From assembly GCA_031426695.1 (NCBI GenBank), contig JASJPM010000007.1:383115-447114 (forward strand): a stretch of DNA of 64,000 nt, in the 5' to 3' direction. A program made the position numbers and the translations under genes. A model generated the notes under the pieces. That model had not been told where the DNA came from and searched no databases. It saw nothing but the letters and a program-made list of their open reading frames with translations. Origin of the DNA: Caulobacter sp. Lineage in GTDB: Bacteria; Pseudomonadota; Alphaproteobacteria; Caulobacterales; Caulobacteraceae. Shown here in pieces: positions 1 through 64,000 of the stretch; position 1 is the first letter of the stretch; each line of letters starts with the position of its first letter.

Positions 1-16
1 CTGTCCCCTACCCTTG

Positions 17-412
17 CTACCCATCCCAGGGGCCGGGCCCAATGTCATCGCGCATCGCCCGGCCCTTCTTCGTCTTCGGCTTGCGGGCCCGCCAGGCGGC
101 CTCGAGCCCCAGCCGGGCCCAGCGCACGGCTTCATCGGGATCATCCAGCGCCCGCTCCGGCAGCGACCAGTAGTGCAGGATGCCCGTGCGACCATCCTTC
201 ATGGCGTAGGTGAAGGGCGCGCTGCCCTCGGCGTCAAAGGCGGCGCGGTTGTCGTCATCGACCTTCAGATACAGCGTCTCGCCGAACACCAGGGCGAAGG
301 CGGCGTCGTCGACCGACAGGCTGGCCCCGCCGAACATCTTCTTGACCCGCAGGCGGCCGAGGCCGGCCAGCAGCTCCTCCAGATGCGCCAGAAACTCCGG
401 GCTGACCGCCAT
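17..412 (-). CDS. TfoX/Sxy N-terminal domain family protein
   Basis: ORF 17..439, with start reassigned to ATG 412 (MAVSPEFLAHLEELL). Motifs KKMFGG, FALVFGETLYLKVD and YWSLPE are typical of TfoX_N. Confidence 0.8.
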   Translation of the reverse strand: MAVSPEFLAHLEELLAGLGRLRVKKMFGGASLSVDDAAFALVFGETLYLKVDDDNRAAFDAEGSAPFTYAMKDGRTGILHYWSLPERALDDPDEAVRWARLGLEAAWRARKPKTKKGRAMRDDIGPGPWDG

Positions 413-422
413 CACCGCTCCA

Positions 423-474
423 TGTGAGCATTTGCTCATTGCGCGTCGCGACCGAATGTGAGCAAATGCTCACA
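423..474. promoter_or_regulatory. Two quasi-palindromic operator boxes, probably bound by the adjacent TetR
   Basis: TGTGAGCATTTGCTCA (423-438) and TGAGCAAATGCTCACA (459-474) are exact reverse complements. Each is itself a TGAGCA-NN-TGCTCA palindrome, and they lie between divergent genes. Confidence 0.7.
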
Positions 475-490
475 CAAGGAGTCGCCCCGC

Positions 491-1051
491 ATGTCCGCCA
501 AGCCTCGCATCGAGCGCGCCGCACTGGAAGTCTTCGTCCGCGACGGCGTCGACGGCGCCACCACCCGCGCCATCGCCACGCAGGCCGGGGTGTCCGAGGG
601 CGCCCTCTACCGCCACTACCGGTCCAAGGACGAGCTGGCGATCACGCTGTTCATGACCGTCCATCGCCGCCTCTCCGGCCTGATCGAGGAGAGCGCGGCG
701 AGCGCGACGGGCATCAAGGCCAAGGCCGCCGCCATCGTGGCCGCCTACTGCCAGGTGGCCGACGAGGACTGGCTGACCTTCAGCTTCCACCTGACCCAGA
801 TTCACCGCTTCATCCCCTACTACCAGGAGGACGGCCGCGACCCGGTGTCGGTGGTCGAGGCGGTGATCAAGCAGGCGATGATCAGCGCCGAGCTGCCGCC
901 GGCCGATCCGCGCGTGCTGGCCGCCATGGCCATCGGGGTGATCACCCAGACCGCCCAGAACAAGGCCTACGGCCGGATCGGCGACGATCCGCTGTCGGCC
1001 CACGCCCTGCTCATGACCGCGGCCGTCCAGGCCGTCCTCTTCGCCCGCTAG
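491..1051 (+). CDS. TetR/AcrR family transcriptional regulator
   Basis: HTH motif GVDGATTRAIATQAGVSEGALYRHY. ATG 491 is preceded by AAGGAG. Confidence 0.9.
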   Translation: MSAKPRIERAALEVFVRDGVDGATTRAIATQAGVSEGALYRHYRSKDELAITLFMTVHRRLSGLIEESAASATGIKAKAAAIVAAYCQVADEDWLTFSFHLTQIHRFIPYYQEDGRDPVSVVEAVIKQAMISAELPPADPRVLAAMAIGVITQTAQNKAYGRIGDDPLSAHALLMTAAVQAVLFAR

Positions 1052-1062
1052 GACCGCAAGCG

Positions 1063-1857
1063 ATGACCCTGCGCAACCGTCTCTTCAACGGCTACTACTG
1101 GCTGCTGTCGATCGTCTACGGCCTCAGCGCCGCCCTCCTGGCGCTGGCGCCGGGCCGGGCGCCGATGACCGGCGCGATCAAGCTCTATACCCGCCGCATG
1201 CTGTGGGCGATGGACGCCCTGGCCGGCATCAAGGTCGACCTGCGCGGGCAGGAGAAGCTGCCGCAGGGCGCCTTCATCATCGCCGCCAAGCACCACAGCT
1301 GGGGCGACGGCTTCGTGATGTTCGCCAATGTGCCGAACCTCAGCTTCGTCACCGGCGACCACATGGAGCGCTTCCCGCTGGTCGGGGCCATCCTGCGCAA
1401 GTTCGGGGCGATCATCGTCGACAACTGCGGCGGACCCGAAGCCCGCAAGGCGCTGTCGGAAAGCGCCGCCCAGGTCGCGAAGGAGGGCCGTCGCATCCTG
1501 ATCTATCCGGAAGGCAACCTGGCCAAGCCCGGCGAGCGGTTCCGCTACCGCACCGGCGTCTACTACATGAGCCGCGACTTCGACCTGCCGGTGGTGCCGG
1601 TGGCGACCAACCTGGGGCTGTTCTGGGAGCAGCAGTCGGCGGTGAAGACGCCCGGGAGGGCGACCATCGAGTTCCTCGACCCGATCCCCACGGGCCTGGA
1701 GCGCGGCGAGTTCCTCAGCCGGCTGGAAGCGGTCGTCGAAGGCCGCACCCAGGAACTGATCGCCATGGCCACCGGCGAGCCGGTGCGGGAGTCGGTGCTG
1801 GTCCCGGCGCCGGACGAGGTTCGGAAGGCGCAGGCGGCGGCGAAGGAAGCGGCGTGA
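1063..1857 (+). CDS. Lysophospholipid (1-acyl-sn-glycerol-3-phosphate) acyltransferase, PlsC family
   Basis: C-terminal part of ORF 424..1857, start ATG 1063. HX4D motif (KHHSWGD), IYPEG, VVPVA and an N-terminal hydrophobic segment. Confidence 0.85.
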   Translation: MTLRNRLFNGYYWLLSIVYGLSAALLALAPGRAPMTGAIKLYTRRMLWAMDALAGIKVDLRGQEKLPQGAFIIAAKHHSWGDGFVMFANVPNLSFVTGDHMERFPLVGAILRKFGAIIVDNCGGPEARKALSESAAQVAKEGRRILIYPEGNLAKPGERFRYRTGVYYMSRDFDLPVVPVATNLGLFWEQQSAVKTPGRATIEFLDPIPTGLERGEFLSRLEAVVEGRTQELIAMATGEPVRESVLVPAPDEVRKAQAAAKEAA

Positions 1858-2186
1858 TGATCCGGGCGACGAGCGATGGCTTCATCCGTCGGCTCGTCCC
1901 TACCTACGTGATTGCCAGCTTGGGTATGATCGGCGCTCTCGAAACACTCGGAATCTCAATGCCGGCAGTGAGCGAAGCGCGCGATGCTTCACCGGAGTGG
2001 CTCTATACGGTGATCGGCGTCGGCGTCCTCGTCTCGCCAGTCCTGTGGCTCCTCGCGGTCGGACTGCTGTTCCAGCGCTTCGGCTGGCGAGCAGCTTGGG
2101 CTGTGCCCGGTGGCGTCGGGCTAGCCGCTCCAGTCCTTTTGCTGGTGCTGGGCCTCGCGTGTGGCCTGCGGGGGGCCTGCCTCTAG
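1857..2186 (+). CDS. Hypothetical small membrane protein (about 109 aa)
   Basis: ATG overlaps the plsC stop (TGATG). Three hydrophobic stretches; codon usage is less GC3-biased than the neighbours. Confidence 0.55.
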   Translation: MIRATSDGFIRRLVPTYVIASLGMIGALETLGISMPAVSEARDASPEWLYTVIGVGVLVSPVLWLLAVGLLFQRFGWRAAWAVPGGVGLAAPVLLLVLGLACGLRGACL

Positions 2187-2584
2187 CCCTTGGCCGCCAC
2201 GATCGTCACGCTCTCGCCGCAGCCGCACGCATCCGTCTCGTTGGGATTGCGGAACACGAACTTCGAGCTCAGCCGGCTGACCTCGTAGTCGATCTCGGCG
2301 CCGATCAGGAACAGCACCGCCTTGGGATCGATCAGGATGGTGACGCCGTGATCCTCGATCACCTCGTCCAGCGGATCGGCGGCTTCAGCGTATTCGAGGA
2401 TGTACTCGGACCCGGCGCAGCCGCCGTTCTTCACCCCCACGCGCAGGCCGGCGTAGGGCTTCTCGGGCTCCTCAAGCGCCTTTCGGGCCATGATCTCCTT
2501 CACGCGCTCGGCGGCGGCGTCGCTGAGGGTGACGACCTTGGGACGCGGGCGGCGGGTGCGCGGGGCTGTGACTTGCGGTTCCAT
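2183..2584 (-). CDS. HesB/IscA family A-type Fe-S carrier (SufA/IscA)
   Basis: KNGGCAG and DACGCGES motifs; last gene of the suf operon. Confidence 0.92.
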   Translation of the reverse strand: MEPQVTAPRTRRPRPKVVTLSDAAAERVKEIMARKALEEPEKPYAGLRVGVKNGGCAGSEYILEYAEAADPLDEVIEDHGVTILIDPKAVLFLIGAEIDYEVSRLSSKFVFRNPNETDACGCGESVTIVAAKG

Positions 2585-2586
2585 GA

Positions 2587-2946
2587 TCAGAACATGTTCA
2601 GTTGCAGCTTGGCCTCGTCGCTCATGCGCGAGGGGTCCCAGGGCGGGTCGAAGACCAGGTCGACGGTGCAGGACTTCAGGCCCGGGATCTCCATGACCGC
2701 GTCCTCGACCCAGCCCGGCATCTCGCCGGCCACCGGGCAGCCCGGCGCGGTCAGGGTCATGTCGATCTTGACCTCGCGGTCGTCGGAGACGTCGACCTTG
2801 TAGATCAGGCCCAGCTCGTAGATGTCGACCGGGATCTCCGGGTCGAACACGGTCTTCAGCTGCTCGACCAGCCGGTCGGTCAGCGCGTCCAGTTCCGCCT
2901 GGGGAATGGCGGACGGCGCCTGGGTCTCTGGTGCGGTCTCGGTCAT
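2587..2946 (-). CDS. sufT: SUF system Fe-S assembly protein SufT (DUF59)
   Basis: DPEIPVDIYELGLIY, MTLTAPGCPVAG and FDPPWDPSRMSDEAKLQL. Start is 2946 or 2961. Confidence 0.85.
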   Translation of the reverse strand: MTETAPETQAPSAIPQAELDALTDRLVEQLKTVFDPEIPVDIYELGLIYKVDVSDDREVKIDMTLTAPGCPVAGEMPGWVEDAVMEIPGLKSCTVDLVFDPPWDPSRMSDEAKLQLNMF

Positions 2947-2953
2947 GAAGGTC

Positions 2954-4171
2954 TCAGGCAAAGAAGCTGCGGGCCTTGACCAGCGCGTCCACGAACGCGT
3001 CGGCCTCGGCCTCTGTATTATATAGGGCGAAGGAGGCCCGGGCGCTCGACGTGACGCCGAACCGGGTCATCAGGGGCTCGGCGCAGTGGGTCCCGGCGCG
3101 AACCGCCACCCCCTGCTTGTCGAGGATCTGGGCGATGTCGTGGGCATGGGCGCCCTCGACGGTGAAGCTGAGGATGGCGCCCTTGCCCGGGGCCGTTCCC
3201 AGGATGCGCAGCCAGTTGGCGCCGTCGAGCCGTTCGACGGCGCGATCGTAGAGGCGGCGCTCGTGGGCGGCGATCGCCTCGCGGTCCAGGCCCGTCAGCC
3301 ACTCCAGCGCCGCGCCGAGCGCGATGGCCTCGAGGATCGGCGGGGTGCCGGCCTCGAACCGCATCGGCGGCTCGGCGTAGGTGATGCGGTCCTCGGAGAC
3401 CGTGCCGATCATCTCGCCGCCACCCTGGTAGGGCGGCAGGTCGGCGAGGACTTCGGCCTTGCCGTACAGCACGCCGATGCCGGTCGGGCCGTAGAGCTTG
3501 TGGCCGGTGGCGACGTAGAAGTCGACGTCCAGCGCCTTGACGTCCACGGCCATGTGGACCGCGCCCTGGCAGCCGTCGACCAGCACCAGCGCCCCGGCGG
3601 CATGGGCCGCGTCGGTCAGCTCGCGCACCGGATTGATCGTGCCCAGCACGTTGGACATGTGGGTGAAGGCGACCAGCCGGGTCTTCTCGTTGATCATCGC
3701 CTTGGCGGCGTCGAGGTCGAGCGAGCCGTCCTCGAGCACCGGCGCGAACCGCAGCACCACGCCCTTGCGCTCGCGCAGCAGGTGCCAGGGCACGATGTTG
3801 GAGTGGTGCTCCATCTGGGTGATCAGGATCTCGTCGCCAGCGACCAGCCGCTGGCCGAACGACGAGGCCACCAGGTTCATCGCCTCGGTGCCGCCCTTGG
3901 TGAAGATCACTTCGGTGGTGGCGCAGCCCAGGAAGCGCGCGACGGTTTCCCGCGCCTTTTCATAGGCATCCGTCGTTTCATTGGCGAGCGTATGCAGGCC
4001 GCGGTGGACGTTGGCGTAGCTGCCCTCCATCGCCCGCGTCATCGCCTCGATCACCGCCCGCGGCTTCTGGGCCGAGGCGGCGTTGTCCAGATAGACCAGC
4101 GGCTTGCCGTTCACCTGACGGGACAGGATCGGGAACTGGGCGCGGATGGCCTCGGGGTCAAACAGGGTCAT
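2954..4171 (-). CDS. sufS: Cysteine desulfurase SufS
   Basis: YLDNAASAQKP, ATGHKLYGPTG (PLP lysine) and RAGTHCA (class II catalytic Cys). Confidence 0.93.
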   Translation of the reverse strand: MTLFDPEAIRAQFPILSRQVNGKPLVYLDNAASAQKPRAVIEAMTRAMEGSYANVHRGLHTLANETTDAYEKARETVARFLGCATTEVIFTKGGTEAMNLVASSFGQRLVAGDEILITQMEHHSNIVPWHLLRERKGVVLRFAPVLEDGSLDLDAAKAMINEKTRLVAFTHMSNVLGTINPVRELTDAAHAAGALVLVDGCQGAVHMAVDVKALDVDFYVATGHKLYGPTGIGVLYGKAEVLADLPPYQGGGEMIGTVSEDRITYAEPPMRFEAGTPPILEAIALGAALEWLTGLDREAIAAHERRLYDRAVERLDGANWLRILGTAPGKGAILSFTVEGAHAHDIAQILDKQGVAVRAGTHCAEPLMTRFGVTSSARASFALYNTEAEADAFVDALVKARSFFA

Positions 4172-5202
4172 TCACCCCTCCCCAACTGCTCGGCCACCCA
4201 GGCCGCCGTGATCTCGCGCGCGCCCTCGTGCTCGATGCGGTCGACGACCTCGCCGACGAAGGCCTGGGTCAGCATGGCCCGGGCGACCTCGAACGGCATG
4301 CCGCGTTGCCGGGCGTAGAACAGCGCGTTCTCGTCCAGCGCCCCGACCGTGTTGCCGTGCGCGCACTGGACGTCGTCGGCGAAGATCAGCAGCTCGGGCT
4401 TGGCGTCGATCTCGGCCTTGTCGGAGAGGATCAGCGCGTGGTGGCCCATGCGGGCGTCGGTCTGGTCAGCGCCGCGCTCGACCACGATACGCCCCTGGAA
4501 CACGCCCCGCGCCTGGCCGTCGACGACGCCCTTGGTCAGCTGGCTGGTGACGCCGCCGAGGCCGCTGTGCGTTACGACGGAAGTTGTGTCCGCATGTCTT
4601 TGATCATGCAGCAGATAGGCGCCGTCGAGCCGCACGGTGACGCCCTGCCCCGGATGGCTGACCCGGGTCTCGATCCGCTGGCGGCGGGCCCCGGAGGTCA
4701 GGACGGTCTGGGCGTAGGACGCGCCGGGGGCGAGCTTCACAGTGGCGGTAGAGACCGTGACGCTGGTCGGGCCGTCGGCGGCCAGGACGATGCGTTCAAG
4801 CCGGCCGCCCTCGGCGACCTCGATGTCGAGCGCGATATCCGACACCGCGCCGTCGGCCAGCGCCTCATAGCTCTCCAGCAGGGTCAGGGTCTGGCCGGCG
4901 CGGACAGCCACCAGCACCGTCGTCGCGATCGAACCCGCCTCGGCGGCTACGAAACGCAGCTGGGCGACCGGGCTGTCGGGGCCACCCTCGATGTGCGTGA
5001 AGCCTTCGACGAAGCCGTTCGGCACAAGGAACAGGTCGCCGCCGAGCGCCGCGAACGGACCCTCCGTGGTCACGTCCACATGGTCCGGCGTCGGCGGCAG
5101 CGTCCGCAGCAGCCCGCGCAGGTCCGTCCAGCGCCAGTCCTCGTCGCGGCGCGACGGGAGCTGGGTGAGGTCGCCGGTGGCGATGGCGGCGGCGAGGCTC
5201 AC
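4168..5202 (-). CDS. sufD: Fe-S assembly protein SufD
   Basis: LPSRRDEDWRWTDL, GVFQGRIVV, DAKPELLIFADDVQCAHG; lies between sufC and sufS. Confidence 0.92.
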   Translation of the reverse strand: MSLAAAIATGDLTQLPSRRDEDWRWTDLRGLLRTLPPTPDHVDVTTEGPFAALGGDLFLVPNGFVEGFTHIEGGPDSPVAQLRFVAAEAGSIATTVLVAVRAGQTLTLLESYEALADGAVSDIALDIEVAEGGRLERIVLAADGPTSVTVSTATVKLAPGASYAQTVLTSGARRQRIETRVSHPGQGVTVRLDGAYLLHDQRHADTTSVVTHSGLGGVTSQLTKGVVDGQARGVFQGRIVVERGADQTDARMGHHALILSDKAEIDAKPELLIFADDVQCAHGNTVGALDENALFYARQRGMPFEVARAMLTQAFVGEVVDRIEHEGAREITAAWVAEQLGRGE

Positions 5203-5215
5203 CTGGTCACCGCCT

Positions 5216-5323
5216 TGCGTGCTTCGACACGCGCCCTGCGGGCGCTGCTCAGCATGACGTGATGGGTTGGCCTTCCAGATACGTCATCCTGAGCAGCCGC
5301 GAAGCGGCGTGTCGAAGGACGCA
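5216..5323. repeat. Family A palindromic repeat, inverted pair (arms 5216-5259 and 5282-5323)
   Basis: Arm consensus TGCGT-SS-TTCG...CTCA-SS-ATGACG, also found at 18094, 29619-29736 and 53217-53340. Confidence 0.85.
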
Positions 5324-5341
5324 ATGAGGTTGCAACGAACA

Positions 5342-6091
5342 TTACGCCGCCACCTGCGCGTACTTGTCGTAGCCTTCGCGCTCCAGCTCCAGCGCCAGCT
5401 CCGGTCCACCGCTCGCCACGATCCGCCCGGCGCTCAGCACATGGACGCGGTCGGGTTTGATGTAGTCGAGCAGGCGCTGGTAGTGGGTGATGACCAGCAT
5501 GGCGCGGTCGGGGCTGCGCATGGCGTTGACGCCCTCGGACACGATGCGCAGGGCGTCGATGTCCAGGCCGCTGTCGGTCTCGTCGAGGATGAGGAAGCGC
5601 GGCGACAGCATCGCCATCTGGAAGATCTCCATCCGCTTCTTCTCGCCGCCCGAGAAGCCGACGTTCAGCGCCCGCTTGAGCATATCGAAGTCGATCTTCA
5701 GCGCCGCGGCTTTTTCGCGGGCCAGCTTGAGGAATTGCGGGGCGCTGATCTCGTCCTCGCCGCGCGCCTTGCGCTGGGCGTTGAGCGCCGTGCGGATGAA
5801 GGTCAGGGCCGGAACCCCCGGAATTTCCAGCGGATACTGGAACGACAGGAACATCCCCTTGGCCGCCCGCTCGTTGGGCTCCAGCGCGAAGATGTCCTCG
5901 CCGTCCAGCGTCGCCGTCCCGCCGGTGACCTCATAGCCCTGCCGGCCGGTCAGCACGTAGCTGAGCGTCGACTTGCCGGCCCCGTTCGGCCCCATGATGG
6001 CGTGCACCTCGCCGGCCGGAACGTCGAGCGTCAGCCCGTTGAGGATCGGCTTGTCGGCGACCGTGGCGTGGAGGTTGGTGATGCTAAGCAT
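5342..6091 (-). CDS. sufC: Fe-S assembly ATPase SufC
   Basis: Walker A GPNGAGKST, NVGFSGGEKKR, ILDETDSGLDID. Start ATG 6091 (MLSITNLHA). Confidence 0.95.
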   Translation of the reverse strand: MLSITNLHATVADKPILNGLTLDVPAGEVHAIMGPNGAGKSTLSYVLTGRQGYEVTGGTATLDGEDIFALEPNERAAKGMFLSFQYPLEIPGVPALTFIRTALNAQRKARGEDEISAPQFLKLAREKAAALKIDFDMLKRALNVGFSGGEKKRMEIFQMAMLSPRFLILDETDSGLDIDALRIVSEGVNAMRSPDRAMLVITHYQRLLDYIKPDRVHVLSAGRIVASGGPELALELEREGYDKYAQVAA

Positions 6092-6725
6092 TGAATTGCG
6101 TGATCTTTTCGTAGGTCGCAACCGCAAAATCGGTCGAATATCCGGTGAGCGTAGGGGCTTCCCACGAATGGTCAGCGCTATAGGCGGCTAGATAGAGCAG
6201 GTCGGTCAGCAGCGTCCGCTCATCAGCGTCGCTCTCGATTTGCCCGCTGAGAAGCAGGGCGCTTCGATGCGGCAAGTCGCTGGCAACCGGATTGACCCAC
6301 GCGCCCCATCCGGCATGCACCGCGAGGTCCTGTGCATAGCGGTACTGCTCAGACGTCAAACCGAACTTCGGAAGCGGAGCGAGGAATTCGAGCCGATTGC
6401 CGAACGGGTCGAAGATGAAGATGCGCTCGACATCGGCGATCTCGTCGTTGGCCTTGGTCTCGTAACCGGCCGTCGCGGCGCGCTCCGCGAGACCCGCGAC
6501 GTCATCCACCACAAACGCCACATGCGCCTTCACATTGGCGCGGAAGTCCTGCTCGACGCCGAGGTGGACCTTCACGGCGCCCTCGAACCAGCAGCCACCC
6601 CGGCCGGCCAGTTCCACCGGCTTCGGCACCTCGGTCAGGCCCAGCAGCGCGCCGTAGAACGGGCGCGCCTGGTCCTCGCCCCCGACGGGGATGGCGATCT
6701 GCACATGATCGATGGCGCGGAGCAT
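6084..6725 (-). CDS. VOC/glyoxalase family protein with an unexplained C-terminal extension of about 95 aa
   Basis: IDHVQIA...HLGV...HVAF...DPFGNRLEF in the first ~117 aa; the frame stays open to 213 aa. Confidence 0.75.
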   Translation of the reverse strand: MLRAIDHVQIAIPVGGEDQARPFYGALLGLTEVPKPVELAGRGGCWFEGAVKVHLGVEQDFRANVKAHVAFVVDDVAGLAERAATAGYETKANDEIADVERIFIFDPFGNRLEFLAPLPKFGLTSEQYRYAQDLAVHAGWGAWVNPVASDLPHRSALLLSGQIESDADERTLLTDLLYLAAYSADHSWEAPTLTGYSTDFAVATYEKITQFNA

Positions 6726-7041
6726 CAGGCGTAGTCCTCAGCGTCCGCCTGGTCCGCCAAGGCCTTCGCCTCGGCGTCGGACAGGCCAGCGGCCCGGGCC
6801 AGCGCCCTGTAGCGGCGCTCATGCAGAACGCCGCCGACGATTGCAGCGGGAAGCCCAATGGCAAGCGCCGCTACGCCAGCCGAAACGGGCAGATGAGGCT
6901 GCGTGGCGCCCAGCCAAGTATGAAGGAGGGTAGCGAGACCGCCGGCGATGGCCAGCATTCCGCCGCCGCTCAGCACTCCCGGCAGCCCGGACATGTCGAT
7001 TGCCGCGCGCTTGAGCCGGATGGTGGTCTCCTGGGAGAGCG

Positions 7042-7045
<4 letters not shown>
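6725..7045 (-). CDS. Hypothetical two-TM membrane protein (106 aa)
   Basis: GTG start overlaps the sufB stop, and its stop overlaps the next ATG. Two hydrophobic segments. Confidence 0.6.
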
Positions 7046-8510
<1,465 letters not shown>

Positions 8511-8511
<1 letters not shown>

Positions 8512-9632
8512 CAGGCCACTTCCTTCCTGCGCGAGATATGCCGCGCGTACAGTTCCAGCCAGGCGTCGCCGGCCGAGATCCAATCGTCTTCCGTGGTGTT
8601 CCAGCCCCCACTGATACGCACGGCGAAGGGCGCCAGATCGGCGCGGCCCATGGCGGCGACCACATCGCTGGGCTTCATCTTGCCCGAGGAGCAGGCCGGG
8701 CCGGCGCTGATCGCGACCCCGGACAGGTCCATGCCCATGACCTGCATCTGGGCGTCGAAGCCCTGGGCGGCGAATCCGAGCGTCTGGGGCAGGCGCGCGG
8801 CGGCCTTGCCGAGGATGACCGCGCCGGCGCCTTCGACCCGCGCCTGCAGGGCGTCGCGCCAGGGCGCCTGGGCGGCGATGGCGGGCAGGTCGCGGACGGC
8901 GGCGTCGGCGGCCGCGCCGAAGCCTGCGATGCCGCTGAGGTTTTCCGCCCCGGCGCGGCGGCCGCGCTCCTGCCCGCCGCCGTGCAGGCGTCGGACCAGT
9001 GTCGCCCGCGTGCCGGCCACCAGAGCGCCGGAGCCAAACGGCCCGCCGATCTTGTGCGCGGCCAGGGCCAGGGTGTCGGCCCCCAGGGCCGTGAAATCGA
9101 TGGCGATCTTGCCCGCCGCCTGCACCGCGTCGACGTGAAGCCAGCCGCCGGCCTCGCGGACCAGGGCCGAGGCTTCCGCGACAGGCTGGATGACGCCGGT
9201 CTCGTTGTTGGCCAGCATCAGGCAGACCAGCGGCTTGCCGCCCTTGCCCAGCTCAGCCTTCAGCCACTCCAGGTCGGCGACGCCGTTGGCGTCCACCGGC
9301 CAGACAGCGACCGGCACGCCGGCGGCGCGAACATTCTCGGCGACGGCGCCGTGCTCTGTCGCGCCGAGGATAATGCGGTCATGGTCGGCGGCCACGGCGC
9401 TCTCGATGGCCAGGGCGTTGGATTCGGTGCCGCCGCTGGTGAAGGTCACCGAGCCGGGAACCACGCCGACCAGCGCCGCCACCTGCCCGCGCGCCGTCTC
9501 GATCAGCGAACGGGCGGCGCGGCCGGCCGCGTGGACAGACGAGGGATTGCCGCAGACGTCCAGCGCGCGGAGAACCGCGGCCTTCGCCTCGGGGCGGACA
9601 GGGCTGGTGGCGTTGTGGTCCAGGTAGATCAC
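8511..9632 (-). CDS. Cysteine desulfurase, IscS/NifS-like class I
   Basis: GTG 9632 ([11 protein letters not shown]), [30 protein letters not shown]. Confidence 0.9.
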
Positions 9633-10078
9633 GCCGCCTCCGATACGCCGGGCCGCAGCTTGCCGGCCAGCACGTCGGCCAGCGAGACAGACGCCAGGTA
9701 GTTGTGCAGCTGGCGGCCCATCTCTTCCCACAGGTCGTGGGTCATGCAGCGCTCGCCGCCCATCATGCAGCCCTTGCCGCCGAGCTTGGCGCATCGGGTG
9801 GCGCGCAGCGGCTCGTCGACGGCCAGCACGATGTCGGCGATGCACGTCTCATGGGCCGTCAGCGCCAGGCGATAGCCGCCGCCCGGCCCACGCACGCTCT
9901 TGACCAGCCCGCGCCGGCGCAGGCGGGCGAACAGCTGCTCCAGGTAGGACAGCGAAATCTGCTGGCGGGCGGCGATATCGGCCAGCGACACGGCGCGCAC
10001 GGTCTCGTCCGCGTCCTGCCGTCCGGCGAGGTCGGTCATGGCCATCACGGCGTAGCGACCCTTGGTGGACAGGCGCAT
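9629..10078 (-). CDS. iscR: Rrf2 family Fe-S cluster regulator IscR
   Basis: MRLSTKGRYAVMAM, SVRGPGGGY, and three Cys plus His (CAKLGGKGC...CMTHDLW); heads the Fe-S operon. Confidence 0.88.
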   Translation of the reverse strand: MRLSTKGRYAVMAMTDLAGRQDADETVRAVSLADIAARQQISLSYLEQLFARLRRRGLVKSVRGPGGGYRLALTAHETCIADIVLAVDEPLRATRCAKLGGKGCMMGGERCMTHDLWEEMGRQLHNYLASVSLADVLAGKLRPGVSEAA

Positions 10079-10169
10079 GGCGAGATTCCTTGGCATCCGG
10101 CGGGCGGCCTGTGCTAAAGCCGCGCCTCGCGCGAGCCGGGGAAGCCCGACCGCACAAGGCGGATTTAGG

Positions 10170-10194
10170 AAAACCAAGCGGAATGGTCAAGTAT
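10170..10194 (-). promoter_or_regulatory. Candidate IscR type-1 site overlapping the -35 (TTGACC) of the iscR operon
   Basis: The minus strand reads ATACTTGACCATTCCGCTTGGTTTT, resembling the E. coli type-1 consensus ATASYYGACTRWWWYAGTCRRSTAT. The left half is near-perfect. Confidence 0.55.
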
Positions 10195-10229
10195 TCTGAC
10201 CCCGCTTTGGCCAAGAACAGGAGCCCGGG

Positions 10230-10880
10230 ATGCCCGAGGTTGTTCTGACCGGCGCGGCCGGACGGATCGAAGGTCGCTACTCCCCCGGCAAGCGTGAGAA
10301 CGCGCCGATCGCCCTGATCCTGCACCCGCACCCCCGCGCGGGCGGGCACATGAACCATCCGGTGTCGGTGCAACTGTACCACCTGTTCATGAAGCGCGGC
10401 TTCTCGGTGCTGCGCTTCAACTTCCGCGGCGTGGGCCGCAGCCAGGGCGAGTTCGACGCCGGCATCGGCGAGCTGGCCGACGCGGCGACCGCGCTGGACT
10501 GGCTGCAGGCGACCAACCCGCAGGCCAGCCAGTTCTGGGTCGCCGGCTACAGCTTCGGCGCCTACATCGGCATGCAGCTGCTGATGCGCCGGCCGGAGAC
10601 CGACGGCTTCATCAGCGTCTCGCCCCCGACCAACATGTACGACTTCAGCTTCCTGGCCCCCTGCCCGGCCTCGGGCCTGATCCTGCATGGCCAGGCCGAC
10701 ACCATCGTGCCGCCGGTCGAGGTGGAGCGGGTCGTCTCCAAGCTGCGCACCCAGAAGGGCATCGTCATCGACTACGAACTGGTCGAGGGCGCCAACCACT
10801 TCTGGGCCGAGAAGCTGTCCGCCGTCGAAGGCCATGTCGGCGACTACCTCGACAAGCGCCTGGAAGCCGACCCGGCCTGA
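10230..10880 (+). CDS. Alpha/beta hydrolase (conserved divergent neighbour of iscR)
   Basis: LHPHP..GG.M, FNFRGVGRSQG, nucleophile elbow GYSFG, GANHF. Confidence 0.88.
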   Translation: MPEVVLTGAAGRIEGRYSPGKRENAPIALILHPHPRAGGHMNHPVSVQLYHLFMKRGFSVLRFNFRGVGRSQGEFDAGIGELADAATALDWLQATNPQASQFWVAGYSFGAYIGMQLLMRRPETDGFISVSPPTNMYDFSFLAPCPASGLILHGQADTIVPPVEVERVVSKLRTQKGIVIDYELVEGANHFWAEKLSAVEGHVGDYLDKRLEADPA

Positions 10881-10914
10881 TCGTCCGAAGATCTGATCCG
10901 TAGAAAGTAGAGCC

Positions 10915-11448
10915 ATGCGTCTGGAAGCAGTACCCGTCGGCGCCAACGCGCCGCACGAGGTCAATGTCGTGATCGAGGTCCCGATCGGCGGCGAGCCCAT
11001 CAAGTACGAGATGCACAAGGAGTCGGGGGCCCTGATGGTCGACCGGTTCCTGTACACGGCGATGCGCTACCCCGGGAACTACGGCTTCATCCCGCACACC
11101 CTGTCGGACGATGGCGACCCCTGCGACGTCATCGTGGCCAACACCCGCGCCATCGTGCCGGGCGCGATCATGAGCTGCCGCATCGTCGGGGTGATGATCA
11201 TGGAGGACGAGGCCGGCGGCGACGAGAAGCTGATCGCCGTGCCGTCCAGCAAGCTGACCAAACGCTACGAGACCGTCCAGAACTACACCGATCTGCCGCA
11301 GATCACGCTCGACCAGATCGAGCACTTCTTCGCCCACTACAAGGATCTGGAGCCCGGCAAGTGGGTCAAGATCGTCCGCTGGGGCGACGCGGCGGAAGCC
11401 CAGCAGATGGTCATGGACGGCATCGAACGGGCGAAGGCGGCGAAGTAG
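10915..11448 (+). CDS. ppa: Inorganic pyrophosphatase, family I
   Basis: [46 protein letters not shown]. Confidence 0.96.
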
Positions 11449-11450
11449 CC

Positions 11451-11651
11451 GTGCCCGCGTCGGTCACTTTCGGCATCCTGCTGGTCGTGGCGGGGGTGAT
11501 CATCGCCAAGACGGCCGCGTGGGGCCTGTTCCAGCGCAAGGTGATGAAACAGGGCGACGGGTTTCTCGCGCGTCGGGCCGGCGCCCTGTTCCTGGTAGCG
11601 GCCGCGACCGTCGCGGCGGCCGTCTGGATGCTTGTCGCGCGCCCGTTCTGA
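11451..11651 (+). CDS. Hypothetical small two-TM protein (66 aa)
   Basis: GTG lies 2 nt after the ppa stop; two hydrophobic helices flank a basic loop. Confidence 0.5.
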   Translation: MPASVTFGILLVVAGVIIAKTAAWGLFQRKVMKQGDGFLARRAGALFLVAAATVAAAVWMLVARPF

Positions 11652-11657
11652 CGCGGC

Positions 11658-12200
11658 TCAGGCCCCCAGCAAGGCCCCGATCTTCAGCACCGTGTTCCAG
11701 TTGCGTCCCGTGGCCACCGCCTTCACCGCCTTGCGGTTCAGCACCTCGGCCGCCTTCGACTGGCCCATGCCCTCGCCGAAATACGCATAGACCTGCCGCT
11801 CGACGGCCGCGAGCTTCTCGTGCGGCAGAAGCACGGCGCGGACGGCGTCGAGCGCCTCGCCCGGCATGGCGGCGCGGCCGACGGTGAGCAGGGTGCGCGA
11901 AGGTTCGGCCTGCGCTTCCTTCGGGAACGGGCAGGCGTCGGTGATCGCGCGCCACTGGCTCGCGTCGCGGACCAGGTAGCTGGTCTTCAGACCCAGCCGC
12001 TTTTCGGTCTCGGCTTCCAGATGCGCCTCCAGCGCCGCCTCGGCCTCGCCGCCGGCCCGGAACACGACGTTGCCGCTCTGCAGCAGGGTCTTCACATCGG
12101 TGAAGCCGAGCGCCTCGACCATGGCCTTCAGGTCGGCCATCGCGATCTTCCTATTCCCGCCGACGTTGACGCCGCGCAGCAGGGCGATGCGCATCGGCAT
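11658..12200 (-). CDS. DUF1697 family protein
   Basis: IALLRGVNVGG, KTLLQSGNVVF, TGRNWNTV. Confidence 0.88.
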   Translation of the reverse strand: MPMRIALLRGVNVGGNRKIAMADLKAMVEALGFTDVKTLLQSGNVVFRAGGEAEAALEAHLEAETEKRLGLKTSYLVRDASQWRAITDACPFPKEAQAEPSRTLLTVGRAAMPGEALDAVRAVLLPHEKLAAVERQVYAYFGEGMGQSKAAEVLNRKAVKAVATGRNWNTVLKIGALLGA

Positions 12201-12201
12201 T

Positions 12202-13404
12202 TCAGTAGATCAGGAACGGCCGGCGGGACTCTTCCCACGCCGCCTCGTCCGGCGTGGTGATCGCGTCCAGGTCGCCCGGCGCCGCTTCGCTGTCGTCGAC
12301 CCATTCGCGCAGGCCGGGGCCGCCGTTGATAACATCGATGGCCAGCTTGTCGAACACGTACTCGTAAGGGAAGTCGCGCCACAGGTCGTAGTCGGGCCAG
12401 AGCTTTCGGATCGCCTTGAAGCCCAGCGCCTGCACCCGCCAGGGCTTGAACGCCGTGTGGTCGTAGCTCGGATCCTCGACGTGGACTTGCACGCCGTTGT
12501 TCAGCACCCCGACATGCTTGTGGAAGGTCGGCTGGAACCAGATGTCGCGCAGGCGGCATCCGTTCAGCCACTGCGGGGCCAGCAACCGCATGGTGTCGAT
12601 CACCTTGCGGGCGTTGATGTCCGGCGCGCCGAACAGCTCCAGCGGCCGGGTGGTGCCGCGGCCTTCGCTCAGCGTCGTGCCCTCCAGCATCACCGTGCCG
12701 GCGTAGGCGCGGGCCATCGACAGGTTGGGAGCGTTGGGGCTGGGGTTGATCCAGGCCCGCTCGCCCAGCGGCCAGCCGAAGCCGGGCCCGGCGGCAGGGT
12801 CGTAACCCTCCATCTCGATGACCCGGTACTCGACGTCGAGTTTGTAGTGGTCGATGAACCAGCGGCCGAGTTCGCCCAGGGTCAGGCCATGGCGCATCGG
12901 CATCGGTCCGGCGCCGACGAAGCTTTCCCAGCCCGGCAGCAGGGTCAGCCCCTCGACCGGCCGGCCGGCGGGGTTGGGGCGGTCCAGAACCCAGACTTCC
13001 TTGCCGTGCTCGGCGGCCGCTTCCAGCACATAGAGCAGCGTGGTGATGAAGGTGTAGATGCGGCAGCCCAGGTCCTGCATGTCGACCAACAGCACATCGA
13101 ACGTGCCCATCGCCTGGCCGGTCGGTCGCCGCGTCTCGCCGTAGAGGCTGAACACCGGGAACCCATGGACCGGGTCGGTGAAGTCCGGCGACTCCATCAT
13201 GTTGTCCTGCAGATCGCCGCGCATGCCGTGCTGCGGCCCGAAGGCGGCGCTGACGGTGATGTCCGGGCAGGCGATCAGCGCGTCGATCGAGTGGGTCAGG
13301 TCGGCCGTCACCGAGGCCGGATGGGCCAGCAGCGCCACGCGCTTGCCGGCCAGCGCCTTGCGCAGCTCGGGCTCGGAGATCAGGCGGTCGATGCCGAACT
13401 TCAT
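12202..13404 (-). CDS. DUF1343 / NamZ-like exo-beta-N-acetylmuramidase
   Basis: FGPQHGMRG, DMQDLGCRIYTF, LDRPNP, WINPSPN, EGRGTTRP. Confidence 0.88.
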   Translation of the reverse strand: MKFGIDRLISEPELRKALAGKRVALLAHPASVTADLTHSIDALIACPDITVSAAFGPQHGMRGDLQDNMMESPDFTDPVHGFPVFSLYGETRRPTGQAMGTFDVLLVDMQDLGCRIYTFITTLLYVLEAAAEHGKEVWVLDRPNPAGRPVEGLTLLPGWESFVGAGPMPMRHGLTLGELGRWFIDHYKLDVEYRVIEMEGYDPAAGPGFGWPLGERAWINPSPNAPNLSMARAYAGTVMLEGTTLSEGRGTTRPLELFGAPDINARKVIDTMRLLAPQWLNGCRLRDIWFQPTFHKHVGVLNNGVQVHVEDPSYDHTAFKPWRVQALGFKAIRKLWPDYDLWRDFPYEYVFDKLAIDVINGGPGLREWVDDSEAAPGDLDAITTPDEAAWEESRRPFLIY

Positions 13405-13949
13405 GCGGACTCCAGCGGCGGCAGGTCGAGCGCGAACGCGTCGGGATGGTGGAAGTCAGGCTTACCCGGCGCATGGGCCAGCGCCCAGTAGGACTTGGCC
13501 CCGGAGGCCTCCTCGATGACGGCGGAGAGGCCGAGGCGCCAGGGTCGGTCCACAGGCAGGCCCAGGCGGTCGAGGTCCAGCGTCGCGGCCAGGGTGAAGG
13601 TCTTACCGTCACCGCCGCGCGCCAGGTCGCGCAGCTCCACACCCGCGTGCGGCTCCATCCCCAGCCGGTACCCCGAGAAGCCATAGGCCGCCCATTGCCC
13701 GGAGGGCGACAGGTTGAACTCGTGGTAACCGCCCCGTCCGTCGGCGATGAAGGCCTCGAAGCAGGTGGAGCGCCAAAGCTCGTCGGCGCGGGACCGGCGC
13801 ACCCAGGCGGGAAGAACCAGCCGGCCGATGTCGCCCGTCCCCTCGAAGCGCAGCGCTAAACCCTGAGGCCGAGGGCGCGTGACCTCAACCTCGATCCGGT
13901 CGAGCGCCTCGCACGGCGTGTCGGGGTGTGGCGTCAGGCGCACGGTCAT
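13401..13949 (-). CDS. DOMON-like domain protein
   Basis: LWRSTCFEAF, YHEFNLSPSGQWAAYGFSGYR, YWALAH..GKPDFHHPDAF. Start ATG 13949. Confidence 0.8.
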   Translation of the reverse strand: MTVRLTPHPDTPCEALDRIEVEVTRPRPQGLALRFEGTGDIGRLVLPAWVRRSRADELWRSTCFEAFIADGRGGYHEFNLSPSGQWAAYGFSGYRLGMEPHAGVELRDLARGGDGKTFTLAATLDLDRLGLPVDRPWRLGLSAVIEEASGAKSYWALAHAPGKPDFHHPDAFALDLPPLESA

Positions 13950-14006
13950 GACCCCTTCGATAGCGGCCGGTTGACGCCGGTCAACCGTGCAGGCATCTGA
14001 CCGCCC

Positions 14007-14057
14007 ATGATCGCCAAGGCCGCCCTCGCCGCCCTCTATTACGCCCGCTCGTTCTGA
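14007..14057 (+). CDS. Candidate leader peptide [16 protein letters not shown] upstream of tyrS
   Basis: ATG14007...TAT TAC...TGA14057. TTGACG at 13971-13976 is spaced so that the start site would fall at or next to the ATG; a hairpin covers the stop codon. Confidence 0.45.
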
Positions 14058-14166
14058 CGAGCGGCGTTGCGATCGCATGCCGCCCACCTTCCGGCGGCAT
14101 GTGACTCATCTGATCCAGCACACGGCCGCCGGTCCCCTTTCAGGAGACCTGACGATGCTGTTGACC

Positions 14167-14196
14167 TTGAACCCCTCCCCGCCCGGCATGCTAGAG
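14167..14196 (+). promoter_or_regulatory. Candidate proximal sigma70 promoter of tyrS
   Basis: TTGAAC-17 nt-GCTAGAG, followed by the RBS AAGGAGA (14207-14213). Confidence 0.5.
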
Positions 14197-14223
14197 CCGT
14201 CCGCGCAAGGAGACTCCGTACCG

Positions 14224-15480
14224 ATGACCGCCGACGCCGCCTTCAAGTCCACCTTCCTGCGCACGCTCCGGGACCGGGGATTCATCCACCAGATCACCCA
14301 TCCGGATGAGCTGGACGAGGCCTGCGCGACGGGGACCATCGCCGCCTACATCGGCTTTGACGCCACCGCGCCAAGCCTGCACGTCGGCAGCCTGATCCAG
14401 ATCATGATGCTGCGCCGCCTGCAGCAAGCCGGCCACAAGCCGATCGTCCTGATGGGCGGCGGCACCACCAAGGTCGGCGATCCCACCGGCAAGGACGAGT
14501 CGCGCAAGCTGCTCAGCGAAGCCGACATCCAGGCCAACATCGCCTCGATCAAGACGGTGTTCGCCAAGTTCCTGACCTTCGGCGACGGGCCCACCGACGC
14601 GGTCATGGTCGACAACGACGAATGGCTGAGCAAGTTCGGCTACGTCCAGTTCCTGCGCGACTACGGTGTGCACTTCACGGTCAACCGCATGCTGGCCTTC
14701 GACTCGGTCAAGCAGCGGCTCGAGCGCGAACAGCCGATGACCTTCCTCGAGTTCAACTACATGCTGATGCAGTCGGTGGACTTCCTGGAGCTGTCGCGGT
14801 CGCGCAGCTGCCTGCTGCAGATGGGCGGGTCCGACCAGTGGGGCAACATCCTGAACGGGGTGGAGCTGATCCGCCGCGTCGATCACAAGCCGGCCTTCGG
14901 CCTGACGACCCCGCTGCTGTCGACCGCCTCCGGCGCCAAGATGGGCAAGACGGCCCAGGGCGCGGTGTGGCTGAACGCCGACATGCGGTCGCCGTACGAC
15001 TACTGGCAGTTCTGGCGCAACGCCGAGGACGCCGACGTCGGCCGCTTCCTGAAGCTGTTCACCGACATGCCGCTGGACGACGTGGCGCGCTACGAGGCGA
15101 TGCAGGGCGCGGCGATCAACGAGGCCAAGAAGGCCCTGGCCGACGCGGCCACCACCATGCTGCACGGCGCCGAAGCGGCGAAGGCCGCGCGGGACGCCGC
15201 GGAGAAGGCCTTCGAGCAGGGGGCGCTTTCGGCCGACCTGCCGACGGTCGAACTGCCGGCGACATCGGTGCTGGGGGCGACCCTGGCGGCGGTGGCCGTG
15301 GACGCCGGTCTCTGCGCCTCGCGCGGTGAGGCCCGGCGCCTCGCCCAAGGCGGCGGCCTGCGCCTCAACGACGTGCAGGAGGCCAACGGCGACCGCGTGC
15401 TGGCTGAGGGCGATGTCGTGGACGGCGTGATCAAGCTGAGCCAGGGCAAGAAGAAGATCGTGCTGGTCAGGCCGGTCTGA
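14224..15480 (+). CDS. tyrS: Tyrosine--tRNA ligase
   Basis: [15 protein letters not shown] (HIGH), [16 protein letters not shown] (KMSKS) and a C-terminal S4-like domain. Confidence 0.97.
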
Positions 15481-15490
15481 GCAACCCCGC

Positions 15491-15582
15491 TGTCATCCCG
15501 GACGCCCGAAGGGCGATCCGGGACCCGGGCGGCGGCGTATCGATGCTGGGTCCCGGCCCCCCTTCGGGTGACCGGGATGACA
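15491..15582. repeat. Family D palindromic repeat (TGTCATCCCGG...CCGGGATGACA)
   Basis: 11-bp terminal inverted repeat, internal GGGACCC/GGGTCCC arms and tetraloop hairpins, between tyrS and bcp. Confidence 0.75.
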
Positions 15583-15601
15583 ACGGATTGTGGAGACCAC
15601 G

Positions 15602-16063
15602 ATGCTGAACGAAGGCGACAAGGCCCCTGAATTCGACCTGCCGACCGACAGCGGGCGGGTGTCGCTGGCGGCTCTGAAGGGCAAGACCGTGGTCCTGTTC
15701 TTCTATCCGAAGGACGACACCCCAGGCTGCACCACCGAATCCGTCGGCTTTTCGCAGGCCAGGGCGGACTTCGAGGCGGCCGGCGCCGTGGTGGTCGGCG
15801 TCTCCAAGGACACCGCCGCCAAGCACGGGAAATTCCGCGCCAAGCATGGCCTGACCGTCGAGCTGGGCTCCGACGCCGACAGCGACGTGATCGAGCGCTA
15901 CGGCGCCTGGGTCGAGAAGAAGCTCTATGGCCGCGAGTATATGGGCATCGACCGTTCGACCTTCCTGATCGACGGCGAAGGCTTGATCCGCCGCGTCTGG
16001 CGCAAGGTGAAGGTGCCGGGCCATGTCCAGCAGGTGCTCGAGGCCGCCCAGGCGTTAAGGTAA
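15602..16063 (+). CDS. bcp: Peroxiredoxin Bcp/PrxQ
   Basis: FFYPKDDTPGCT, GVSKD, RSTFLID. Start is 15602 or 15590. Confidence 0.92.
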   Translation: MLNEGDKAPEFDLPTDSGRVSLAALKGKTVVLFFYPKDDTPGCTTESVGFSQARADFEAAGAVVVGVSKDTAAKHGKFRAKHGLTVELGSDADSDVIERYGAWVEKKLYGREYMGIDRSTFLIDGEGLIRRVWRKVKVPGHVQQVLEAAQALR

Positions 16064-16330
16064 AGCGTCGGCGACGTCATTCCGCCGCGGAGCGAGTAGT
16101 GACCGAAGAGTAACCCCGACTGTTGCCTAAAGGCCGCGCCCGGCTCTGAATAATCGCCGCAGGCGAGCGAAGGTGACGCTTCCTGTGGCGGAAGTCATCC
16201 GATGTGGTTAACCCTCGATCTGTAGAGCTTGGAATCAAGGCATCGTGCACACCTGTGGCGCGAAGCCCCTTGCGCGTTTCCCGATCTTCACGGCATATCG
16301 CCGAAACCGAAAAAATCGGGTTCGGGGGCT

Positions 16331-17482
16331 ATGGCTGTAACGCGCGTACGGCGACTTCGACGGGTTCTGGAAGAGCTCTTCCCGGAAAGGCATCTCTACA
16401 TCCGCTCGGGTGGCGAGATGCGCGGCTTCGTCCTCTCGACGGGCAAGCAGATGATGGGGGCCGGCCTGATCGCCGCCGCCGCCTTGTGGATGGGCGTCTC
16501 CACCGCCGCCATGATGGTCAGCGCGCTGTCGGTCAGCGCCGCCGACCAGGAACTGATCAAGCAGCAGCGCTACTGGGAGCGGATCACCGCCGACCGCCAG
16601 GCGCGCCTCAACAGCGCCATCGCCCAGCTGTCGACCACCAACGGCTCGTTCGACGAGTTGGCCGGCTCGGTGGAAAGCCGCCACGCGGCGCTGGCCGAGC
16701 TGCTCAAGGAGTTCAAGGGCGCGCCCGGCGCCCAGGCCGCCCTGGCCCCGGCCAAGCCGCGCCTGAACGCCACCACCCCGGTGCAGCGCATCCAGAACAC
16801 CCTGATCGACCAGGAGCGCATGATCGACGCCGCCGAGGGCTATGCCCGCAGCCGCGCCGAACGCCTGCGCCTGGCCTTCCGCCTCGCCGGTCTCGACCCG
16901 ACCAGCTATCGCGGACGCGGCGGCGCGCTCGGCGGCCCGCTGATCGAGGCCAAGGATCCGCGCGCCCTGGCCGTCGTGCTGGATGTGGACGAAAGCTTCG
17001 CCCTGCGCATCCAGCGCGCGGCCAACAACATGTCCGACATGCGGGTGCTGGCCGAGGCCGCCAAGCGCCTGCCCTTCTACCGCCCGACCAGCGCCGCGGC
17101 GCAGACGTCCAGCTACGGCGTGCGGCTCGACCCCTTCACCCGCCGTCCGGCGTTCCATTCCGGGCTCGACTTCGCCGGCCCCAACTTCACGCCCATCTAC
17201 GCCACCGCGCCGGGCGTCGTGTCCTTCGCCGGCGTCCGCTCGGGCTACGGCAACACCGTGGAGATCGACCACGGCAACGGTTTCAAGACCCGATACGCTC
17301 ACCTTGCCGGCTTCAGCGTGTCCGTGGGTCAGCGCGTGGCGGTTGGCCAGCGTATTGCATCGATGGGTTCGACTGGCCGTTCGACTGGCCCACATTTGCA
17401 CTACGAAGTGTGGGTCAACGGCCGAGCTCAGAACCCGAACCGTTTCTTGAAGGCCGGCGAATATGTTCAGCAAACCGACTAA
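16331..17482 (+). CDS. M23 family metallopeptidase with N-terminal TM and coiled coil (LdpA/LmdC-like)
   Basis: FPERHLYIRS, one TM, HSGLDFAG (HxxxD), STGPHLHYEV (HxH); lies directly upstream of the bactofilin. Confidence 0.9.
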   Translation: MAVTRVRRLRRVLEELFPERHLYIRSGGEMRGFVLSTGKQMMGAGLIAAAALWMGVSTAAMMVSALSVSAADQELIKQQRYWERITADRQARLNSAIAQLSTTNGSFDELAGSVESRHAALAELLKEFKGAPGAQAALAPAKPRLNATTPVQRIQNTLIDQERMIDAAEGYARSRAERLRLAFRLAGLDPTSYRGRGGALGGPLIEAKDPRALAVVLDVDESFALRIQRAANNMSDMRVLAEAAKRLPFYRPTSAAAQTSSYGVRLDPFTRRPAFHSGLDFAGPNFTPIYATAPGVVSFAGVRSGYGNTVEIDHGNGFKTRYAHLAGFSVSVGQRVAVGQRIASMGSTGRSTGPHLHYEVWVNGRAQNPNRFLKAGEYVQQTD

Positions 17483-17975
17483 GCACCCGTCCAAGACTCC
17501 CGTGCAGGCGACCCCCGTGGCCGCCGCGCCGGCCCCTGTCGCGCCCGAGGGCCCCAAGGCCCGTCCGCGCGTCGCATCCCTTATCAGCGACGGGATTACC
17601 ATCGAAGGCGGGGTCACCGGCGACGGTGAACTGCAGATCGACGGCACCGTCCGCGGCGACGTCCGCGTCGGTCGTCTGACCGTCGGCGACACCGGCCACA
17701 TCGAGGGCTCGGTCTACGCCGAGGCCGCCGAGGTCCGGGGCCGCGTCATCGGCTCGGTCACCGCCAAGCAGGTGCGTCTTTATGGGACATCCTACGTCGA
17801 CGGCGACATCACCCACGAGCAGCTGGCGATGGAAACCGGCGCCTTCTTCCAGGGCCGCAGCCTGAAGTTCCAGCGCCCGGCCGCCCCGCAGCACGCCCCG
17901 GCGCCGCAGCCGGTGTCGACCGCGCCCTCGGCGCCCAGCGACCCCTTCGCCGCGCCGCCCAAGCCGCACGGCTAG
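17463..17975 (+). CDS. bacA: Bactofilin (BacA-like polymer-forming cytoskeletal protein)
   Basis: SLISDGITIEGGV...LQIDGTVRGDV...GDITHEQLAMETGAFFQG beta-helix with Pro-rich termini. Confidence 0.85.
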   Translation: MFSKPTKHPSKTPVQATPVAAAPAPVAPEGPKARPRVASLISDGITIEGGVTGDGELQIDGTVRGDVRVGRLTVGDTGHIEGSVYAEAAEVRGRVIGSVTAKQVRLYGTSYVDGDITHEQLAMETGAFFQGRSLKFQRPAAPQHAPAPQPVSTAPSAPSDPFAAPPKPHG

Positions 17976-18093
17976 ATCTTCGACGACTCCTCATCGTCCG
18001 AAAACCGTGCGGGGGCATGGGCGGCGACGCCCGTGCCCCCGTTGCGTTGGGGGACATGCACTTCAGAGCGTGTCCCCATCAGCTTCGACGCCC

Positions 18094-18139
18094 TGCGTCC
18101 TTCGCGACGCGCCCCTGCGGGGCGCTCCTCAGGATGACG
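18094..18139. repeat. Family A palindromic repeat, single arm
   Basis: TGCGTCCTTCGCGACGC...GCTCCTCAGGATGACG. Confidence 0.85.
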
Positions 18140-18146
18140 AAGGTTG

Positions 18147-18221
18147 AAAAGGGGGACAGTCACTCATTTCCGACGGCGGAAGCGAAGGCGTGCACGGGAA
18201 ATGAGTGACTGTCCCCCTTTT
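18147..18221. repeat. 25-bp perfect inverted repeat with GGGGACAG/CTGTCCCC ends (family B)
   Basis: AAAAGGGGGACAGTCACTCATTTCC (18147-18171) is the reverse complement of 18197-18221. Confidence 0.85.
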
Positions 18222-18349
18222 AGCCCGGTGCTTGGACTCCTTGCGCGGACAAGGATGAAGGCGAACTCGCAGGCTCATCACTGATCGCCTGCGTGTCCCT
18301 CTCCACCATGCTTCGCATGGTCCCCCTCTCCCAACAGGGAGAGGATAGA

Positions 18350-19882
<1,533 letters not shown>

Positions 19883-20025
19883 GCCGTCGTCCCCCTTACA
19901 AGGTCTGGCACGGGTTAAAGCCGTGACGGGGGCATGACAAGGCGTTGATTTGCCTGACGCAGCGGGAGGCGATCGCCAGAGCCCGCCGACGTCGGCGCGG
20001 TGGACAACGGCCTGCGCCATTGATT

Positions 20026-20133
20026 CTCCCCTCTGGGGGAGGTGGCTCGCCGAAGGCGAGACGGAGGGGGTCCTCTAACGGCTCAAGGCCCCCTCAGTCA
20101 GCCCTTCGGGCCGACAGCTCCCCCAGAGGGGAG
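20026..20133. repeat. Family C 108-bp palindromic element
   Basis: 16-bp perfect terminal inverted repeat CTCCCCTCTGGGGGAG / CTCCCCCAGAGGGGAG, with an internal hairpin in each arm. An architecturally similar half copy lies at 18297-18345. Confidence 0.8.
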
Positions 20134-20165
20134 CATCGAGGCCGCGCCGACCTGCGCCCATGGTC

Positions 20166-20903
20166 TCATGGCGATTGAATCGGATCCAGCGCCCGGAACC
20201 AGCGCTCCAGCAGCAGCGCCTCCTCGAGCCGGGCGGCGGTGCGGTCGGCGGCCTCGTAGTCGACGCCCCAGCGCTCCTCCTGCCAGGCCTCGTCCAGCCG
20301 GGCGATGTCGTGGGCGCCCTGCCCGTCCAGCCGGCCCCGCTGCAGCGCCAGCGCCAGGACGGCGGAGCCCAGCAGGCTGGAGGCGTTCGCCAACGCCGTA
20401 AGGCCGAAGTGGTCCAGATCGAGCGCCAGCGCCCTGGCCCGGGCCAGCGAGCCCTCCGGCTGGGCGCGATGGATGATGCCGCTGACCGCCGTCAGCCGCA
20501 GGCCCAGGGCCTCGTCGGCCCAGCCCAGCATCGGGTCCCAGGCCAGGCTCTGGGCGTCGACCAACCCGGCCGGCGACTCGGCGCGATAGCAGAGCAGATC
20601 TGATCCGGCGTAGCGGGCGATCTCGTCGGCCACCTCCTCGCGCACGGCGGCGACCCGGTCGATGGCCGTGGCGGCCAGCCGCTGGGCCGGCATGCGCAGG
20701 GTGTCGATCTCGACGGCCTGGGCGTCCCAGTCCGCCGCGACCAGCGCCGCCAGCGCCGGGGTCGGCAGCACGACCTTGCGTCCCGACGGCGTTTTCGGCG
20801 CGCGGCCGTCGAGCAGCACGCCCCAGCCGCCCTCGGTCTCGCCGACCGTCACCGCCTTGTAGAAGCGCCTGGGCTTCTGAACGCCGTCGCCCTTGCCGGT
20901 CAC
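20166..20903 (-). CDS. ATP12 family chaperone
   Basis: PRRFYKAV, LDGRAPKTP, DLLCYRA, LDEAWQEERWGVD. GTG 20903 follows GAAGGA. Confidence 0.88.
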   Translation of the reverse strand: MTGKGDGVQKPRRFYKAVTVGETEGGWGVLLDGRAPKTPSGRKVVLPTPALAALVAADWDAQAVEIDTLRMPAQRLAATAIDRVAAVREEVADEIARYAGSDLLCYRAESPAGLVDAQSLAWDPMLGWADEALGLRLTAVSGIIHRAQPEGSLARARALALDLDHFGLTALANASSLLGSAVLALALQRGRLDGQGAHDIARLDEAWQEERWGVDYEAADRTAARLEEALLLERWFRALDPIQSP

Positions 20904-21027
20904 TGGAGTATCCTTCGATGGTCGTGGCGCGACGGACAGGCCGCCGCACGGCGTTGAAGTGACCGAACGGCCCCGCAGTTTCAAGGATGCGCCGACAGCG
21001 CCCCTGCCCTGCAACGACATTGGAACC

Positions 21028-22044
21028 CTACCGCCGGCTCGAGCGTCCGCCCTTTTTCGCGAAGGGGTCGGGATCAGCCTCGTGCGCGTCGAAGCCGAAG
21101 CGCTGGAAGCCTTCCTTCATCTCGGGGCTGAGCGGCGCCTCGACGGCGATCATGCCGGCCGAGGGATGGGGGAGGACCAGCCGGCGGGCGTGGAGCTGAA
21201 GCTGCAGCCCCTGCGACAGCGCCGCGCTCTTCTCGTCGCCGTATTTGGGATCGCCCAGGATCGGGTGGCCAATGGCCAGCATGTGGGCGCGCAGCTGGTG
21301 GGTGCGGCCGGTGTGCGGGCGCAGGGCCATCCAGCTGACCCGGGGGCCGGCGCGACTGATGGTGACGAACTCGGTCTCGGCCGCCTCGCCCTTGGGGTCC
21401 TTGGCGTCGGTCGGCACGATCATCTCGCGATCGTTGATGCCCTTCTTGGCCAGCGGGATATCGATGATCCCCTCGGTCGGGTGGGGCGTGCCGACGACCA
21501 GCGCCCAGTAGGTCTTCTGGGCCTTGCGCCGGGCGAAGGCGCCCGACAGCTTGGCGGCGGCGGCCGGGGTCTTGCCCAGCACCAGCACGCCGGAGGTGTC
21601 GCGGTCGAGACGGTGGACCAGCCGGGGCCGCTGCAGCCCCTCACCCCAGGCCGACAGCAGCTTGTCGACATGGTGGGTGGTCTTGGTGCCGCCCTGCACC
21701 GCCAGGCCGGCCGGCTTGTTGAGGATCAGGACGTCCTCGTCCTCGTAGAGCACCAGCGAGCGGGCGAAAGCGATGTCGCGCGGCGACAGGGCCTTCTTCG
21801 TATCGCCGCCGGGGGTGGGCGCGTCGGGCAGCGGCGGTACGCGCACCTGCTGACCGGCCTGCAGCCGCGTGTCGGCCTTGGCCCGGGCGCCGTCGACGCG
21901 GATCTGGCCCGAACGGGCCAGCTTCTGGATCTGGATCTGGGTCAGGTGCGGCCAGCGGCGACGGAACCAGCGGTCCAGCCGCACGCCATCCTCGCCGGCC
22001 TCGCCGACGTCCACGAACAAGGTTTTGACTTCGCGCGGGGTCAT
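21028..22044 (-). CDS. RluA-family pseudouridine synthase with S4 domain (RluC-like)
   Basis: RLDRWFRRR, LVHRLDRDTSG, TGRTHQLR, GDPKYG. Start ATG 22044. Confidence 0.9.
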   Translation of the reverse strand: MTPREVKTLFVDVGEAGEDGVRLDRWFRRRWPHLTQIQIQKLARSGQIRVDGARAKADTRLQAGQQVRVPPLPDAPTPGGDTKKALSPRDIAFARSLVLYEDEDVLILNKPAGLAVQGGTKTTHHVDKLLSAWGEGLQRPRLVHRLDRDTSGVLVLGKTPAAAAKLSGAFARRKAQKTYWALVVGTPHPTEGIIDIPLAKKGINDREMIVPTDAKDPKGEAAETEFVTISRAGPRVSWMALRPHTGRTHQLRAHMLAIGHPILGDPKYGDEKSAALSQGLQLQLHARRLVLPHPSAGMIAVEAPLSPEMKEGFQRFGFDAHEADPDPFAKKGGRSSRR

Positions 22045-22427
22045 GCGGCCAACAGCTTTCGCGCCAGCATCATGCCGGCGAACAGCGCCGCCACCGAGGC
22101 GACGACCGAGAGGGTTGAATAGGCGAAGGCCGACGGCCACTCGCGGCGCTCGATCATCAGCGCGACCTCCAGCGAGAAGGCCGAGAAGGTGGTGAAGCCG
22201 CCCAGCGCCCCGACGCCCAGCAGCAGCCGCCAGCGCTCCTGGTCCGCCCCGCCCCGCAGCGCCAGCACCGTGACCAGCGCGCCCATGGCCAAGCCGCCCA
22301 GGACATTCACCGCCAGGGTGCCGTAAGGCCAGGCCCCGCCCAGCAGGCGCAGGGCCTGTGTCCCGGCCAGATAGCGGGCCACGGCGCCGATCGCTCCGCC
22401 GGCGGCCACGAGAAGCAGTTTGTCCAT
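22041..22427 (-). CDS. crcB: Fluoride efflux channel FluC/CrcB
   Basis: GGAIGAVARY, PYGTLAVN, GGFTTFSAFSLE. Confidence 0.95.
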   Translation of the reverse strand: MDKLLLVAAGGAIGAVARYLAGTQALRLLGGAWPYGTLAVNVLGGLAMGALVTVLALRGGADQERWRLLLGVGALGGFTTFSAFSLEVALMIERREWPSAFAYSTLSVVASVAALFAGMMLARKLLAA

Positions 22428-22529
22428 GCGCCCTTATGCGACGATGCGGCGCCCGGCGCAAAGCGCGCGTCTCAACACACCGTTAAGTCGAATAACCCAG
22501 AATGGGCAACCTTGTCCCGTGGCTTGCTC

Positions 22530-23762
22530 ATGAGCACTTCCGTCAGTCCGCCCGATCGCCTCAACGCCGCCGACATCGCCGCCGTGCTGGATCGATTCGG
22601 CGGTCAGGATCTCTTGGCGCGGGGCGCGGTGAACATCCTCAGTCTGGCCGCGATCCGCGAGCGGGCCAACGACCGCTGGCCCCGCCGCCGGCCGGACGTT
22701 TGGGCCTACACCGAACGCAAGCTGGCCGAGCACCTGACCTTCCAGGACCTGTCGCAGCGGGTCGGCGAGACCGATTACCTGATCGCCATGACCAGCGAGG
22801 ACGGCATGGCCGCCCAGGCCATGACGTTGAAGGTGCTGGAGGAGGTGCTGCTGCACTTCCTGGGCGCCGCCGAACAGGGCGACCTGCGCGTGCGGGCCGT
22901 CACCGGCCTGTCCGGGGGCGAGGTGTCCTGCGCGCCGCTCGATCCCAGCGCCATCCTCAATGCCCGCAAGGCCGCGTCCGCCCCGACGGCAGCGGTGGAG
23001 CCCGCGCCCGACATCGATCCGGCCGAGGAAAAGCGCCGCAACCCGCACATGTTCGCCACCGGGTCGGGGCTGACGCTGCGCATCGACTTCGCGGTCGAGG
23101 CGGTGATCAGCCTGCGCCACGCGGTCCCGGCGGCGCTGCGCATCGAGCCGACGGTGACCGAGACGGTCAGCGGCCGGGTGATCCCGACCCGGGCCTTCAT
23201 CAAGCTGTCGGACGGCGACCTGGCGATCATCGACCAGGCGACGCTCCATTATGCCGGCCTCTACCTGCCGCGCGTCGAAGCGCCGGCCGCCCGGCCTCTG
23301 ATCGTGCCGGTGTCGTTCCGGACCATGGCCGCCAACAAGGGCCGGCAGGCGCTGATCGCCAGCGCCGCCGAGGCGCAGGGACGGATGAAGCGGGGCCTGT
23401 TGATCGAACTGGTCGACGTGGATCGGGGAACGCCCCAGGGTCGGCTGATCGAGGTCTGCGGCCTGCTGCGCACCCTGTGCCGGGGCGTCTTCGCCCGGGT
23501 GCAGTCGAACCGCGACGAGATGGCGCTGTTCAGGGAGGCCCGGCTGGCGGGCGTGACGCTGGACGCGGCGGAATTCGTGGGCGACGACGCCCGGCTGGCC
23601 GCCGCGATGCTCGACCTGGGCCGGCAGGCCAGGGGGCAGACGCCGCTGATCGCCGTCCAGGGCCTGGCCTCGCATGTGATGTTCGCCGTCGCGGAGACGG
23701 CGGGGCTGACCCATGCGTCGCTGCGCAATGCGCCATCGACCCTGGCGACGGCGGCGGCCTGA
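22530..23762 (+). CDS. Hypothetical protein, probably a degenerate GGDEF-EAL protein
   Basis: Remote motif correspondences (DLSQRVGETDYLI; LLIELVD; VTLDA; IAVQGL), with the catalytic residues absent. Confidence 0.6.
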   Translation: MSTSVSPPDRLNAADIAAVLDRFGGQDLLARGAVNILSLAAIRERANDRWPRRRPDVWAYTERKLAEHLTFQDLSQRVGETDYLIAMTSEDGMAAQAMTLKVLEEVLLHFLGAAEQGDLRVRAVTGLSGGEVSCAPLDPSAILNARKAASAPTAAVEPAPDIDPAEEKRRNPHMFATGSGLTLRIDFAVEAVISLRHAVPAALRIEPTVTETVSGRVIPTRAFIKLSDGDLAIIDQATLHYAGLYLPRVEAPAARPLIVPVSFRTMAANKGRQALIASAAEAQGRMKRGLLIELVDVDRGTPQGRLIEVCGLLRTLCRGVFARVQSNRDEMALFREARLAGVTLDAAEFVGDDARLAAAMLDLGRQARGQTPLIAVQGLASHVMFAVAETAGLTHASLRNAPSTLATAAA

Positions 23763-23768
23763 CGCCCG

Positions 23769-24275
23769 CTACCGCCCCTCGCCCCGGCCGATGACCCGGA
23801 CGATGTCGCGGGCGTCGTAGACGTCGCGACCCTTTGGGACCGGTCCCTTCCCGGCCATGACCTCCAGGGTGCGCGAGAAGGCCGGGCCGCCGGACAGGTC
23901 GAAGCTCGTCCCGACCCCGACACTGACGCCGCTGCTTCGGCGCCAGCCGCCGCCCCCGGAGCCGACGCCCACGCTCACCCGCGGCCGTCCGCCGGATCCC
24001 GCGCCGATCGTGCGGTCCTGACGGTCGACGACCCGGAACCAGTCATAGCCGTCACGCAGCGCGACCTCGGCCGCCCGCAGCAACGCGTAGTCGGCCACCT
24101 GGGCCATCGGCGCGCCGCCGCCGCCGGTGTAGGTGACCCGGTAGCGGCCCGTCTCGATCCGGTAATCGCTGAACCCGACGCTGGTCGGCGCGCCCGTCGA
24201 CGGGGCGTAGACGGTGGGCGTGGCGCAGGCCGCGAGGCTCAGGGTCGCGGCGGCGATGATCAAGGCGCGTTTCAT
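23769..24275 (-). CDS. Conserved lipoprotein
   Basis: Lipobox LAAC; YRVTY...ALLRAAEVALRDGYDWFRVV. Confidence 0.8.
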   Translation of the reverse strand: MKRALIIAAATLSLAACATPTVYAPSTGAPTSVGFSDYRIETGRYRVTYTGGGGAPMAQVADYALLRAAEVALRDGYDWFRVVDRQDRTIGAGSGGRPRVSVGVGSGGGGWRRSSGVSVGVGTSFDLSGGPAFSRTLEVMAGKGPVPKGRDVYDARDIVRVIGRGEGR

Positions 24276-24296
24276 GGGTCCGGTCCTCCGACCTGA

Positions 24297-25079
24297 CTAA
24301 GCTGCGCCCGCCCCGTTGGTTCCGGCAAGACCCAGCAGGCCGACCAGCGCCGCCATGTCGTCGGGCATTGGCGCCTCGACCGTGGCGGTCTGGCCGTCCG
24401 GGTGCGGGTAGCTGAGCTTCACCGCATGCAGCATCAGGCGCGGGACCGGATGGCCGCCGACCGTCAGGGCCCCGCCGTAGCGCACATCGCCGACGATCGG
24501 ACGGCCAAGGCTCGCCATGTGCACGCGCAGCTGATGCATGCGGCCGGTCTCCGGCGACAGCTCCATCAGCGCCGCCTCGGGCGTGGCGGCCAGGGTGCGG
24601 TAGCGGGTCTTCGCGCTCTCGGCATCGGGGTGTTCCGGCTCGGTGACGCGCATATAGGCCTCGCGGCCGATGCTCTCGCGGCGCAGGGCGGCGTCGATCA
24701 CCCCGCCCTTCGGCGAGGGCGCGCCGGGGGCGACGATGGCCAGGTAGGTTTTCCGAAAACGCTTGGCGATCATGGCCTTGCCGAGAAAACTTGCGGCCGG
24801 CTTGGTGCGGGCGGTCAGGATGACGCCGCTGGTGTCGCGGTCCAGGCGGTGCACCAGGCGCGGCCGGTTTCCGCCCGCCGTGGCGAAGGCCCACAGCAGC
24901 TCGTCCAGCGTATTGGCGTTGATCCGCCCGCCCTGGCTGGACAGCCCCGGCGGCTTGTTCAGCGCGATGACGTGGAGGTCCTGATGGATCACCAGACCGC
25001 GCGTGAAGGCGATCTCCTCGGGCGTGAGGGTGATCGGGGTCTCGTGGGCTTTGACCTTGCGCGGGGGACGGGGGCTCAT
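24297..25079 (-). CDS. RluA-family pseudouridine synthase (no S4 domain)
   Basis: NKPPGLSSQGG, LVHRLDRDTSG, TGRMHQLRVH, GDVRYG. Start ATG 25079. Confidence 0.9.
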   Translation of the reverse strand: MSPRPPRKVKAHETPITLTPEEIAFTRGLVIHQDLHVIALNKPPGLSSQGGRINANTLDELLWAFATAGGNRPRLVHRLDRDTSGVILTARTKPAASFLGKAMIAKRFRKTYLAIVAPGAPSPKGGVIDAALRRESIGREAYMRVTEPEHPDAESAKTRYRTLAATPEAALMELSPETGRMHQLRVHMASLGRPIVGDVRYGGALTVGGHPVPRLMLHAVKLSYPHPDGQTATVEAPMPDDMAALVGLLGLAGTNGAGAA

Positions 25080-26380
25080 CCGCCCCTCCCCTTCCGCATC
25101 GCCGCCCAACGGTCCAGCCGCTCCTTGACCTTGCCTTCGTGCCCCTCGCCCTTCGGCTTGTAGAACGACCGCCGGTCCATCCCGTCCGGGAAGTAGTTCT
25201 GGCCCGAGAAGCCTTCCTCGGTGTCGGGATCGTAGGCGTAGCCCTTGCCGTAGCCGAGGTCCTTCATCAGCCGCGTCGGGGCGTTGAGGATGTGGGCGGG
25301 CGGGGTCAGGGAGCCGGTTTCCCGCGCCGCCTTCCGCGCCGCGCCGAAGGCCTTGTAGACGGCGTTGGACTTGGGCGCGCAGGCCATGTGCACGCAGGCC
25401 TGGGCCAGGGCCAGCTCGCCCTCGGGGCTGCCCATGAAGTCGTAGGCGTCCTTGGCGGCGTTGCAGAGCAACAGGCTCATGGGGTCGGCGGCGCCGATGT
25501 CCTCGCTGGCCATGCGGGTCAGGCGGCGGGCGATGAACAGCGGGTCCTCGCCGCCCTCCAGCATCCGGGCCAGCCAGTAGAGGGCCGCGTCCGGGTCGCT
25601 GCCGCGCACCGACTTATGGAGCGCGCTGATGAGGTTGTAGTGCTCCTCGCGATCCTTGTCGTAGGCCGGGCTGCGCTTCTGAAGCACCTCGCCCAGCTCG
25701 GCCGGGGTCAGGGGCTTGGGCGCGCCGATGGCCAGCAGGGTCTCGGCCAGGGTCAGCAGGTAGCGGCCGTCGCCGTCGGCCATGGCGATCATCGCCTCGC
25801 GGGCGGCGGGGTCCAGGGGCAGCGCCCGGCCCTCCTCCGCCTCGGCCCGGGCCAGCAGGCTCTCCAGCGCCGCCTCGTCCAGCCGGCGCAGCACATAGAC
25901 CTGGCTGCGGGACAGCAGGGCGCCGTTGAGCTCGAAACTGGGGTTCTCCGTCGTCGCCCCAACGAGGGTGACCACCCCCTCCTCCACGAACGGCAGGAAG
26001 CCGTCCTGCTGGGCGCGGTTGAAGCGGTGGATCTCGTCGACGAACAGCAGGGTCGACTGGCCGGCGGCGCGGCGCATCTTCGCCTGCTCGAAGGCCTTCT
26101 TCAGGTCGGCGACGCCGGAGAAGACGGCGCTGATCTGCTGGAACTCATAGCCCGCCGCCTTGGCCAGCAGCCGGGCGATGGTGGTCTTGCCGGTGCCCGG
26201 CGGGCCCCAGAGGATCATCGAGCCCAGACGGCCGTTGGCGATCATTCGGCGGATGGGGCCAGCCTCGCCCAGCAGGTGCTCCTGGCCGACCACCTCGTCG
26301 ATGGTGCGCGGCCGCAGCCGTTCGGCAAGGGGCGCGGGAGCATGGGGCGTCAGCCCGGCGGCTTCAAACAGATCGCTCAT
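25076..26380 (-). CDS. rarA: Replication-associated recombination protein A (RarA/MgsA)
   Basis: [47 protein letters not shown]. Confidence 0.95.
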
Positions 26381-26411
26381 CGTGGGTGGGTGTAGCACGG
26401 CAGGCGACGGT

Positions 26412-26511
26412 GGGGACTGCTTCCGGCATCGCCGGCAGCTGTCCCTGACAGGGCAGCGCAGGATCGGGGACAGCTACCGATGTCCCAAACGGGACACCGG
26501 AAGCAGTCCCC
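26412..26511. repeat. Family B palindromic element
   Basis: GGGGACTGCTTCCGG...CCGGAAGCAGTCCCC outer repeat with inner AGCTGTCCC/GGGACAGCT. The left arm nearly matches 53110-53144. Confidence 0.8.
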
Positions 26512-26516
26512 ACGCC

Positions 26517-27932
26517 CTAAGCCCGGAACGACGCCGTGATCCGGCGGCCGCCGCGCTCGATGGTCACCTGCCAGACCCGGACCTTTGCGGTCAGGGCGGT
26601 AGCCAGGTCGCCGGTGGTGCGGATCTCGCGGCCGTTGACGGCGCGGACGATGTCGCCGGGCTGCAGGCCGATGCCCTGGGCCGGGCCGGTGGCCACCCGC
26701 AGCACGATCACGCCGCGACCGGCGAACGGGTCGGCGCCGATCTCGTCGGCCACGGCCGGGGACAGGTTCGCCACCGTCGCGCCGGAGAAGGGGTTGGAGC
26801 CCTGGATGACCCGCTCCTCGCGGGCCGGGGTGGCGGGCGCAGGCTCGGCCCGGGCGCTCAGCGACACCTCGCGGCCGTCGCGCAGCACCGTCAGCGGCAC
26901 GGTCTCGCCGATGCGCCGCGCGCCGAACAGATAGATGGCCGCGCCTTCATCGGCGACCGGCTGGCCGGCGATGGTCACCAGAATGTCGCCCTGCTGGACA
27001 CCGGCGCGGGCGGCCGAGCTGCCCGGCCAGACGTCGGTGACGGCCGCGCCGCGCGGGGCGCTCATCCCCAGGCTGCGGGCGATGTCGCCGGTGACGGTCA
27101 TGGCCTTGACGCCCAGCCAGGGCCGCACGACCGCCTGGCTGCCGCCCAGGGCCGCGCCGACGACCTGGCGGGCCATGGCGGCCGGAATGGCGAAGCCGAC
27201 GCCGGAGGACGTCCCTGACCGCGAGAGGATGGCGGTGTTCACCCCGATCAGGTCGCCGTCCATGTCGACCAGCGGCCCGCCGGAGTTGCCCGGATTGATG
27301 GCCGCGTCGGTCTGGATGAAGAAGCCGTAGTCGGTGATGCCGGTGTTGGAGCGCGCAGTGGCCGAGACGATGCCGTTGGTCACCGTCTGCCCGACGCCGA
27401 ACGGGTTGCCGATGGCCAGCACCAGGTCGCCGACCTCCAGCGCCTCCTGGTCGTCGATGGCGATGACCGGCAGCTTCTCGCGCCCGACGTCGATCTTCAG
27501 CACGGCCAGGTCCGACTTGGGATCGGCCAGCAGAACCTTCGCCGCGAACTCGCGCTTGTCGGCGAGCTGGACCATGACCTCGTCGGCGCCCTCGATGTTG
27601 TGGTTGTTGGTCAGGATGACGCCGTCCTCGCGAACGATGGCGCCGCTGCCCAGCGACTGGGCGATCCGCTCGCGCGGCACGCCGCCGCCGATGAACATGT
27701 CCCAGAAGGGATCCACCCGCTGGCGGACGACGCGCTTGCTGCTGACATTCACCACGGCAGGGGCGGCCCGCTTCACCACCGGGGCGAAGGAGCTCTTCAT
27801 GGCCGCGGCGCTGGTCGGCGCGACCCGGGTCGGCTGCGGCATCGGCGGTTGCTGGGCCTGTGACTTCGAGGCCGGATCGGAACAGGCGGCCACCAGGGCC
27901 AAAACAGGAATAATCAGTTTCGCGGCGTGCAT
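26517..27932 (-). CDS. Do/DegP family serine protease with two PDZ domains and a lipoprotein-type signal
   Basis: [30 protein letters not shown]. Confidence 0.92.
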
Positions 27933-28007
27933 GAGGTCTTTCAGGTCAAGGTTGCCCCGGTCCCAAATCCATCGGGGATTTCGGGCGTATTGATGGCATG
28001 AAGGACT

Positions 28008-29258
28008 TCAGAGGGCCTGCGGTTCCTTCACCGGTCCCCTGCCGACCATCGTTCCGAAGACGAAGGCCAACGCCAGCAAGCCCGAGGCGACCAGGATCGC
28101 CATGCCCGGCACCTGAAAGCCGGCGTGGCGGATCGACCAGGCGAAGATGTTGCCAAACAGCAGCGGCCCGGCGATCGAGGCGATCCCCTGCAGCGCCTGG
28201 TTGGCGCCCTGCAGCTGCCCCTGGGCCTGGGGTTCGACGCGCCGGCTCATCAGGCCCATCAGGCCGGGCGTCATCAGGCCCATCAGCGCGAAGACCGGCA
28301 TGCCGGCCAGGTACCAGGCGGTGGTCGGGGCCAGCCCGTAGATGGCGAAGCCCGCCGAGCCGAAGAAGGCGCCGACGAGCAGCGCACCGCGCTCGCCGAT
28401 ACGCTTCACGGCCGGCCCGACCAGCAGGACCTGCACGATGATGCCCAGGATCCCGGTGATGGCCATGGTCATGCCCATGAAACCGGTGGTCCAGCCGTAG
28501 CGATAGCCGCTGTAGAGCACGAAGATGCTGGGCAGGACCGTATGGGCCAGCTGGAAGAGGAACAGCACCGACGCCAGTCCGACCAGGCCCTGGTGGGACC
28601 GCAGCAGCCGCAGCGACCCGATCGGGTTCGCCTTGCCCCAGTCGAACCGGCTCGCCCGCCGCTCGACCGGCAGGGACTCGGGCAGGACCAGCAGGCCGTA
28701 GACGAAATTGACCAGCGTCAGCGCCGCGGCGACGAAAAACGGCAGGCGCAGGCTGAACTCGCCCAGGTAGCCGCCCAGCACCGGACCGAACAGGAAGCCG
28801 ATGCTGAACGCCGAGCCCATCCAGCCGAAGACCTTGGCGCGGTCCTGGGGCGGCGTGACGTCGGCGACATAGGCGTTGGCGGTCGAGAAGCTCGCCGCCG
28901 TCATGCCGTTGAGGATCCGGCCGACCAGCAGCCAGCCCAGGGTCGGCGCCAGCGCCATGAACAGGAAGTCGACGCCGAGGCCCAGGATCGACAACAGCAG
29001 CACCGGCCTGCGGCCGTAGCGGTCCGACAGCATGCCCAGGATCGGACCGATGACGAACTGCATCGTGCCCCAGACGACGGCAAACACGACGTTCCATTCG
29101 GAGGCCGCGGCCGTGTCCCCGCCGGTGAACTGCTTGATGAGATTAGGCAGGATCGGGATCATGATCCCGAACGAGATGCTGTTCATCACCGACGAGGCGA
29201 AGATGAAGCCGAAGGCGGCCCTGCGGCCCTTCGGCGCCGCCTGGTGTTGGTCGGTCAT
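28008..29258 (-). CDS. TCR/Tet-family MFS transporter
   Basis: Motif A GMLSDRYGRRPVLL, GRILNG, GPVLGGYLG, PESLP. Start ATG 29258. Confidence 0.9.
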   Translation of the reverse strand: MTDQHQAAPKGRRAAFGFIFASSVMNSISFGIMIPILPNLIKQFTGGDTAAASEWNVVFAVVWGTMQFVIGPILGMLSDRYGRRPVLLLSILGLGVDFLFMALAPTLGWLLVGRILNGMTAASFSTANAYVADVTPPQDRAKVFGWMGSAFSIGFLFGPVLGGYLGEFSLRLPFFVAAALTLVNFVYGLLVLPESLPVERRASRFDWGKANPIGSLRLLRSHQGLVGLASVLFLFQLAHTVLPSIFVLYSGYRYGWTTGFMGMTMAITGILGIIVQVLLVGPAVKRIGERGALLVGAFFGSAGFAIYGLAPTTAWYLAGMPVFALMGLMTPGLMGLMSRRVEPQAQGQLQGANQALQGIASIAGPLLFGNIFAWSIRHAGFQVPGMAILVASGLLALAFVFGTMVGRGPVKEPQAL

Positions 29259-29602
29259 GCCTGCTCCCCGGCGGCAATCAGCTTTTTCGGCGCGACGCCG
29301 CGCCATGCCAGCCTGACGAGATCGGCCAGCTTGGCCTCGTCCATGCGCCCGATGTCGAGCTGCGTCCAGCCGCCCTTGTCCCAGTTTCCGAGCGAGACGA
29401 TGGCCCCGGGATCTGTCTCCTGGAGCGACTCCTTGACCAGCGGCGGTAGCTTTAGAACGACCTTGTGAACACCGTCCTCGCCCACCAGCGGCAGCGTTGA
29501 GAAGATCTTGCCCCGCACCCGGAACGAGGCCCGGTCGAAGTGCGGATGCTCCTGCGCCTCGGGCAGCGACAGGGCGAGGCTGCGGATGTCGTCGTGGGTC
29601 AT
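29255..29602 (-). CDS. MmcQ/YjbR family protein
   Basis: ALSLPEAQEHPHFDRASFRVRGKIF, LAWRGVAPKKL. Confidence 0.82.
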   Translation of the reverse strand: MTHDDIRSLALSLPEAQEHPHFDRASFRVRGKIFSTLPLVGEDGVHKVVLKLPPLVKESLQETDPGAIVSLGNWDKGGWTQLDIGRMDEAKLADLVRLAWRGVAPKKLIAAGEQA

Positions 29603-29618
29603 GGCTGCCCGGGCTCCA

Positions 29619-29736
29619 TGCGTCCTTCGCGACGCGAACCTGACGGTCCGCTCCTCAGGATGACGAAACCAGTAGATCGCCCCCGACATTCGTCATGGTG
29701 AGGAGCGAGCCTCCGGCGAGCGTCGCGAACCACGCA
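29619..29736. repeat. Family A palindromic repeat, inverted pair (29619-29665 and 29691-29736)
   Basis: Both arms match the family A consensus. Confidence 0.85.
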
Positions 29737-29738
29737 AC

Positions 29739-30215
29739 TCATTCCACATGCTCCGCCAGCCGCTCCAGGAGCACGCGCCACCATTCGCCGTGGCGGGCCT
29801 GGAATACCGTCAGCGGGAAGCCGTGGCGGGCGACGTGGGCCTGGGGCACGCTGTCCCAGCCGGTGTGGGTGACGGTCACCCGCGTCTCGTCATCGCCCAC
29901 CGCCTCGAAGGTCACCTCCACCTCCGTGGCCATGTCCGGCGTGAAGGTCGCCTGTCGCCAGCCGACCACCAGCCGCGCGCCCCGCTCCCAGACGCTGACC
30001 TTGCCGATCTCGAAGACCTTGCCGCCGTCGCGGGTCTCGACCAGGCGCCGCGCGCCCTGCCCGTCATCCTCGAACGACAGCACCCCCGGCGCGCGCGGGG
30101 TGAAGGCGAACAGGGCGTTGGGCGTCCACCAGGCGCCGATCTCGGCGGTGAAGGCCTCGAAAGCGCGGGCCGGGCTGGCGCGGACCCGCAGGGCGACGAC
30201 GACGCGGCTGGCCAC
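29739..30215 (-). CDS. SRPBCC (AHSA1-like) domain protein
   Basis: SPARAFEAFTAEIGAWW, TEVEVTF, TRVTVTHTGW. GTG 30215. Confidence 0.82.
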   Translation of the reverse strand: MASRVVVALRVRASPARAFEAFTAEIGAWWTPNALFAFTPRAPGVLSFEDDGQGARRLVETRDGGKVFEIGKVSVWERGARLVVGWRQATFTPDMATEVEVTFEAVGDDETRVTVTHTGWDSVPQAHVARHGFPLTVFQARHGEWWRVLLERLAEHVE

Positions 30216-30577
30216 TAGATTTTTCCTTTGGACGGCGCCGCGCCCGGGGAGCCGCCCTCCACGTGCGACTTGAACGCCAGCAGCTGGGCCGACCACATCC
30301 GTTCGGTCTCTTCCAGCCAGCGCAACAGATGGACCATCGGCTCGGGCCTCAGCTGGTAGACGCGCACGCGGGCGTCGAAGTCGGGGCTGGTTTCCTCGAC
30401 CAGGCCGCAGCGACGCAGGGTGCGCAGATGGCGGCTCATGGCCGGCGGCGTGAGTCCGGTCGCCTCGGCCAGTTCGCCGGCCCGTCGCGGCCGCTCGCGC
30501 AGCAGCTCCACGACCCGCCGGCGATGCGGATCGGCCAGGGCCGCCAGGGTCTCGTCGAGCCGCGCGGCGGTGGTCAT
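30215..30577 (-). CDS. ArsR/SmtB family transcriptional regulator
   Basis: LAALADPHRRRVVELL, PAMSRHLRTL, RVRVYQL; no obvious metal-binding Cys motif. Confidence 0.88.
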   Translation of the reverse strand: MTTAARLDETLAALADPHRRRVVELLRERPRRAGELAEATGLTPPAMSRHLRTLRRCGLVEETSPDFDARVRVYQLRPEPMVHLLRWLEETERMWSAQLLAFKSHVEGGSPGAAPSKGKI

Positions 30578-31044
30578 CATTCCTTGTGGACCGTGGTTTT
30601 CAGGCCCATGTCGGCCGCGTCCCACTGGTCCGGCGACATCACCTGCACCGTCTGGCTGACGGTCCAGATGTGGCCCTCCGGGTCTTTGCAGCGATAGGTG
30701 CGGTCGCCGTAGAATTGCGTCTCCGGCTGCGCGATGATCGTCATCCCGGCCGCGCGGGCCCGCTCGCAGTGGGCGTCGACCGTCCCCTGCCCCTCCGGCA
30801 CCTGGATATGGACCGTCTGGGTCATCAGGCCGTTGATCGAGGCGGGACTGCGGTGCTCGTCGGTCCATTCGTTGCCGACCATCACCAGGCTGTCGCCGTA
30901 GCGCATCTGCGAATGGGCGAGGTTCCCCTGCTCGTCCTCGATCAGCAGCGTCAGCTCGAAGCCGAAGGCCGCTTCGAGGAACGTCAGGGCCGCCTTGGGG
31001 TCCTTGTAGACGACAGCGGAAGACAGGGCGGGATGCGTGGCCAT
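30577..31044 (-). CDS. VOC/glyoxalase (PhnB-like) protein
   Basis: YKDPKAALTFLEAAFG, HSQMRYGD, QFYGDRTYRCKDPEGHIWT. Confidence 0.85.
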   Translation of the reverse strand: MATHPALSSAVVYKDPKAALTFLEAAFGFELTLLIEDEQGNLAHSQMRYGDSLVMVGNEWTDEHRSPASINGLMTQTVHIQVPEGQGTVDAHCERARAAGMTIIAQPETQFYGDRTYRCKDPEGHIWTVSQTVQVMSPDQWDAADMGLKTTVHKE

Positions 31045-31072
31045 GGCGGACTCCGTTGCTATGATCGACAAT

Positions 31073-31102
31073 ATTTAACTCATATTGCAATTATATCGTC
31101 AA
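31073..31102 (-). promoter_or_regulatory. sigma70 promoter of the VOC-ArsR-SRPBCC operon, with a possible ArsR operator
   Basis: Minus strand TTGACG-17 nt-GTTAAAT; AT-rich imperfect palindrome ATTTAACTCATATTGCAAT (31073-31091). Confidence 0.55.
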
Positions 31103-31200
31103 GCCCGACGGTGCGGGGCCGCTTGGCGGCGCGCGCGACGCTGGTCATAGTCCCGGCATGTCGCGGATCGAGACCGGGGACGGACAGACCGGATGACCCA

Positions 31201-32091
31201 ATGAGTATCGCCCTCGAGGCCGTCGACGTCGGCAAAACGTTCGGCGCGGTCAAGGCGCTGGATGCGCTGTCGCTGCGGATCCCGAAAGGCGGAGTCTACG
31301 GCATCCTCGGGCCGAACGGGGCCGGCAAGAGCACCCTGTTCCGCATCGTGCTGGGCCTGGTCCGGCCGACCACCGGCGAGGCTCGGCTGCTCGGCGCCGC
31401 GGCCGGCGACATCAAGGCCTTGCGGCGGATCGGCGCCGTCATCGAGACCCCCCGCTTCCTGCCCTGGCTGACGGCGCGCGACACCCTGAAGGTGCTGGCG
31501 CTGGAGTCCGGCGAGGGCAAACCCGACATCGACGGCTGGCTGGACCGCGTGGGCCTGACCGAGGCGGCCGACCGCACCGTGCACGGCTTCTCGGTCGGCA
31601 TGAAGCAGCGGCTGGCGCTGGCCGCCGCCCTGCTGACCCGGCCCGAGGTGGTGATCCTCGACGAGCCGACCAGCGGCATGGATCCGGCCGGCATCCTGGA
31701 GATCCGGGCGCTGATCCGCGAGCTGGCCGACAGGGACGGCGTCACCGTCATCCTGGCCAGCCACCAACTGGACGAGGTTCAGCGGGTGTGCGACCGCGTC
31801 GCCTTCCTCGACCGGGGCAGGCTCGTGCGCGAGGGCTCGGTCAGCGAACTGACTGCCGTCCATGAACTGCTGCGGCTGACGGTCTCGCCGGTCGACAAGG
31901 CGTTGGCGGTGCTGGGCGACAAGGGGCGTGTCGACGGCGACGCGGTGCTGGCCGCTGTCGAACGCGCCGCCGCGCCGGGCCTCATCAAGGCGCTGGTCAA
32001 GGCCGGCGTCGACATCACCGAGGCGCGCTGGATCGGCGGAGACCTCGAGACCGTGTTCCTCAGCCTGACGGGAGAGACCGATGCTGGCTGA
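31201..32091 (+). CDS. ABC transporter ATP-binding protein (BcrA/LanF-like export type)
   Basis: GPNGAGKST, FSVGMKQR, ILDEPTSGMD, LASHQLDE. Confidence 0.9.
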   Translation: MSIALEAVDVGKTFGAVKALDALSLRIPKGGVYGILGPNGAGKSTLFRIVLGLVRPTTGEARLLGAAAGDIKALRRIGAVIETPRFLPWLTARDTLKVLALESGEGKPDIDGWLDRVGLTEAADRTVHGFSVGMKQRLALAAALLTRPEVVILDEPTSGMDPAGILEIRALIRELADRDGVTVILASHQLDEVQRVCDRVAFLDRGRLVREGSVSELTAVHELLRLTVSPVDKALAVLGDKGRVDGDAVLAAVERAAAPGLIKALVKAGVDITEARWIGGDLETVFLSLTGETDAG

Positions 32092-32926
32092 CGCCTTCGC
32101 CGCCGAGCGGCTGCGCCTGGGCAAGGCGCGCGGTCTGCTGTTCTGGGGCTTCCTGTTCGTCCCGATCGTGTCGCTGGCGTTCGGCCTGCTGGGCACGCTG
32201 ATCACCGTGGCGACGCGGCGCGCCCCCACCGACCCCGGCCTGGCCTTCGCGGCCAACGACCTGGCCAAGGCGGCGTCCGAGGCGATGACGCAGACCGACC
32301 TCATTCCGGTGCAGCTGTTCTTCATGCTGGCCGCCGCCGCGCTGGTGGCTGACGACTATCGCTGGGAAACTTGGCGGCTGATCACCCCGCGCAACACGCG
32401 GGCCAGCCTGCTGCTGGCCAAGCTGATGACCTTCGGCGTCGGCGCGGCGGGCGCCATCCTGCTGCTGGCGGTCCTGTCCATGGTCAGCGCGTTGATCGAC
32501 GGCCTGGTCACCGGCGACGGCTTCACCAGCACCTACAGCTTCACCACCGACCTTGTCCGCCTGGGCGGCAGCTTCGCGACCTCGTGGCTGGAGCTGATGG
32601 CTATGGCGGCGCTCGCCATGCTGCTGACCGTGCTGACTCGCAACGCCATCCCGGCGGTGATCGGCTCCATCGGCCTGTGGCTGGTGCAACTGGTGATCAT
32701 CGACCGGATCACAAAGGGCCTGACCGGCCCGCCGGGGGTGCTCGACTACGCCTTCCTGCCGGCCTTCAGCGCCGACGTCCTGCGCACCGCCCTGCTGGCC
32801 GGCGCGCCGCCGGACTCACAGCCCGCGCTCTGGCCGCTGGCCTTCCTGGCGCTGGCCGTGTGGGGCGCCGGCTTCGCGGCCCTTGCTGTCCTGGCCTTCC
32901 GCCGACAGGACCTGACGCGGGAGTAG
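32081..32926 (+). CDS. ABC-2 type permease
   Basis: About six hydrophobic segments, DDYRWETWR..RASLLLAK, C-terminal FRRQDL; overlaps the ATPase gene. Confidence 0.85.
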   Translation: MLADAFAAERLRLGKARGLLFWGFLFVPIVSLAFGLLGTLITVATRRAPTDPGLAFAANDLAKAASEAMTQTDLIPVQLFFMLAAAALVADDYRWETWRLITPRNTRASLLLAKLMTFGVGAAGAILLLAVLSMVSALIDGLVTGDGFTSTYSFTTDLVRLGGSFATSWLELMAMAALAMLLTVLTRNAIPAVIGSIGLWLVQLVIIDRITKGLTGPPGVLDYAFLPAFSADVLRTALLAGAPPDSQPALWPLAFLALAVWGAGFAALAVLAFRRQDLTRE

Positions 32927-32969
32927 AACAGGAGTGGAACATTCCCCTCCGGCATGCTAGGATTGTGCC

Positions 32970-33176
32970 ATGGAAAGCGATGACGACCATCAACTGAGCG
33001 AGGCTGGCGTTCCGTTCATGACGGAAGCGGAGATCGCCGCTGACCGTGCGCTGATCGCCGAGGCGATGGCGGACCTGGAAGCGGGCCGGTGCGTGCCTCA
33101 CGAAGAGGTCGCCGCCTGGCTCAAGACCTGGGGAACGGGCAAGCGCGTCCCGCCGCCCAAGTCGTGGTTCAGGTAA
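32970..33176 (+). CDS. Putative antitoxin
   Basis: IAEAMADLEAGRCVPHEEVAAWLKTWG; overlaps the toxin start. Confidence 0.7.
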   Translation: MESDDDHQLSEAGVPFMTEAEIAADRALIAEAMADLEAGRCVPHEEVAAWLKTWGTGKRVPPPKSWFR

Positions 33177-33439
33177 TCTGGTCGCCCCGCGCCTGGCGCG
33201 ATCTTGACGACATCCAGGGCTATGTGGCGTTCGACAAGCCCAACGCCGCCGAGCAACTGGCGGAACGCCTGTGGGAGGCGGGCGAAAGCCTCTCCGCCTT
33301 CCCCGACAGGGGGCGGTTGATCGCGTCAGGTGTCCGCGAACTGACCCATGTTCGCCCCTACCTGATCCGGTACGTCCGCTTCGGGCAGAGGGTGGTGATC
33401 ATCGAAGTCCGCCATACCGCCCGCCGGCCCCTGCCCTGA
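33164..33439 (+). CDS. Type II toxin, RelE/ParE family
   Basis: VIWSPRAWRDLDDI, LSAFPDRGR, VRELT..PYLIRY, IIEVRHTAR. GTG 33164. Confidence 0.85.
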   Translation: MVQVIWSPRAWRDLDDIQGYVAFDKPNAAEQLAERLWEAGESLSAFPDRGRLIASGVRELTHVRPYLIRYVRFGQRVVIIEVRHTARRPLP

Positions 33440-33449
33440 CGCGCAATGC

Positions 33450-33478
33450 AAAAGGCCCCGGATCGCTCCGGGGCCTTT
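33450..33478. terminator. Bidirectional intrinsic terminator between the TA pair and rplQ
   Basis: AAAAGGCCCCGGA-TCGC-TCCGGGGCCTTT. Confidence 0.85.
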
Positions 33479-33504
33479 CGTCAATCTGGACGGTGGCGTG
33501 AAGC

Positions 33505-33921
33505 CTATTCGTCGCCGCCGAAGCTTTCCTGGACCGGACCGGAGTCCTTGCCCTTTTCGCTCACGTCGCGGTCGACGAACTCGATGACGGCCATCGGGGC
33601 GTTGTCGCCGTGGCGGAAGCCGGCCTTCAGCACGCGGATGTAGCCGCCATTGCGGTCCTTGTAGCGCGGGCCGAGCACGGCGAAGAGCTTGCCGACCTGT
33701 TCGATATCGCGGACCTGGCTGATCGCCTGACGACGGGCGTGCAGGTCGCCGCGCTTGCCCAGCGTGATCAGCTTCTCGACGATGGGACGCAGTTCCTTCG
33801 CCTTGGGCAGGGTGGTGACGATCTGCTCGTGCTTGATCAGCGAGGCCGACATGTTCGCGAACATGGCGAGGCGGTGGCTGGTCGTACGACCCAGTTTACG
33901 GTGTGCTTTACCGTGACGCAT
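33505..33921 (-). CDS. rplQ: 50S ribosomal protein L17
   Basis: [21 protein letters not shown]-like [12 protein letters not shown]. Confidence 0.98.
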
Positions 33922-34083
33922 TTTGTCTCTCCTGGGCGCTTGGCCCGCAGTGTCATCACCAATCCCGGCGCAGCTCCCTGCCGGGTCAGAACGAAAGCGC
34001 CGGGGCCCTCGACCGCAGATGCGGCGTCAGCGGGCCCCGAACCTGCCCGTGAAGGCCGGTCCGGGAGACAGCGCGGAAGCGAA

Positions 34084-35100
34084 CTAGATCTGGTCTTCGA
34101 ACTTCTTGGCCAGGTCTTCGATGTTTTCGGGCGGCCAGTTGGGCACGTCCATGCCGAGATGCAGGTTCATGCCCGCGAGCACTTCCTTGATCTCGTTCAG
34201 CGACTTGCGGCCGAAGTTCGGGGTGCGGAGCATCTCCGCCTCGGTCTTCTGGATCAGGTCGCCGATGTAGACGATGTTGTCGTTCTTCAGGCAGTTGGCC
34301 GAACGGACCGACAGCTCCAGCTCGTCGACCTTCTTCAGCAGCGCCGGGTTGAACGGCAGCTCCGGCTTCGACTCACCGTCCGTCTTGGCCTTGGGCTCTT
34401 CGAAGGTGATGAAGATCTGCAGCTGGTCCTGGAGGATGCGGGCGGCGTAGGCCACCGCGTCCACCGGGCCCACAGCGCCGTTGGTTTCGATTTCCAGCAC
34501 GAGCTTGTCGTAGTCGAGCGACTGACCCTGGCGGGTCGGCTCGACGCGGTAGGCGACGCGCTTGACCGGGCTGTAGAGGGCGTCGACGGCGATCAGGCCG
34601 ATCGGGGCGTCCTCGGGACGGTTCTTCTCGGCCGGGACGTAGCCCTTGCCGTTGTTGACCGTGAACTCCATGCGGACTTCCGCGCCGTCGTCCAGCGTGC
34701 AGAGCACGTGGTCGCCGTTGAGGATCTCGATGTCCGACGGGGCGTCGATCTGGCTGGCGGTGACCACGCCGGGGCCCTTGGCGCGCAGGGTCATGCGCTT
34801 GGGGCCTTCGGAGTGCAGGCGCAGGGCCAGCTGCTTGATGTTCAGGACGATGTCGACGACGTCCTCACGGACGCCTTCCAGCGACGAGAACTCGTGCACC
34901 ACGCCGTCAATCTGCACCGCCGTGACGGCGGCGCCTTGCAGCGAGGAGAGGAGCACACGACGAAGGGCGTTGCCGAGCGTCACCCCGAAACCGCGCTCCA
35001 GAGGCTCGGCGACGATGCGGGCCTTGCGGCTCGCGTCGACGCCGGCTTCGATCAGCGGCTTTTCCGGTTTGGTGAGCTCGTTCCAGTTTCTTTCGATCAC
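34084..35100 (-). CDS. rpoA: RNA polymerase alpha subunit
   Basis: [39 protein letters not shown]. Confidence 0.98.
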
Positions 35101-35176
35101 GGGCGGGTGTCCTTGGAACGCGGATTCGCCGGCCGCGAAACGCGTGGCCGGCGAAGGGATGGTCGAATTGTCTTAC

Positions 35177-35566
35177 TCAGACGCGCCGGCGCTTGGGGGG
35201 CCGGCAGCCGTTATGCGGAATGGGGGTCACATCACGGATGGTGGTGATCGTCATGCCGACCGACTGCAGGGCGCGCAGGGCCGACTCACGGCCCGAACCC
35301 GGACCGGAGACGTTCACTTCAAGGGTCTTAACACCGTGCTCGGCGGCCTTCTTGCCGGCGTCTTCGGCGGCCATCTGGGCGGCGTAGGGCGTCGACTTGC
35401 GCGAGCCCTTGAAGCCCATCATGCCGGCGCTCGACCAGGAGATGGTGTTCCCCTGGGCGTCGGTGATGGTGATCATGGTGTTGTTGAACGAGGCGTTCAC
35501 GTGCGCCACGCCCGACGTGATGTTCTTGCGTTCGCGCTTTTTGACGCGAGCCGGTTCCTTGGCCAT
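35177..35566 (-). CDS. rpsK: 30S ribosomal protein S11
   Basis: [31 protein letters not shown]. Confidence 0.98.
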
Positions 35567-35578
35567 CGAGGCTCTCTC

Positions 35579-35947
35579 TTACTTCTTCTTGCCGGCGATC
35601 GGCTTGGCCGGACCCTTGCGGGTGCGGGCGTTCGTGTGCGTGCGCTGACCACGGACCGGCAGGCCCTTGCGGTGACGCAGGCCGCGGTAGCAGGCCAGGT
35701 CCATCAGGCGCTTGATGTTGACCGAGGTCTCACGACGCAGGTCGCCCTCGACCGTGAAGTCCTTGTCGATGGCTTCGCGGATCTGGAGCACCTCGGCGTC
35801 CGTCAGCGCGTTAACGCGGCGGGCGTCCTCGATGCCGACCTTGGCGACGATCTCCTTGGCGGATTTCGGGCCGATGCCGTGAATGTACTGAAGCGCGATG
35901 ACTACGCGCTTGTTCGTCGGAATGTTGACGCCTGCGATACGGGCCAA
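35579..35947 (-). CDS. rpsM: 30S ribosomal protein S13
   Basis: [32 protein letters not shown]; TTG start. Confidence 0.98.
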
Positions 35948-36073
35948 GTCTTATCTCTCTAACCTTGCCGCGCCTCACGGGGCGCATGCGCATAACCAAA
36001 CGCGACACGCGCACCGGCCCTCAGCTTGCACTTTGAGCCGACGCGGGAGTCGCGCCTTTCGCGGAAGCGCACC

Positions 36074-36101
36074 GTTATAGGGATCGTTGCGCTTCCGTCA
36101 A
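36074..36101 (-). promoter_or_regulatory. sigma70 promoter of the alpha operon
   Basis: Minus strand TTGACG-16 nt-TATAAC, about 120 nt upstream of rpsM. Confidence 0.7.
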
Positions 36102-36248
36102 TGGCGGATCGGTCGTTTTACGGACCAACCCAGTTCTCGTAGATGACCGCCGAAGTCGTTGCCTGTCCGGCGGGTAGTTCGTGTTCGGGTCGTTCAGAAT
36201 CGCGCCTGGTGATCCATCACCGACGGGACCGCCGGATCTGGACAGGCT

Positions 36249-36821
36249 CTAGGCCTCGACTGTCTCCAGAGAGGCCTGGATGGCTTGTGAGACGGTATCG
36301 GGCGAGCCCATGCCGTCCACCGCCCGCAGCTTCCCCTGGCCCTCGTAGTAGGGCAGCAGCGGGGCCGTCTGGGCGTTGTAGGCGGCGAGGCGCGTCTTGA
36401 ACGTCTCGGGATTGTCGTCGGCCCGGCCCTGTTCCTCGAATCGGCCGGTGACCCGCGCGAGCAGGGCCGGTTCATCGACGAGCAGGCGGATGACGGTGTC
36501 GATTCGGGCGCCGCGGCCGCCGAGCATGGCGTCCAGCGCCTCGGCCTGGGCCACCGTGCGCGGGAAGCCGTCGAAGATGGCGCCGCCGGCGGCCTCGGTC
36601 TCCGGCAGCCGCTCCTCGATCAGCGCGATGACGATCTCGTCGGAGACCAGGTCGCCGCGGGCCAGGACGTCCTTAACCCGTTCACCGAGCTCGGAGCCGG
36701 ACGCGATCGCGGCGCGCAGCATGTCGCCGGTCGAAAGCTGGACCATGCCGCGCGTCTCGACCAGGCGCTTGGCCTGGGTGCCCTTGCCGCTCCCCGGCGG
36801 GCCGAACAGGATCAGGTTCAT
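36249..36821 (-). CDS. adk: Adenylate kinase (short form)
   Basis: GPPGSGKGTQA, LSTGDMLR, FDGFPRT, RADDNPE. Confidence 0.96.
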   Translation of the reverse strand: MNLILFGPPGSGKGTQAKRLVETRGMVQLSTGDMLRAAIASGSELGERVKDVLARGDLVSDEIVIALIEERLPETEAAGGAIFDGFPRTVAQAEALDAMLGGRGARIDTVIRLLVDEPALLARVTGRFEEQGRADDNPETFKTRLAAYNAQTAPLLPYYEGQGKLRAVDGMGSPDTVSQAIQASLETVEA

Positions 36822-36870
36822 TCCAGCTCTCCCCTCGCCCGGCTCTTGCGGCCGGGCTTGTCTCTCGACT

Positions 36871-38220
36871 CTAGCGCTTGCCGCCGCGCAGCTTCGACTT
36901 CTTGATCAGGCCTTCGTACTGGTGCGCCAGCAGGTGGGACTGGATCTGCGCGACCGTGTCCATGGTCACCGAGACCACGATCAGGATCGAGGTGCCGCCG
37001 AGCGCCATGGCCGTGGCCGGGGCGTTCATGAAGGTGACCATCATCTCGGGCAGCAGGCAGACCAGCGCGATATAGCCGGCGCCGATCACCGTCAGGCGGG
37101 TCAGGACGAAGTCCAGATACTCCGCCGTCCGCTTGCCAGGCCGGATGCCCGGCATGAAGCCGCCGTACTTGCGCAGGTTCTCGGCCGTCTCCTCGGGATT
37201 GAACACGATGGAGGTGTAGAAGAAGCAGAAGAAGATGATCAGGGCGGCGTAGAGCGCCATGAACAGCGGACGGCCGTGCTGAAGCTGGGCCAGCACCGGC
37301 TGCATCGTCTGCATCCACTCCGGCGGATTGGCCTGGCCGGCCATCATGGTGATCACCGTCGTCGGCAGCAGCAGCAGCGACGAGGCGAAGATCGGCGGGA
37401 TGACGCCGGCGGTGTTGACCTTCAGCGGCAGGAACGAGGACTCGCCGCCGACCATCCGGTTGCCCTGCTGACGCTTGGGATACTGGATGAGCAGCCGGCG
37501 CTGCGAGCGCTCCATGAAGACGATGAACAGCACCACGGCGATGGCCATGCCGAGCAGGCCGAACAGCACCAGCGGCGAGATCGAGCCGACCTGGGCCTGC
37601 TGGAACAGCTGCCAGACGCTGCGCGGCAGCACCGCGACGATGCCGGCGAAGATCAGCAGGCTGATGCCGTTGCCGACGCCGCGGCTGGTGATCTGCTCAC
37701 CCAGCCACATCAGGAACATGGTGCCGCCGGTCAGAGTGACGACCGTCGAGGCGATGAAGAAGGGCCCCGGGTCCAGCGCCACCGACTGCATGCCCAGCGC
37801 CGTGCCGAACGACTGGAACAGCGCCAGCACGACGGTCAGGTAGCGGGTGTACTGGTTGAGCTGCTTGCGCCCCGCCTCCCCGCCTTCCTTCTTCAGCTTC
37901 TCCCACGGCGGATAGACCGTCTGGAGCAGCTGAACGATGATCGAGGCCGAGATGTAGGGCATCACGTTCAGGGCGAAGATGGCCATCCGCTCGACGGCGC
38001 CGCCCGAGAACATGTTGAACATTCCCAGGATGCCCTGGCTGTTCTGCTGGAACTGCGCGGCGAACTGCACCGCGTCGATGCCCGGGATCGGGACATAGGT
38101 TCCAAGACGATAGATGACGAGCGCGATCAGGGTGAACCCGATGCGCTTCTGCAGCTCCGTCGCCCTTTGGAAGGCGCCGAAGTTAAGGTTGGCGGCTAGC
38201 TGCTCGGCGGCCGAGGCCAT
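36871..38220 (-). CDS. secY: Preprotein translocase SecY
   Basis: IFALNVMPYISASII, GNGISLLIF, GVIPPIFASS, FIPG-like FMPGIRPG, GGTSILI. Confidence 0.98.
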   Translation of the reverse strand: MASAAEQLAANLNFGAFQRATELQKRIGFTLIALVIYRLGTYVPIPGIDAVQFAAQFQQNSQGILGMFNMFSGGAVERMAIFALNVMPYISASIIVQLLQTVYPPWEKLKKEGGEAGRKQLNQYTRYLTVVLALFQSFGTALGMQSVALDPGPFFIASTVVTLTGGTMFLMWLGEQITSRGVGNGISLLIFAGIVAVLPRSVWQLFQQAQVGSISPLVLFGLLGMAIAVVLFIVFMERSQRRLLIQYPKRQQGNRMVGGESSFLPLKVNTAGVIPPIFASSLLLLPTTVITMMAGQANPPEWMQTMQPVLAQLQHGRPLFMALYAALIIFFCFFYTSIVFNPEETAENLRKYGGFMPGIRPGKRTAEYLDFVLTRLTVIGAGYIALVCLLPEMMVTFMNAPATAMALGGTSILIVVSVTMDTVAQIQSHLLAHQYEGLIKKSKLRGGKR

Positions 38221-38302
38221 GGACTTCCCCGCGACTCATCAATGAGCGACACAGATAGGGTCGGCGCCGGGGGTTGTCACCCGGCGCGCGACCTTCTGGC
38301 GC

Positions 38303-38788
38303 TTAGGCTTCCGCTTCGACCTTGGCCGGGCGGGTCACGGTGATCTTGCCACCGGCCTTTTCAACGGCGGCCTTGGCGGCTTCCGAAGCGCGGTAGACGG
38401 TGATCTCGATCTTCGAGGTCAGTTCGCCCTTGCCGAGCAGGCTGACGCCGTCCTTCTTGCGACGGATGACGCCGGCCTTCAGCAGCGCGTCGGCGTCGAT
38501 GGCCTTCTTGGCGTCGAGCTTCCCGGCGGCGATCGCCTGCTCGATGCGCCAGAAGTTCACTTCCGCGAACTCCTTGGCGAAGGGGTTGTTGAAGCCGCGC
38601 TTGGGCATGCGCATGTGCAGCGGCATCTGGCCGCCTTCGAAACCGGCGATGGCGACGCCGCTGCGCGCCTTCTGGCCCTTCACACCGCGACCGGCGGTCT
38701 TGCCCTTGCCCGAACCCGGGCCGCGGCCGACGCGCATGCGGTTCTTGGTGGAGCCTTCGCGCGGGGCGATTTCGTTGAGTTTCGTCAT
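38303..38788 (-). CDS. rplO: 50S ribosomal protein L15
   Basis: [29 protein letters not shown]. Start ATG 38788. Confidence 0.97.
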
Positions 38789-38846
38789 GGTGTGCCTCTC
38801 CTTGGAGATCTGGCGCCAGGACCAGGCGATCCCGACTCGGCTTTGC

Positions 38847-38894
38847 AAAAATAGAGTCCGCCCGTCCTGCGGTTCGCGGGACGGGCGGCGCTCT
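38847..38894 (-). terminator. Terminator-like hairpin between rpmD and rplO
   Basis: On the minus strand, a GC-rich stem (about 12 of 13 bp plus extension) is followed by AUUUUU. Confidence 0.55.
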
Positions 38895-38903
38895 GTAGCG
38901 GGT

Positions 38904-39089
38904 TTAGTCGACCACTTCCACCATGTGGGCGACCTTGGCGATCATCCCACGGATGGAGGGGGTGTCCTCGAGCACGCGGGTGCGTCCCACGCGGTTGAGG
39001 CCCAGGCCCTGCAGAGTGGCGCGCTGGTCCGACTTGCGGCGGATCGGGCTCGCCGTCTGGCGGACGGTGACAGTCTTCTTCTCGGCCAT
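38904..39089 (-). CDS. rpmD: 50S ribosomal protein L30
   Basis: [26 protein letters not shown]. Confidence 0.96.
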
Positions 39090-39092
39090 CGG

Positions 39093-39698
39093 TTAGCCCT
39101 CGATCGCGTCCGGCGCCGAAGCGCCGTCGGCCCGGCGGCCCAGGATGTCGCCGACCTTCTTGCCGCGCTTGGCGGCGATCTGGCGAGGCGAGCTCTGGGC
39201 CTTCAGCGCTTCAAACGTCGCGCGGACCATGTTGTAGGGGTTGGACGAGCCGCTGGACTTGCCGACGACGTCCTGGACGCCGAGGGTTTCCAGAACAGCG
39301 CGCATCGGACCGCCGGCGATGACGCCGGTGCCCGGAGGCGCCGCGCGGACCATCACCTTGCCGGCGCCCCAACGGCCGTTGCCGTCGTGGTGCAGCGTGC
39401 GGGATTCGCGCAGCGGAACGCGGATCATCGACTTCTTGGCCTCTTCGGTCGCCTTGCGGATGGCTTCCGGCACTTCACGCGCCTTGCCATGACCGAAGCC
39501 GACGCGGCCCTTCTGGTCGCCGACGACCATCAGAGCGGCGAAGCTGAAGCGACGACCACCCTTCACGGTGGCGGCGACGCGGTTGATGTGGACCAGCTTC
39601 TCGACGATATCGCTGTCGGGACCATCGGCCTGGGGAGCGTTGCGGTCACGGCGATCACGGCGATCGCCGCCACCACCGCCACGGGGTTCACGAGCCAT
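39093..39698 (-). CDS. rpsE: 30S ribosomal protein S5
   Basis: [27 protein letters not shown]. Confidence 0.98.
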
Positions 39699-39709
39699 CT
39701 GGGCGCTCC

Positions 39710-40066
39710 TTAGAAGTTCAGGCCGGCTTCACGCGCGGCATCCGCCAGCGCCTTCACCCGACCGTGATAGATGTAGCCGCCACGATCGAAGACGACGTCC
39801 TTGACGCCCTTCTCGATAGCGCGCTCGGCGACGAGCTTGCCGACCAGGGCCGCGGCGTCCTTGTCCGCGCCCTTGCTCGTCTTCTCGCCTTCCAGCGAAG
39901 AAGCCGAAGCCAGGGTCACGCCACGTTCGTCGTCGATGATCTGGGCGTAGATGTTCTTGCTCGAGCGGAAGACCGACAGGCGCGGACGACCGTTCGACAG
40001 CGCCTTGAGGCGCGTACGCGTGCGCTGGGCGCGGCGCGTGTGGGATTCGCGAGGAGAGAGCGCCAT
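39710..40066 (-). CDS. rplR: 50S ribosomal protein L18
   Basis: [30 protein letters not shown]. Confidence 0.98.
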
Positions 40067-40068
40067 GA

Positions 40069-40602
40069 CTACTTCTTCTTGCCTTCCTTGCGGCGAACCT
40101 TCTCGCCGGCGTAGCGGACGCCCTTGCCCTTGTAGGGCTCCGGCGGACGGATACGGCGGATCTTGGCCGCGGTTTCACCGACCAGTTGCTTGTCGATGCC
40201 GGCGATCTTGATCTCGGTCTGCTTGGGCACGACGAAGGTGATGCCCGACGGCGCCGGGAAGTCCACTTCGTGGCTGAAGCCGAGTTGCATCGACAGGGCA
40301 GAACCCTTGAGGGCGGCGCGATAACCGACGCCGACCAGTTCGAGGGTCTCTTCGTAGCCCTGGCTGACGCCGACCACCATGTTGTTCACCAGAGTGCGCG
40401 ACAGGCCCCACATCCCGCGAGCGCGGGTGGAGTCGTTGCGCGGCGAGAGCGTCAGCTCCGCGCCTTCCAGCGTGATCTCGATATCTTCCGAAACGGTCCA
40501 GGAAAGGTTCCCCTTGGGGCCCTTCACCGCGACCGTCTGGCCGTCGATGGTGACGGTCACCCCGGAGGGGATCGCCACGATTTTCTTTCCGATACGGCTC
40601 AT
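40069..40602 (-). CDS. rplF: 50S ribosomal protein L6
   Basis: [26 protein letters not shown]. Confidence 0.98.
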
Positions 40603-40603
40603 A

Positions 40604-40999
40604 TCAGTACACCCGGCAGAGGACTTCGCCGCCGACGTTAGCGTCGCGGGCGGCGGTGTCCGACATCACGCCTTGGGGCGTCGACAGGATCGAGATGCCC
40701 AGGCCGTTCTTCACCGGCTTGAGGTCCTTGATCGAGGAGTAGACGCGGCGGCCCGGCTTGGAGACGCGGCGGATCTCGACGATCACGGGCTCGTTGTCGA
40801 AGTACTTGAGCTCGATCTCGAATTCGGGGAACGCACCGGGCTTCTCGACCAGCGAGTAGCCGCGGATGTAGCCTTCCATCGCCAGGACATCGAGGACGCG
40901 CGCGCGCATCTTCGAAGCCGGAGTGGAAACCTTCGCCCGCTTGCGCATGGCGGCGTTCTTGATGCGGGCGATCATATCGCCAATGGGGTCGTTGACCAT
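40604..40999 (-). CDS. rpsH: 30S ribosomal protein S8
   Basis: [29 protein letters not shown]. Start ATG 40999. Confidence 0.98.
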
Positions 41000-41010
41000 C
41001 TGACCCTCCC

Positions 41011-41316
41011 TTACCAGCTCGACTTGACGAGGCCGGGGATCAACCCGGCCGAGCCAAGCTCGCGCAGGGCGATCCGGCTCATCTTCAGCTTGCGATAGTA
41101 GGCGCGCGGGCGCCCCGTCACTTCGCACCGATTACGGATGCGGTTGGCGGCGGAGTTGCGCGGCAGCTTCGCGAGCTTAAGCCGGGCTTCGAAACGTTCT
41201 TCGAGCGGAAGAGCCTCGTTGTTGGCAGTCGCCTTGAGCGCGGCGCGCTTGCTGGCGAGTTGCTTGACGAGCTTCTTGACCATCTCGTTGCGGTTGACGG
41301 CGCTTTTCTTGGCCAT
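41011..41316 (-). CDS. rpsN: 30S ribosomal protein S14 (101 aa, zinc-free type)
   Basis: [20 protein letters not shown]. Confidence 0.97.
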
Positions 41317-41336
41317 GTGTGTGTCCTCTTCCCGCT

Positions 41337-41897
41337 CTAGACGTTGTTGAACGGGAACTGGAATTCCTTGAGAAGCGCGCGCGCTTCGTCATCGGTCTTC
41401 GCAGTGGTGGCGACAACGATATCCATGCCCCAGACCTGGTCGATCTGGTCATAGTTGATCTCCGGGAACACGATGTGTTCCTTAAGGCCCATGGCGTAGT
41501 TGCCACGGCCGTCGAAGCTGTTGCCGTTCAGGCCGCGGAAATCCTTCACGCGCGGAAGCGCGATCGTGATCAGGCGGTCCAGGAATTCATACATCCGGTC
41601 GGCGCGCAGGGTGACCTTGGCGCCGATGGTCATGCCTTCACGGATCTTGAATTGGGCGACCGAGTTGCGGGCCTTGGTCGCGATGGGCTTCTGGCCGGCG
41701 ATCGCGCCCAGATCCTTCATCGCGGCGACGGCCTTCTTGGAGTCCGCCACGGCTTCGCCGATGCCCATGTTCAGGACGATCTTGTCCAGCTTGGGGACCT
41801 GCATCTCGTTGGTGTACCCGAACTTTTCCTTCATCGCGGCGCGGATGCGCTCGCGATAAACGGTCTTAAGCCGGGGCTCGTAAGCTTTATCAGCCAT
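41337..41897 (-). CDS. rplE: 50S ribosomal protein L5
   Basis: [26 protein letters not shown]. Start ATG 41897. Confidence 0.98.
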
Positions 41898-42204
41898 TGA
41901 TGACCTCACCCGTGGTCTTGGCGAAACGGACCTTCTTTTCGCCTTCCATGCGGAAGCCGACGCGGGTCGGTTTGCCCTTGGAGTCGACCAGCGCCACGTT
42001 CGAGACGTGAAGCGGGGCTTCCTTGTGCTTGATGCCGCCCTGCGGATCCGCCTGGGTCGGCTTGGTGTGGCGCTGGACCATGTTCAGGCCCGAGACGACG
42101 ACGCGGTCTTCTTTCGGAATCACGCGCGCGACGTCGCCGGACTTGCCCTTGTCCTTGCCGGTCAGGATGACGACGCGGTCGCCCTTCTTGATCTTAGCGG
42201 ACAT
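41890..42204 (-). CDS. rplX: 50S ribosomal protein L24
   Basis: [26 protein letters not shown]. Confidence 0.98.
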
Positions 42205-42572
42205 TAGAGGACCTCCGGCGCGAGCGAGATGATCTTCATGTGGTTCTTGGCGCGCAGTTCACGGGGAACCGGGCCGAAGATCCGCGTGCCGATCGGCTCG
42301 CTCGACTTGTTGACGATCACCGCCGCGTTCTTGTCGAACCGGATGACCGAACCGTCCTTGCGCTTGATGGCCGAGGACGTGCGGACCACGATGGCCTGCA
42401 GCACGTCACCCTTCTTCACGCGGCCGCGCGGGATGGCTTCTTTGACGGAGACGACAATCTTGTCCCCGACGTGGGCGTAGCGACGCTTGGCGCCGCCCAG
42501 CACCTTGATGCACATGACCCGGCGAGCGCCCGAATTATCGGCGACTTCCAGGTTAGTTTGCATCTGGATCAT
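42204..42572 (-). CDS. rplN: 50S ribosomal protein L14
   Basis: [27 protein letters not shown]. Confidence 0.98.
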
Positions 42573-42593
42573 GGCTTAACCTTCCAGATTCTT

Positions 42594-42833
42594 TTAGGCC
42601 GAAGCCTTGGGAAGGACTTCCCAGGTCTTCAGCTTGGACTTCGGCGCGCACTCGACGATCTTGGCGGTGTCCCCGGCCTGATAGGCATTGGACTCGTCGT
42701 GAGCGTGATACTTCTTCGACCGGCGGACGGTCTTTTTCAGCAGCGGGTGCAGGAAGGTCCGTTCGACCTTCACGATCACCGTCTTGTCGCCCTTGTCGGA
42801 GACGACAACGCCTTCGAGAATACGTTTCGGCAT
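42594..42833 (-). CDS. rpsQ: 30S ribosomal protein S17
   Basis: [29 protein letters not shown]. Confidence 0.97.
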
Positions 42834-42845
42834 AATCGTTCTCCT

Positions 42846-43037
42846 CTACGCGGCTTTCTTGGCGCGCAGCACGGTCTTGATCCGCGCTATATCCTTGCGG
42901 ATCTCGTTCACGCGGTGGGTCTTTTCCACCTGGCCCGTGGCGGCCTGGAAGCGCAGGTTGAACTGCTCTTTCTTCAGGTTCAGCAGGGCTTCGGCGAGCT
43001 GGTCGGGCGTCATGCCCCGAACATCATCAATCTTCAT
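42846..43037 (-). CDS. rpmC: 50S ribosomal protein L29
   Basis: [26 protein letters not shown]. Confidence 0.97.
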
Positions 43038-43039
43038 CT

Positions 43040-43471
43040 TCAGTGCTCCGCGGCCACGGCGTCACCGATACGGGTGACGATGCGCGTCTTGATCGGCAGC
43101 TTCGCGGCGCCGAGCTTCAGAGCGTCACGGGCGATGTCGTCGGCGACGCCGTCGATCTCGAACATGATACGGCCCGGGTGAACGCGAGCGGCCCAGTAGT
43201 CGACGGCGCCCTTGCCCTTACCCATGCGGACTTCGGCCGGCTTGTCGGTGACCGGCAGGTCCGGGAAGATGCGGATCCAGACGCGGCCCTGGCGCTTCAT
43301 GTGGCGGGTGATCGCGCGGCGGGCCGCTTCGATCTGACGCGCCGTGATGCGTTCCGGCTCAACAGCCTTGAGGCCGTAGGAACCGAAGTTCAGCAGGGTG
43401 CCGCCCTTGGCGGTGCCGTGGATGCGGCCCTTGAAGGCCTTCCGGTACTTGGTTTTCTTAGGTGACAGCAT
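43040..43471 (-). CDS. rplP: 50S ribosomal protein L16
   Basis: [20 protein letters not shown]. Confidence 0.98.
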
Positions 43472-43476
43472 GACGG

Positions 43477-44235
43477 TTAGCCCTCAGCTCCCCGACCGCG
43501 GTCGCGGCGCGGGCCGCGGGGTCCACGATCGTCACGATCACGACCGCCGCCTTCGCCGGCCGGGCCGGATTCGGTGGCCAGACGCTTGTCCAGCGCCATC
43601 GGGTCGTGTTCCAGCACTTCGCCTTTGAAGATCCAGGTCTTCACGCCGATGATGCCGTAGGTGGTCTTGGCTTCCGCGAAACCGTAGTCGATGTCCGCGC
43701 GCAGGGTGTGCAGCGGAACGCGACCTTCGCGGTACCATTCCATCCGCGCGATTTCAGCGCCGCCCAGGCGACCCGAAACGTTGATCCGAACGCCCTTGGC
43801 GCCCAGACGCATGGTCGACTGCATGGTGCGCTTCATGGCGCGACGGAAGGCGACGCGGCGCTCGAGCTGCTGGGCGATGTTCTCGGCCACCAGCTGGGCG
43901 TCGGTCTCGGGCTTGCGGACTTCGACGATGTTCAGGTGAACCTCGCCGTCGGTCATCGCCGACAGATCCTTGCGGAGCTTGTCGATGTCGGCGCCCTTCT
44001 TGCCGATGATCACGCCGGGGCGCGCGGCATAGATGGTCACGCGGCACTTCTTGTGCGGACGCTCGATCACGATGCGCGAGATGCCGGCCGCGCCGAGGCG
44101 CTTCTTCAGCTCCTTGCGGACCTTGATGTCCTCGTGCAGCAGGCGACCGTAGTCCTTGCCGTCGGCGAACCAGCGGCTGTCCCACGTGCGGTTGATGCCG
44201 AGCCGAAGCCCGACCGGATTGACTTTCTGACCCAT
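43477..44235 (-). CDS. rpsC: 30S ribosomal protein S3
   Basis: [37 protein letters not shown]. Confidence 0.98.
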
Positions 44236-44615
44236 CAGGCGGCCTCACCCAGTTCGCGGACCACGATGGTGATCTCGCTGAACGGCTTCTCGATGCGCGA
44301 AGACCGGCCGCGGGCGCGGGCCGAAAAACGCTTCATAATCAGGTTCTTGCCCACGAACGCTTCGGCCACGACCAGGGAGTCGATATCCAGGTTGTGGTTG
44401 TTCTCGGCGTTCGAGATGGCGCTGTAGAGCGCCTTGCGGACGTCCTTGGCGATGCGCTTGTGGCTGAACTCGAGTTCGTTCAGCGCACGTTGCACCTTCA
44501 GGCCGCGGATCGACTGGGCCACGAGGTTCAGCTTCCGGGCCGAGGTGCGCAGGGTGCGCAGCTTGGCCTGGACTTCGGTCACGGGCAGTCGACGTTCGGT
44601 CTTGGACTTGCTCAT
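44235..44615 (-). CDS. rplV: 50S ribosomal protein L22
   Basis: [28 protein letters not shown]. Confidence 0.98.
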
Positions 44616-44618
44616 GGC

Positions 44619-44897
44619 CTACTTCCTCTTGGCTTTCTTGTCCGCCGCGTGGCCCGGGAAGTTACGGGTCGGGGCGAACTCGCCGAGCTTGTGGCCGACC
44701 ATGTCTTCCGACACGGACACGGGCACATGCTTGAGACCATTGTGGACGCCGAAGGTCAGGCCGACGAACTGCGGCATGATCGTCGAACGACGCGACCAGG
44801 TCTTGATGACATCTTTGCGGCCGCTGCCTTGAGCGGTCTCTGCCTTCTTCAGCAGATAACCGTCGACGAACGGGCCCTTCCAGACTGAGCGGGTCAT
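44619..44897 (-). CDS. rpsS: 30S ribosomal protein S19
   Basis: [29 protein letters not shown]. Confidence 0.98.
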
Positions 44898-44900
44898 GGC

Positions 44901-45740
44901 TTAACGGCCCTTCTTCGCTTTGTGGCGCGACCGGATAATGAACTTATCCGTGGCCTTGTTGCTGCGGGTCTTGGCGCCCTTGGTCGGCTTGCCGGCCGGG
45001 GTCACCGGGTGGCGGCCGCCCGAGGTGCGGCCTTCGCCGCCGCCGTGCGGGTGGTCGACCGGGTTCATGGCGACGCCGCGAACGTGCGGACGGAAGCCCA
45101 TGTGGCGGACGCGACCGGCCTTGCCCAGAACCTGGTTCATGTGATCCGGGTTCGAGACGGCGCCGACCGTGGCCATGCAGCTGTCCTGCACCATGCGCAG
45201 TTCGCCGGAGCCGAGACGGATCTGGGCGTAGCCCCCGTCACGGCCCACGAGCTGGGCGTAGGCGCCGGCCGAGCGGGCGATCTGGCCGCCCTTCTGGGGC
45301 TTCAGCTCGACGTTGTGAACGATCGTGCCGATCGGCAGACCGCTCAGCGGGGCGGCGTTGCCCGGCTTCACGTCGACCTTCTCGGAGGCGATGATCGTAT
45401 CGCCGGCCTTGAGGCGTTGCGGGGCCAGGATGTAGGCCAGCTCGCCGTCTTCGTACTTGATCAGCGCGATGAAGGCGGTGCGGTTGGGGTCGTACTCGAG
45501 ACGCTCGACCGTGGCCGGAACGTTCCACTTACGACGCTTGAAGTCGACCAGGCGGTAAAGGCGCTTGGCGCCGCCGCCACGGAAACGGACCGCGATACGG
45601 CCGTTGCCGCCGCGACCGCCCGACTTGGTCAGGCCCTCGACGAGCGCCTTGACCGGCTTGCCCTTGTGGAGCTCGCTGCGGTCGATCAGGACCAGACCGC
45701 GACGGCCCGGGGAGGTCGGATTGAATTGCTTCAGAGCCAT
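44901..45740 (-). CDS. rplB: 50S ribosomal protein L2
   Basis: [30 protein letters not shown]. Confidence 0.99.
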
Positions 45741-45746
45741 CTGTCT

Positions 45747-46043
45747 CTAGAGCCCCGTGGTGATGTCGATCGACTGGCCATCGGCCAGCGTCACGATCGC
45801 TTTCTTGACGTCGGAACGACGACCCGGGCGACCACGGAAGCGCTTGGTCTTGCCCTTGACGTTGAGGGTGTTGACCTTGGTCACGGTGACCTTGAACAGC
45901 GCTTCGACCGCCGAGGCGATCTCGTCCTTCGTGGCGTCATCCGCGACCTGGAACACGACCTTGTTCTGTTCAGACAGAATGGTCGCCTTTTCCGTGATCA
46001 CGGGGGCCAGAATGGTGTCGTAATGGCGAGCGGTTGCGGACAT
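45747..46043 (-). CDS. rplW: 50S ribosomal protein L23
   Basis: [28 protein letters not shown]. Confidence 0.98.
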
Positions 46044-46681
46044 TACGCGGCTTCCTTCTCAGCGAAGCGGGCCGAGATGCCCTCGATGGCCGACTTGGTC
46101 AGGACCAGGGTCCCGCGGCGCAGCACGTCGTAGACGTTCAGGCCGGCGTTCGGCAGCACATCGATGTTCGGAATGTTGCGGGCGGCCAGCTTGAAGTTGG
46201 CGTCCACTTCCGGACCAGCGATGATCAGGGCGTTCTTCAGACCGATGTTGTCGAAGGTGGCGCGCAGGGCGGCCGTCTTCGGCTCCGTCAGTTCCGCGGC
46301 GTCGATGACGACAAGCGAGCCGGCCTTGGCCTTGGAAGACAGCGCATGGCGCAGGGCCAGGGCGCGGATCTTCTTGTTCAGACCAAACTCGTGGCTGCGG
46401 ACGACAGGGCCGTGGGCCTTGGCGCCGCCGACGAACTGGGCCGCACGGCGCGAACCGTGACGGGCGCCGCCGGTGCCCTTCTGCTTGTACATCTTCTTGC
46501 CCGTACGAGAGACCTCGTTGCGGACCTGGATCTTGTGGTTCCCGGAGCGGCGCTTGGCCAGCTGCCAGGTGACGACGCGCTGAAGGATGTCCCCGCGGAT
46601 TTCGTCGATGCCGAAGATGGCGTCGTCGAGATCGACCGAACCGGCCTTCGCGCCGTCAAGCTTGATGACGTCGAGTTTCAT
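46043..46681 (-). CDS. rplD: 50S ribosomal protein L4
   Basis: [29 protein letters not shown]. Confidence 0.98.
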
Positions 46682-47469
46682 TATTCAGCGCCCTCTTGCG
46701 TCGCTTCGGCAGCCGGAGCGTCCGTCGCGGGGGCTTCCTCGACCGCCGGCTCTTCAGCGGCGGCGACCGGCGACTGGCCGGCCTTGCGGAAGGCGCCCGG
46801 ACGCGGCAGGTCGGCCGGAGCGGCCTTCTTGATCGCGTCGCGAACCTTCACGAAGGAACCCTCGGCGCCCGGAACGGCGCCCTTGATCAGGATGAGGCCG
46901 CGCTCGACGTCCACCTTCCAGACCGTGAGGTTCATGGTGGTGACGGTTTCCTGACCCAGGTGGCCGGCCATCTTCTTGCCGGCGAAGGTCTTGCCCGGAT
47001 CCTGACGCTGGCCGGTCGAACCGTGAGCCCGGTGCGAGACCGAGACACCGTGCGTGGCGCGCATGCCGCCGAAGTTCCAGCGCTTCATGGCGCCGGCGAA
47101 GCCCTTACCGACGGTCACGCCCTGGATGTCGACCTTCTGGCCGGCCAGGAAGTGATCGGCGGTGAGCTCGGCGCCCACGTCGATCAGGGCGCCCTCTTCA
47201 ACGCGGAACTCGGCGACGACGCGGCGGGGCTCGACCTGAGCCTTGGCGAAGTGGCCGCGCATCGCGTTGGGCGTGTTCTTCGGCTTCTTGGCGCCAGCGC
47301 CGAGCTGGAGGGCGGTGTAGCCATCCTTCTCGACGGTGCGCTGGGCGGTGACGACACAGCCTTCGAGGCTGAGCACCGTGACCGGAACGTGCTGGCCGGT
47401 TTCATCGAAGAAGCGGGTCATGCCCAGCTTCTTGGCGAGAACACCGGTGCGTTGTGCGGGGAGAGTCAT
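46681..47469 (-). CDS. rplC: 50S ribosomal protein L3 (with an acidic/Ala-rich C-terminal tail)
   Basis: [35 protein letters not shown]. Confidence 0.98.
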
Positions 47470-47483
47470 TGAGTATCGGCCCC

Positions 47484-47792
47484 CTACAGCTTGATCTCGA
47501 CATCGACGCCGGCCGACAGGTCGAGCTTCATCAGCGCGTCCACGGTTTGCGGGGTCGGGTCGACGATATCCAGCACGCGCTTGTGCGTGCGGATTTCGAA
47601 CTGTTCGCGCGACTTCTTGTCGACGTGCGGCGAACGGTTGACGGTGAATTTCTCAATGAGCGTGGGCAGGGGGATCGGCCCCCTGACGGTGGCGCCCGTG
47701 CGCTTGGCCGTGTTCACGATCTCGCGTGTGGAATGATCCAGCACGCGGTGATCGAAGGCCTTGAGCCGGATGCGGATGTTCTGACGATCCAT
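47484..47792 (-). CDS. rpsJ: 30S ribosomal protein S10
   Basis: [31 protein letters not shown]. Start ATG 47792. Confidence 0.98.
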
Positions 47793-48246
47793 ATCGCTCG
47801 TGTTTCCCAAAGGGCTCCCAGAAGGGCGGCGCCCGCGTGCCTAGACATTTCAAAGACCAACCCGGACAACCCGCCCCTTGTGGGGGAAAGAAGCCCGAAC
47901 ACGCGACGTCCGCAAAACGAATGTGGCCCACGCGGACATCCGCGAGGACCTGGTCCCCAACCGCGATTTTCCTTTATGGGAAAGCCATAGGTCGGTTCGT
48001 TCCGCGGACCGCGTCTGCACCGAAGTGCACAGCCGGTCCAACAGAGGCGCGGTCTTTACGTCAGCGACTCGGGAAGGTCAAGCGCGCCGGGCCGTTTGGA
48101 CCGAACATAGTGGGCGAAGACACGGTCCGATTAATTCGCATCCATAATCGCAACCCGCCCTTGCGACGACTCCGGCGAGTCCATACCTGCCCCCTCCCCG
48201 ATCGGCCGAAGACGCCGACGGTTCAATCACAAGGGGATACCCAACT

Positions 48247-49002
48247 ATGAAACTCCGTATGTTCGCCACGGCCGCCGTTGCCGTTGTCGCCCTCTCCACC
48301 CCGGCCTTCGCCCAGGAGGCCACCGGCTCCGTCGGCGTCAGCGCCTCTCAGGTCGAAGTTGAAGTCGGCGGCCTCGAAGTCGACGGCCAGGCCTACGCCA
48401 TCGACGGCTCGGTCGCCTTCAAGGCCTCCGAAGCCTGGACCGTGACCCTGCAGGGCGTGGGCGCGACCACCGACGGCGACCTGGGCGATGATGAGTCGTT
48501 CAGCGCCGGCGCCGCCCTCACCTACGCCGGCGCCGACTGGCGCGTCGGTCCGGCGGTCTCCTACGCCGACCTCGGCTCGGAAGGCCTCTGGACCGTCAGC
48601 GGCGTCGCCCAGAAGTACTTCGACACCGTCACCCTGTCGGGCGCCGTCTCCTACGGCAACATCGACGACATCGACGCCGACATCTGGTCGGTCGGCGGTG
48701 AAGCCCGCTTCTTCGTCAGCGACAACTTCCGCATCGACGCCGGCCTGGCCTACGCCTCGGCCGACGTCGCGGGCGTCGACGTCGACGGCTGGAACCTGGG
48801 CCTCGACGGCGAGTACCAGTTCGCCGGCACGCCCTGGAGCCTGACGGGCGGCTACTCGCACGCCAATGTCGACGACGCGGACCTGGACGCCGACACCTTC
48901 ACGGTCGGCTTCCGCTACTCGTTCGGCGGCGACCTCAAGGCCCGCGACCGTTCGGGCGCGGACCTGGGCGCCGGCGGCAACCCGTTCGCCTCGGCGTTCT
49001 AA
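48247..49002 (+). CDS. Outer-membrane beta-barrel (porin-like) protein
   Basis: Signal peptide ending PAFA, alternating beta-strand pattern, acidic and aromatic composition, terminal Phe, and codon usage typical of high expression. Confidence 0.75.
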   Translation: MKLRMFATAAVAVVALSTPAFAQEATGSVGVSASQVEVEVGGLEVDGQAYAIDGSVAFKASEAWTVTLQGVGATTDGDLGDDESFSAGAALTYAGADWRVGPAVSYADLGSEGLWTVSGVAQKYFDTVTLSGAVSYGNIDDIDADIWSVGGEARFFVSDNFRIDAGLAYASADVAGVDVDGWNLGLDGEYQFAGTPWSLTGGYSHANVDDADLDADTFTVGFRYSFGGDLKARDRSGADLGAGGNPFASAF

Positions 49003-49119
49003 ACCCCTGCGGAGCGGTCGCCGAAAGGCGGCCGCTCACCTCGCCGGACCCGCCCTCCTCCCCGGACCATGGCGGGTCATGCGAAAAGCCCCGGAACCTC
49101 GCGGTTCCGGGGCTTTTTT
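49003..49119 (+). ncRNA. Candidate 3'-UTR-derived small RNA with a CCUCCUCCC loop
   Basis: GAAA-capped 11-bp stem (49012-49037), an 8-bp stem with CCUCCUCCC in its loop (49047-49078), then the terminator. Confidence 0.4.
49084..49119 (+). terminator. Intrinsic terminator of the porin gene (probably bidirectional)
   Basis: AAAAGCCCCGGAACC-TCGC-GGTTCCGGGGCTTTTTT. Confidence 0.9.
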
Positions 49120-49324
49120 GTATGCCCTCTGGCTGAAAGGCGGCGGAACCCCGCCGGCTGGGCGCCCTTGGAGGGACGGCGCCAAGGCGGCGGCGGGCGA
49201 ACCCGCGCCCGGACCGGTCGTGAACGACGAAGACACGACAGGTCCGTGGGGTCCCGCTCAGGCACACCCTAGGCGCATGCCGGCCACTCCCCATCCCCTG
49301 TTCGGGGGGGCGAGACCGGCCGGA

Positions 49325-50257
49325 TTAGTCCTCGTCCTCGATCGTGAACGGGCCAACCGTGACAGCGCCGGAGCCGACGACGCTCTTCTTGACCTCGCCG
49401 CTGACGCTGGCCACCCGGACGTCGCCCGAGCCGGCCACCCGGGCCGTGACGGTGGTCGCGGCGCCGGCGAAGCGGACGTCGCCGGAGCCGGCGATGCTGA
49501 CCGATACCGCGCCCGCCCGGCCGCCGCGGATCAGCGTATCGCCCGAGCCGGCAAGGCTGACATCCACGTCCCCGTTCACCGAAGCCACGTCCGCGTCGCC
49601 CGAACCCATGATGCGCACCGCAAGCCCGCCGCCGACGGGCCCGGACTTCAGGTCGCCCGAACCGGCGACGCTGACGTCCAGCCTGCCGCCCACGGCGGTC
49701 GTGGAGACGTCGCCCGAGCCGGCGATGTTAATGTCGGCGGCGCCGGAGCTGCCCGCCTTCACGTCGCCCGAGCCGGCCAGGTTGATGCTCATCGCGCCGT
49801 CGACATTGGCCACCGTCCAGTCACCGCAGCCGGCGTTGGAGAGCTTGAGCGAGGTGCTGCGGCCGACACTGCCGAAGACAGCCCCGCCGGCGCCGACACT
49901 GGCGTCCATCGGGACCTGGATGACGACCTGCGGCATGTCTTCCCAGGCGACCCGACCGACGCGGGCCACATCGACGCTCGCCACGCCGTTGATCGCGCGG
50001 CAGTTGCGGATCCGGCCCCGGCCGAACGGTCCATCCAGGTCGCCGTCGACGATGGTCTTGTCGCCCTCGACCCGTACGGTCAGCGGCAGCGAGGCGTTGG
50101 TGGTGCTGAACGACACCTTCACATCGGACCGGGCCTCGGGGATGACCACGACACGGGCCACCGCGTCCTTGATCTCCACCCGCGTCTCGGCGGCGGTTGC
50201 GGCGGTCGCCGCCAGAAACGCCGCGCTCGCGACGCCGAAAGCCAGAACTGCGCGCAT
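49325..50257 (-). CDS. Secreted GIN/DUF2807-like beta-helix repeat protein
   Basis: Signal peptide followed by repeated (I/V)xGSGD(V) units. Confidence 0.8.
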   Translation of the reverse strand: MRAVLAFGVASAAFLAATAATAAETRVEIKDAVARVVVIPEARSDVKVSFSTTNASLPLTVRVEGDKTIVDGDLDGPFGRGRIRNCRAINGVASVDVARVGRVAWEDMPQVVIQVPMDASVGAGGAVFGSVGRSTSLKLSNAGCGDWTVANVDGAMSINLAGSGDVKAGSSGAADINIAGSGDVSTTAVGGRLDVSVAGSGDLKSGPVGGGLAVRIMGSGDADVASVNGDVDVSLAGSGDTLIRGGRAGAVSVSIAGSGDVRFAGAATTVTARVAGSGDVRVASVSGEVKKSVVGSGAVTVGPFTIEDED

Positions 50258-50361
50258 TGTTGATCTCCCCGAATGCGTGATGGGGGGACGCTAGGACCGC
50301 GGGGCGGCCAAGGCAGCTTAATTCGCGGTCATGACAGAGGCTTCATCTGGCGCGGGGCGAC

Positions 50362-51231
50362 CTAGGCCGCAGCCCGCTTGTCGCCACCCAGTTCGAAGCT
50401 GCGCTCGTAGTCCTTGATCTTGTTCTCGACCAGGTTGGCCTTCTTCATGGCCAGCGAGGCGGCCCAGAGGGCGGCGCGAGCGGCCATGGGGGTGCGCCCC
50501 ATCGGGGCGGGGGTGACGCCCCACCGGCGGCGCAGGACGCCGTTGGCGTAGTGGGCGCCGCGCGTCATCCGCGTGTCCCAGGTCTGGAAGTCCAGCGACA
50601 TCGAGACATTGAACACGTCCAGGTTCTCGACCCGGTGCGGCGCGTACAGGGGCCAGGTCAGGGCCTGGCCGGCCTCGAGGTCGAAGACCTGGGCGTCAGC
50701 GTCGTACGCCTTGCGGTAGGTCAGCTCCTCGGTGGTGGTGCGCATGATCACCTGCTCCATCTCGGCCTGGGGCAGGTGTTTCTCGTCGGGCGGATAGACG
50801 AACAGCCGCTTGCGGCCGCGCAGGTGGAACAGCATCACCCCGGCGGCGTCGAAGTGGTAGGGCACCTTGGTGCCCGGCGAGGACAGGATCAGCTGGCCGG
50901 TGGTCTTGATCGTCCTGATCCCCAGCTCGCGCATATTGGCCTGGAAGGCGGCGTGGATGGGGTTCCAAAGGTCGGGATGGGCGTCCTGCACGTCGCGCAG
51001 GTTCACCCACAGCCGCCCGGCCTTGATCTCGGCCAGGATGGTCGCGCCGTCGGCCCGTCCGCGGGCGCCGGTCTCGAGGCTGACCTGGCCCTCGTCGTCA
51101 TAGCTGTAGCTGTTGATGTCGAAGAGCTCTTCCGGGTAGCGGTCGAGCAGCGCCGCGAGCGCCTCATCGGTGGCGAGACCGAGCTGGTCGACCTGGTGCG
51201 GAAAGGCGCGGGGTTCGAGCGGCAGGGGCAT
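50362..51231 (-). CDS. JmjC/cupin-like 2OG-Fe(II) oxygenase
   Basis: VPYHFD (HxD), HLRGRKRL..YPP, LEAGQALTWPLYAPHRVEN (distal His). Confidence 0.78.
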   Translation of the reverse strand: MPLPLEPRAFPHQVDQLGLATDEALAALLDRYPEELFDINSYSYDDEGQVSLETGARGRADGATILAEIKAGRLWVNLRDVQDAHPDLWNPIHAAFQANMRELGIRTIKTTGQLILSSPGTKVPYHFDAAGVMLFHLRGRKRLFVYPPDEKHLPQAEMEQVIMRTTTEELTYRKAYDADAQVFDLEAGQALTWPLYAPHRVENLDVFNVSMSLDFQTWDTRMTRGAHYANGVLRRRWGVTPAPMGRTPMAARAALWAASLAMKKANLVENKIKDYERSFELGGDKRAAA

Positions 51232-51243
51232 CTTCTCGTCCTT

Positions 51244-52437
51244 CTAGAGAATGAGCATCGCGCCCAGGGCGCTGACAGCGGACTGGGGACGGGTCTTGTT
51301 GATCGCCGCCGCCGCGGCCGAGGCGATGCCCCGCGCGCGGCCCGCGACGGTGGTCTCGCAGGCGTCGATGGAGGCCCAGCGGCGGCGGACGCTGAGGCCC
51401 AGGCCCGCGCTGGCGAAGCGCTCGCCGGCCGCCAGGGCCGCGTCGGCGCCGGCCATGGAGAAGGCGGCGGCCATGGCGCCCGCGAAACCCTGGCGATGGG
51501 CGACGCCTTCCAGCACCGCCTGCGACCGGTTGCAGAAGTACTTCTTGTAAGGCTCGCCCTCGAACCCGTAGTCGAACACCTTGAAGCCCTCGGCCGCGCC
51601 CTGCCGCATGGTCTCCAGGCTGAGCAGGATGCCGGGGGAATAGCGCGCGACCGAAACCTCGTAGGCCGGGAACCAGAAATGGTAGTGCGCGGCGGCGTGC
51701 AGCCCGTACTCGAAGGCCACCGGCTCGCCGCCGGCCTCAAGCACCGCCAGCCGGGCGCCGAAACCCTCGACCTGCGTATCGGCCAGCAGGGCGCGGAGCA
51801 GGTCGGCGGTCCAGCCGCAGGCGAAGATGTCGTGCAGGCGCGAGCGACGGTACTGGTCGCTCTTCAGCGCGATCAGGCGATCCAGCAGCGCCGGGTCGCG
51901 TCCGTCCACGCGGACCTGGACGTCGCCATGGTCGCGCTCGAGCGAGCGGCGGGCGCGGTCCTTGTCCTTGAAGTACTTGTGCCACTCGGCGCGGCGGCCG
52001 GCGTCATAGGCCGCCCAGCCGTCCGACAGGTCGGCCTGCAGGGTCCGGCGGGCGATGACGCCCTCCCCGGCCGCGCCCGGGCCGCTCCAGCCGGTCACGC
52101 CCAGCGAGGCGGCGCCGATCAGGTCCGGAACAGCTTCGAGCGGAACATCCAGACCCGGCTCGGTGATCACCGCGTGATAGTCGTTGAGCGGCGCGCCGAT
52201 CGGCTGGGCCGCGCCGCCGCGACGCTGGTGCGGGAAGAAGCCGACCACCCGGCCCCGGCGGTGCAGGATCGACACCACGGCGCCGGGCGCGACCTCGCCG
52301 GCGATCTGGGTGAAGCGCGGATGGAAATAGGGCGAGGCGAAGCGCGGGTCGGCGGCGACGAACGACGCCCACAGATCGAGCTCGTCCGGCGACAGTTCCG
52401 TCGGCGTCACCGTCTCAATGGTCAGATCGCGTCCCAA
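51244..52437 (-). CDS. GNAT family N-acyltransferase, CelD/BcsL-like (HfsK-like)
   Basis: SPYFHPRF, VVGFFP, YHFWFPAYE..VARYSPGILL, FDYG..GEPYK. TTG 52437 follows GAGGGG; the start is uncertain. Confidence 0.8.
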   Translation of the reverse strand: MGRDLTIETVTPTELSPDELDLWASFVAADPRFASPYFHPRFTQIAGEVAPGAVVSILHRRGRVVGFFPHQRRGGAAQPIGAPLNDYHAVITEPGLDVPLEAVPDLIGAASLGVTGWSGPGAAGEGVIARRTLQADLSDGWAAYDAGRRAEWHKYFKDKDRARRSLERDHGDVQVRVDGRDPALLDRLIALKSDQYRRSRLHDIFACGWTADLLRALLADTQVEGFGARLAVLEAGGEPVAFEYGLHAAAHYHFWFPAYEVSVARYSPGILLSLETMRQGAAEGFKVFDYGFEGEPYKKYFCNRSQAVLEGVAHRQGFAGAMAAAFSMAGADAALAAGERFASAGLGLSVRRRWASIDACETTVAGRARGIASAAAAAINKTRPQSAVSALGAMLIL

Positions 52438-52556
52438 TCCGGAACCCCTCAAGCCTTCTGCCCGGTTTGGTCGCAAGATCCGTTCCAGACGGAACAGGCG
52501 ACCGAACGCCGTGACATACGCCCGGCGGGCCTAAGGTTCTCTTTATGGGAACGGCG

Positions 52557-53057
52557 TTATTCGACTCGCTGTCCGAGCATGTTGCCCGGCGGGGAATAGC
52601 GGCAGACCAGATAGTCCTGGGTGCGGCTGCTGCCCCGCGCGCAGCCGATCGCCGTCGTGCCGCGCCAGATGGCCTGTGTATAATGCCCCACGTCCTGCCA
52701 GCGGCCGGTGCGGCTGACGTCCGGAAAGACGCCGACGCGATAGTCGGCGGCCTCGGCGAACCAGCTGCGCATCAGGACGGCGTCGGAGAACCAGCCGCGC
52801 GCGCCCATCGACAGGTTCTCGCCCTGCCCCCGCCGGATCTCCCAGGGCGAATGCTCCATGCGGTCGCGACGGCCCAGCTCCCGCGCCCAGGCGGCGGCGG
52901 CGGCGGCCAGTTTCGGATCCCAGACAAGCGGCGGCGCCCCGACCTGCTCACGGGCCTCGTTGTGCAGGGCCAGAGCGGTCTCGCGCAGGCTCGGGGCCTG
53001 GGCGTGGGCCGGCGGGGCGACGAGGAGGACCAGGGCGAGGGCGAGCGCGCGATGCAT
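52557..53057 (-). CDS. CAP/SCP domain secreted protein
   Basis: LHNEAREQVGAPPLVWD, GENL, GHYTQAIW, LVCRYSPPGN. Confidence 0.9.
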   Translation of the reverse strand: MHRALALALVLLVAPPAHAQAPSLRETALALHNEAREQVGAPPLVWDPKLAAAAAAWARELGRRDRMEHSPWEIRRGQGENLSMGARGWFSDAVLMRSWFAEAADYRVGVFPDVSRTGRWQDVGHYTQAIWRGTTAIGCARGSSRTQDYLVCRYSPPGNMLGQRVE

Positions 53058-53109
53058 TAGCGGCAGGATGCCTCAACGATCAGGGCGGAACCACGGCGTA
53101 CTGGTGCCC

Positions 53110-53195
53110 GGGACTGCTTCCGGCGCCAGCCGGTAGCTGTCCCTCAACAGTGCTCGATGGTGTCGAGGGACAGCTACGCTTCGCGAAGCCGTCCC
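53110..53195. repeat. Family B palindromic element
   Basis: GGGACTGCTTCCGGC..CCGGTAGCTGTCCCTC / GAGGGACAGCTAC; the left arm is nearly identical to 26413-26446. Confidence 0.8.
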
Positions 53196-53216
53196 GGACC
53201 CCAGGCCGTAACGCCG

Positions 53217-53340
53217 TGCGTCCTTCCCCCGGATCAAGTCCGGGGTCGCCAAGGGCTCGCGCCTCAGGATGACGAGGTCTGTGGACCGCCACCCCCCTCG
53301 TCATGCTGAGGAGCGGCGCAGCCGCGTCGCGAAGCACGCA
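53217..53340. repeat. Family A palindromic repeat, inverted pair (53217-53274 and 53299-53340)
   Basis: Both arms match the consensus; the left arm carries an extra CCCCGGA-TCAAG-TCCGGGG hairpin. Confidence 0.8.
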
Positions 53341-53359
53341 ACGCCTCACAGCGCGCAAG

Positions 53360-53392
53360 AAAAAGCCCCCCGGCGTTGCCGCCGGAGGGCTT
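53360..53392 (-). terminator. Intrinsic terminator of tuf
   Basis: 13-bp stem with one imperfect pair, followed by a U-tract on the minus strand. Confidence 0.8.
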
Positions 53393-53431
53393 GATCGTGT
53401 CAGTCAGCTGTCGCTGATCGGTGAGTAGGTC

Positions 53432-54622
<1,191 letters not shown>

Positions 54623-54663
54623 GTTCTCTACCTTGGGGCTGGCGGCGTATGTGAATAGGAGAC

Positions 54664-54737
54664 TGGAGCGGGTAGCCGGGATCGAACCGGCATCCTCAGC
54701 TTGGAAGGCTGCTGCACTACCATTGTGCTATACCCGC
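54664..54737 (-). tRNA. tRNA-Gly (TCC)
   Basis: GCGGGTATAGCACAATGGTAG...CTTCCAA...GGTTCGATCCCGGCTACCCGCTCCA; CCA encoded. Confidence 0.97.
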
Positions 54738-54811
54738 GCCTTCCGGCGGGATCGCCATAGTCTCCTGCTTCAGTTCGAGGTCCCGGCGCCGGGGACTGAG
54801 CTCATCGCGCG

Positions 54812-54895
54812 TGGTGGGGGAAGTAGGACTCGAACCTACGAAGCTTTCGCAGCGGATTTACAGTCCGCCCCCTTTGCCGCTCGGGACATTCCCCC
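54812..54895 (-). tRNA. tRNA-Tyr (GTA)
   Basis: GGGGGAATGTCCCGAGCGGCAAAGG...CTGTAAA...long variable arm...GGTTCGAGTCCTACTTCCCCCACCA. Confidence 0.97.
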
Positions 54896-54981
54896 TCGCG
54901 CGATGGTGCTCTTTCCTTGGCGGCCAGCCCCTTCGCGGCTAAGCGAAGCGACCTGGGCCCCAAATCGGAGCGCGTCTTATA

Positions 54982-55788
54982 GTGTCCTCGTCTGATGAAC
55001 GCAACGACCGGAAAAAAGGCTTTCGGCATCGACCGGAAAAGTCCGGAAAGCCGCGCCCGCAAAGGGTTTCCGCCACGGACGGGAAGGACTGGCTGTGGGG
55101 TGTGCACGCCGTCGAGGCCGCGCTCGCCAACCCCGCGCGACCCGCGCCGCGCCGACTTCTGGCCACCGAAGACCGCGCCCGGGCGCTGAGTCGGCGCTTC
55201 CCGGGGACCCGGATCGAGACGGTCGAAGGCCACGAAATCGGCCGTCAGCTGCCGCAGGGCGCCGTCCATCAGGGCCTGGCGCTGAAAATCGATCCGCCCG
55301 AAACGCTCTCTATAGAAGACATCGGGTCGCCGGCCGACGGCGTGCTGGTCATGCTCGACCAGCTGACCGATCCGCAGAACGTCGGGGCGATCTTCCGGTC
55401 GGCGGCGGCGTTCGGCGCCAGGGGCATGATCCTGCAGGATCGCCACGCACCGGCGTTATCCGGCGCCCTGGCCAAGGCCGCCGCCGGCGCCGTCGACCGG
55501 CTGCCGCACGCGATTGTCGTTAATCTTTCACGGGCGCTGGAACAGCTCTCCGAAATGGGCTGGCGGATCGTCGGTCTGGACGGCGCCTCCGACGTCGATC
55601 TGGACGTCGCGCTGGACGGCGCCCCGACGGTGCTGGTCATGGGATCGGAGGGGGAAGGCTTGCGCCGCCTGGTGTCGGAGCACTGCGACGTGCTGGCGCG
55701 CATCCCGATGCCCGGCGGGTTCGAGAGCCTGAACGTGTCCAACGCCGCCGCCATCGCCCTGTACGAGGCTGCCCGAAAGCGCGGCTGA
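54982..55788 (+). CDS. rlmB: 23S rRNA (G2251-2'-O)-methyltransferase, SpoU family
   Basis: WLWGVHAV, HQGLAL, DPQNVGAIFRSA, GSEGEG, ESLNVSNAAA. Confidence 0.9.
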   Translation: MSSSDERNDRKKGFRHRPEKSGKPRPQRVSATDGKDWLWGVHAVEAALANPARPAPRRLLATEDRARALSRRFPGTRIETVEGHEIGRQLPQGAVHQGLALKIDPPETLSIEDIGSPADGVLVMLDQLTDPQNVGAIFRSAAAFGARGMILQDRHAPALSGALAKAAAGAVDRLPHAIVVNLSRALEQLSEMGWRIVGLDGASDVDLDVALDGAPTVLVMGSEGEGLRRLVSEHCDVLARIPMPGGFESLNVSNAAAIALYEAARKRG

Positions 55789-55929
55789 ATTCCCCCCTCA
55801 GGTGAACCTGTTACGTGAATCTGAATTAACGGTTTTGATTTCGTCGCCAAGGCGTGGTTCTCTTCGCGCTTCTTAGTGAGCGGGGGCAAATTCGACCCCG
55901 TTTTCTTCGGCATGGGATCGGGGGTTCCG

Positions 55930-57747
55930 ATGTTGAACGGCCTTGTGCGTCTGTCGGCGTGCGTTGCGTCAGGCGTGGCTTTTCTCGCTTTGACCGGATG
56001 TGGCGGAGGGCAGCCGGATGACGGCTATGCCGGTCCGCCTCCGGCTGCCTATGACCGTGGAAGCGCCTCGCCCGTGCTGATGGGCTCGACGCCCTCGGCG
56101 CGGCCGGCTGACGACGCCGGTCTGGCTGGCGGCCTGGGCTCCGGAATGGCCCCTGTCCCCAACCCCGGCGACCTGTCAAAGGCCGACCGCGTCCGTTACT
56201 ACGGCCACAAGTACGACCATCTGCCCGAACCCAAGGGCCCCATCGCCAAGGGCGACGCGGCCGCGCCGTCCTATCCGCTCATCGTGCGGCGCCGGGCCGA
56301 CGGCTCGCTTGAAATCTCGATGCGGCCGATCGCCAACCCCGAGGACATGTCGGCGGCCGAGCGCCGTCGCGTCTACGGCAACCGCTACGCCCCGCGCCCG
56401 ACCGTCGGCTGGTCGCCCCGCCGCCTGTGGCGCGGAGACGCTGCCCCCAAACCGGCTGCGAAGGTCGCCGTCGCTCCCGCCAAGCCCGCCTTCGTCAAAC
56501 CGGCGCCCAAGCCCGTCGTGGCGGCTCCCGTCAAACCTGTGGTGGCCGCGGCCCCCGTCGCCAAGCCGACCGCGCCGCTGAAGACCGCGCCGATCGTGGC
56601 GCCCGCCGCCATCGCCCCGGCCGCAAAGCCGGCGCCCAAGGCGACGCCGGCCGAACAGCTCAGCGCCGCGGTGCGTCCTGAAGTCATGAAGGGCGCCGTC
56701 CTGACAGTGCCGGAAGGCCTGGCCAAGGGCGAGGAGTCCAAGGTTTCCCTCGCCCTGCCCGCCAACCTGATGGACGTCATCAAGCGGGAAGCCGCCAAGC
56801 TGGGCCTGGGCAAGGCCGCGCGGAAGGCCGAGGTGTCCGCCAGCCTGACCGGCGAGGGCTATGAAATCAGCCCCGCCGGCGCCCAGACAAAGCCGCTGAA
56901 GTCCGGCGAGGCCGCGCGCTTCGACTGGAACGTCAAGCCCGGCGCCGGCGACAAGGCCCCGCTGAAGGCCACCGTCGACGGCACGCTGACCGGCGACAAG
57001 AAGGCGAAGACGACCTTCTCGCTCGCCTCGCTCGAACAGGCCGTGGCGCCCGTGGTCGAAGACGCCAAGGCCGCCGCCAAGGGCTTCAAGCTTCCGTCCT
57101 TCTCGCTGCCCAAGCTGTCGCTCAAGTCCCTGGCCATCCCCGGCATGAAGCCGGTGACCCTGCCTGGCGTGGGCGCGGTGCCGTCCGAGAAACTGGTCGG
57201 CGCGGGCTTGGCTCTGCTGGCCTTGCTGCTGGTCATCGCCATGGCCCGCAACGCCAGCGCTTCGCGCGCCCGGTCAGAGCGCCGTCGCAAGTTCCGCACC
57301 ATGCAGGACTACGGGCGGGTCGAAGCCGATCCCGAGCCCGCCCACGCCTCGGTCTCGCAGCCCTACGTCAATCCGATGATCGCCGCGGCGGGCGGCGCCG
57401 TCGCTGGCGCGGCGGTGTCCCACGCCGCTCACGACGATCATCACGGCCATGACGGCCATGGCCACGACGCCCATGCCCATGACGATCATGGCCATGGCGC
57501 CCACGCCGCCGACGGCCATCATGACGACCACGGCCACGGCGCCGATCACGGCCACGGCCACGACGCCCACCCCGTCGCCCACCATCCCGAGCCGGCGCAC
57601 GGCCATGACGACCATGGCCACGACGCCCATGCCCATGACGATCATGGTCATGGCGGCCACGCCGCTGACGGCCATCACGACGACCACGGCCATGACGACC
57701 ACGGCCACGCAAAAGACCATCACCACCCGGAACCCGCCCACGCCTGA
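55930..57747 (+). CDS. Predicted lipoprotein with a C-terminal TM helix and a His/Asp-rich tail (possibly StpX-like)
   Basis: Lipobox LTGC, duplicated 23-aa motif, Pro/Ala/Lys linker, TM LVGAGLALLALLLVIAMA, and about 40 His in the last ~108 aa. Start is 55930 or 55876. Confidence 0.75.
   Translation: MLNGLVRLSACVASGVAFLALTGCGGGQPDDGYAGPPPAAYDRGSASPVLMGSTPSARPADDAGLAGGLGSGMAPVPNPGDLSKADRVRYYGHKYDHLPEPKGPIAKGDAAAPSYPLIVRRRADGSLEISMRPIANPEDMSAAERRRVYGNRYAPRPTVGWSPRRLWRGDAAPKPAAKVAVAPAKPAFVKPAPKPVVAAPVKPVVAAAPVAKPTAPLKTAPIVAPAAIAPAAKPAPKATPAEQLSAAVRPEVMKGAVLTVPEGLAKGEESKVSLALPANLMDVIKREAAKLGLGKAARKAEVSASLTGEGYEISPAGAQTKPLKSGEAARFDWNVKPGAGDKAPLKATVDGTLTGDKKAKTTFSLASLEQAVAPVVEDAKAAAKGFKLPSFSLPKLSLKSLAIPGMKPVTLPGVGAVPSEKLVGAGLALLALLLVIAMARNASASRARSERRRKFRTMQDYGRVEADPEPAHASVSQPYVNPMIAAAGGAVAGAAVSHAAHDDHHGHDGHGHDAHAHDDHGHGAHAADGHHDDHGHGADHGHGHDAHPVAHHPEPAHGHDDHGHDAHAHDDHGHGGHAADGHHDDHGHDDHGHAKDHHHPEPAHA
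57457..57693 (+). repeat. Intragenic direct repeat of about 80 bp (period 156 nt) in the His-rich tail
   Basis: CATGGCCACGACGCCCATGCCCATGACGATCATGG... begins at both 57457 and 57613. Confidence 0.85.
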
Positions 57748-57775
57748 GGCGGGAGCCGGTCGTCATTGAAAAATC

Positions 57776-57811
57776 ACAGCCGACGGCCTCTTGAACGAGG
57801 CCGTCGGCTGT
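57776..57811. promoter_or_regulatory. Perfect 15-bp hairpin just upstream of the terC start
   Basis: ACAGCCGACGGCCTC-TTGAAC-GAGGCCGTCGGCTGT, ending 14 nt before ATG 57826; no U-tract. Confidence 0.6.
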
Positions 57812-57825
57812 CGCATTGAGGCGGC

Positions 57826-58632
57826 ATGCTCGAACAATTCTCCGGCCCCCTCATCGCCCTCGGGCAAGTCCTGATGATCGACCTGGTCCTGGCCGGCGAC
57901 AACGCCGTGGCCGTGGGCCTGGCCGCCGCCGGCCTGGCGGAGAAAGACCGCAAGAAGGCCATCCTCTGGGGTCTGGTCGCGGCCGTGACCATGCGGATCG
58001 GCTTCGCGCTGATCACCACCCAGCTGCTGGGCATCATCGGCCTTCTGTTCGCCGGCGGCCTGCTGCTGCTCTGGGTCTGCTGGCGGATGTGGCGCGAGCT
58101 GAGCCATCAGGCCGAGCCAGAAGAGGCCGACGCCGAGGCGGTGCTCGACACCGACCCGACAACCCAGCCGCGCGCCGGGACCAAGCCCAAGACCTTCCGC
58201 CAGGCCTTCACCCAGATTCTGATCGCCGACCTGTCGATGTCGCTGGACAACGTGCTGGCCGTGGCCGGCGCTGCCCGCGAGCACCCGTTCATCCTGGTCT
58301 TCGGCCTGCTTCTGTCGATCGCGCTGATGGGCGTGGCGGCGACCTACATCGCCAAGCTGCTGCACCGCTATCGCTGGATCGGCTACATCGGCCTGATCGC
58401 GGTGCTCTATGTGGCTCTGAACATGATGTGGGAAGGCCACCGCCAGATCGTCGCCCGTGCCCTCCAGGTCGACTCCTACAACGCCGTGATGCCCGGCTTC
58501 GCCGACATCAAGGCCAAGGAACTGGGCCATAGTTGCAGGGTCGAAAAGGCTGGGACAGTGCGCGATACCTGTCTGGAACAGATACCCGGCGCCGCCGAAG
58601 CCGCGGCAGCGGAAAAGCCCGGCGGACATTAG
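57826..58632 (+). CDS. TerC family (YjbE-type) membrane protein
   Basis: DLVLAGDNAVAV and DLSMSLDNVLAVAGAA signatures; multiple TM segments. Confidence 0.92.
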   Translation: MLEQFSGPLIALGQVLMIDLVLAGDNAVAVGLAAAGLAEKDRKKAILWGLVAAVTMRIGFALITTQLLGIIGLLFAGGLLLLWVCWRMWRELSHQAEPEEADAEAVLDTDPTTQPRAGTKPKTFRQAFTQILIADLSMSLDNVLAVAGAAREHPFILVFGLLLSIALMGVAATYIAKLLHRYRWIGYIGLIAVLYVALNMMWEGHRQIVARALQVDSYNAVMPGFADIKAKELGHSCRVEKAGTVRDTCLEQIPGAAEAAAAEKPGGH

Positions 58633-58645
58633 GGCCCGGACTACA

Positions 58646-58676
58646 CCGCTCATCCCCGCCTACGCGGGATGAGCGG
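58646..58676. terminator. Hairpin between the convergent terC and oxygenase genes
   Basis: CCGCTCATCCC...GGGATGAGCGG (11 bp) followed by ATTT; it also resembles family D arms. Confidence 0.55.
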
Positions 58677-58684
58677 ATTTGGGC

Positions 58685-59410
58685 TCACCGCCCCCGCAGC
58701 CACCCCGTGATCGCCAGCCGGTCGTCGCCGGCGAATAGCGACACCTGCGAAACGGAATGCAGCGCCGGGACCTTCAGGAGGTTCAGGCTGTTGAAGTTCG
58801 GCAGGAAGGCCTCGGCCACGTGGCCGTCGTCGCCGTGGAACATCAACAGGCCGCCCCACTCGATCTTCCAGCGGGGCGTCAGGTTCATCACATAGGCGAA
58901 GTAGCGGTTCTTGCCCTCGACGCCATCGTCATGCGCGGTCAGGAAGTGGCCGCGGCGGTAGCGGGTGACCTGAGCGTCGGCGAAGGCGATTCGCGACTCG
59001 CCGGTGATCTCTCGCATGGCTCCAAGGAACGCCTCGCTGTTGGCGAAATCGACCCAGGCCTTCCAGACGCCGTCCAGCCGGCCGGCCTGGTCCAGATCCC
59101 AGAGCGGGTGGTTGTCGTACAGGTAGTGGAAGCGCTCCGTCGCCGCCTCCTGGGCGGCGCGCCCCATGTCGGTGCGTTGGGCGGGGGTCAGCCCCTCCAG
59201 CCAGGCGGCCGGCAGGTCGACATGGCCCTTGCCTCCCAGGGTGACCGTCTGGAACGGCGTCCGGAGCGTGGCCTCGTCCCGCAGCATCGCCGCCGAGGCC
59301 TTCTCCAGCAGATCGGGAATCTGCACCCGTCCGGTCGCGGCCAGCCGCGCGGCGAGGGCGGCGCGGTCGGCCGCCGTGCGGGATCGCAGGACGGGCCGGG
59401 CCGGGGTCAT
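58685..59410 (-). CDS. 2OG-Fe(II) oxygenase (prolyl-hydroxylase-like)
   Basis: [13 protein letters not shown] (HxD), WGGLLMF, LHSVSQV, RLAITGW. Start ATG 59410. Confidence 0.85.
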
Positions 59411-61119
59411 GCGTCCGCGCCTCCGAAGCGCTGCGTCCACTCGGCGATCTGCTCGTCGGCGATCTTGGCGAACAGCACCGGCGGCACGCCGACCGCCCTG
59501 CCCGGCTCAAGCCGCGTGAGCTCGGCCCTAGCGTCGGTCGACGGCCAGACCGGCGGCCAGGCCTCGCCGAACGACTCGACGATCTTCTCCGCGGCGAACG
59601 GAATGAAGGGCGCCGACACCCGGCCGTAGAGGGCCGACAGGTTCAGGGCCGTGCGCACGACGACGGCGGCGCGCTGCGGATCGGTCTTGATCGCCGTCCA
59701 GGGCGCGGCCTCCTGCAGGTACTCATTGCCGAGCACCCACAGCTGGCGCACCGCCTGAGCGGCCTTGCGCAGCTCGATGGCCTCCATCTGGGCGGTCAGT
59801 TCGGCGAGCTGGGCCGAGACGTCGGCGAACAGCTTCTCTTCCAGCGGGCCGAGCTCGCCGCCCTCGGGGACGCGGCCCTCGAACTTGCTCTCGTTGAACT
59901 TGCCGATCCGGTTGACGAAGTTGCCCAGCACGTTGGCCAGGTCGCTGTTGATGGTCTGGGCGAAATGTTCCCAGGTGAAGGCGGTGTCGGAGCCCTCCGG
60001 CGCATTGGCGGTCAGGTACCAGCGCCACAGGTCAGGCGGCAGCAGCTCCAGGGCCGCGTCCATGAACACGCCGCGCTTGCCGCTGGTCGAAAACTTGCCG
60101 CCGTACCAGTTCAGCCAGTTGAAGGCCTTGAGCCTGTCGACCGTCTTCCACGGCTCCTCGCTGCCCAGGATCGTGGCCGGGAAGCTGACAGTGTGGAAGG
60201 CGACGTTGTCCTTGCCCATGAACTGGACGTACTCGACGTCGGCGGCGCCCTCGTCGGTCCGCCACCAGCGCTTCCAGTCGGCGCCGGTCGCCTCGGACCA
60301 TTCGACGGTGGAGCCGATGTATTCGATGGGGGCGTCGAACCAGACGTAGAAGACCTTGTTCTCGAACCCGGGACGCGGCGCGCCGTTCTGCGTCACCGGG
60401 ATGCCCCACTCCAGGTCGCGGGTGATGCCCCGGTCGAGCAGGCCCTCGTCCAGGTGCTTGTAGGCGATGCCGCGCGTCAGCGCCGGCCAGTCGGCGGACT
60501 TGCTGTCCACCCAGGCGCGGATGCGGTCCTGAAGCTTGCTCTGCAGCAGGTAGAGGTGGCGGGTGTCGCGCACCTCGATGTTCCGCGAGCCGCTGACCGA
60601 GGAGTAGGGATTGATCAGGTCGATCGGGTCCAGCAGCGAGCCGCAGTTGTCGCACTGGTCGCCGCGCGCCTTCTCGAACCCGCACTTCGGGCAGGTCCCC
60701 TCGACGTAGCGGTCCGGCAGGAAGCGCTTGTCGTCGATGGAATAGACCATCTTGTCGACCCGCTCCTCGATCAGGCCCTGCTTCTCCAGCGCCTCGCAGA
60801 AATGCTGGGTAAGGCGGTGGTTGGGCGCATTGGAGCTGCGCCCGAACCAGTCCCAGGACATGCCGAAGGCGGCGGCAAGGTCGCGCTGGATGATGTGGTG
60901 CTCGTCGCAATAGGTCCGCACGTCCTGTCCCCGCTCGGCGGCGGCCAGCTCGGCCGGCGTGCCATGCTCGTCGGTGGCGCAGATGTAGAGGGTCTCGTGT
61001 CCTTGGGCCCGCTTGAACCGCGCGAACACATCGGCCGGCAGCATCGAGCCGGCCAGGTTGCCCAGGTGCTTGATCCCGTTGATGTACGGCAGGGCGGACG
61101 TGATGAGAATACGAGCCAT
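59407..61119 (-). CDS. metG: Methionine--tRNA ligase
   Basis: [15 protein letters not shown], Zn knuckle CPKC...[17 protein letters not shown]. Start ATG 61119. Confidence 0.97.
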
Positions 61120-61274
61120 GGCGGCCGATATAGAGGGGCCCGCGCACAAGCGGAAGCGCCCCGCGACACGCCGTCCGGTATCGCCGTTCGGCGAAGCGGC
61201 ATAACCTTGCGGCACTCGGCGACCGAGCCGGCGAATTTCCGGACCGGTCCTGCGGCAAAATCGGAGGTCTTCGC

Positions 61275-61688
61275 ATGAAGGATGTGAACTGGATCGGCGT
61301 GCTCGCCGCGCTGGCGGCCAGCCAGGCCATCGGCCTTGTCTGGTACGAAATGCTGTTCTCGGCGCAGTGGATGGGGCTGACCGGGATCGCGGTCTCTGAG
61401 AGCGAAGGCTCCTTCGCCATGGCGCTGGGGGCTGTGCAGAACCTTGTTGTCGCCATCGGCCTCGGCTGGCTGGTCGCGCGGACCGGTATGACCGGCTGGG
61501 TCGGCGGCGCGACGGCGGGCCTGATCGCCTGCATCTTCTTCGGGCTGGCGACCATGTCCCTGCGGTTCATCTACGGCGACGACAACCCCGGCCTGATCCC
61601 CATCGACGGCGGTTACATGCTGATCCAGTACGTGGTCAGCGGGGCGCTGGTCGGGGGTGTGAGGCTGGGCAAGACGGCGACGGCCTGA
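61275..61688 (+). CDS. DUF1761 family membrane protein
   Basis: [26 protein letters not shown]; four TM segments. Confidence 0.8.
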
Positions 61689-61696
61689 GACCTGGA

Positions 61697-61724
61697 GCCC
61701 TTCCCCGCGTGGGGAAGGGCTTTT
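61697..61724 (+). terminator. Intrinsic terminator after DUF1761
   Basis: GCCCTTCCCC-GCGT-GGGGAAGGGC-TTTT. Confidence 0.75.
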
Positions 61725-61775
61725 CCCCGGGCGCGCAGGCCGTATAACGAACCTTGGGTTTCGCGGGAGGTAGGG

Positions 61776-62888
61776 ATGTCGCTCTTCAAGGGTCACACAC
61801 GGCGCTGGGCCATGCTCGCCATGGGGGCCGCGGCCCTGGCGCTGGCCGCCTGCGGCGGGCCCAAGCAGGACACCCTGCACATCTACAACTGGTCGGATTA
61901 CATCGACCCGGCGCTGCTGGAAGAGTTCACCAAGGAAACCGGCATCAAGGTCGTCTACGACACCTTCGATTCCAACGAGATGCTCGAGACCAAGGTGCTG
62001 ACCGGCTCGACCGGCTACGACATCGTCGCGCCGTCCAACCACAACCTGCCGCGCTACATCACCGCCAAGGCCATCGCGCCGCTCGATTTCGCCAAGCTGC
62101 CGAACCGCAAGAACCTGTGGCCCGAGCTGATGCAGCGGATGGAGCCCTTCGACCCGGGCGCGAAGTACAACGTGCCCTACATGTGGGGCACCATGGGCAT
62201 CGGCTACAACACCGCCGAGATCGCCAAGCGCCTGCCCGGCGTGACCATCGACAGCTGGGACGTGGTCTTCAAGCCGGAGAACCTGGCCAAGCTGAAGGAC
62301 TGCGGCGTCTACTTCCTCGATGCGTCCGAGGACATGTACGCGGTGGCCCTGAACTACCTGGGCAAGGACCCCAACTCCAAGGTCGTGGCCGACTATGAGG
62401 CGGCCACCGAAATGCTGCTGGCCCTGCGGCCGCACATCACCAAGTTCCACTCCTCGGAGTACATCAACGCCCTGGCCAACGGCGACGCCTGCGTCGTCAT
62501 CGGCTACAGCGGCGACATCCTGCAGGCCGCCGACCGGGCCGAGGAAGCGGGGCGCGGCGTCGAGATCGCCTACGCCATCCCCAAGGAAGGCAGCCAGGTC
62601 TGGTTCGACGTGTTCGCGATCCCGGCCGACGCGCCCAACCCCGAGGCCGCCTACAAGTTCCTCGACTTCATGCTGCGGCCGGAGGTCATCGCCAAGGCGT
62701 CCAACTACACCGCCTACGCCAACGCCAATTCGGCCGCGACGCCGCTGGTGGATGAGGAGCTGCGCAGCGATCCGAACGTCTATCCGACGCCGGAAGTGTT
62801 CGGCCGCCTGTTCGTCACCACGACCAAGGACCAGGCCCTGGTCCGCGAGGTCAACCGCCTCTGGACCAAGGTGATGAGCGGTCAATGA
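61776..62888 (+). CDS. Polyamine ABC transporter substrate-binding lipoprotein (PotF/PotD)
   Basis: LAAC lipobox, YNWSDYI, YDTFDSNE, PYMWGT.GIGYN, PKEGSQVWFD. Confidence 0.92.
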   Translation: MSLFKGHTRRWAMLAMGAAALALAACGGPKQDTLHIYNWSDYIDPALLEEFTKETGIKVVYDTFDSNEMLETKVLTGSTGYDIVAPSNHNLPRYITAKAIAPLDFAKLPNRKNLWPELMQRMEPFDPGAKYNVPYMWGTMGIGYNTAEIAKRLPGVTIDSWDVVFKPENLAKLKDCGVYFLDASEDMYAVALNYLGKDPNSKVVADYEAATEMLLALRPHITKFHSSEYINALANGDACVVIGYSGDILQAADRAEEAGRGVEIAYAIPKEGSQVWFDVFAIPADAPNPEAAYKFLDFMLRPEVIAKASNYTAYANANSAATPLVDEELRSDPNVYPTPEVFGRLFVTTTKDQALVREVNRLWTKVMSGQ

Positions 62889-64000
62889 GCCGCCCGCCGG
62901 CGGCCGGCCGGGCCGGCAAACCCGCCAAACCCCCTGAAGTAAAAGGGGGCGGACGGCGCCTGAACATCGGCGCCGTTCGCTCGACCTTCGCGCCCTGGAA
63001 CGACCCCGACGCCGTGCCGCTGGTGCGGTTCGAGGGCGTGACCAAGCGGTTCGGCGCCCACACCGCGGTCGATAACGTATCGCTGGACATCTACCCGGGC
63101 GAGTTCTTCGCGCTGCTCGGCCCGTCAGGCTGCGGCAAGACCACGCTGATGCGGATGCTGGCCGGGTTCGAGACGCTGGACGCCGGCCGCATCACCCTGG
63201 CCGGCCAGGACCTGGCCGGCGTGCCGCCGCACCAGCGGCCGGTGAACATGATGTTCCAGAGCTATGCGCTGTTCCCGCACCTGACGGTCGAGCAGAACAT
63301 CGCCTTTGGCCTCAAGCAGGAAGGCCTGCCCCGCGCCGAGATCGCCGCCCGGGTGCTGGAGATGCTGGAGCTGGTCAAGCTGACGCCGTTCGCGCGGCGC
63401 AAGCCCGACCAGCTGTCGGGCGGCCAGAAGCAGCGCGTCGCCCTGGCCCGCGCCGTGGCCCGCAAGCCCAAGATGCTGCTGCTGGACGAGCCGCTGGGCG
63501 CGCTGGACAAGAAGCTGCGCGAGGAGACCCAGTTCGAGCTCATGGACCTGCAGGTCGAGCTGGGCGTGACCTTCCTGATCGTCACCCACGACCAGGAGGA
63601 GGCCATGGTCATGGCCGACCGCATCGCCGTGATGGGCGAGGGCCGCACGGTCCAGGTCGGCCGACCCGAAGAGATCTACGAGACCCCCTCCTCCCGCTAT
63701 GTGGCCGAGTTCCTCGGCGACGTGAACCTGTTCGAGACGCGGGTGGAAGCCATCGAGCATCCGATGGCCCACCTTGAAGCGAAAGAGGCCAAGGCCGGCT
63801 TCTACGTGCTCGACGACGACTGCCCCGGCCCCGGCTCGACCGTCTGGCTGGCCGTGCGGCCCGAGAAGATGCGCATCAGCCTGGACCCGCCCGCCGAGGG
63901 CGCCCGCAACGTACTGGCCGGCGAGATCTGGGACATCGGCTACACCGGCGACTGGACCAACTACATCGTCGAGCTGCCGGGCGAGAAGCTGGTCCGGGTG
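62885..64000 (+). CDS. Polyamine ABC transporter ATP-binding protein (PotG/PotA), truncated by the window end
   Basis: ATG 62885 overlaps the previous stop; GPSGCGKTT, LSGGQKQR, LLDEPL, VTHDQEEA. Not in the ORF track because there is no stop in the window. Confidence 0.92.
   Translation, partial: MSRPPAAGRAGKPAKPPEVKGGGRRLNIGAVRSTFAPWNDPDAVPLVRFEGVTKRFGAHTAVDNVSLDIYPGEFFALLGPSGCGKTTLMRMLAGFETLDAGRITLAGQDLAGVPPHQRPVNMMFQSYALFPHLTVEQNIAFGLKQEGLPRAEIAARVLEMLELVKLTPFARRKPDQLSGGQKQRVALARAVARKPKMLLLDEPLGALDKKLREETQFELMDLQVELGVTFLIVTHDQEEAMVMADRIAVMGEGRTVQVGRPEEIYETPSSRYVAEFLGDVNLFETRVEAIEHPMAHLEAKEAKAGFYVLDDDCPGPGSTVWLAVRPEKMRISLDPPAEGARNVLAGEIWDIGYTGDWTNYIVELPGEKLVRV

Follow-up and report, generated by a model that had tools for sequence, protein, structure and literature searches.

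Our comparative analysis indicates that tyrS in Caulobacteraceae is preceded by a real, conserved and leaderless leader-peptide regulator, which is predicted to respond to tyrosine. We consider it reasonably likely that this element acts as a ribosome-mediated sensor of charged tRNA-Tyr whose signal is relayed to the tyrS ribosome-binding site, and stalled ribosomes probably raise synthetase production when charged tRNA-Tyr is scarce. The window, that is, the whole stretch of 64,000 nucleotides analysed here, belongs to a groundwater metagenome genome from an organism known from metagenomes only. Ahead of a gene identified as tyrS by its TIGR00234 match (E = 7e-109), it carries a 16-codon upstream open reading frame (uORF) that runs on the + strand from ATG14007 to the TGA at 14055-14057 and has TAT (14037-39) and TAC (14040-42) as codons 11 and 12. 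A sequence-only reading of this DNA had picked out both the frame with its tandem TAT TAC and a TTGACG -35 box at 13971, and both are present as described, the box lying 36 nt before the ATG; the interval from the uORF stop to the conventional tyrS ATG (14224), which it had put at 167 nt, is 166 nt. Scanning the leader for consensus sigma-70 promoters and intrinsic terminators returned neither, and the -10 region of this upstream promoter (P1), which is weak in the window, is therefore assigned from its position only. The features of the window leader are as follows.

13971-13976, + strand: -35 box TTGACG of P1, 36 nt 5' of the uORF ATG
13994-14000, + strand: weak -10 region CATCTGA, placed by position
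14007-14057, + strand: leader ORF including its stop codon, predicted to be leaderless; homologue of C. crescentus CCNA_03958
14037-14042, + strand: putative sensor codons TAT TAC, codons 11-12 (Tyr in 49/51 and 51/51 relatives)
14009-14014, + strand: 5' strand of P0, GAUCGC, containing the G of the AUG; partner 14069-14074
14041-14067, + strand: hairpin 1 (regions 1 and 2), -18.7 kcal/mol, with covariation in relatives
14069-14074, + strand: 3' strand of P0, GCGAUC; partner 14009-14014
14075-14102, + strand: hairpin 2 (regions 3 and 4), 10 bp, -23.1 kcal/mol, no U-tract 3' of the stem
14061-14083, + strand: alternative 2:3 hairpin, GCGGCGU (14061-67) with AUGCCGC (14077-83), -14.1 kcal/mol
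14091-14098, + strand: region 4, CCGGCGGC, including GGCGGC at 14093-98
14125-14132, + strand: region 5, GCCGCCGG, a perfect complement of region 4 CCGGCGGC that overlaps the anti-SD arm
14131-14149, + strand: hairpin 3, anti-SD GGUCCCCU with Shine-Dalgarno (SD) sequence AGGAGACC; SD core 14142-46
14155-15480, + strand: tyrS, long form of 441 aa, starting 8 nt past the buried SD; the conventional ATG at 14224 gives 418 aa
14190-14196, + strand: box GCTAGAG (family consensus GTGCTAnAC), with TTGAAC upstream at 14167-72

Some genomes of the window's genus have a tyrS locus that matches that of C. crescentus NA1000, where a primary transcription start at 2088068 (+) has been assigned to a "NEW" coding sequence, CCNA_03958, with the motif TTGACTGCC... 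located at -36 and RNA-seq coverage rising at the start from 31 to 462 per base (Zhou et al. 2015, PMC4287350). In the companion annotation, anmK ends at 2088006 and tyrS extends from 2088215 to 2089540, encoding 441 aa, with LC-MS verification recorded for the start codon (Schrader et al. 2014, PMC4117421). At a locus near-identical to that of NA1000 (L014), the uORF ATG lies 146 nt upstream of the long tyrS ATG, and RNA contigs of C. crescentus-like organisms contain one additional base between the two. Since 146 + 1 = 147 nt equals 2088215 minus 2088068, the published NA1000 start coincides with the first base of the homologous ATG, which makes this mRNA leaderless, as had been proposed for the window from its letters. 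By homology, given the equal 36-nt spacing between TTGAC and ATG, the window transcript is expected to be leaderless as well. The same annotation skips one ORF identifier between anmK and tyrS, and likewise at the trpS leader, and the new coding sequences of that study were called by ribosome profiling (PMC4117421). The proposal that the uORF is coding is supported by its homologue, and we infer that the uORF is also translated in the window's own organism. The sequence-only reading had further stated that no Tyr leader was known for alphaproteobacterial tyrS: this holds insofar as our literature search found no paper mentioning CCNA_03958 or a tyrS leader in these bacteria, and needs correcting insofar as the uORF was already annotated in NA1000, as CCNA_03958, with its function undescribed. 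The number of 5'-end reads in NA1000 was low for P1 (1-27) relative to an internal 5' end at 2088259 (1100-2900; PMC4287350), suggesting that the share of P1 may be small in normal growth.

The regions upstream of tyrS were compared in 102 genomes of the family (27 genera) and in 44 outside it, the latter comprising 16 from five other families of the order and 28 from the class's other families. In 63 of the 102 family genomes, a short ORF whose tail carries Tyr-Tyr begins about 36 nt past a TTGAC box; five further ones have a one-Tyr or His-Tyr variant at the same position, and none of the 44 outside genomes has this arrangement upstream of tyrS. About one third of the family genomes are without the leader, and a few retain a single Tyr. 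Lack of conservation of the uORF or its Tyr-Tyr pair would have refuted the sequence-only reading, and both are kept in at least 15 genera of the family. The spacing from TTGAC to ATG is 35-37 nt in relatives and 36 nt in the window; the -10 sequence in relatives is TAGCTA or TATCCA, with 6 nt between it and the uORF ATG. Among 63 distinct homologous uORF sequences, 51 are 16 codons long, and these have Tyr at codon 11 in 49 cases, Tyr at codon 12 in all 51 and Arg at codon 13 in 41, with codons 4-10 variable (no residue above 40%). TAT serves as the first Tyr codon in 47 of the 51, although it is the rarer one genome-wide, with 24% of Tyr codons as counted in 363 long ORFs of the window's genome. 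Synonymous exchange of TAT and TAC occurs at both Tyr codons among relatives, and a 15-nt insertion within the uORF of one genome (L013) is in frame. To judge from these alignments, the Tyr-Tyr pattern lies beyond chance. Because Tyr-Tyr is invariant while the rest drifts, selection on the peptide is confined to the amino acid charged by the downstream enzyme and to stem-forming codons.

This pattern bears on two other explanations. The leader might be translated and structured and yet not sense tyrosine, acting instead on mRNA stability, setting a fixed low level of translation or yielding a peptide with a role of its own, with Tyr-Tyr retained for the peptide or as RNA sequence. The sensor would comprise just two codons, and some lineages have His-Tyr or a single Tyr, both of which would suit such a leader. 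We nevertheless judge it improbable, given that the peptide is invariant only where it carries the amino acid cognate to the downstream gene, that Trp occupies the same place in the trpS leader, and that the sensor codons adjoin the 5' arm of hairpin 1, which a stalled ribosome must melt; the synonymous TAT/TAC exchange speaks against a pure RNA-sequence constraint. Direct binding of a factor is the second explanation, either TyrRS on a tRNA-like operator or uncharged tRNA-Tyr reading UAUUAC in the manner of a T-box specifier. Firmicute tyrS T-boxes with a UAC specifier are precedents for this, as is synthetase autoregulation by operator mimicry, for example E. coli ThrRS on its tRNA-like operator. 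A search of Rfam with positions 13700-14500 at E up to 10 gave no T-box or other relevant family, only four weak unrelated matches, the hairpin loops are not conserved and contain no GUA anticodon mimic, and translation is indicated by the reading frame, the fixed 10-codon spacing and the in-frame insertion, as well as by the annotation of CCNA_03958 in a set called by ribosome profiling. We therefore regard direct factor binding as very improbable.

We found the same resting fold of the leader in every lineage, consisting of P0 and hairpins 1, 2 and 3. P0 joins nucleotides 2-9, and with them part of the AUG, to the segment directly 3' of hairpin 1. The 5' arm of hairpin 1 starts in the second Tyr codon in the window, and its predicted burial of the stop codon was seen there, with the stop in the loop; across leaders, this hairpin starts from the last base of that Tyr codon, and the stop codon is held or abutted by it. 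A second stem, first read as 14076-14101, is present as hairpin 2. In hairpin 3, the anti-SD (usually GUCUCCGG) pairs with the SD GGAGAC of the first tyrS start, and the resulting burial of the tyrS ribosome-binding site is present in every lineage, at an opening cost of about 9.7-11 kcal/mol. RNAalifold applied to a MAFFT alignment of the leaders returned no structure, reflecting the fact that the register of hairpin 1 differs between lineages, and per-sequence folds, a gapless sub-alignment and tests of cognate against non-cognate duplexes were used in its place. In the gapless alignment of hairpin 1 (28 distinct sequences, 85.7% paired), four of ten pairs change on both sides, which none of 500 shuffles matched. 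Cognate P0 duplexes averaged -8.65 kcal/mol versus -6.95 kcal/mol for non-cognate ones, a difference reached by 0 of 10,000 permutations, and the compensations include AUGACCG with CGGUCAU and AUGAACGACG with CGUCGUUC. Cognate specificity was likewise found for hairpins 2 and 3 (p < 0.0002 each). The sequence-only reading had noted the lack of a U-tract; we agree, having found none 3' of hairpin 2 in the window, and the 8 nt past hairpin 2 contain a mean of 1.8 U, with four or more in just 4 of 52 lineages. Hairpin 2 is not a canonical terminator. The P0 helix, the SD-burying hairpin 3 (14131-14149), the tyrS start at 14155 and the GCTAGAG box at 14190-96 had been absent from that reading.

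A ribosome whose A site is at a Tyr codon necessarily sits over the 5' arm of hairpin 1. When the stretch under such a stalled ribosome was masked and folding was stopped at the hairpin 2 loop, the 3' arm of hairpin 1 (region 2), now free, paired in nearly every lineage with region 3, which is the 5' arm of hairpin 2. This 2:3 pairing had a mean of -16.7 kcal/mol, compared with -13.0 kcal/mol when the upstream part was shuffled and -15.6 kcal/mol for hairpin 2. In C. crescentus-like leaders, 2:3 (-18.1 kcal/mol) is stronger than hairpin 2 (-9.4 to -11.7 kcal/mol); in the window it is far weaker (-14.1 versus -23.1 kcal/mol), and the relay would there need kinetic, co-transcriptional trapping. 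With region 4 freed, the mean opening cost of the ribosome-binding site fell from 11.1 to 6.7 kcal/mol, and in the window from 12.3 to 5.7 kcal/mol, a drop that arises via pairing of CCGGCGGC (14091-98) with GCCGCCGG (14125-32). The drop exceeded 2 kcal/mol in 43 of 54 lineages, and the real region 4 was more than 1 kcal/mol better than its shuffled version in 37 of the 54 and more than 1 kcal/mol worse in two.

Comparison of cognate with non-cognate partners supported both 2:3 (p = 0.0008) and 4:5 (p < 0.0002), while the control pairings 2:5 (p = 0.46) and 3:6 (p = 0.98) showed no cognate specificity. Direct pairing of region 2 with the anti-SD (2:5) was rejected on this ground. The sequence-only reading had offered GGCGGC in region 4 a choice of partners: the downstream one at 14125 is supported, as the 4:5 pairing, and the GCCGCC copies within the uORF (14019 and 14028) were discarded because they lie in a non-conserved stretch. 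Since 2:3 and 4:5 co-vary between lineages, a relay that opens the ribosome-binding site is suggested, in which the off state would consist of 1:2, 3:4 and 5:6 and the on state of 2:3 and 4:5 with the SD free. The proposed switch of structures finds support in this lineage-specific complementarity of the alternative pairings. In full-length equilibrium folding with a ribosome on Tyr-Tyr, the SD pairing probability hardly changed (0.78 versus 0.76-0.78) and the opening cost went from 9.7 down to 8.5-8.8 kcal/mol, a relief of about 1 kcal/mol; so small an effect of the stalled ribosome at equilibrium counts against the relay and is a point in favour of a leader that does not sense tyrosine.

Under the explanation we favour, the P1 mRNA would begin with the AUG of the 16-codon ORF and a ribosome would load on this 5' end during RNA synthesis. 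With Tyr-tRNA plentiful, the ribosome would reach the stop codon within hairpin 1 and depart, leaving a closed form with the 5' AUG held in P0, hairpins 1 and 2 in place and the SD of the start at 14155 hidden in hairpin 3. With Tyr-tRNA scarce, a ribosome stalled on TAT TAC would occlude the 5' arm of hairpin 1, region 2 would be released to pair with region 3 (the 5' arm of hairpin 2), and region 4, thus free, would pair with region 5 (the anti-SD) and open the ribosome-binding site. Translation of the C-rich tyrS start would probably also shield the transcript from Rho.

The same Tyr-Tyr leader sensor and the same 1:2, 2:3 and 3:4 pairings could instead have transcription termination as their output, with hairpin 2 or the C-rich untranslated leader giving Rho-dependent or factor-assisted termination unless 2:3 forms, and with hairpin 3 merely tuning translation. 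Such an arrangement would fit the topology of trp-type attenuators, in which the stop codon also lies between regions 1 and 2, and the advantage of 2:3 over hairpin 2 in C. crescentus-like leaders, where masking of the ribosome site turns hairpin 2 off with hairpin 3 still closed. In addition, coverage in NA1000 drops from 462 in the leader to 214 right before the second 5' end (PMC4287350). The leader resembles Rho loading sites in composition, with C at 0.39 and G at 0.24 versus 0.34 and 0.34 in tyrS, and C/G exceeds 1.3 in 44 of 49 spacers. Given the C-rich leader and the halved coverage, Rho-dependent termination may be part or all of the output. Changes in mRNA point the same way: in a C. 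crescentus cspC mutant, tyrS was among only five genes up in exponential phase (9.85-fold), and the gene downstream of tyrS was also up, as was DAHP synthase (10.7-fold; PMC4551563). The tyrS mRNA level can therefore change strongly, which counts for the explanation we favour as well, and the cspC data do not identify the inducing signal. The region upstream of the DAHP synthase gene in the window's genome contains no Tyr-rich leader. Against termination as the output, hairpin 2 lacks a U-tract in the window and, by the U counts given above, in nearly all lineages, and both the covariation of region 4 with the anti-SD and the conserved burial of the ribosome-binding site in every lineage would be left unexplained. 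On balance we think it rather unlikely and retain the relay to the ribosome-binding site.

The start codon opened by this relay would be that of an extended TyrRS. ATG 14155 shares its frame with the conventional start (14224) and lies 8 nt after AGGAGAC; an in-frame upstream tyrS start is present in all long-leader relatives, with length differences that are multiples of three, and the 441-aa TyrRS of NA1000 corresponds to the window long form. We accordingly correct the tyrS start in the window to 14155, the most upstream start used. Within the extension lies a box, GTGCTAnAC (window 14190-96), which is retained even in genera that lack the leader; this internal tyrS box is also written GTGCTAGAC. 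It contains the Leu codon CTA, which we take to be rare in a genome this GC-rich. A strong NA1000 5' end, 2088259, lies about 10 nt past the box, and its signal with and without pyrophosphatase treatment was 2855 versus 1880, that is, 1.5-fold (PMC4287350). With a difference of just 1.5-fold, this end could be either a transcription start or a processing site. We think that the box at 14190-96 is probably the -10 element of a second, basal tyrS promoter.

A parallel arrangement was found at trpS, upstream of which the window's genome has TTGTCC-N17-TATCGA-N6-ATG together with the ORF MVLLALLTRRWRGA, whose sole Trp is at codon 11. A short ORF with Trp occurs upstream of trpS in 21 of 30 family loci, the Trp being mostly at codon 10-12 and as a rule within an RRWR motif, and most of the trpS uORFs looked at have a TTGC-type box 35-38 nt upstream. 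That two related synthetase genes, tyrS and trpS, should each have their cognate codon equally far from a 5'-terminal AUG would be difficult to account for unless sensing were codon-specific. No further synthetase leaders, only noise, came out of a simple genome-wide search for short ORFs of the TTGAC-N-ATG type. We tentatively put forward a more specific possibility, that Caulobacteraceae have a distinct design of single-shot, leaderless synthetase sensors with a relay, two TyrRS isoforms and a counterpart at trpS. The sensor codon, codon 11, would lie about one ribosome length from the 5'-terminal AUG, and P0 would shut the AUG once the leader had been transcribed, leaving the first, co-transcriptional ribosome alone to be read out. 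Its stall would trigger the three-hairpin relay (2:3, then 4:5) and open the site of the N-terminally extended TyrRS isoform, while the second promoter inside the extension would supply the ordinary isoform constitutively. If this is true, the codon-11 geometry shared with trpS would mark a family of sensors and not a single case.

To our knowledge, alphaproteobacteria lack T-boxes, and our literature search found no description of how synthetase levels are matched to need in this class and no tyrS leader. The tyrS leader offers a testable answer in the model organism C. crescentus, where the ORF is annotated and unexplained, and the tyrS and trpS leaders jointly suggest a group of leaderless sensors that are read by ribosomes. 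The tyrS leader also illustrates how a leaderless mRNA could be regulated by pairing of its own 5' AUG, and would account for the N-terminal extension of TyrRS in the genus and for the two tyrS 5' ends.

Finally, we compared the tyrS leader with known systems. The T-box of Firmicute tyrS binds tRNA directly, does not require translation and raises tyrS expression when tRNA-Tyr is uncharged; the physiological logic proposed here is equal, and the window leader has no T-box match. Two precedents had been invoked in the sequence-only reading, of which pheST is apt and thrS is not, as E. coli thrS is controlled by a translational operator and has no leader-peptide attenuator. The E. coli pheM leader contains five Phe codons, comes with a 5' UTR and a Shine-Dalgarno sequence of its own, and uses a canonical U-tract terminator. 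As at pheM-pheST, a short ORF with cognate codons precedes a synthetase gene, and stalling, which we infer for tyrS, would report charged tRNA through alternative hairpins; unlike pheM-pheST, the leaderless tyrS transcript carries two Tyr codons, is without a U-tract and has an extra hairpin that sequesters the ribosome-binding site. With the mycobacterial polycysteine attenuators of Canestrari et al. (bioRxiv 10.1101/834739), it shares a leaderless short ORF as first cistron. The mycobacterial system senses cysteine through runs of Cys codons, controls cysteine-metabolism operons and, according to the abstract, has a stalled ribosome that blocks the sequestering structure directly, whereas the tyrS leader would need the relay from 2:3 to 4:5, targets a synthetase and has its 5' AUG paired in the resting fold. 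As in trpL (Yanofsky 1981, cited in PMC4117421), two tandem sensor codons lie in region 1, the stop codon lies between regions 1 and 2, and the 1:2, 2:3 and 3:4 pairings are mutually exclusive; trpL differs in that its 3:4 structure is an intrinsic terminator with a U-tract, that a Shine-Dalgarno sequence lies in the 5' UTR of its transcript and that it involves no ribosome-binding-site hairpin further downstream. The C. crescentus trpS leader (PMC4117421; CCNA_03913 in Zhou et al. 2015) likewise combines a leaderless short ORF with a class I synthetase gene downstream, and its cognate codon is at about position 11. Its RRWR motif contributes a single Trp codon (Trp-Arg-Trp in some cases), and in the window's genome this codon lies in a hairpin loop; the trpS ORF is named as a likely leader peptide in PMC4117421, whereas the tyrS ORF is listed just as a new coding sequence. 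Taken together, the tyrS leader has the upstream short ORF, cognate codons and exclusive pairings of a classical attenuator and lacks its U-tract terminator, and it has the features of translational attenuation, with release of the ribosome-binding site by a stalled ribosome as the predicted part. In mechanism it is closest to pheM-pheST, the mycobacterial leaderless poly-Cys attenuators and the C. crescentus trpS leader.

The tyrS coding region of the window carries a 23-codon extension at its start, which would be lost if the gene were annotated from position 14224. This N-terminal extension is present in all of the relatives that carry a long leader, where its length differences are whole codons, and its start in the window corresponds to the 441-aa start of C. 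crescentus NA1000, which has been verified by LC-MS. The features around the tyrS leader in the window are as follows.

13404-13949, minus strand: 182-aa ORF, lying next to tyrS and divergent from it in the lineage of the window
14155-14223: in-frame, C-rich N-terminal extension of tyrS (23 codons), with a strong Shine-Dalgarno sequence in front
14167-14196: GTGCTAnAC(GCC) box upstream of tyrS, also found in relatives L039-L119

The GTGCTAnAC(GCC) box is kept throughout the Caulobacteraceae, including in genera that have no leader. In short leaders of the leaderless type, the ribosome-binding site is buried by a hairpin whose loop contains the box. About 10 nt downstream of the box, NA1000 has a strong 5' end, for which the +TAP/-TAP ratio is only 1.5. 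The box may be either a promoter -10 element or a processing signal.

The 182-aa ORF has no match in Pfam or NCBIfam. It takes the place of anmK, which is the tyrS neighbour in most relatives, and the leader remains beside tyrS whichever of the two neighbours is present. In one locus of genus g34 (L059), the leader has collapsed, with the P1 promoter and the start of the leader ORF being retained. Here the ORF reads only MIVVR-stop and runs directly into the Shine-Dalgarno sequence (GGAGAC) and the ATG of tyrS. The sensor and the hairpins appear to have been lost by a natural deletion. At another locus (L063), the promoter is all that is retained of the leader.

In an exponential-phase C. crescentus mutant of the cold-shock protein gene cspC, tyrS and the DAHP synthase gene were the two most induced genes, at approximately 10-fold each (PMC4551563). 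A Tyr-rich leader was looked for at the DAHP synthase gene of the window's genome, and none was found.

We additionally observed that trpS of the window's genome has a leaderless leader ORF of its own, with a single Trp at codon 11.

G000 (the window's genome) contig C5, about 491951-491995, outside the window, minus strand: trpS leader ORF MVLLALLTRRWRGA

Short Trp-containing ORFs lie upstream of trpS in 21 of 30 family loci (L150-L179). They usually carry an RRWR motif, and their Trp is mostly at codons 10-12. The one trpS leader ORF that we found in the literature is that of C. crescentus (Schrader 2014, PMC4117421).
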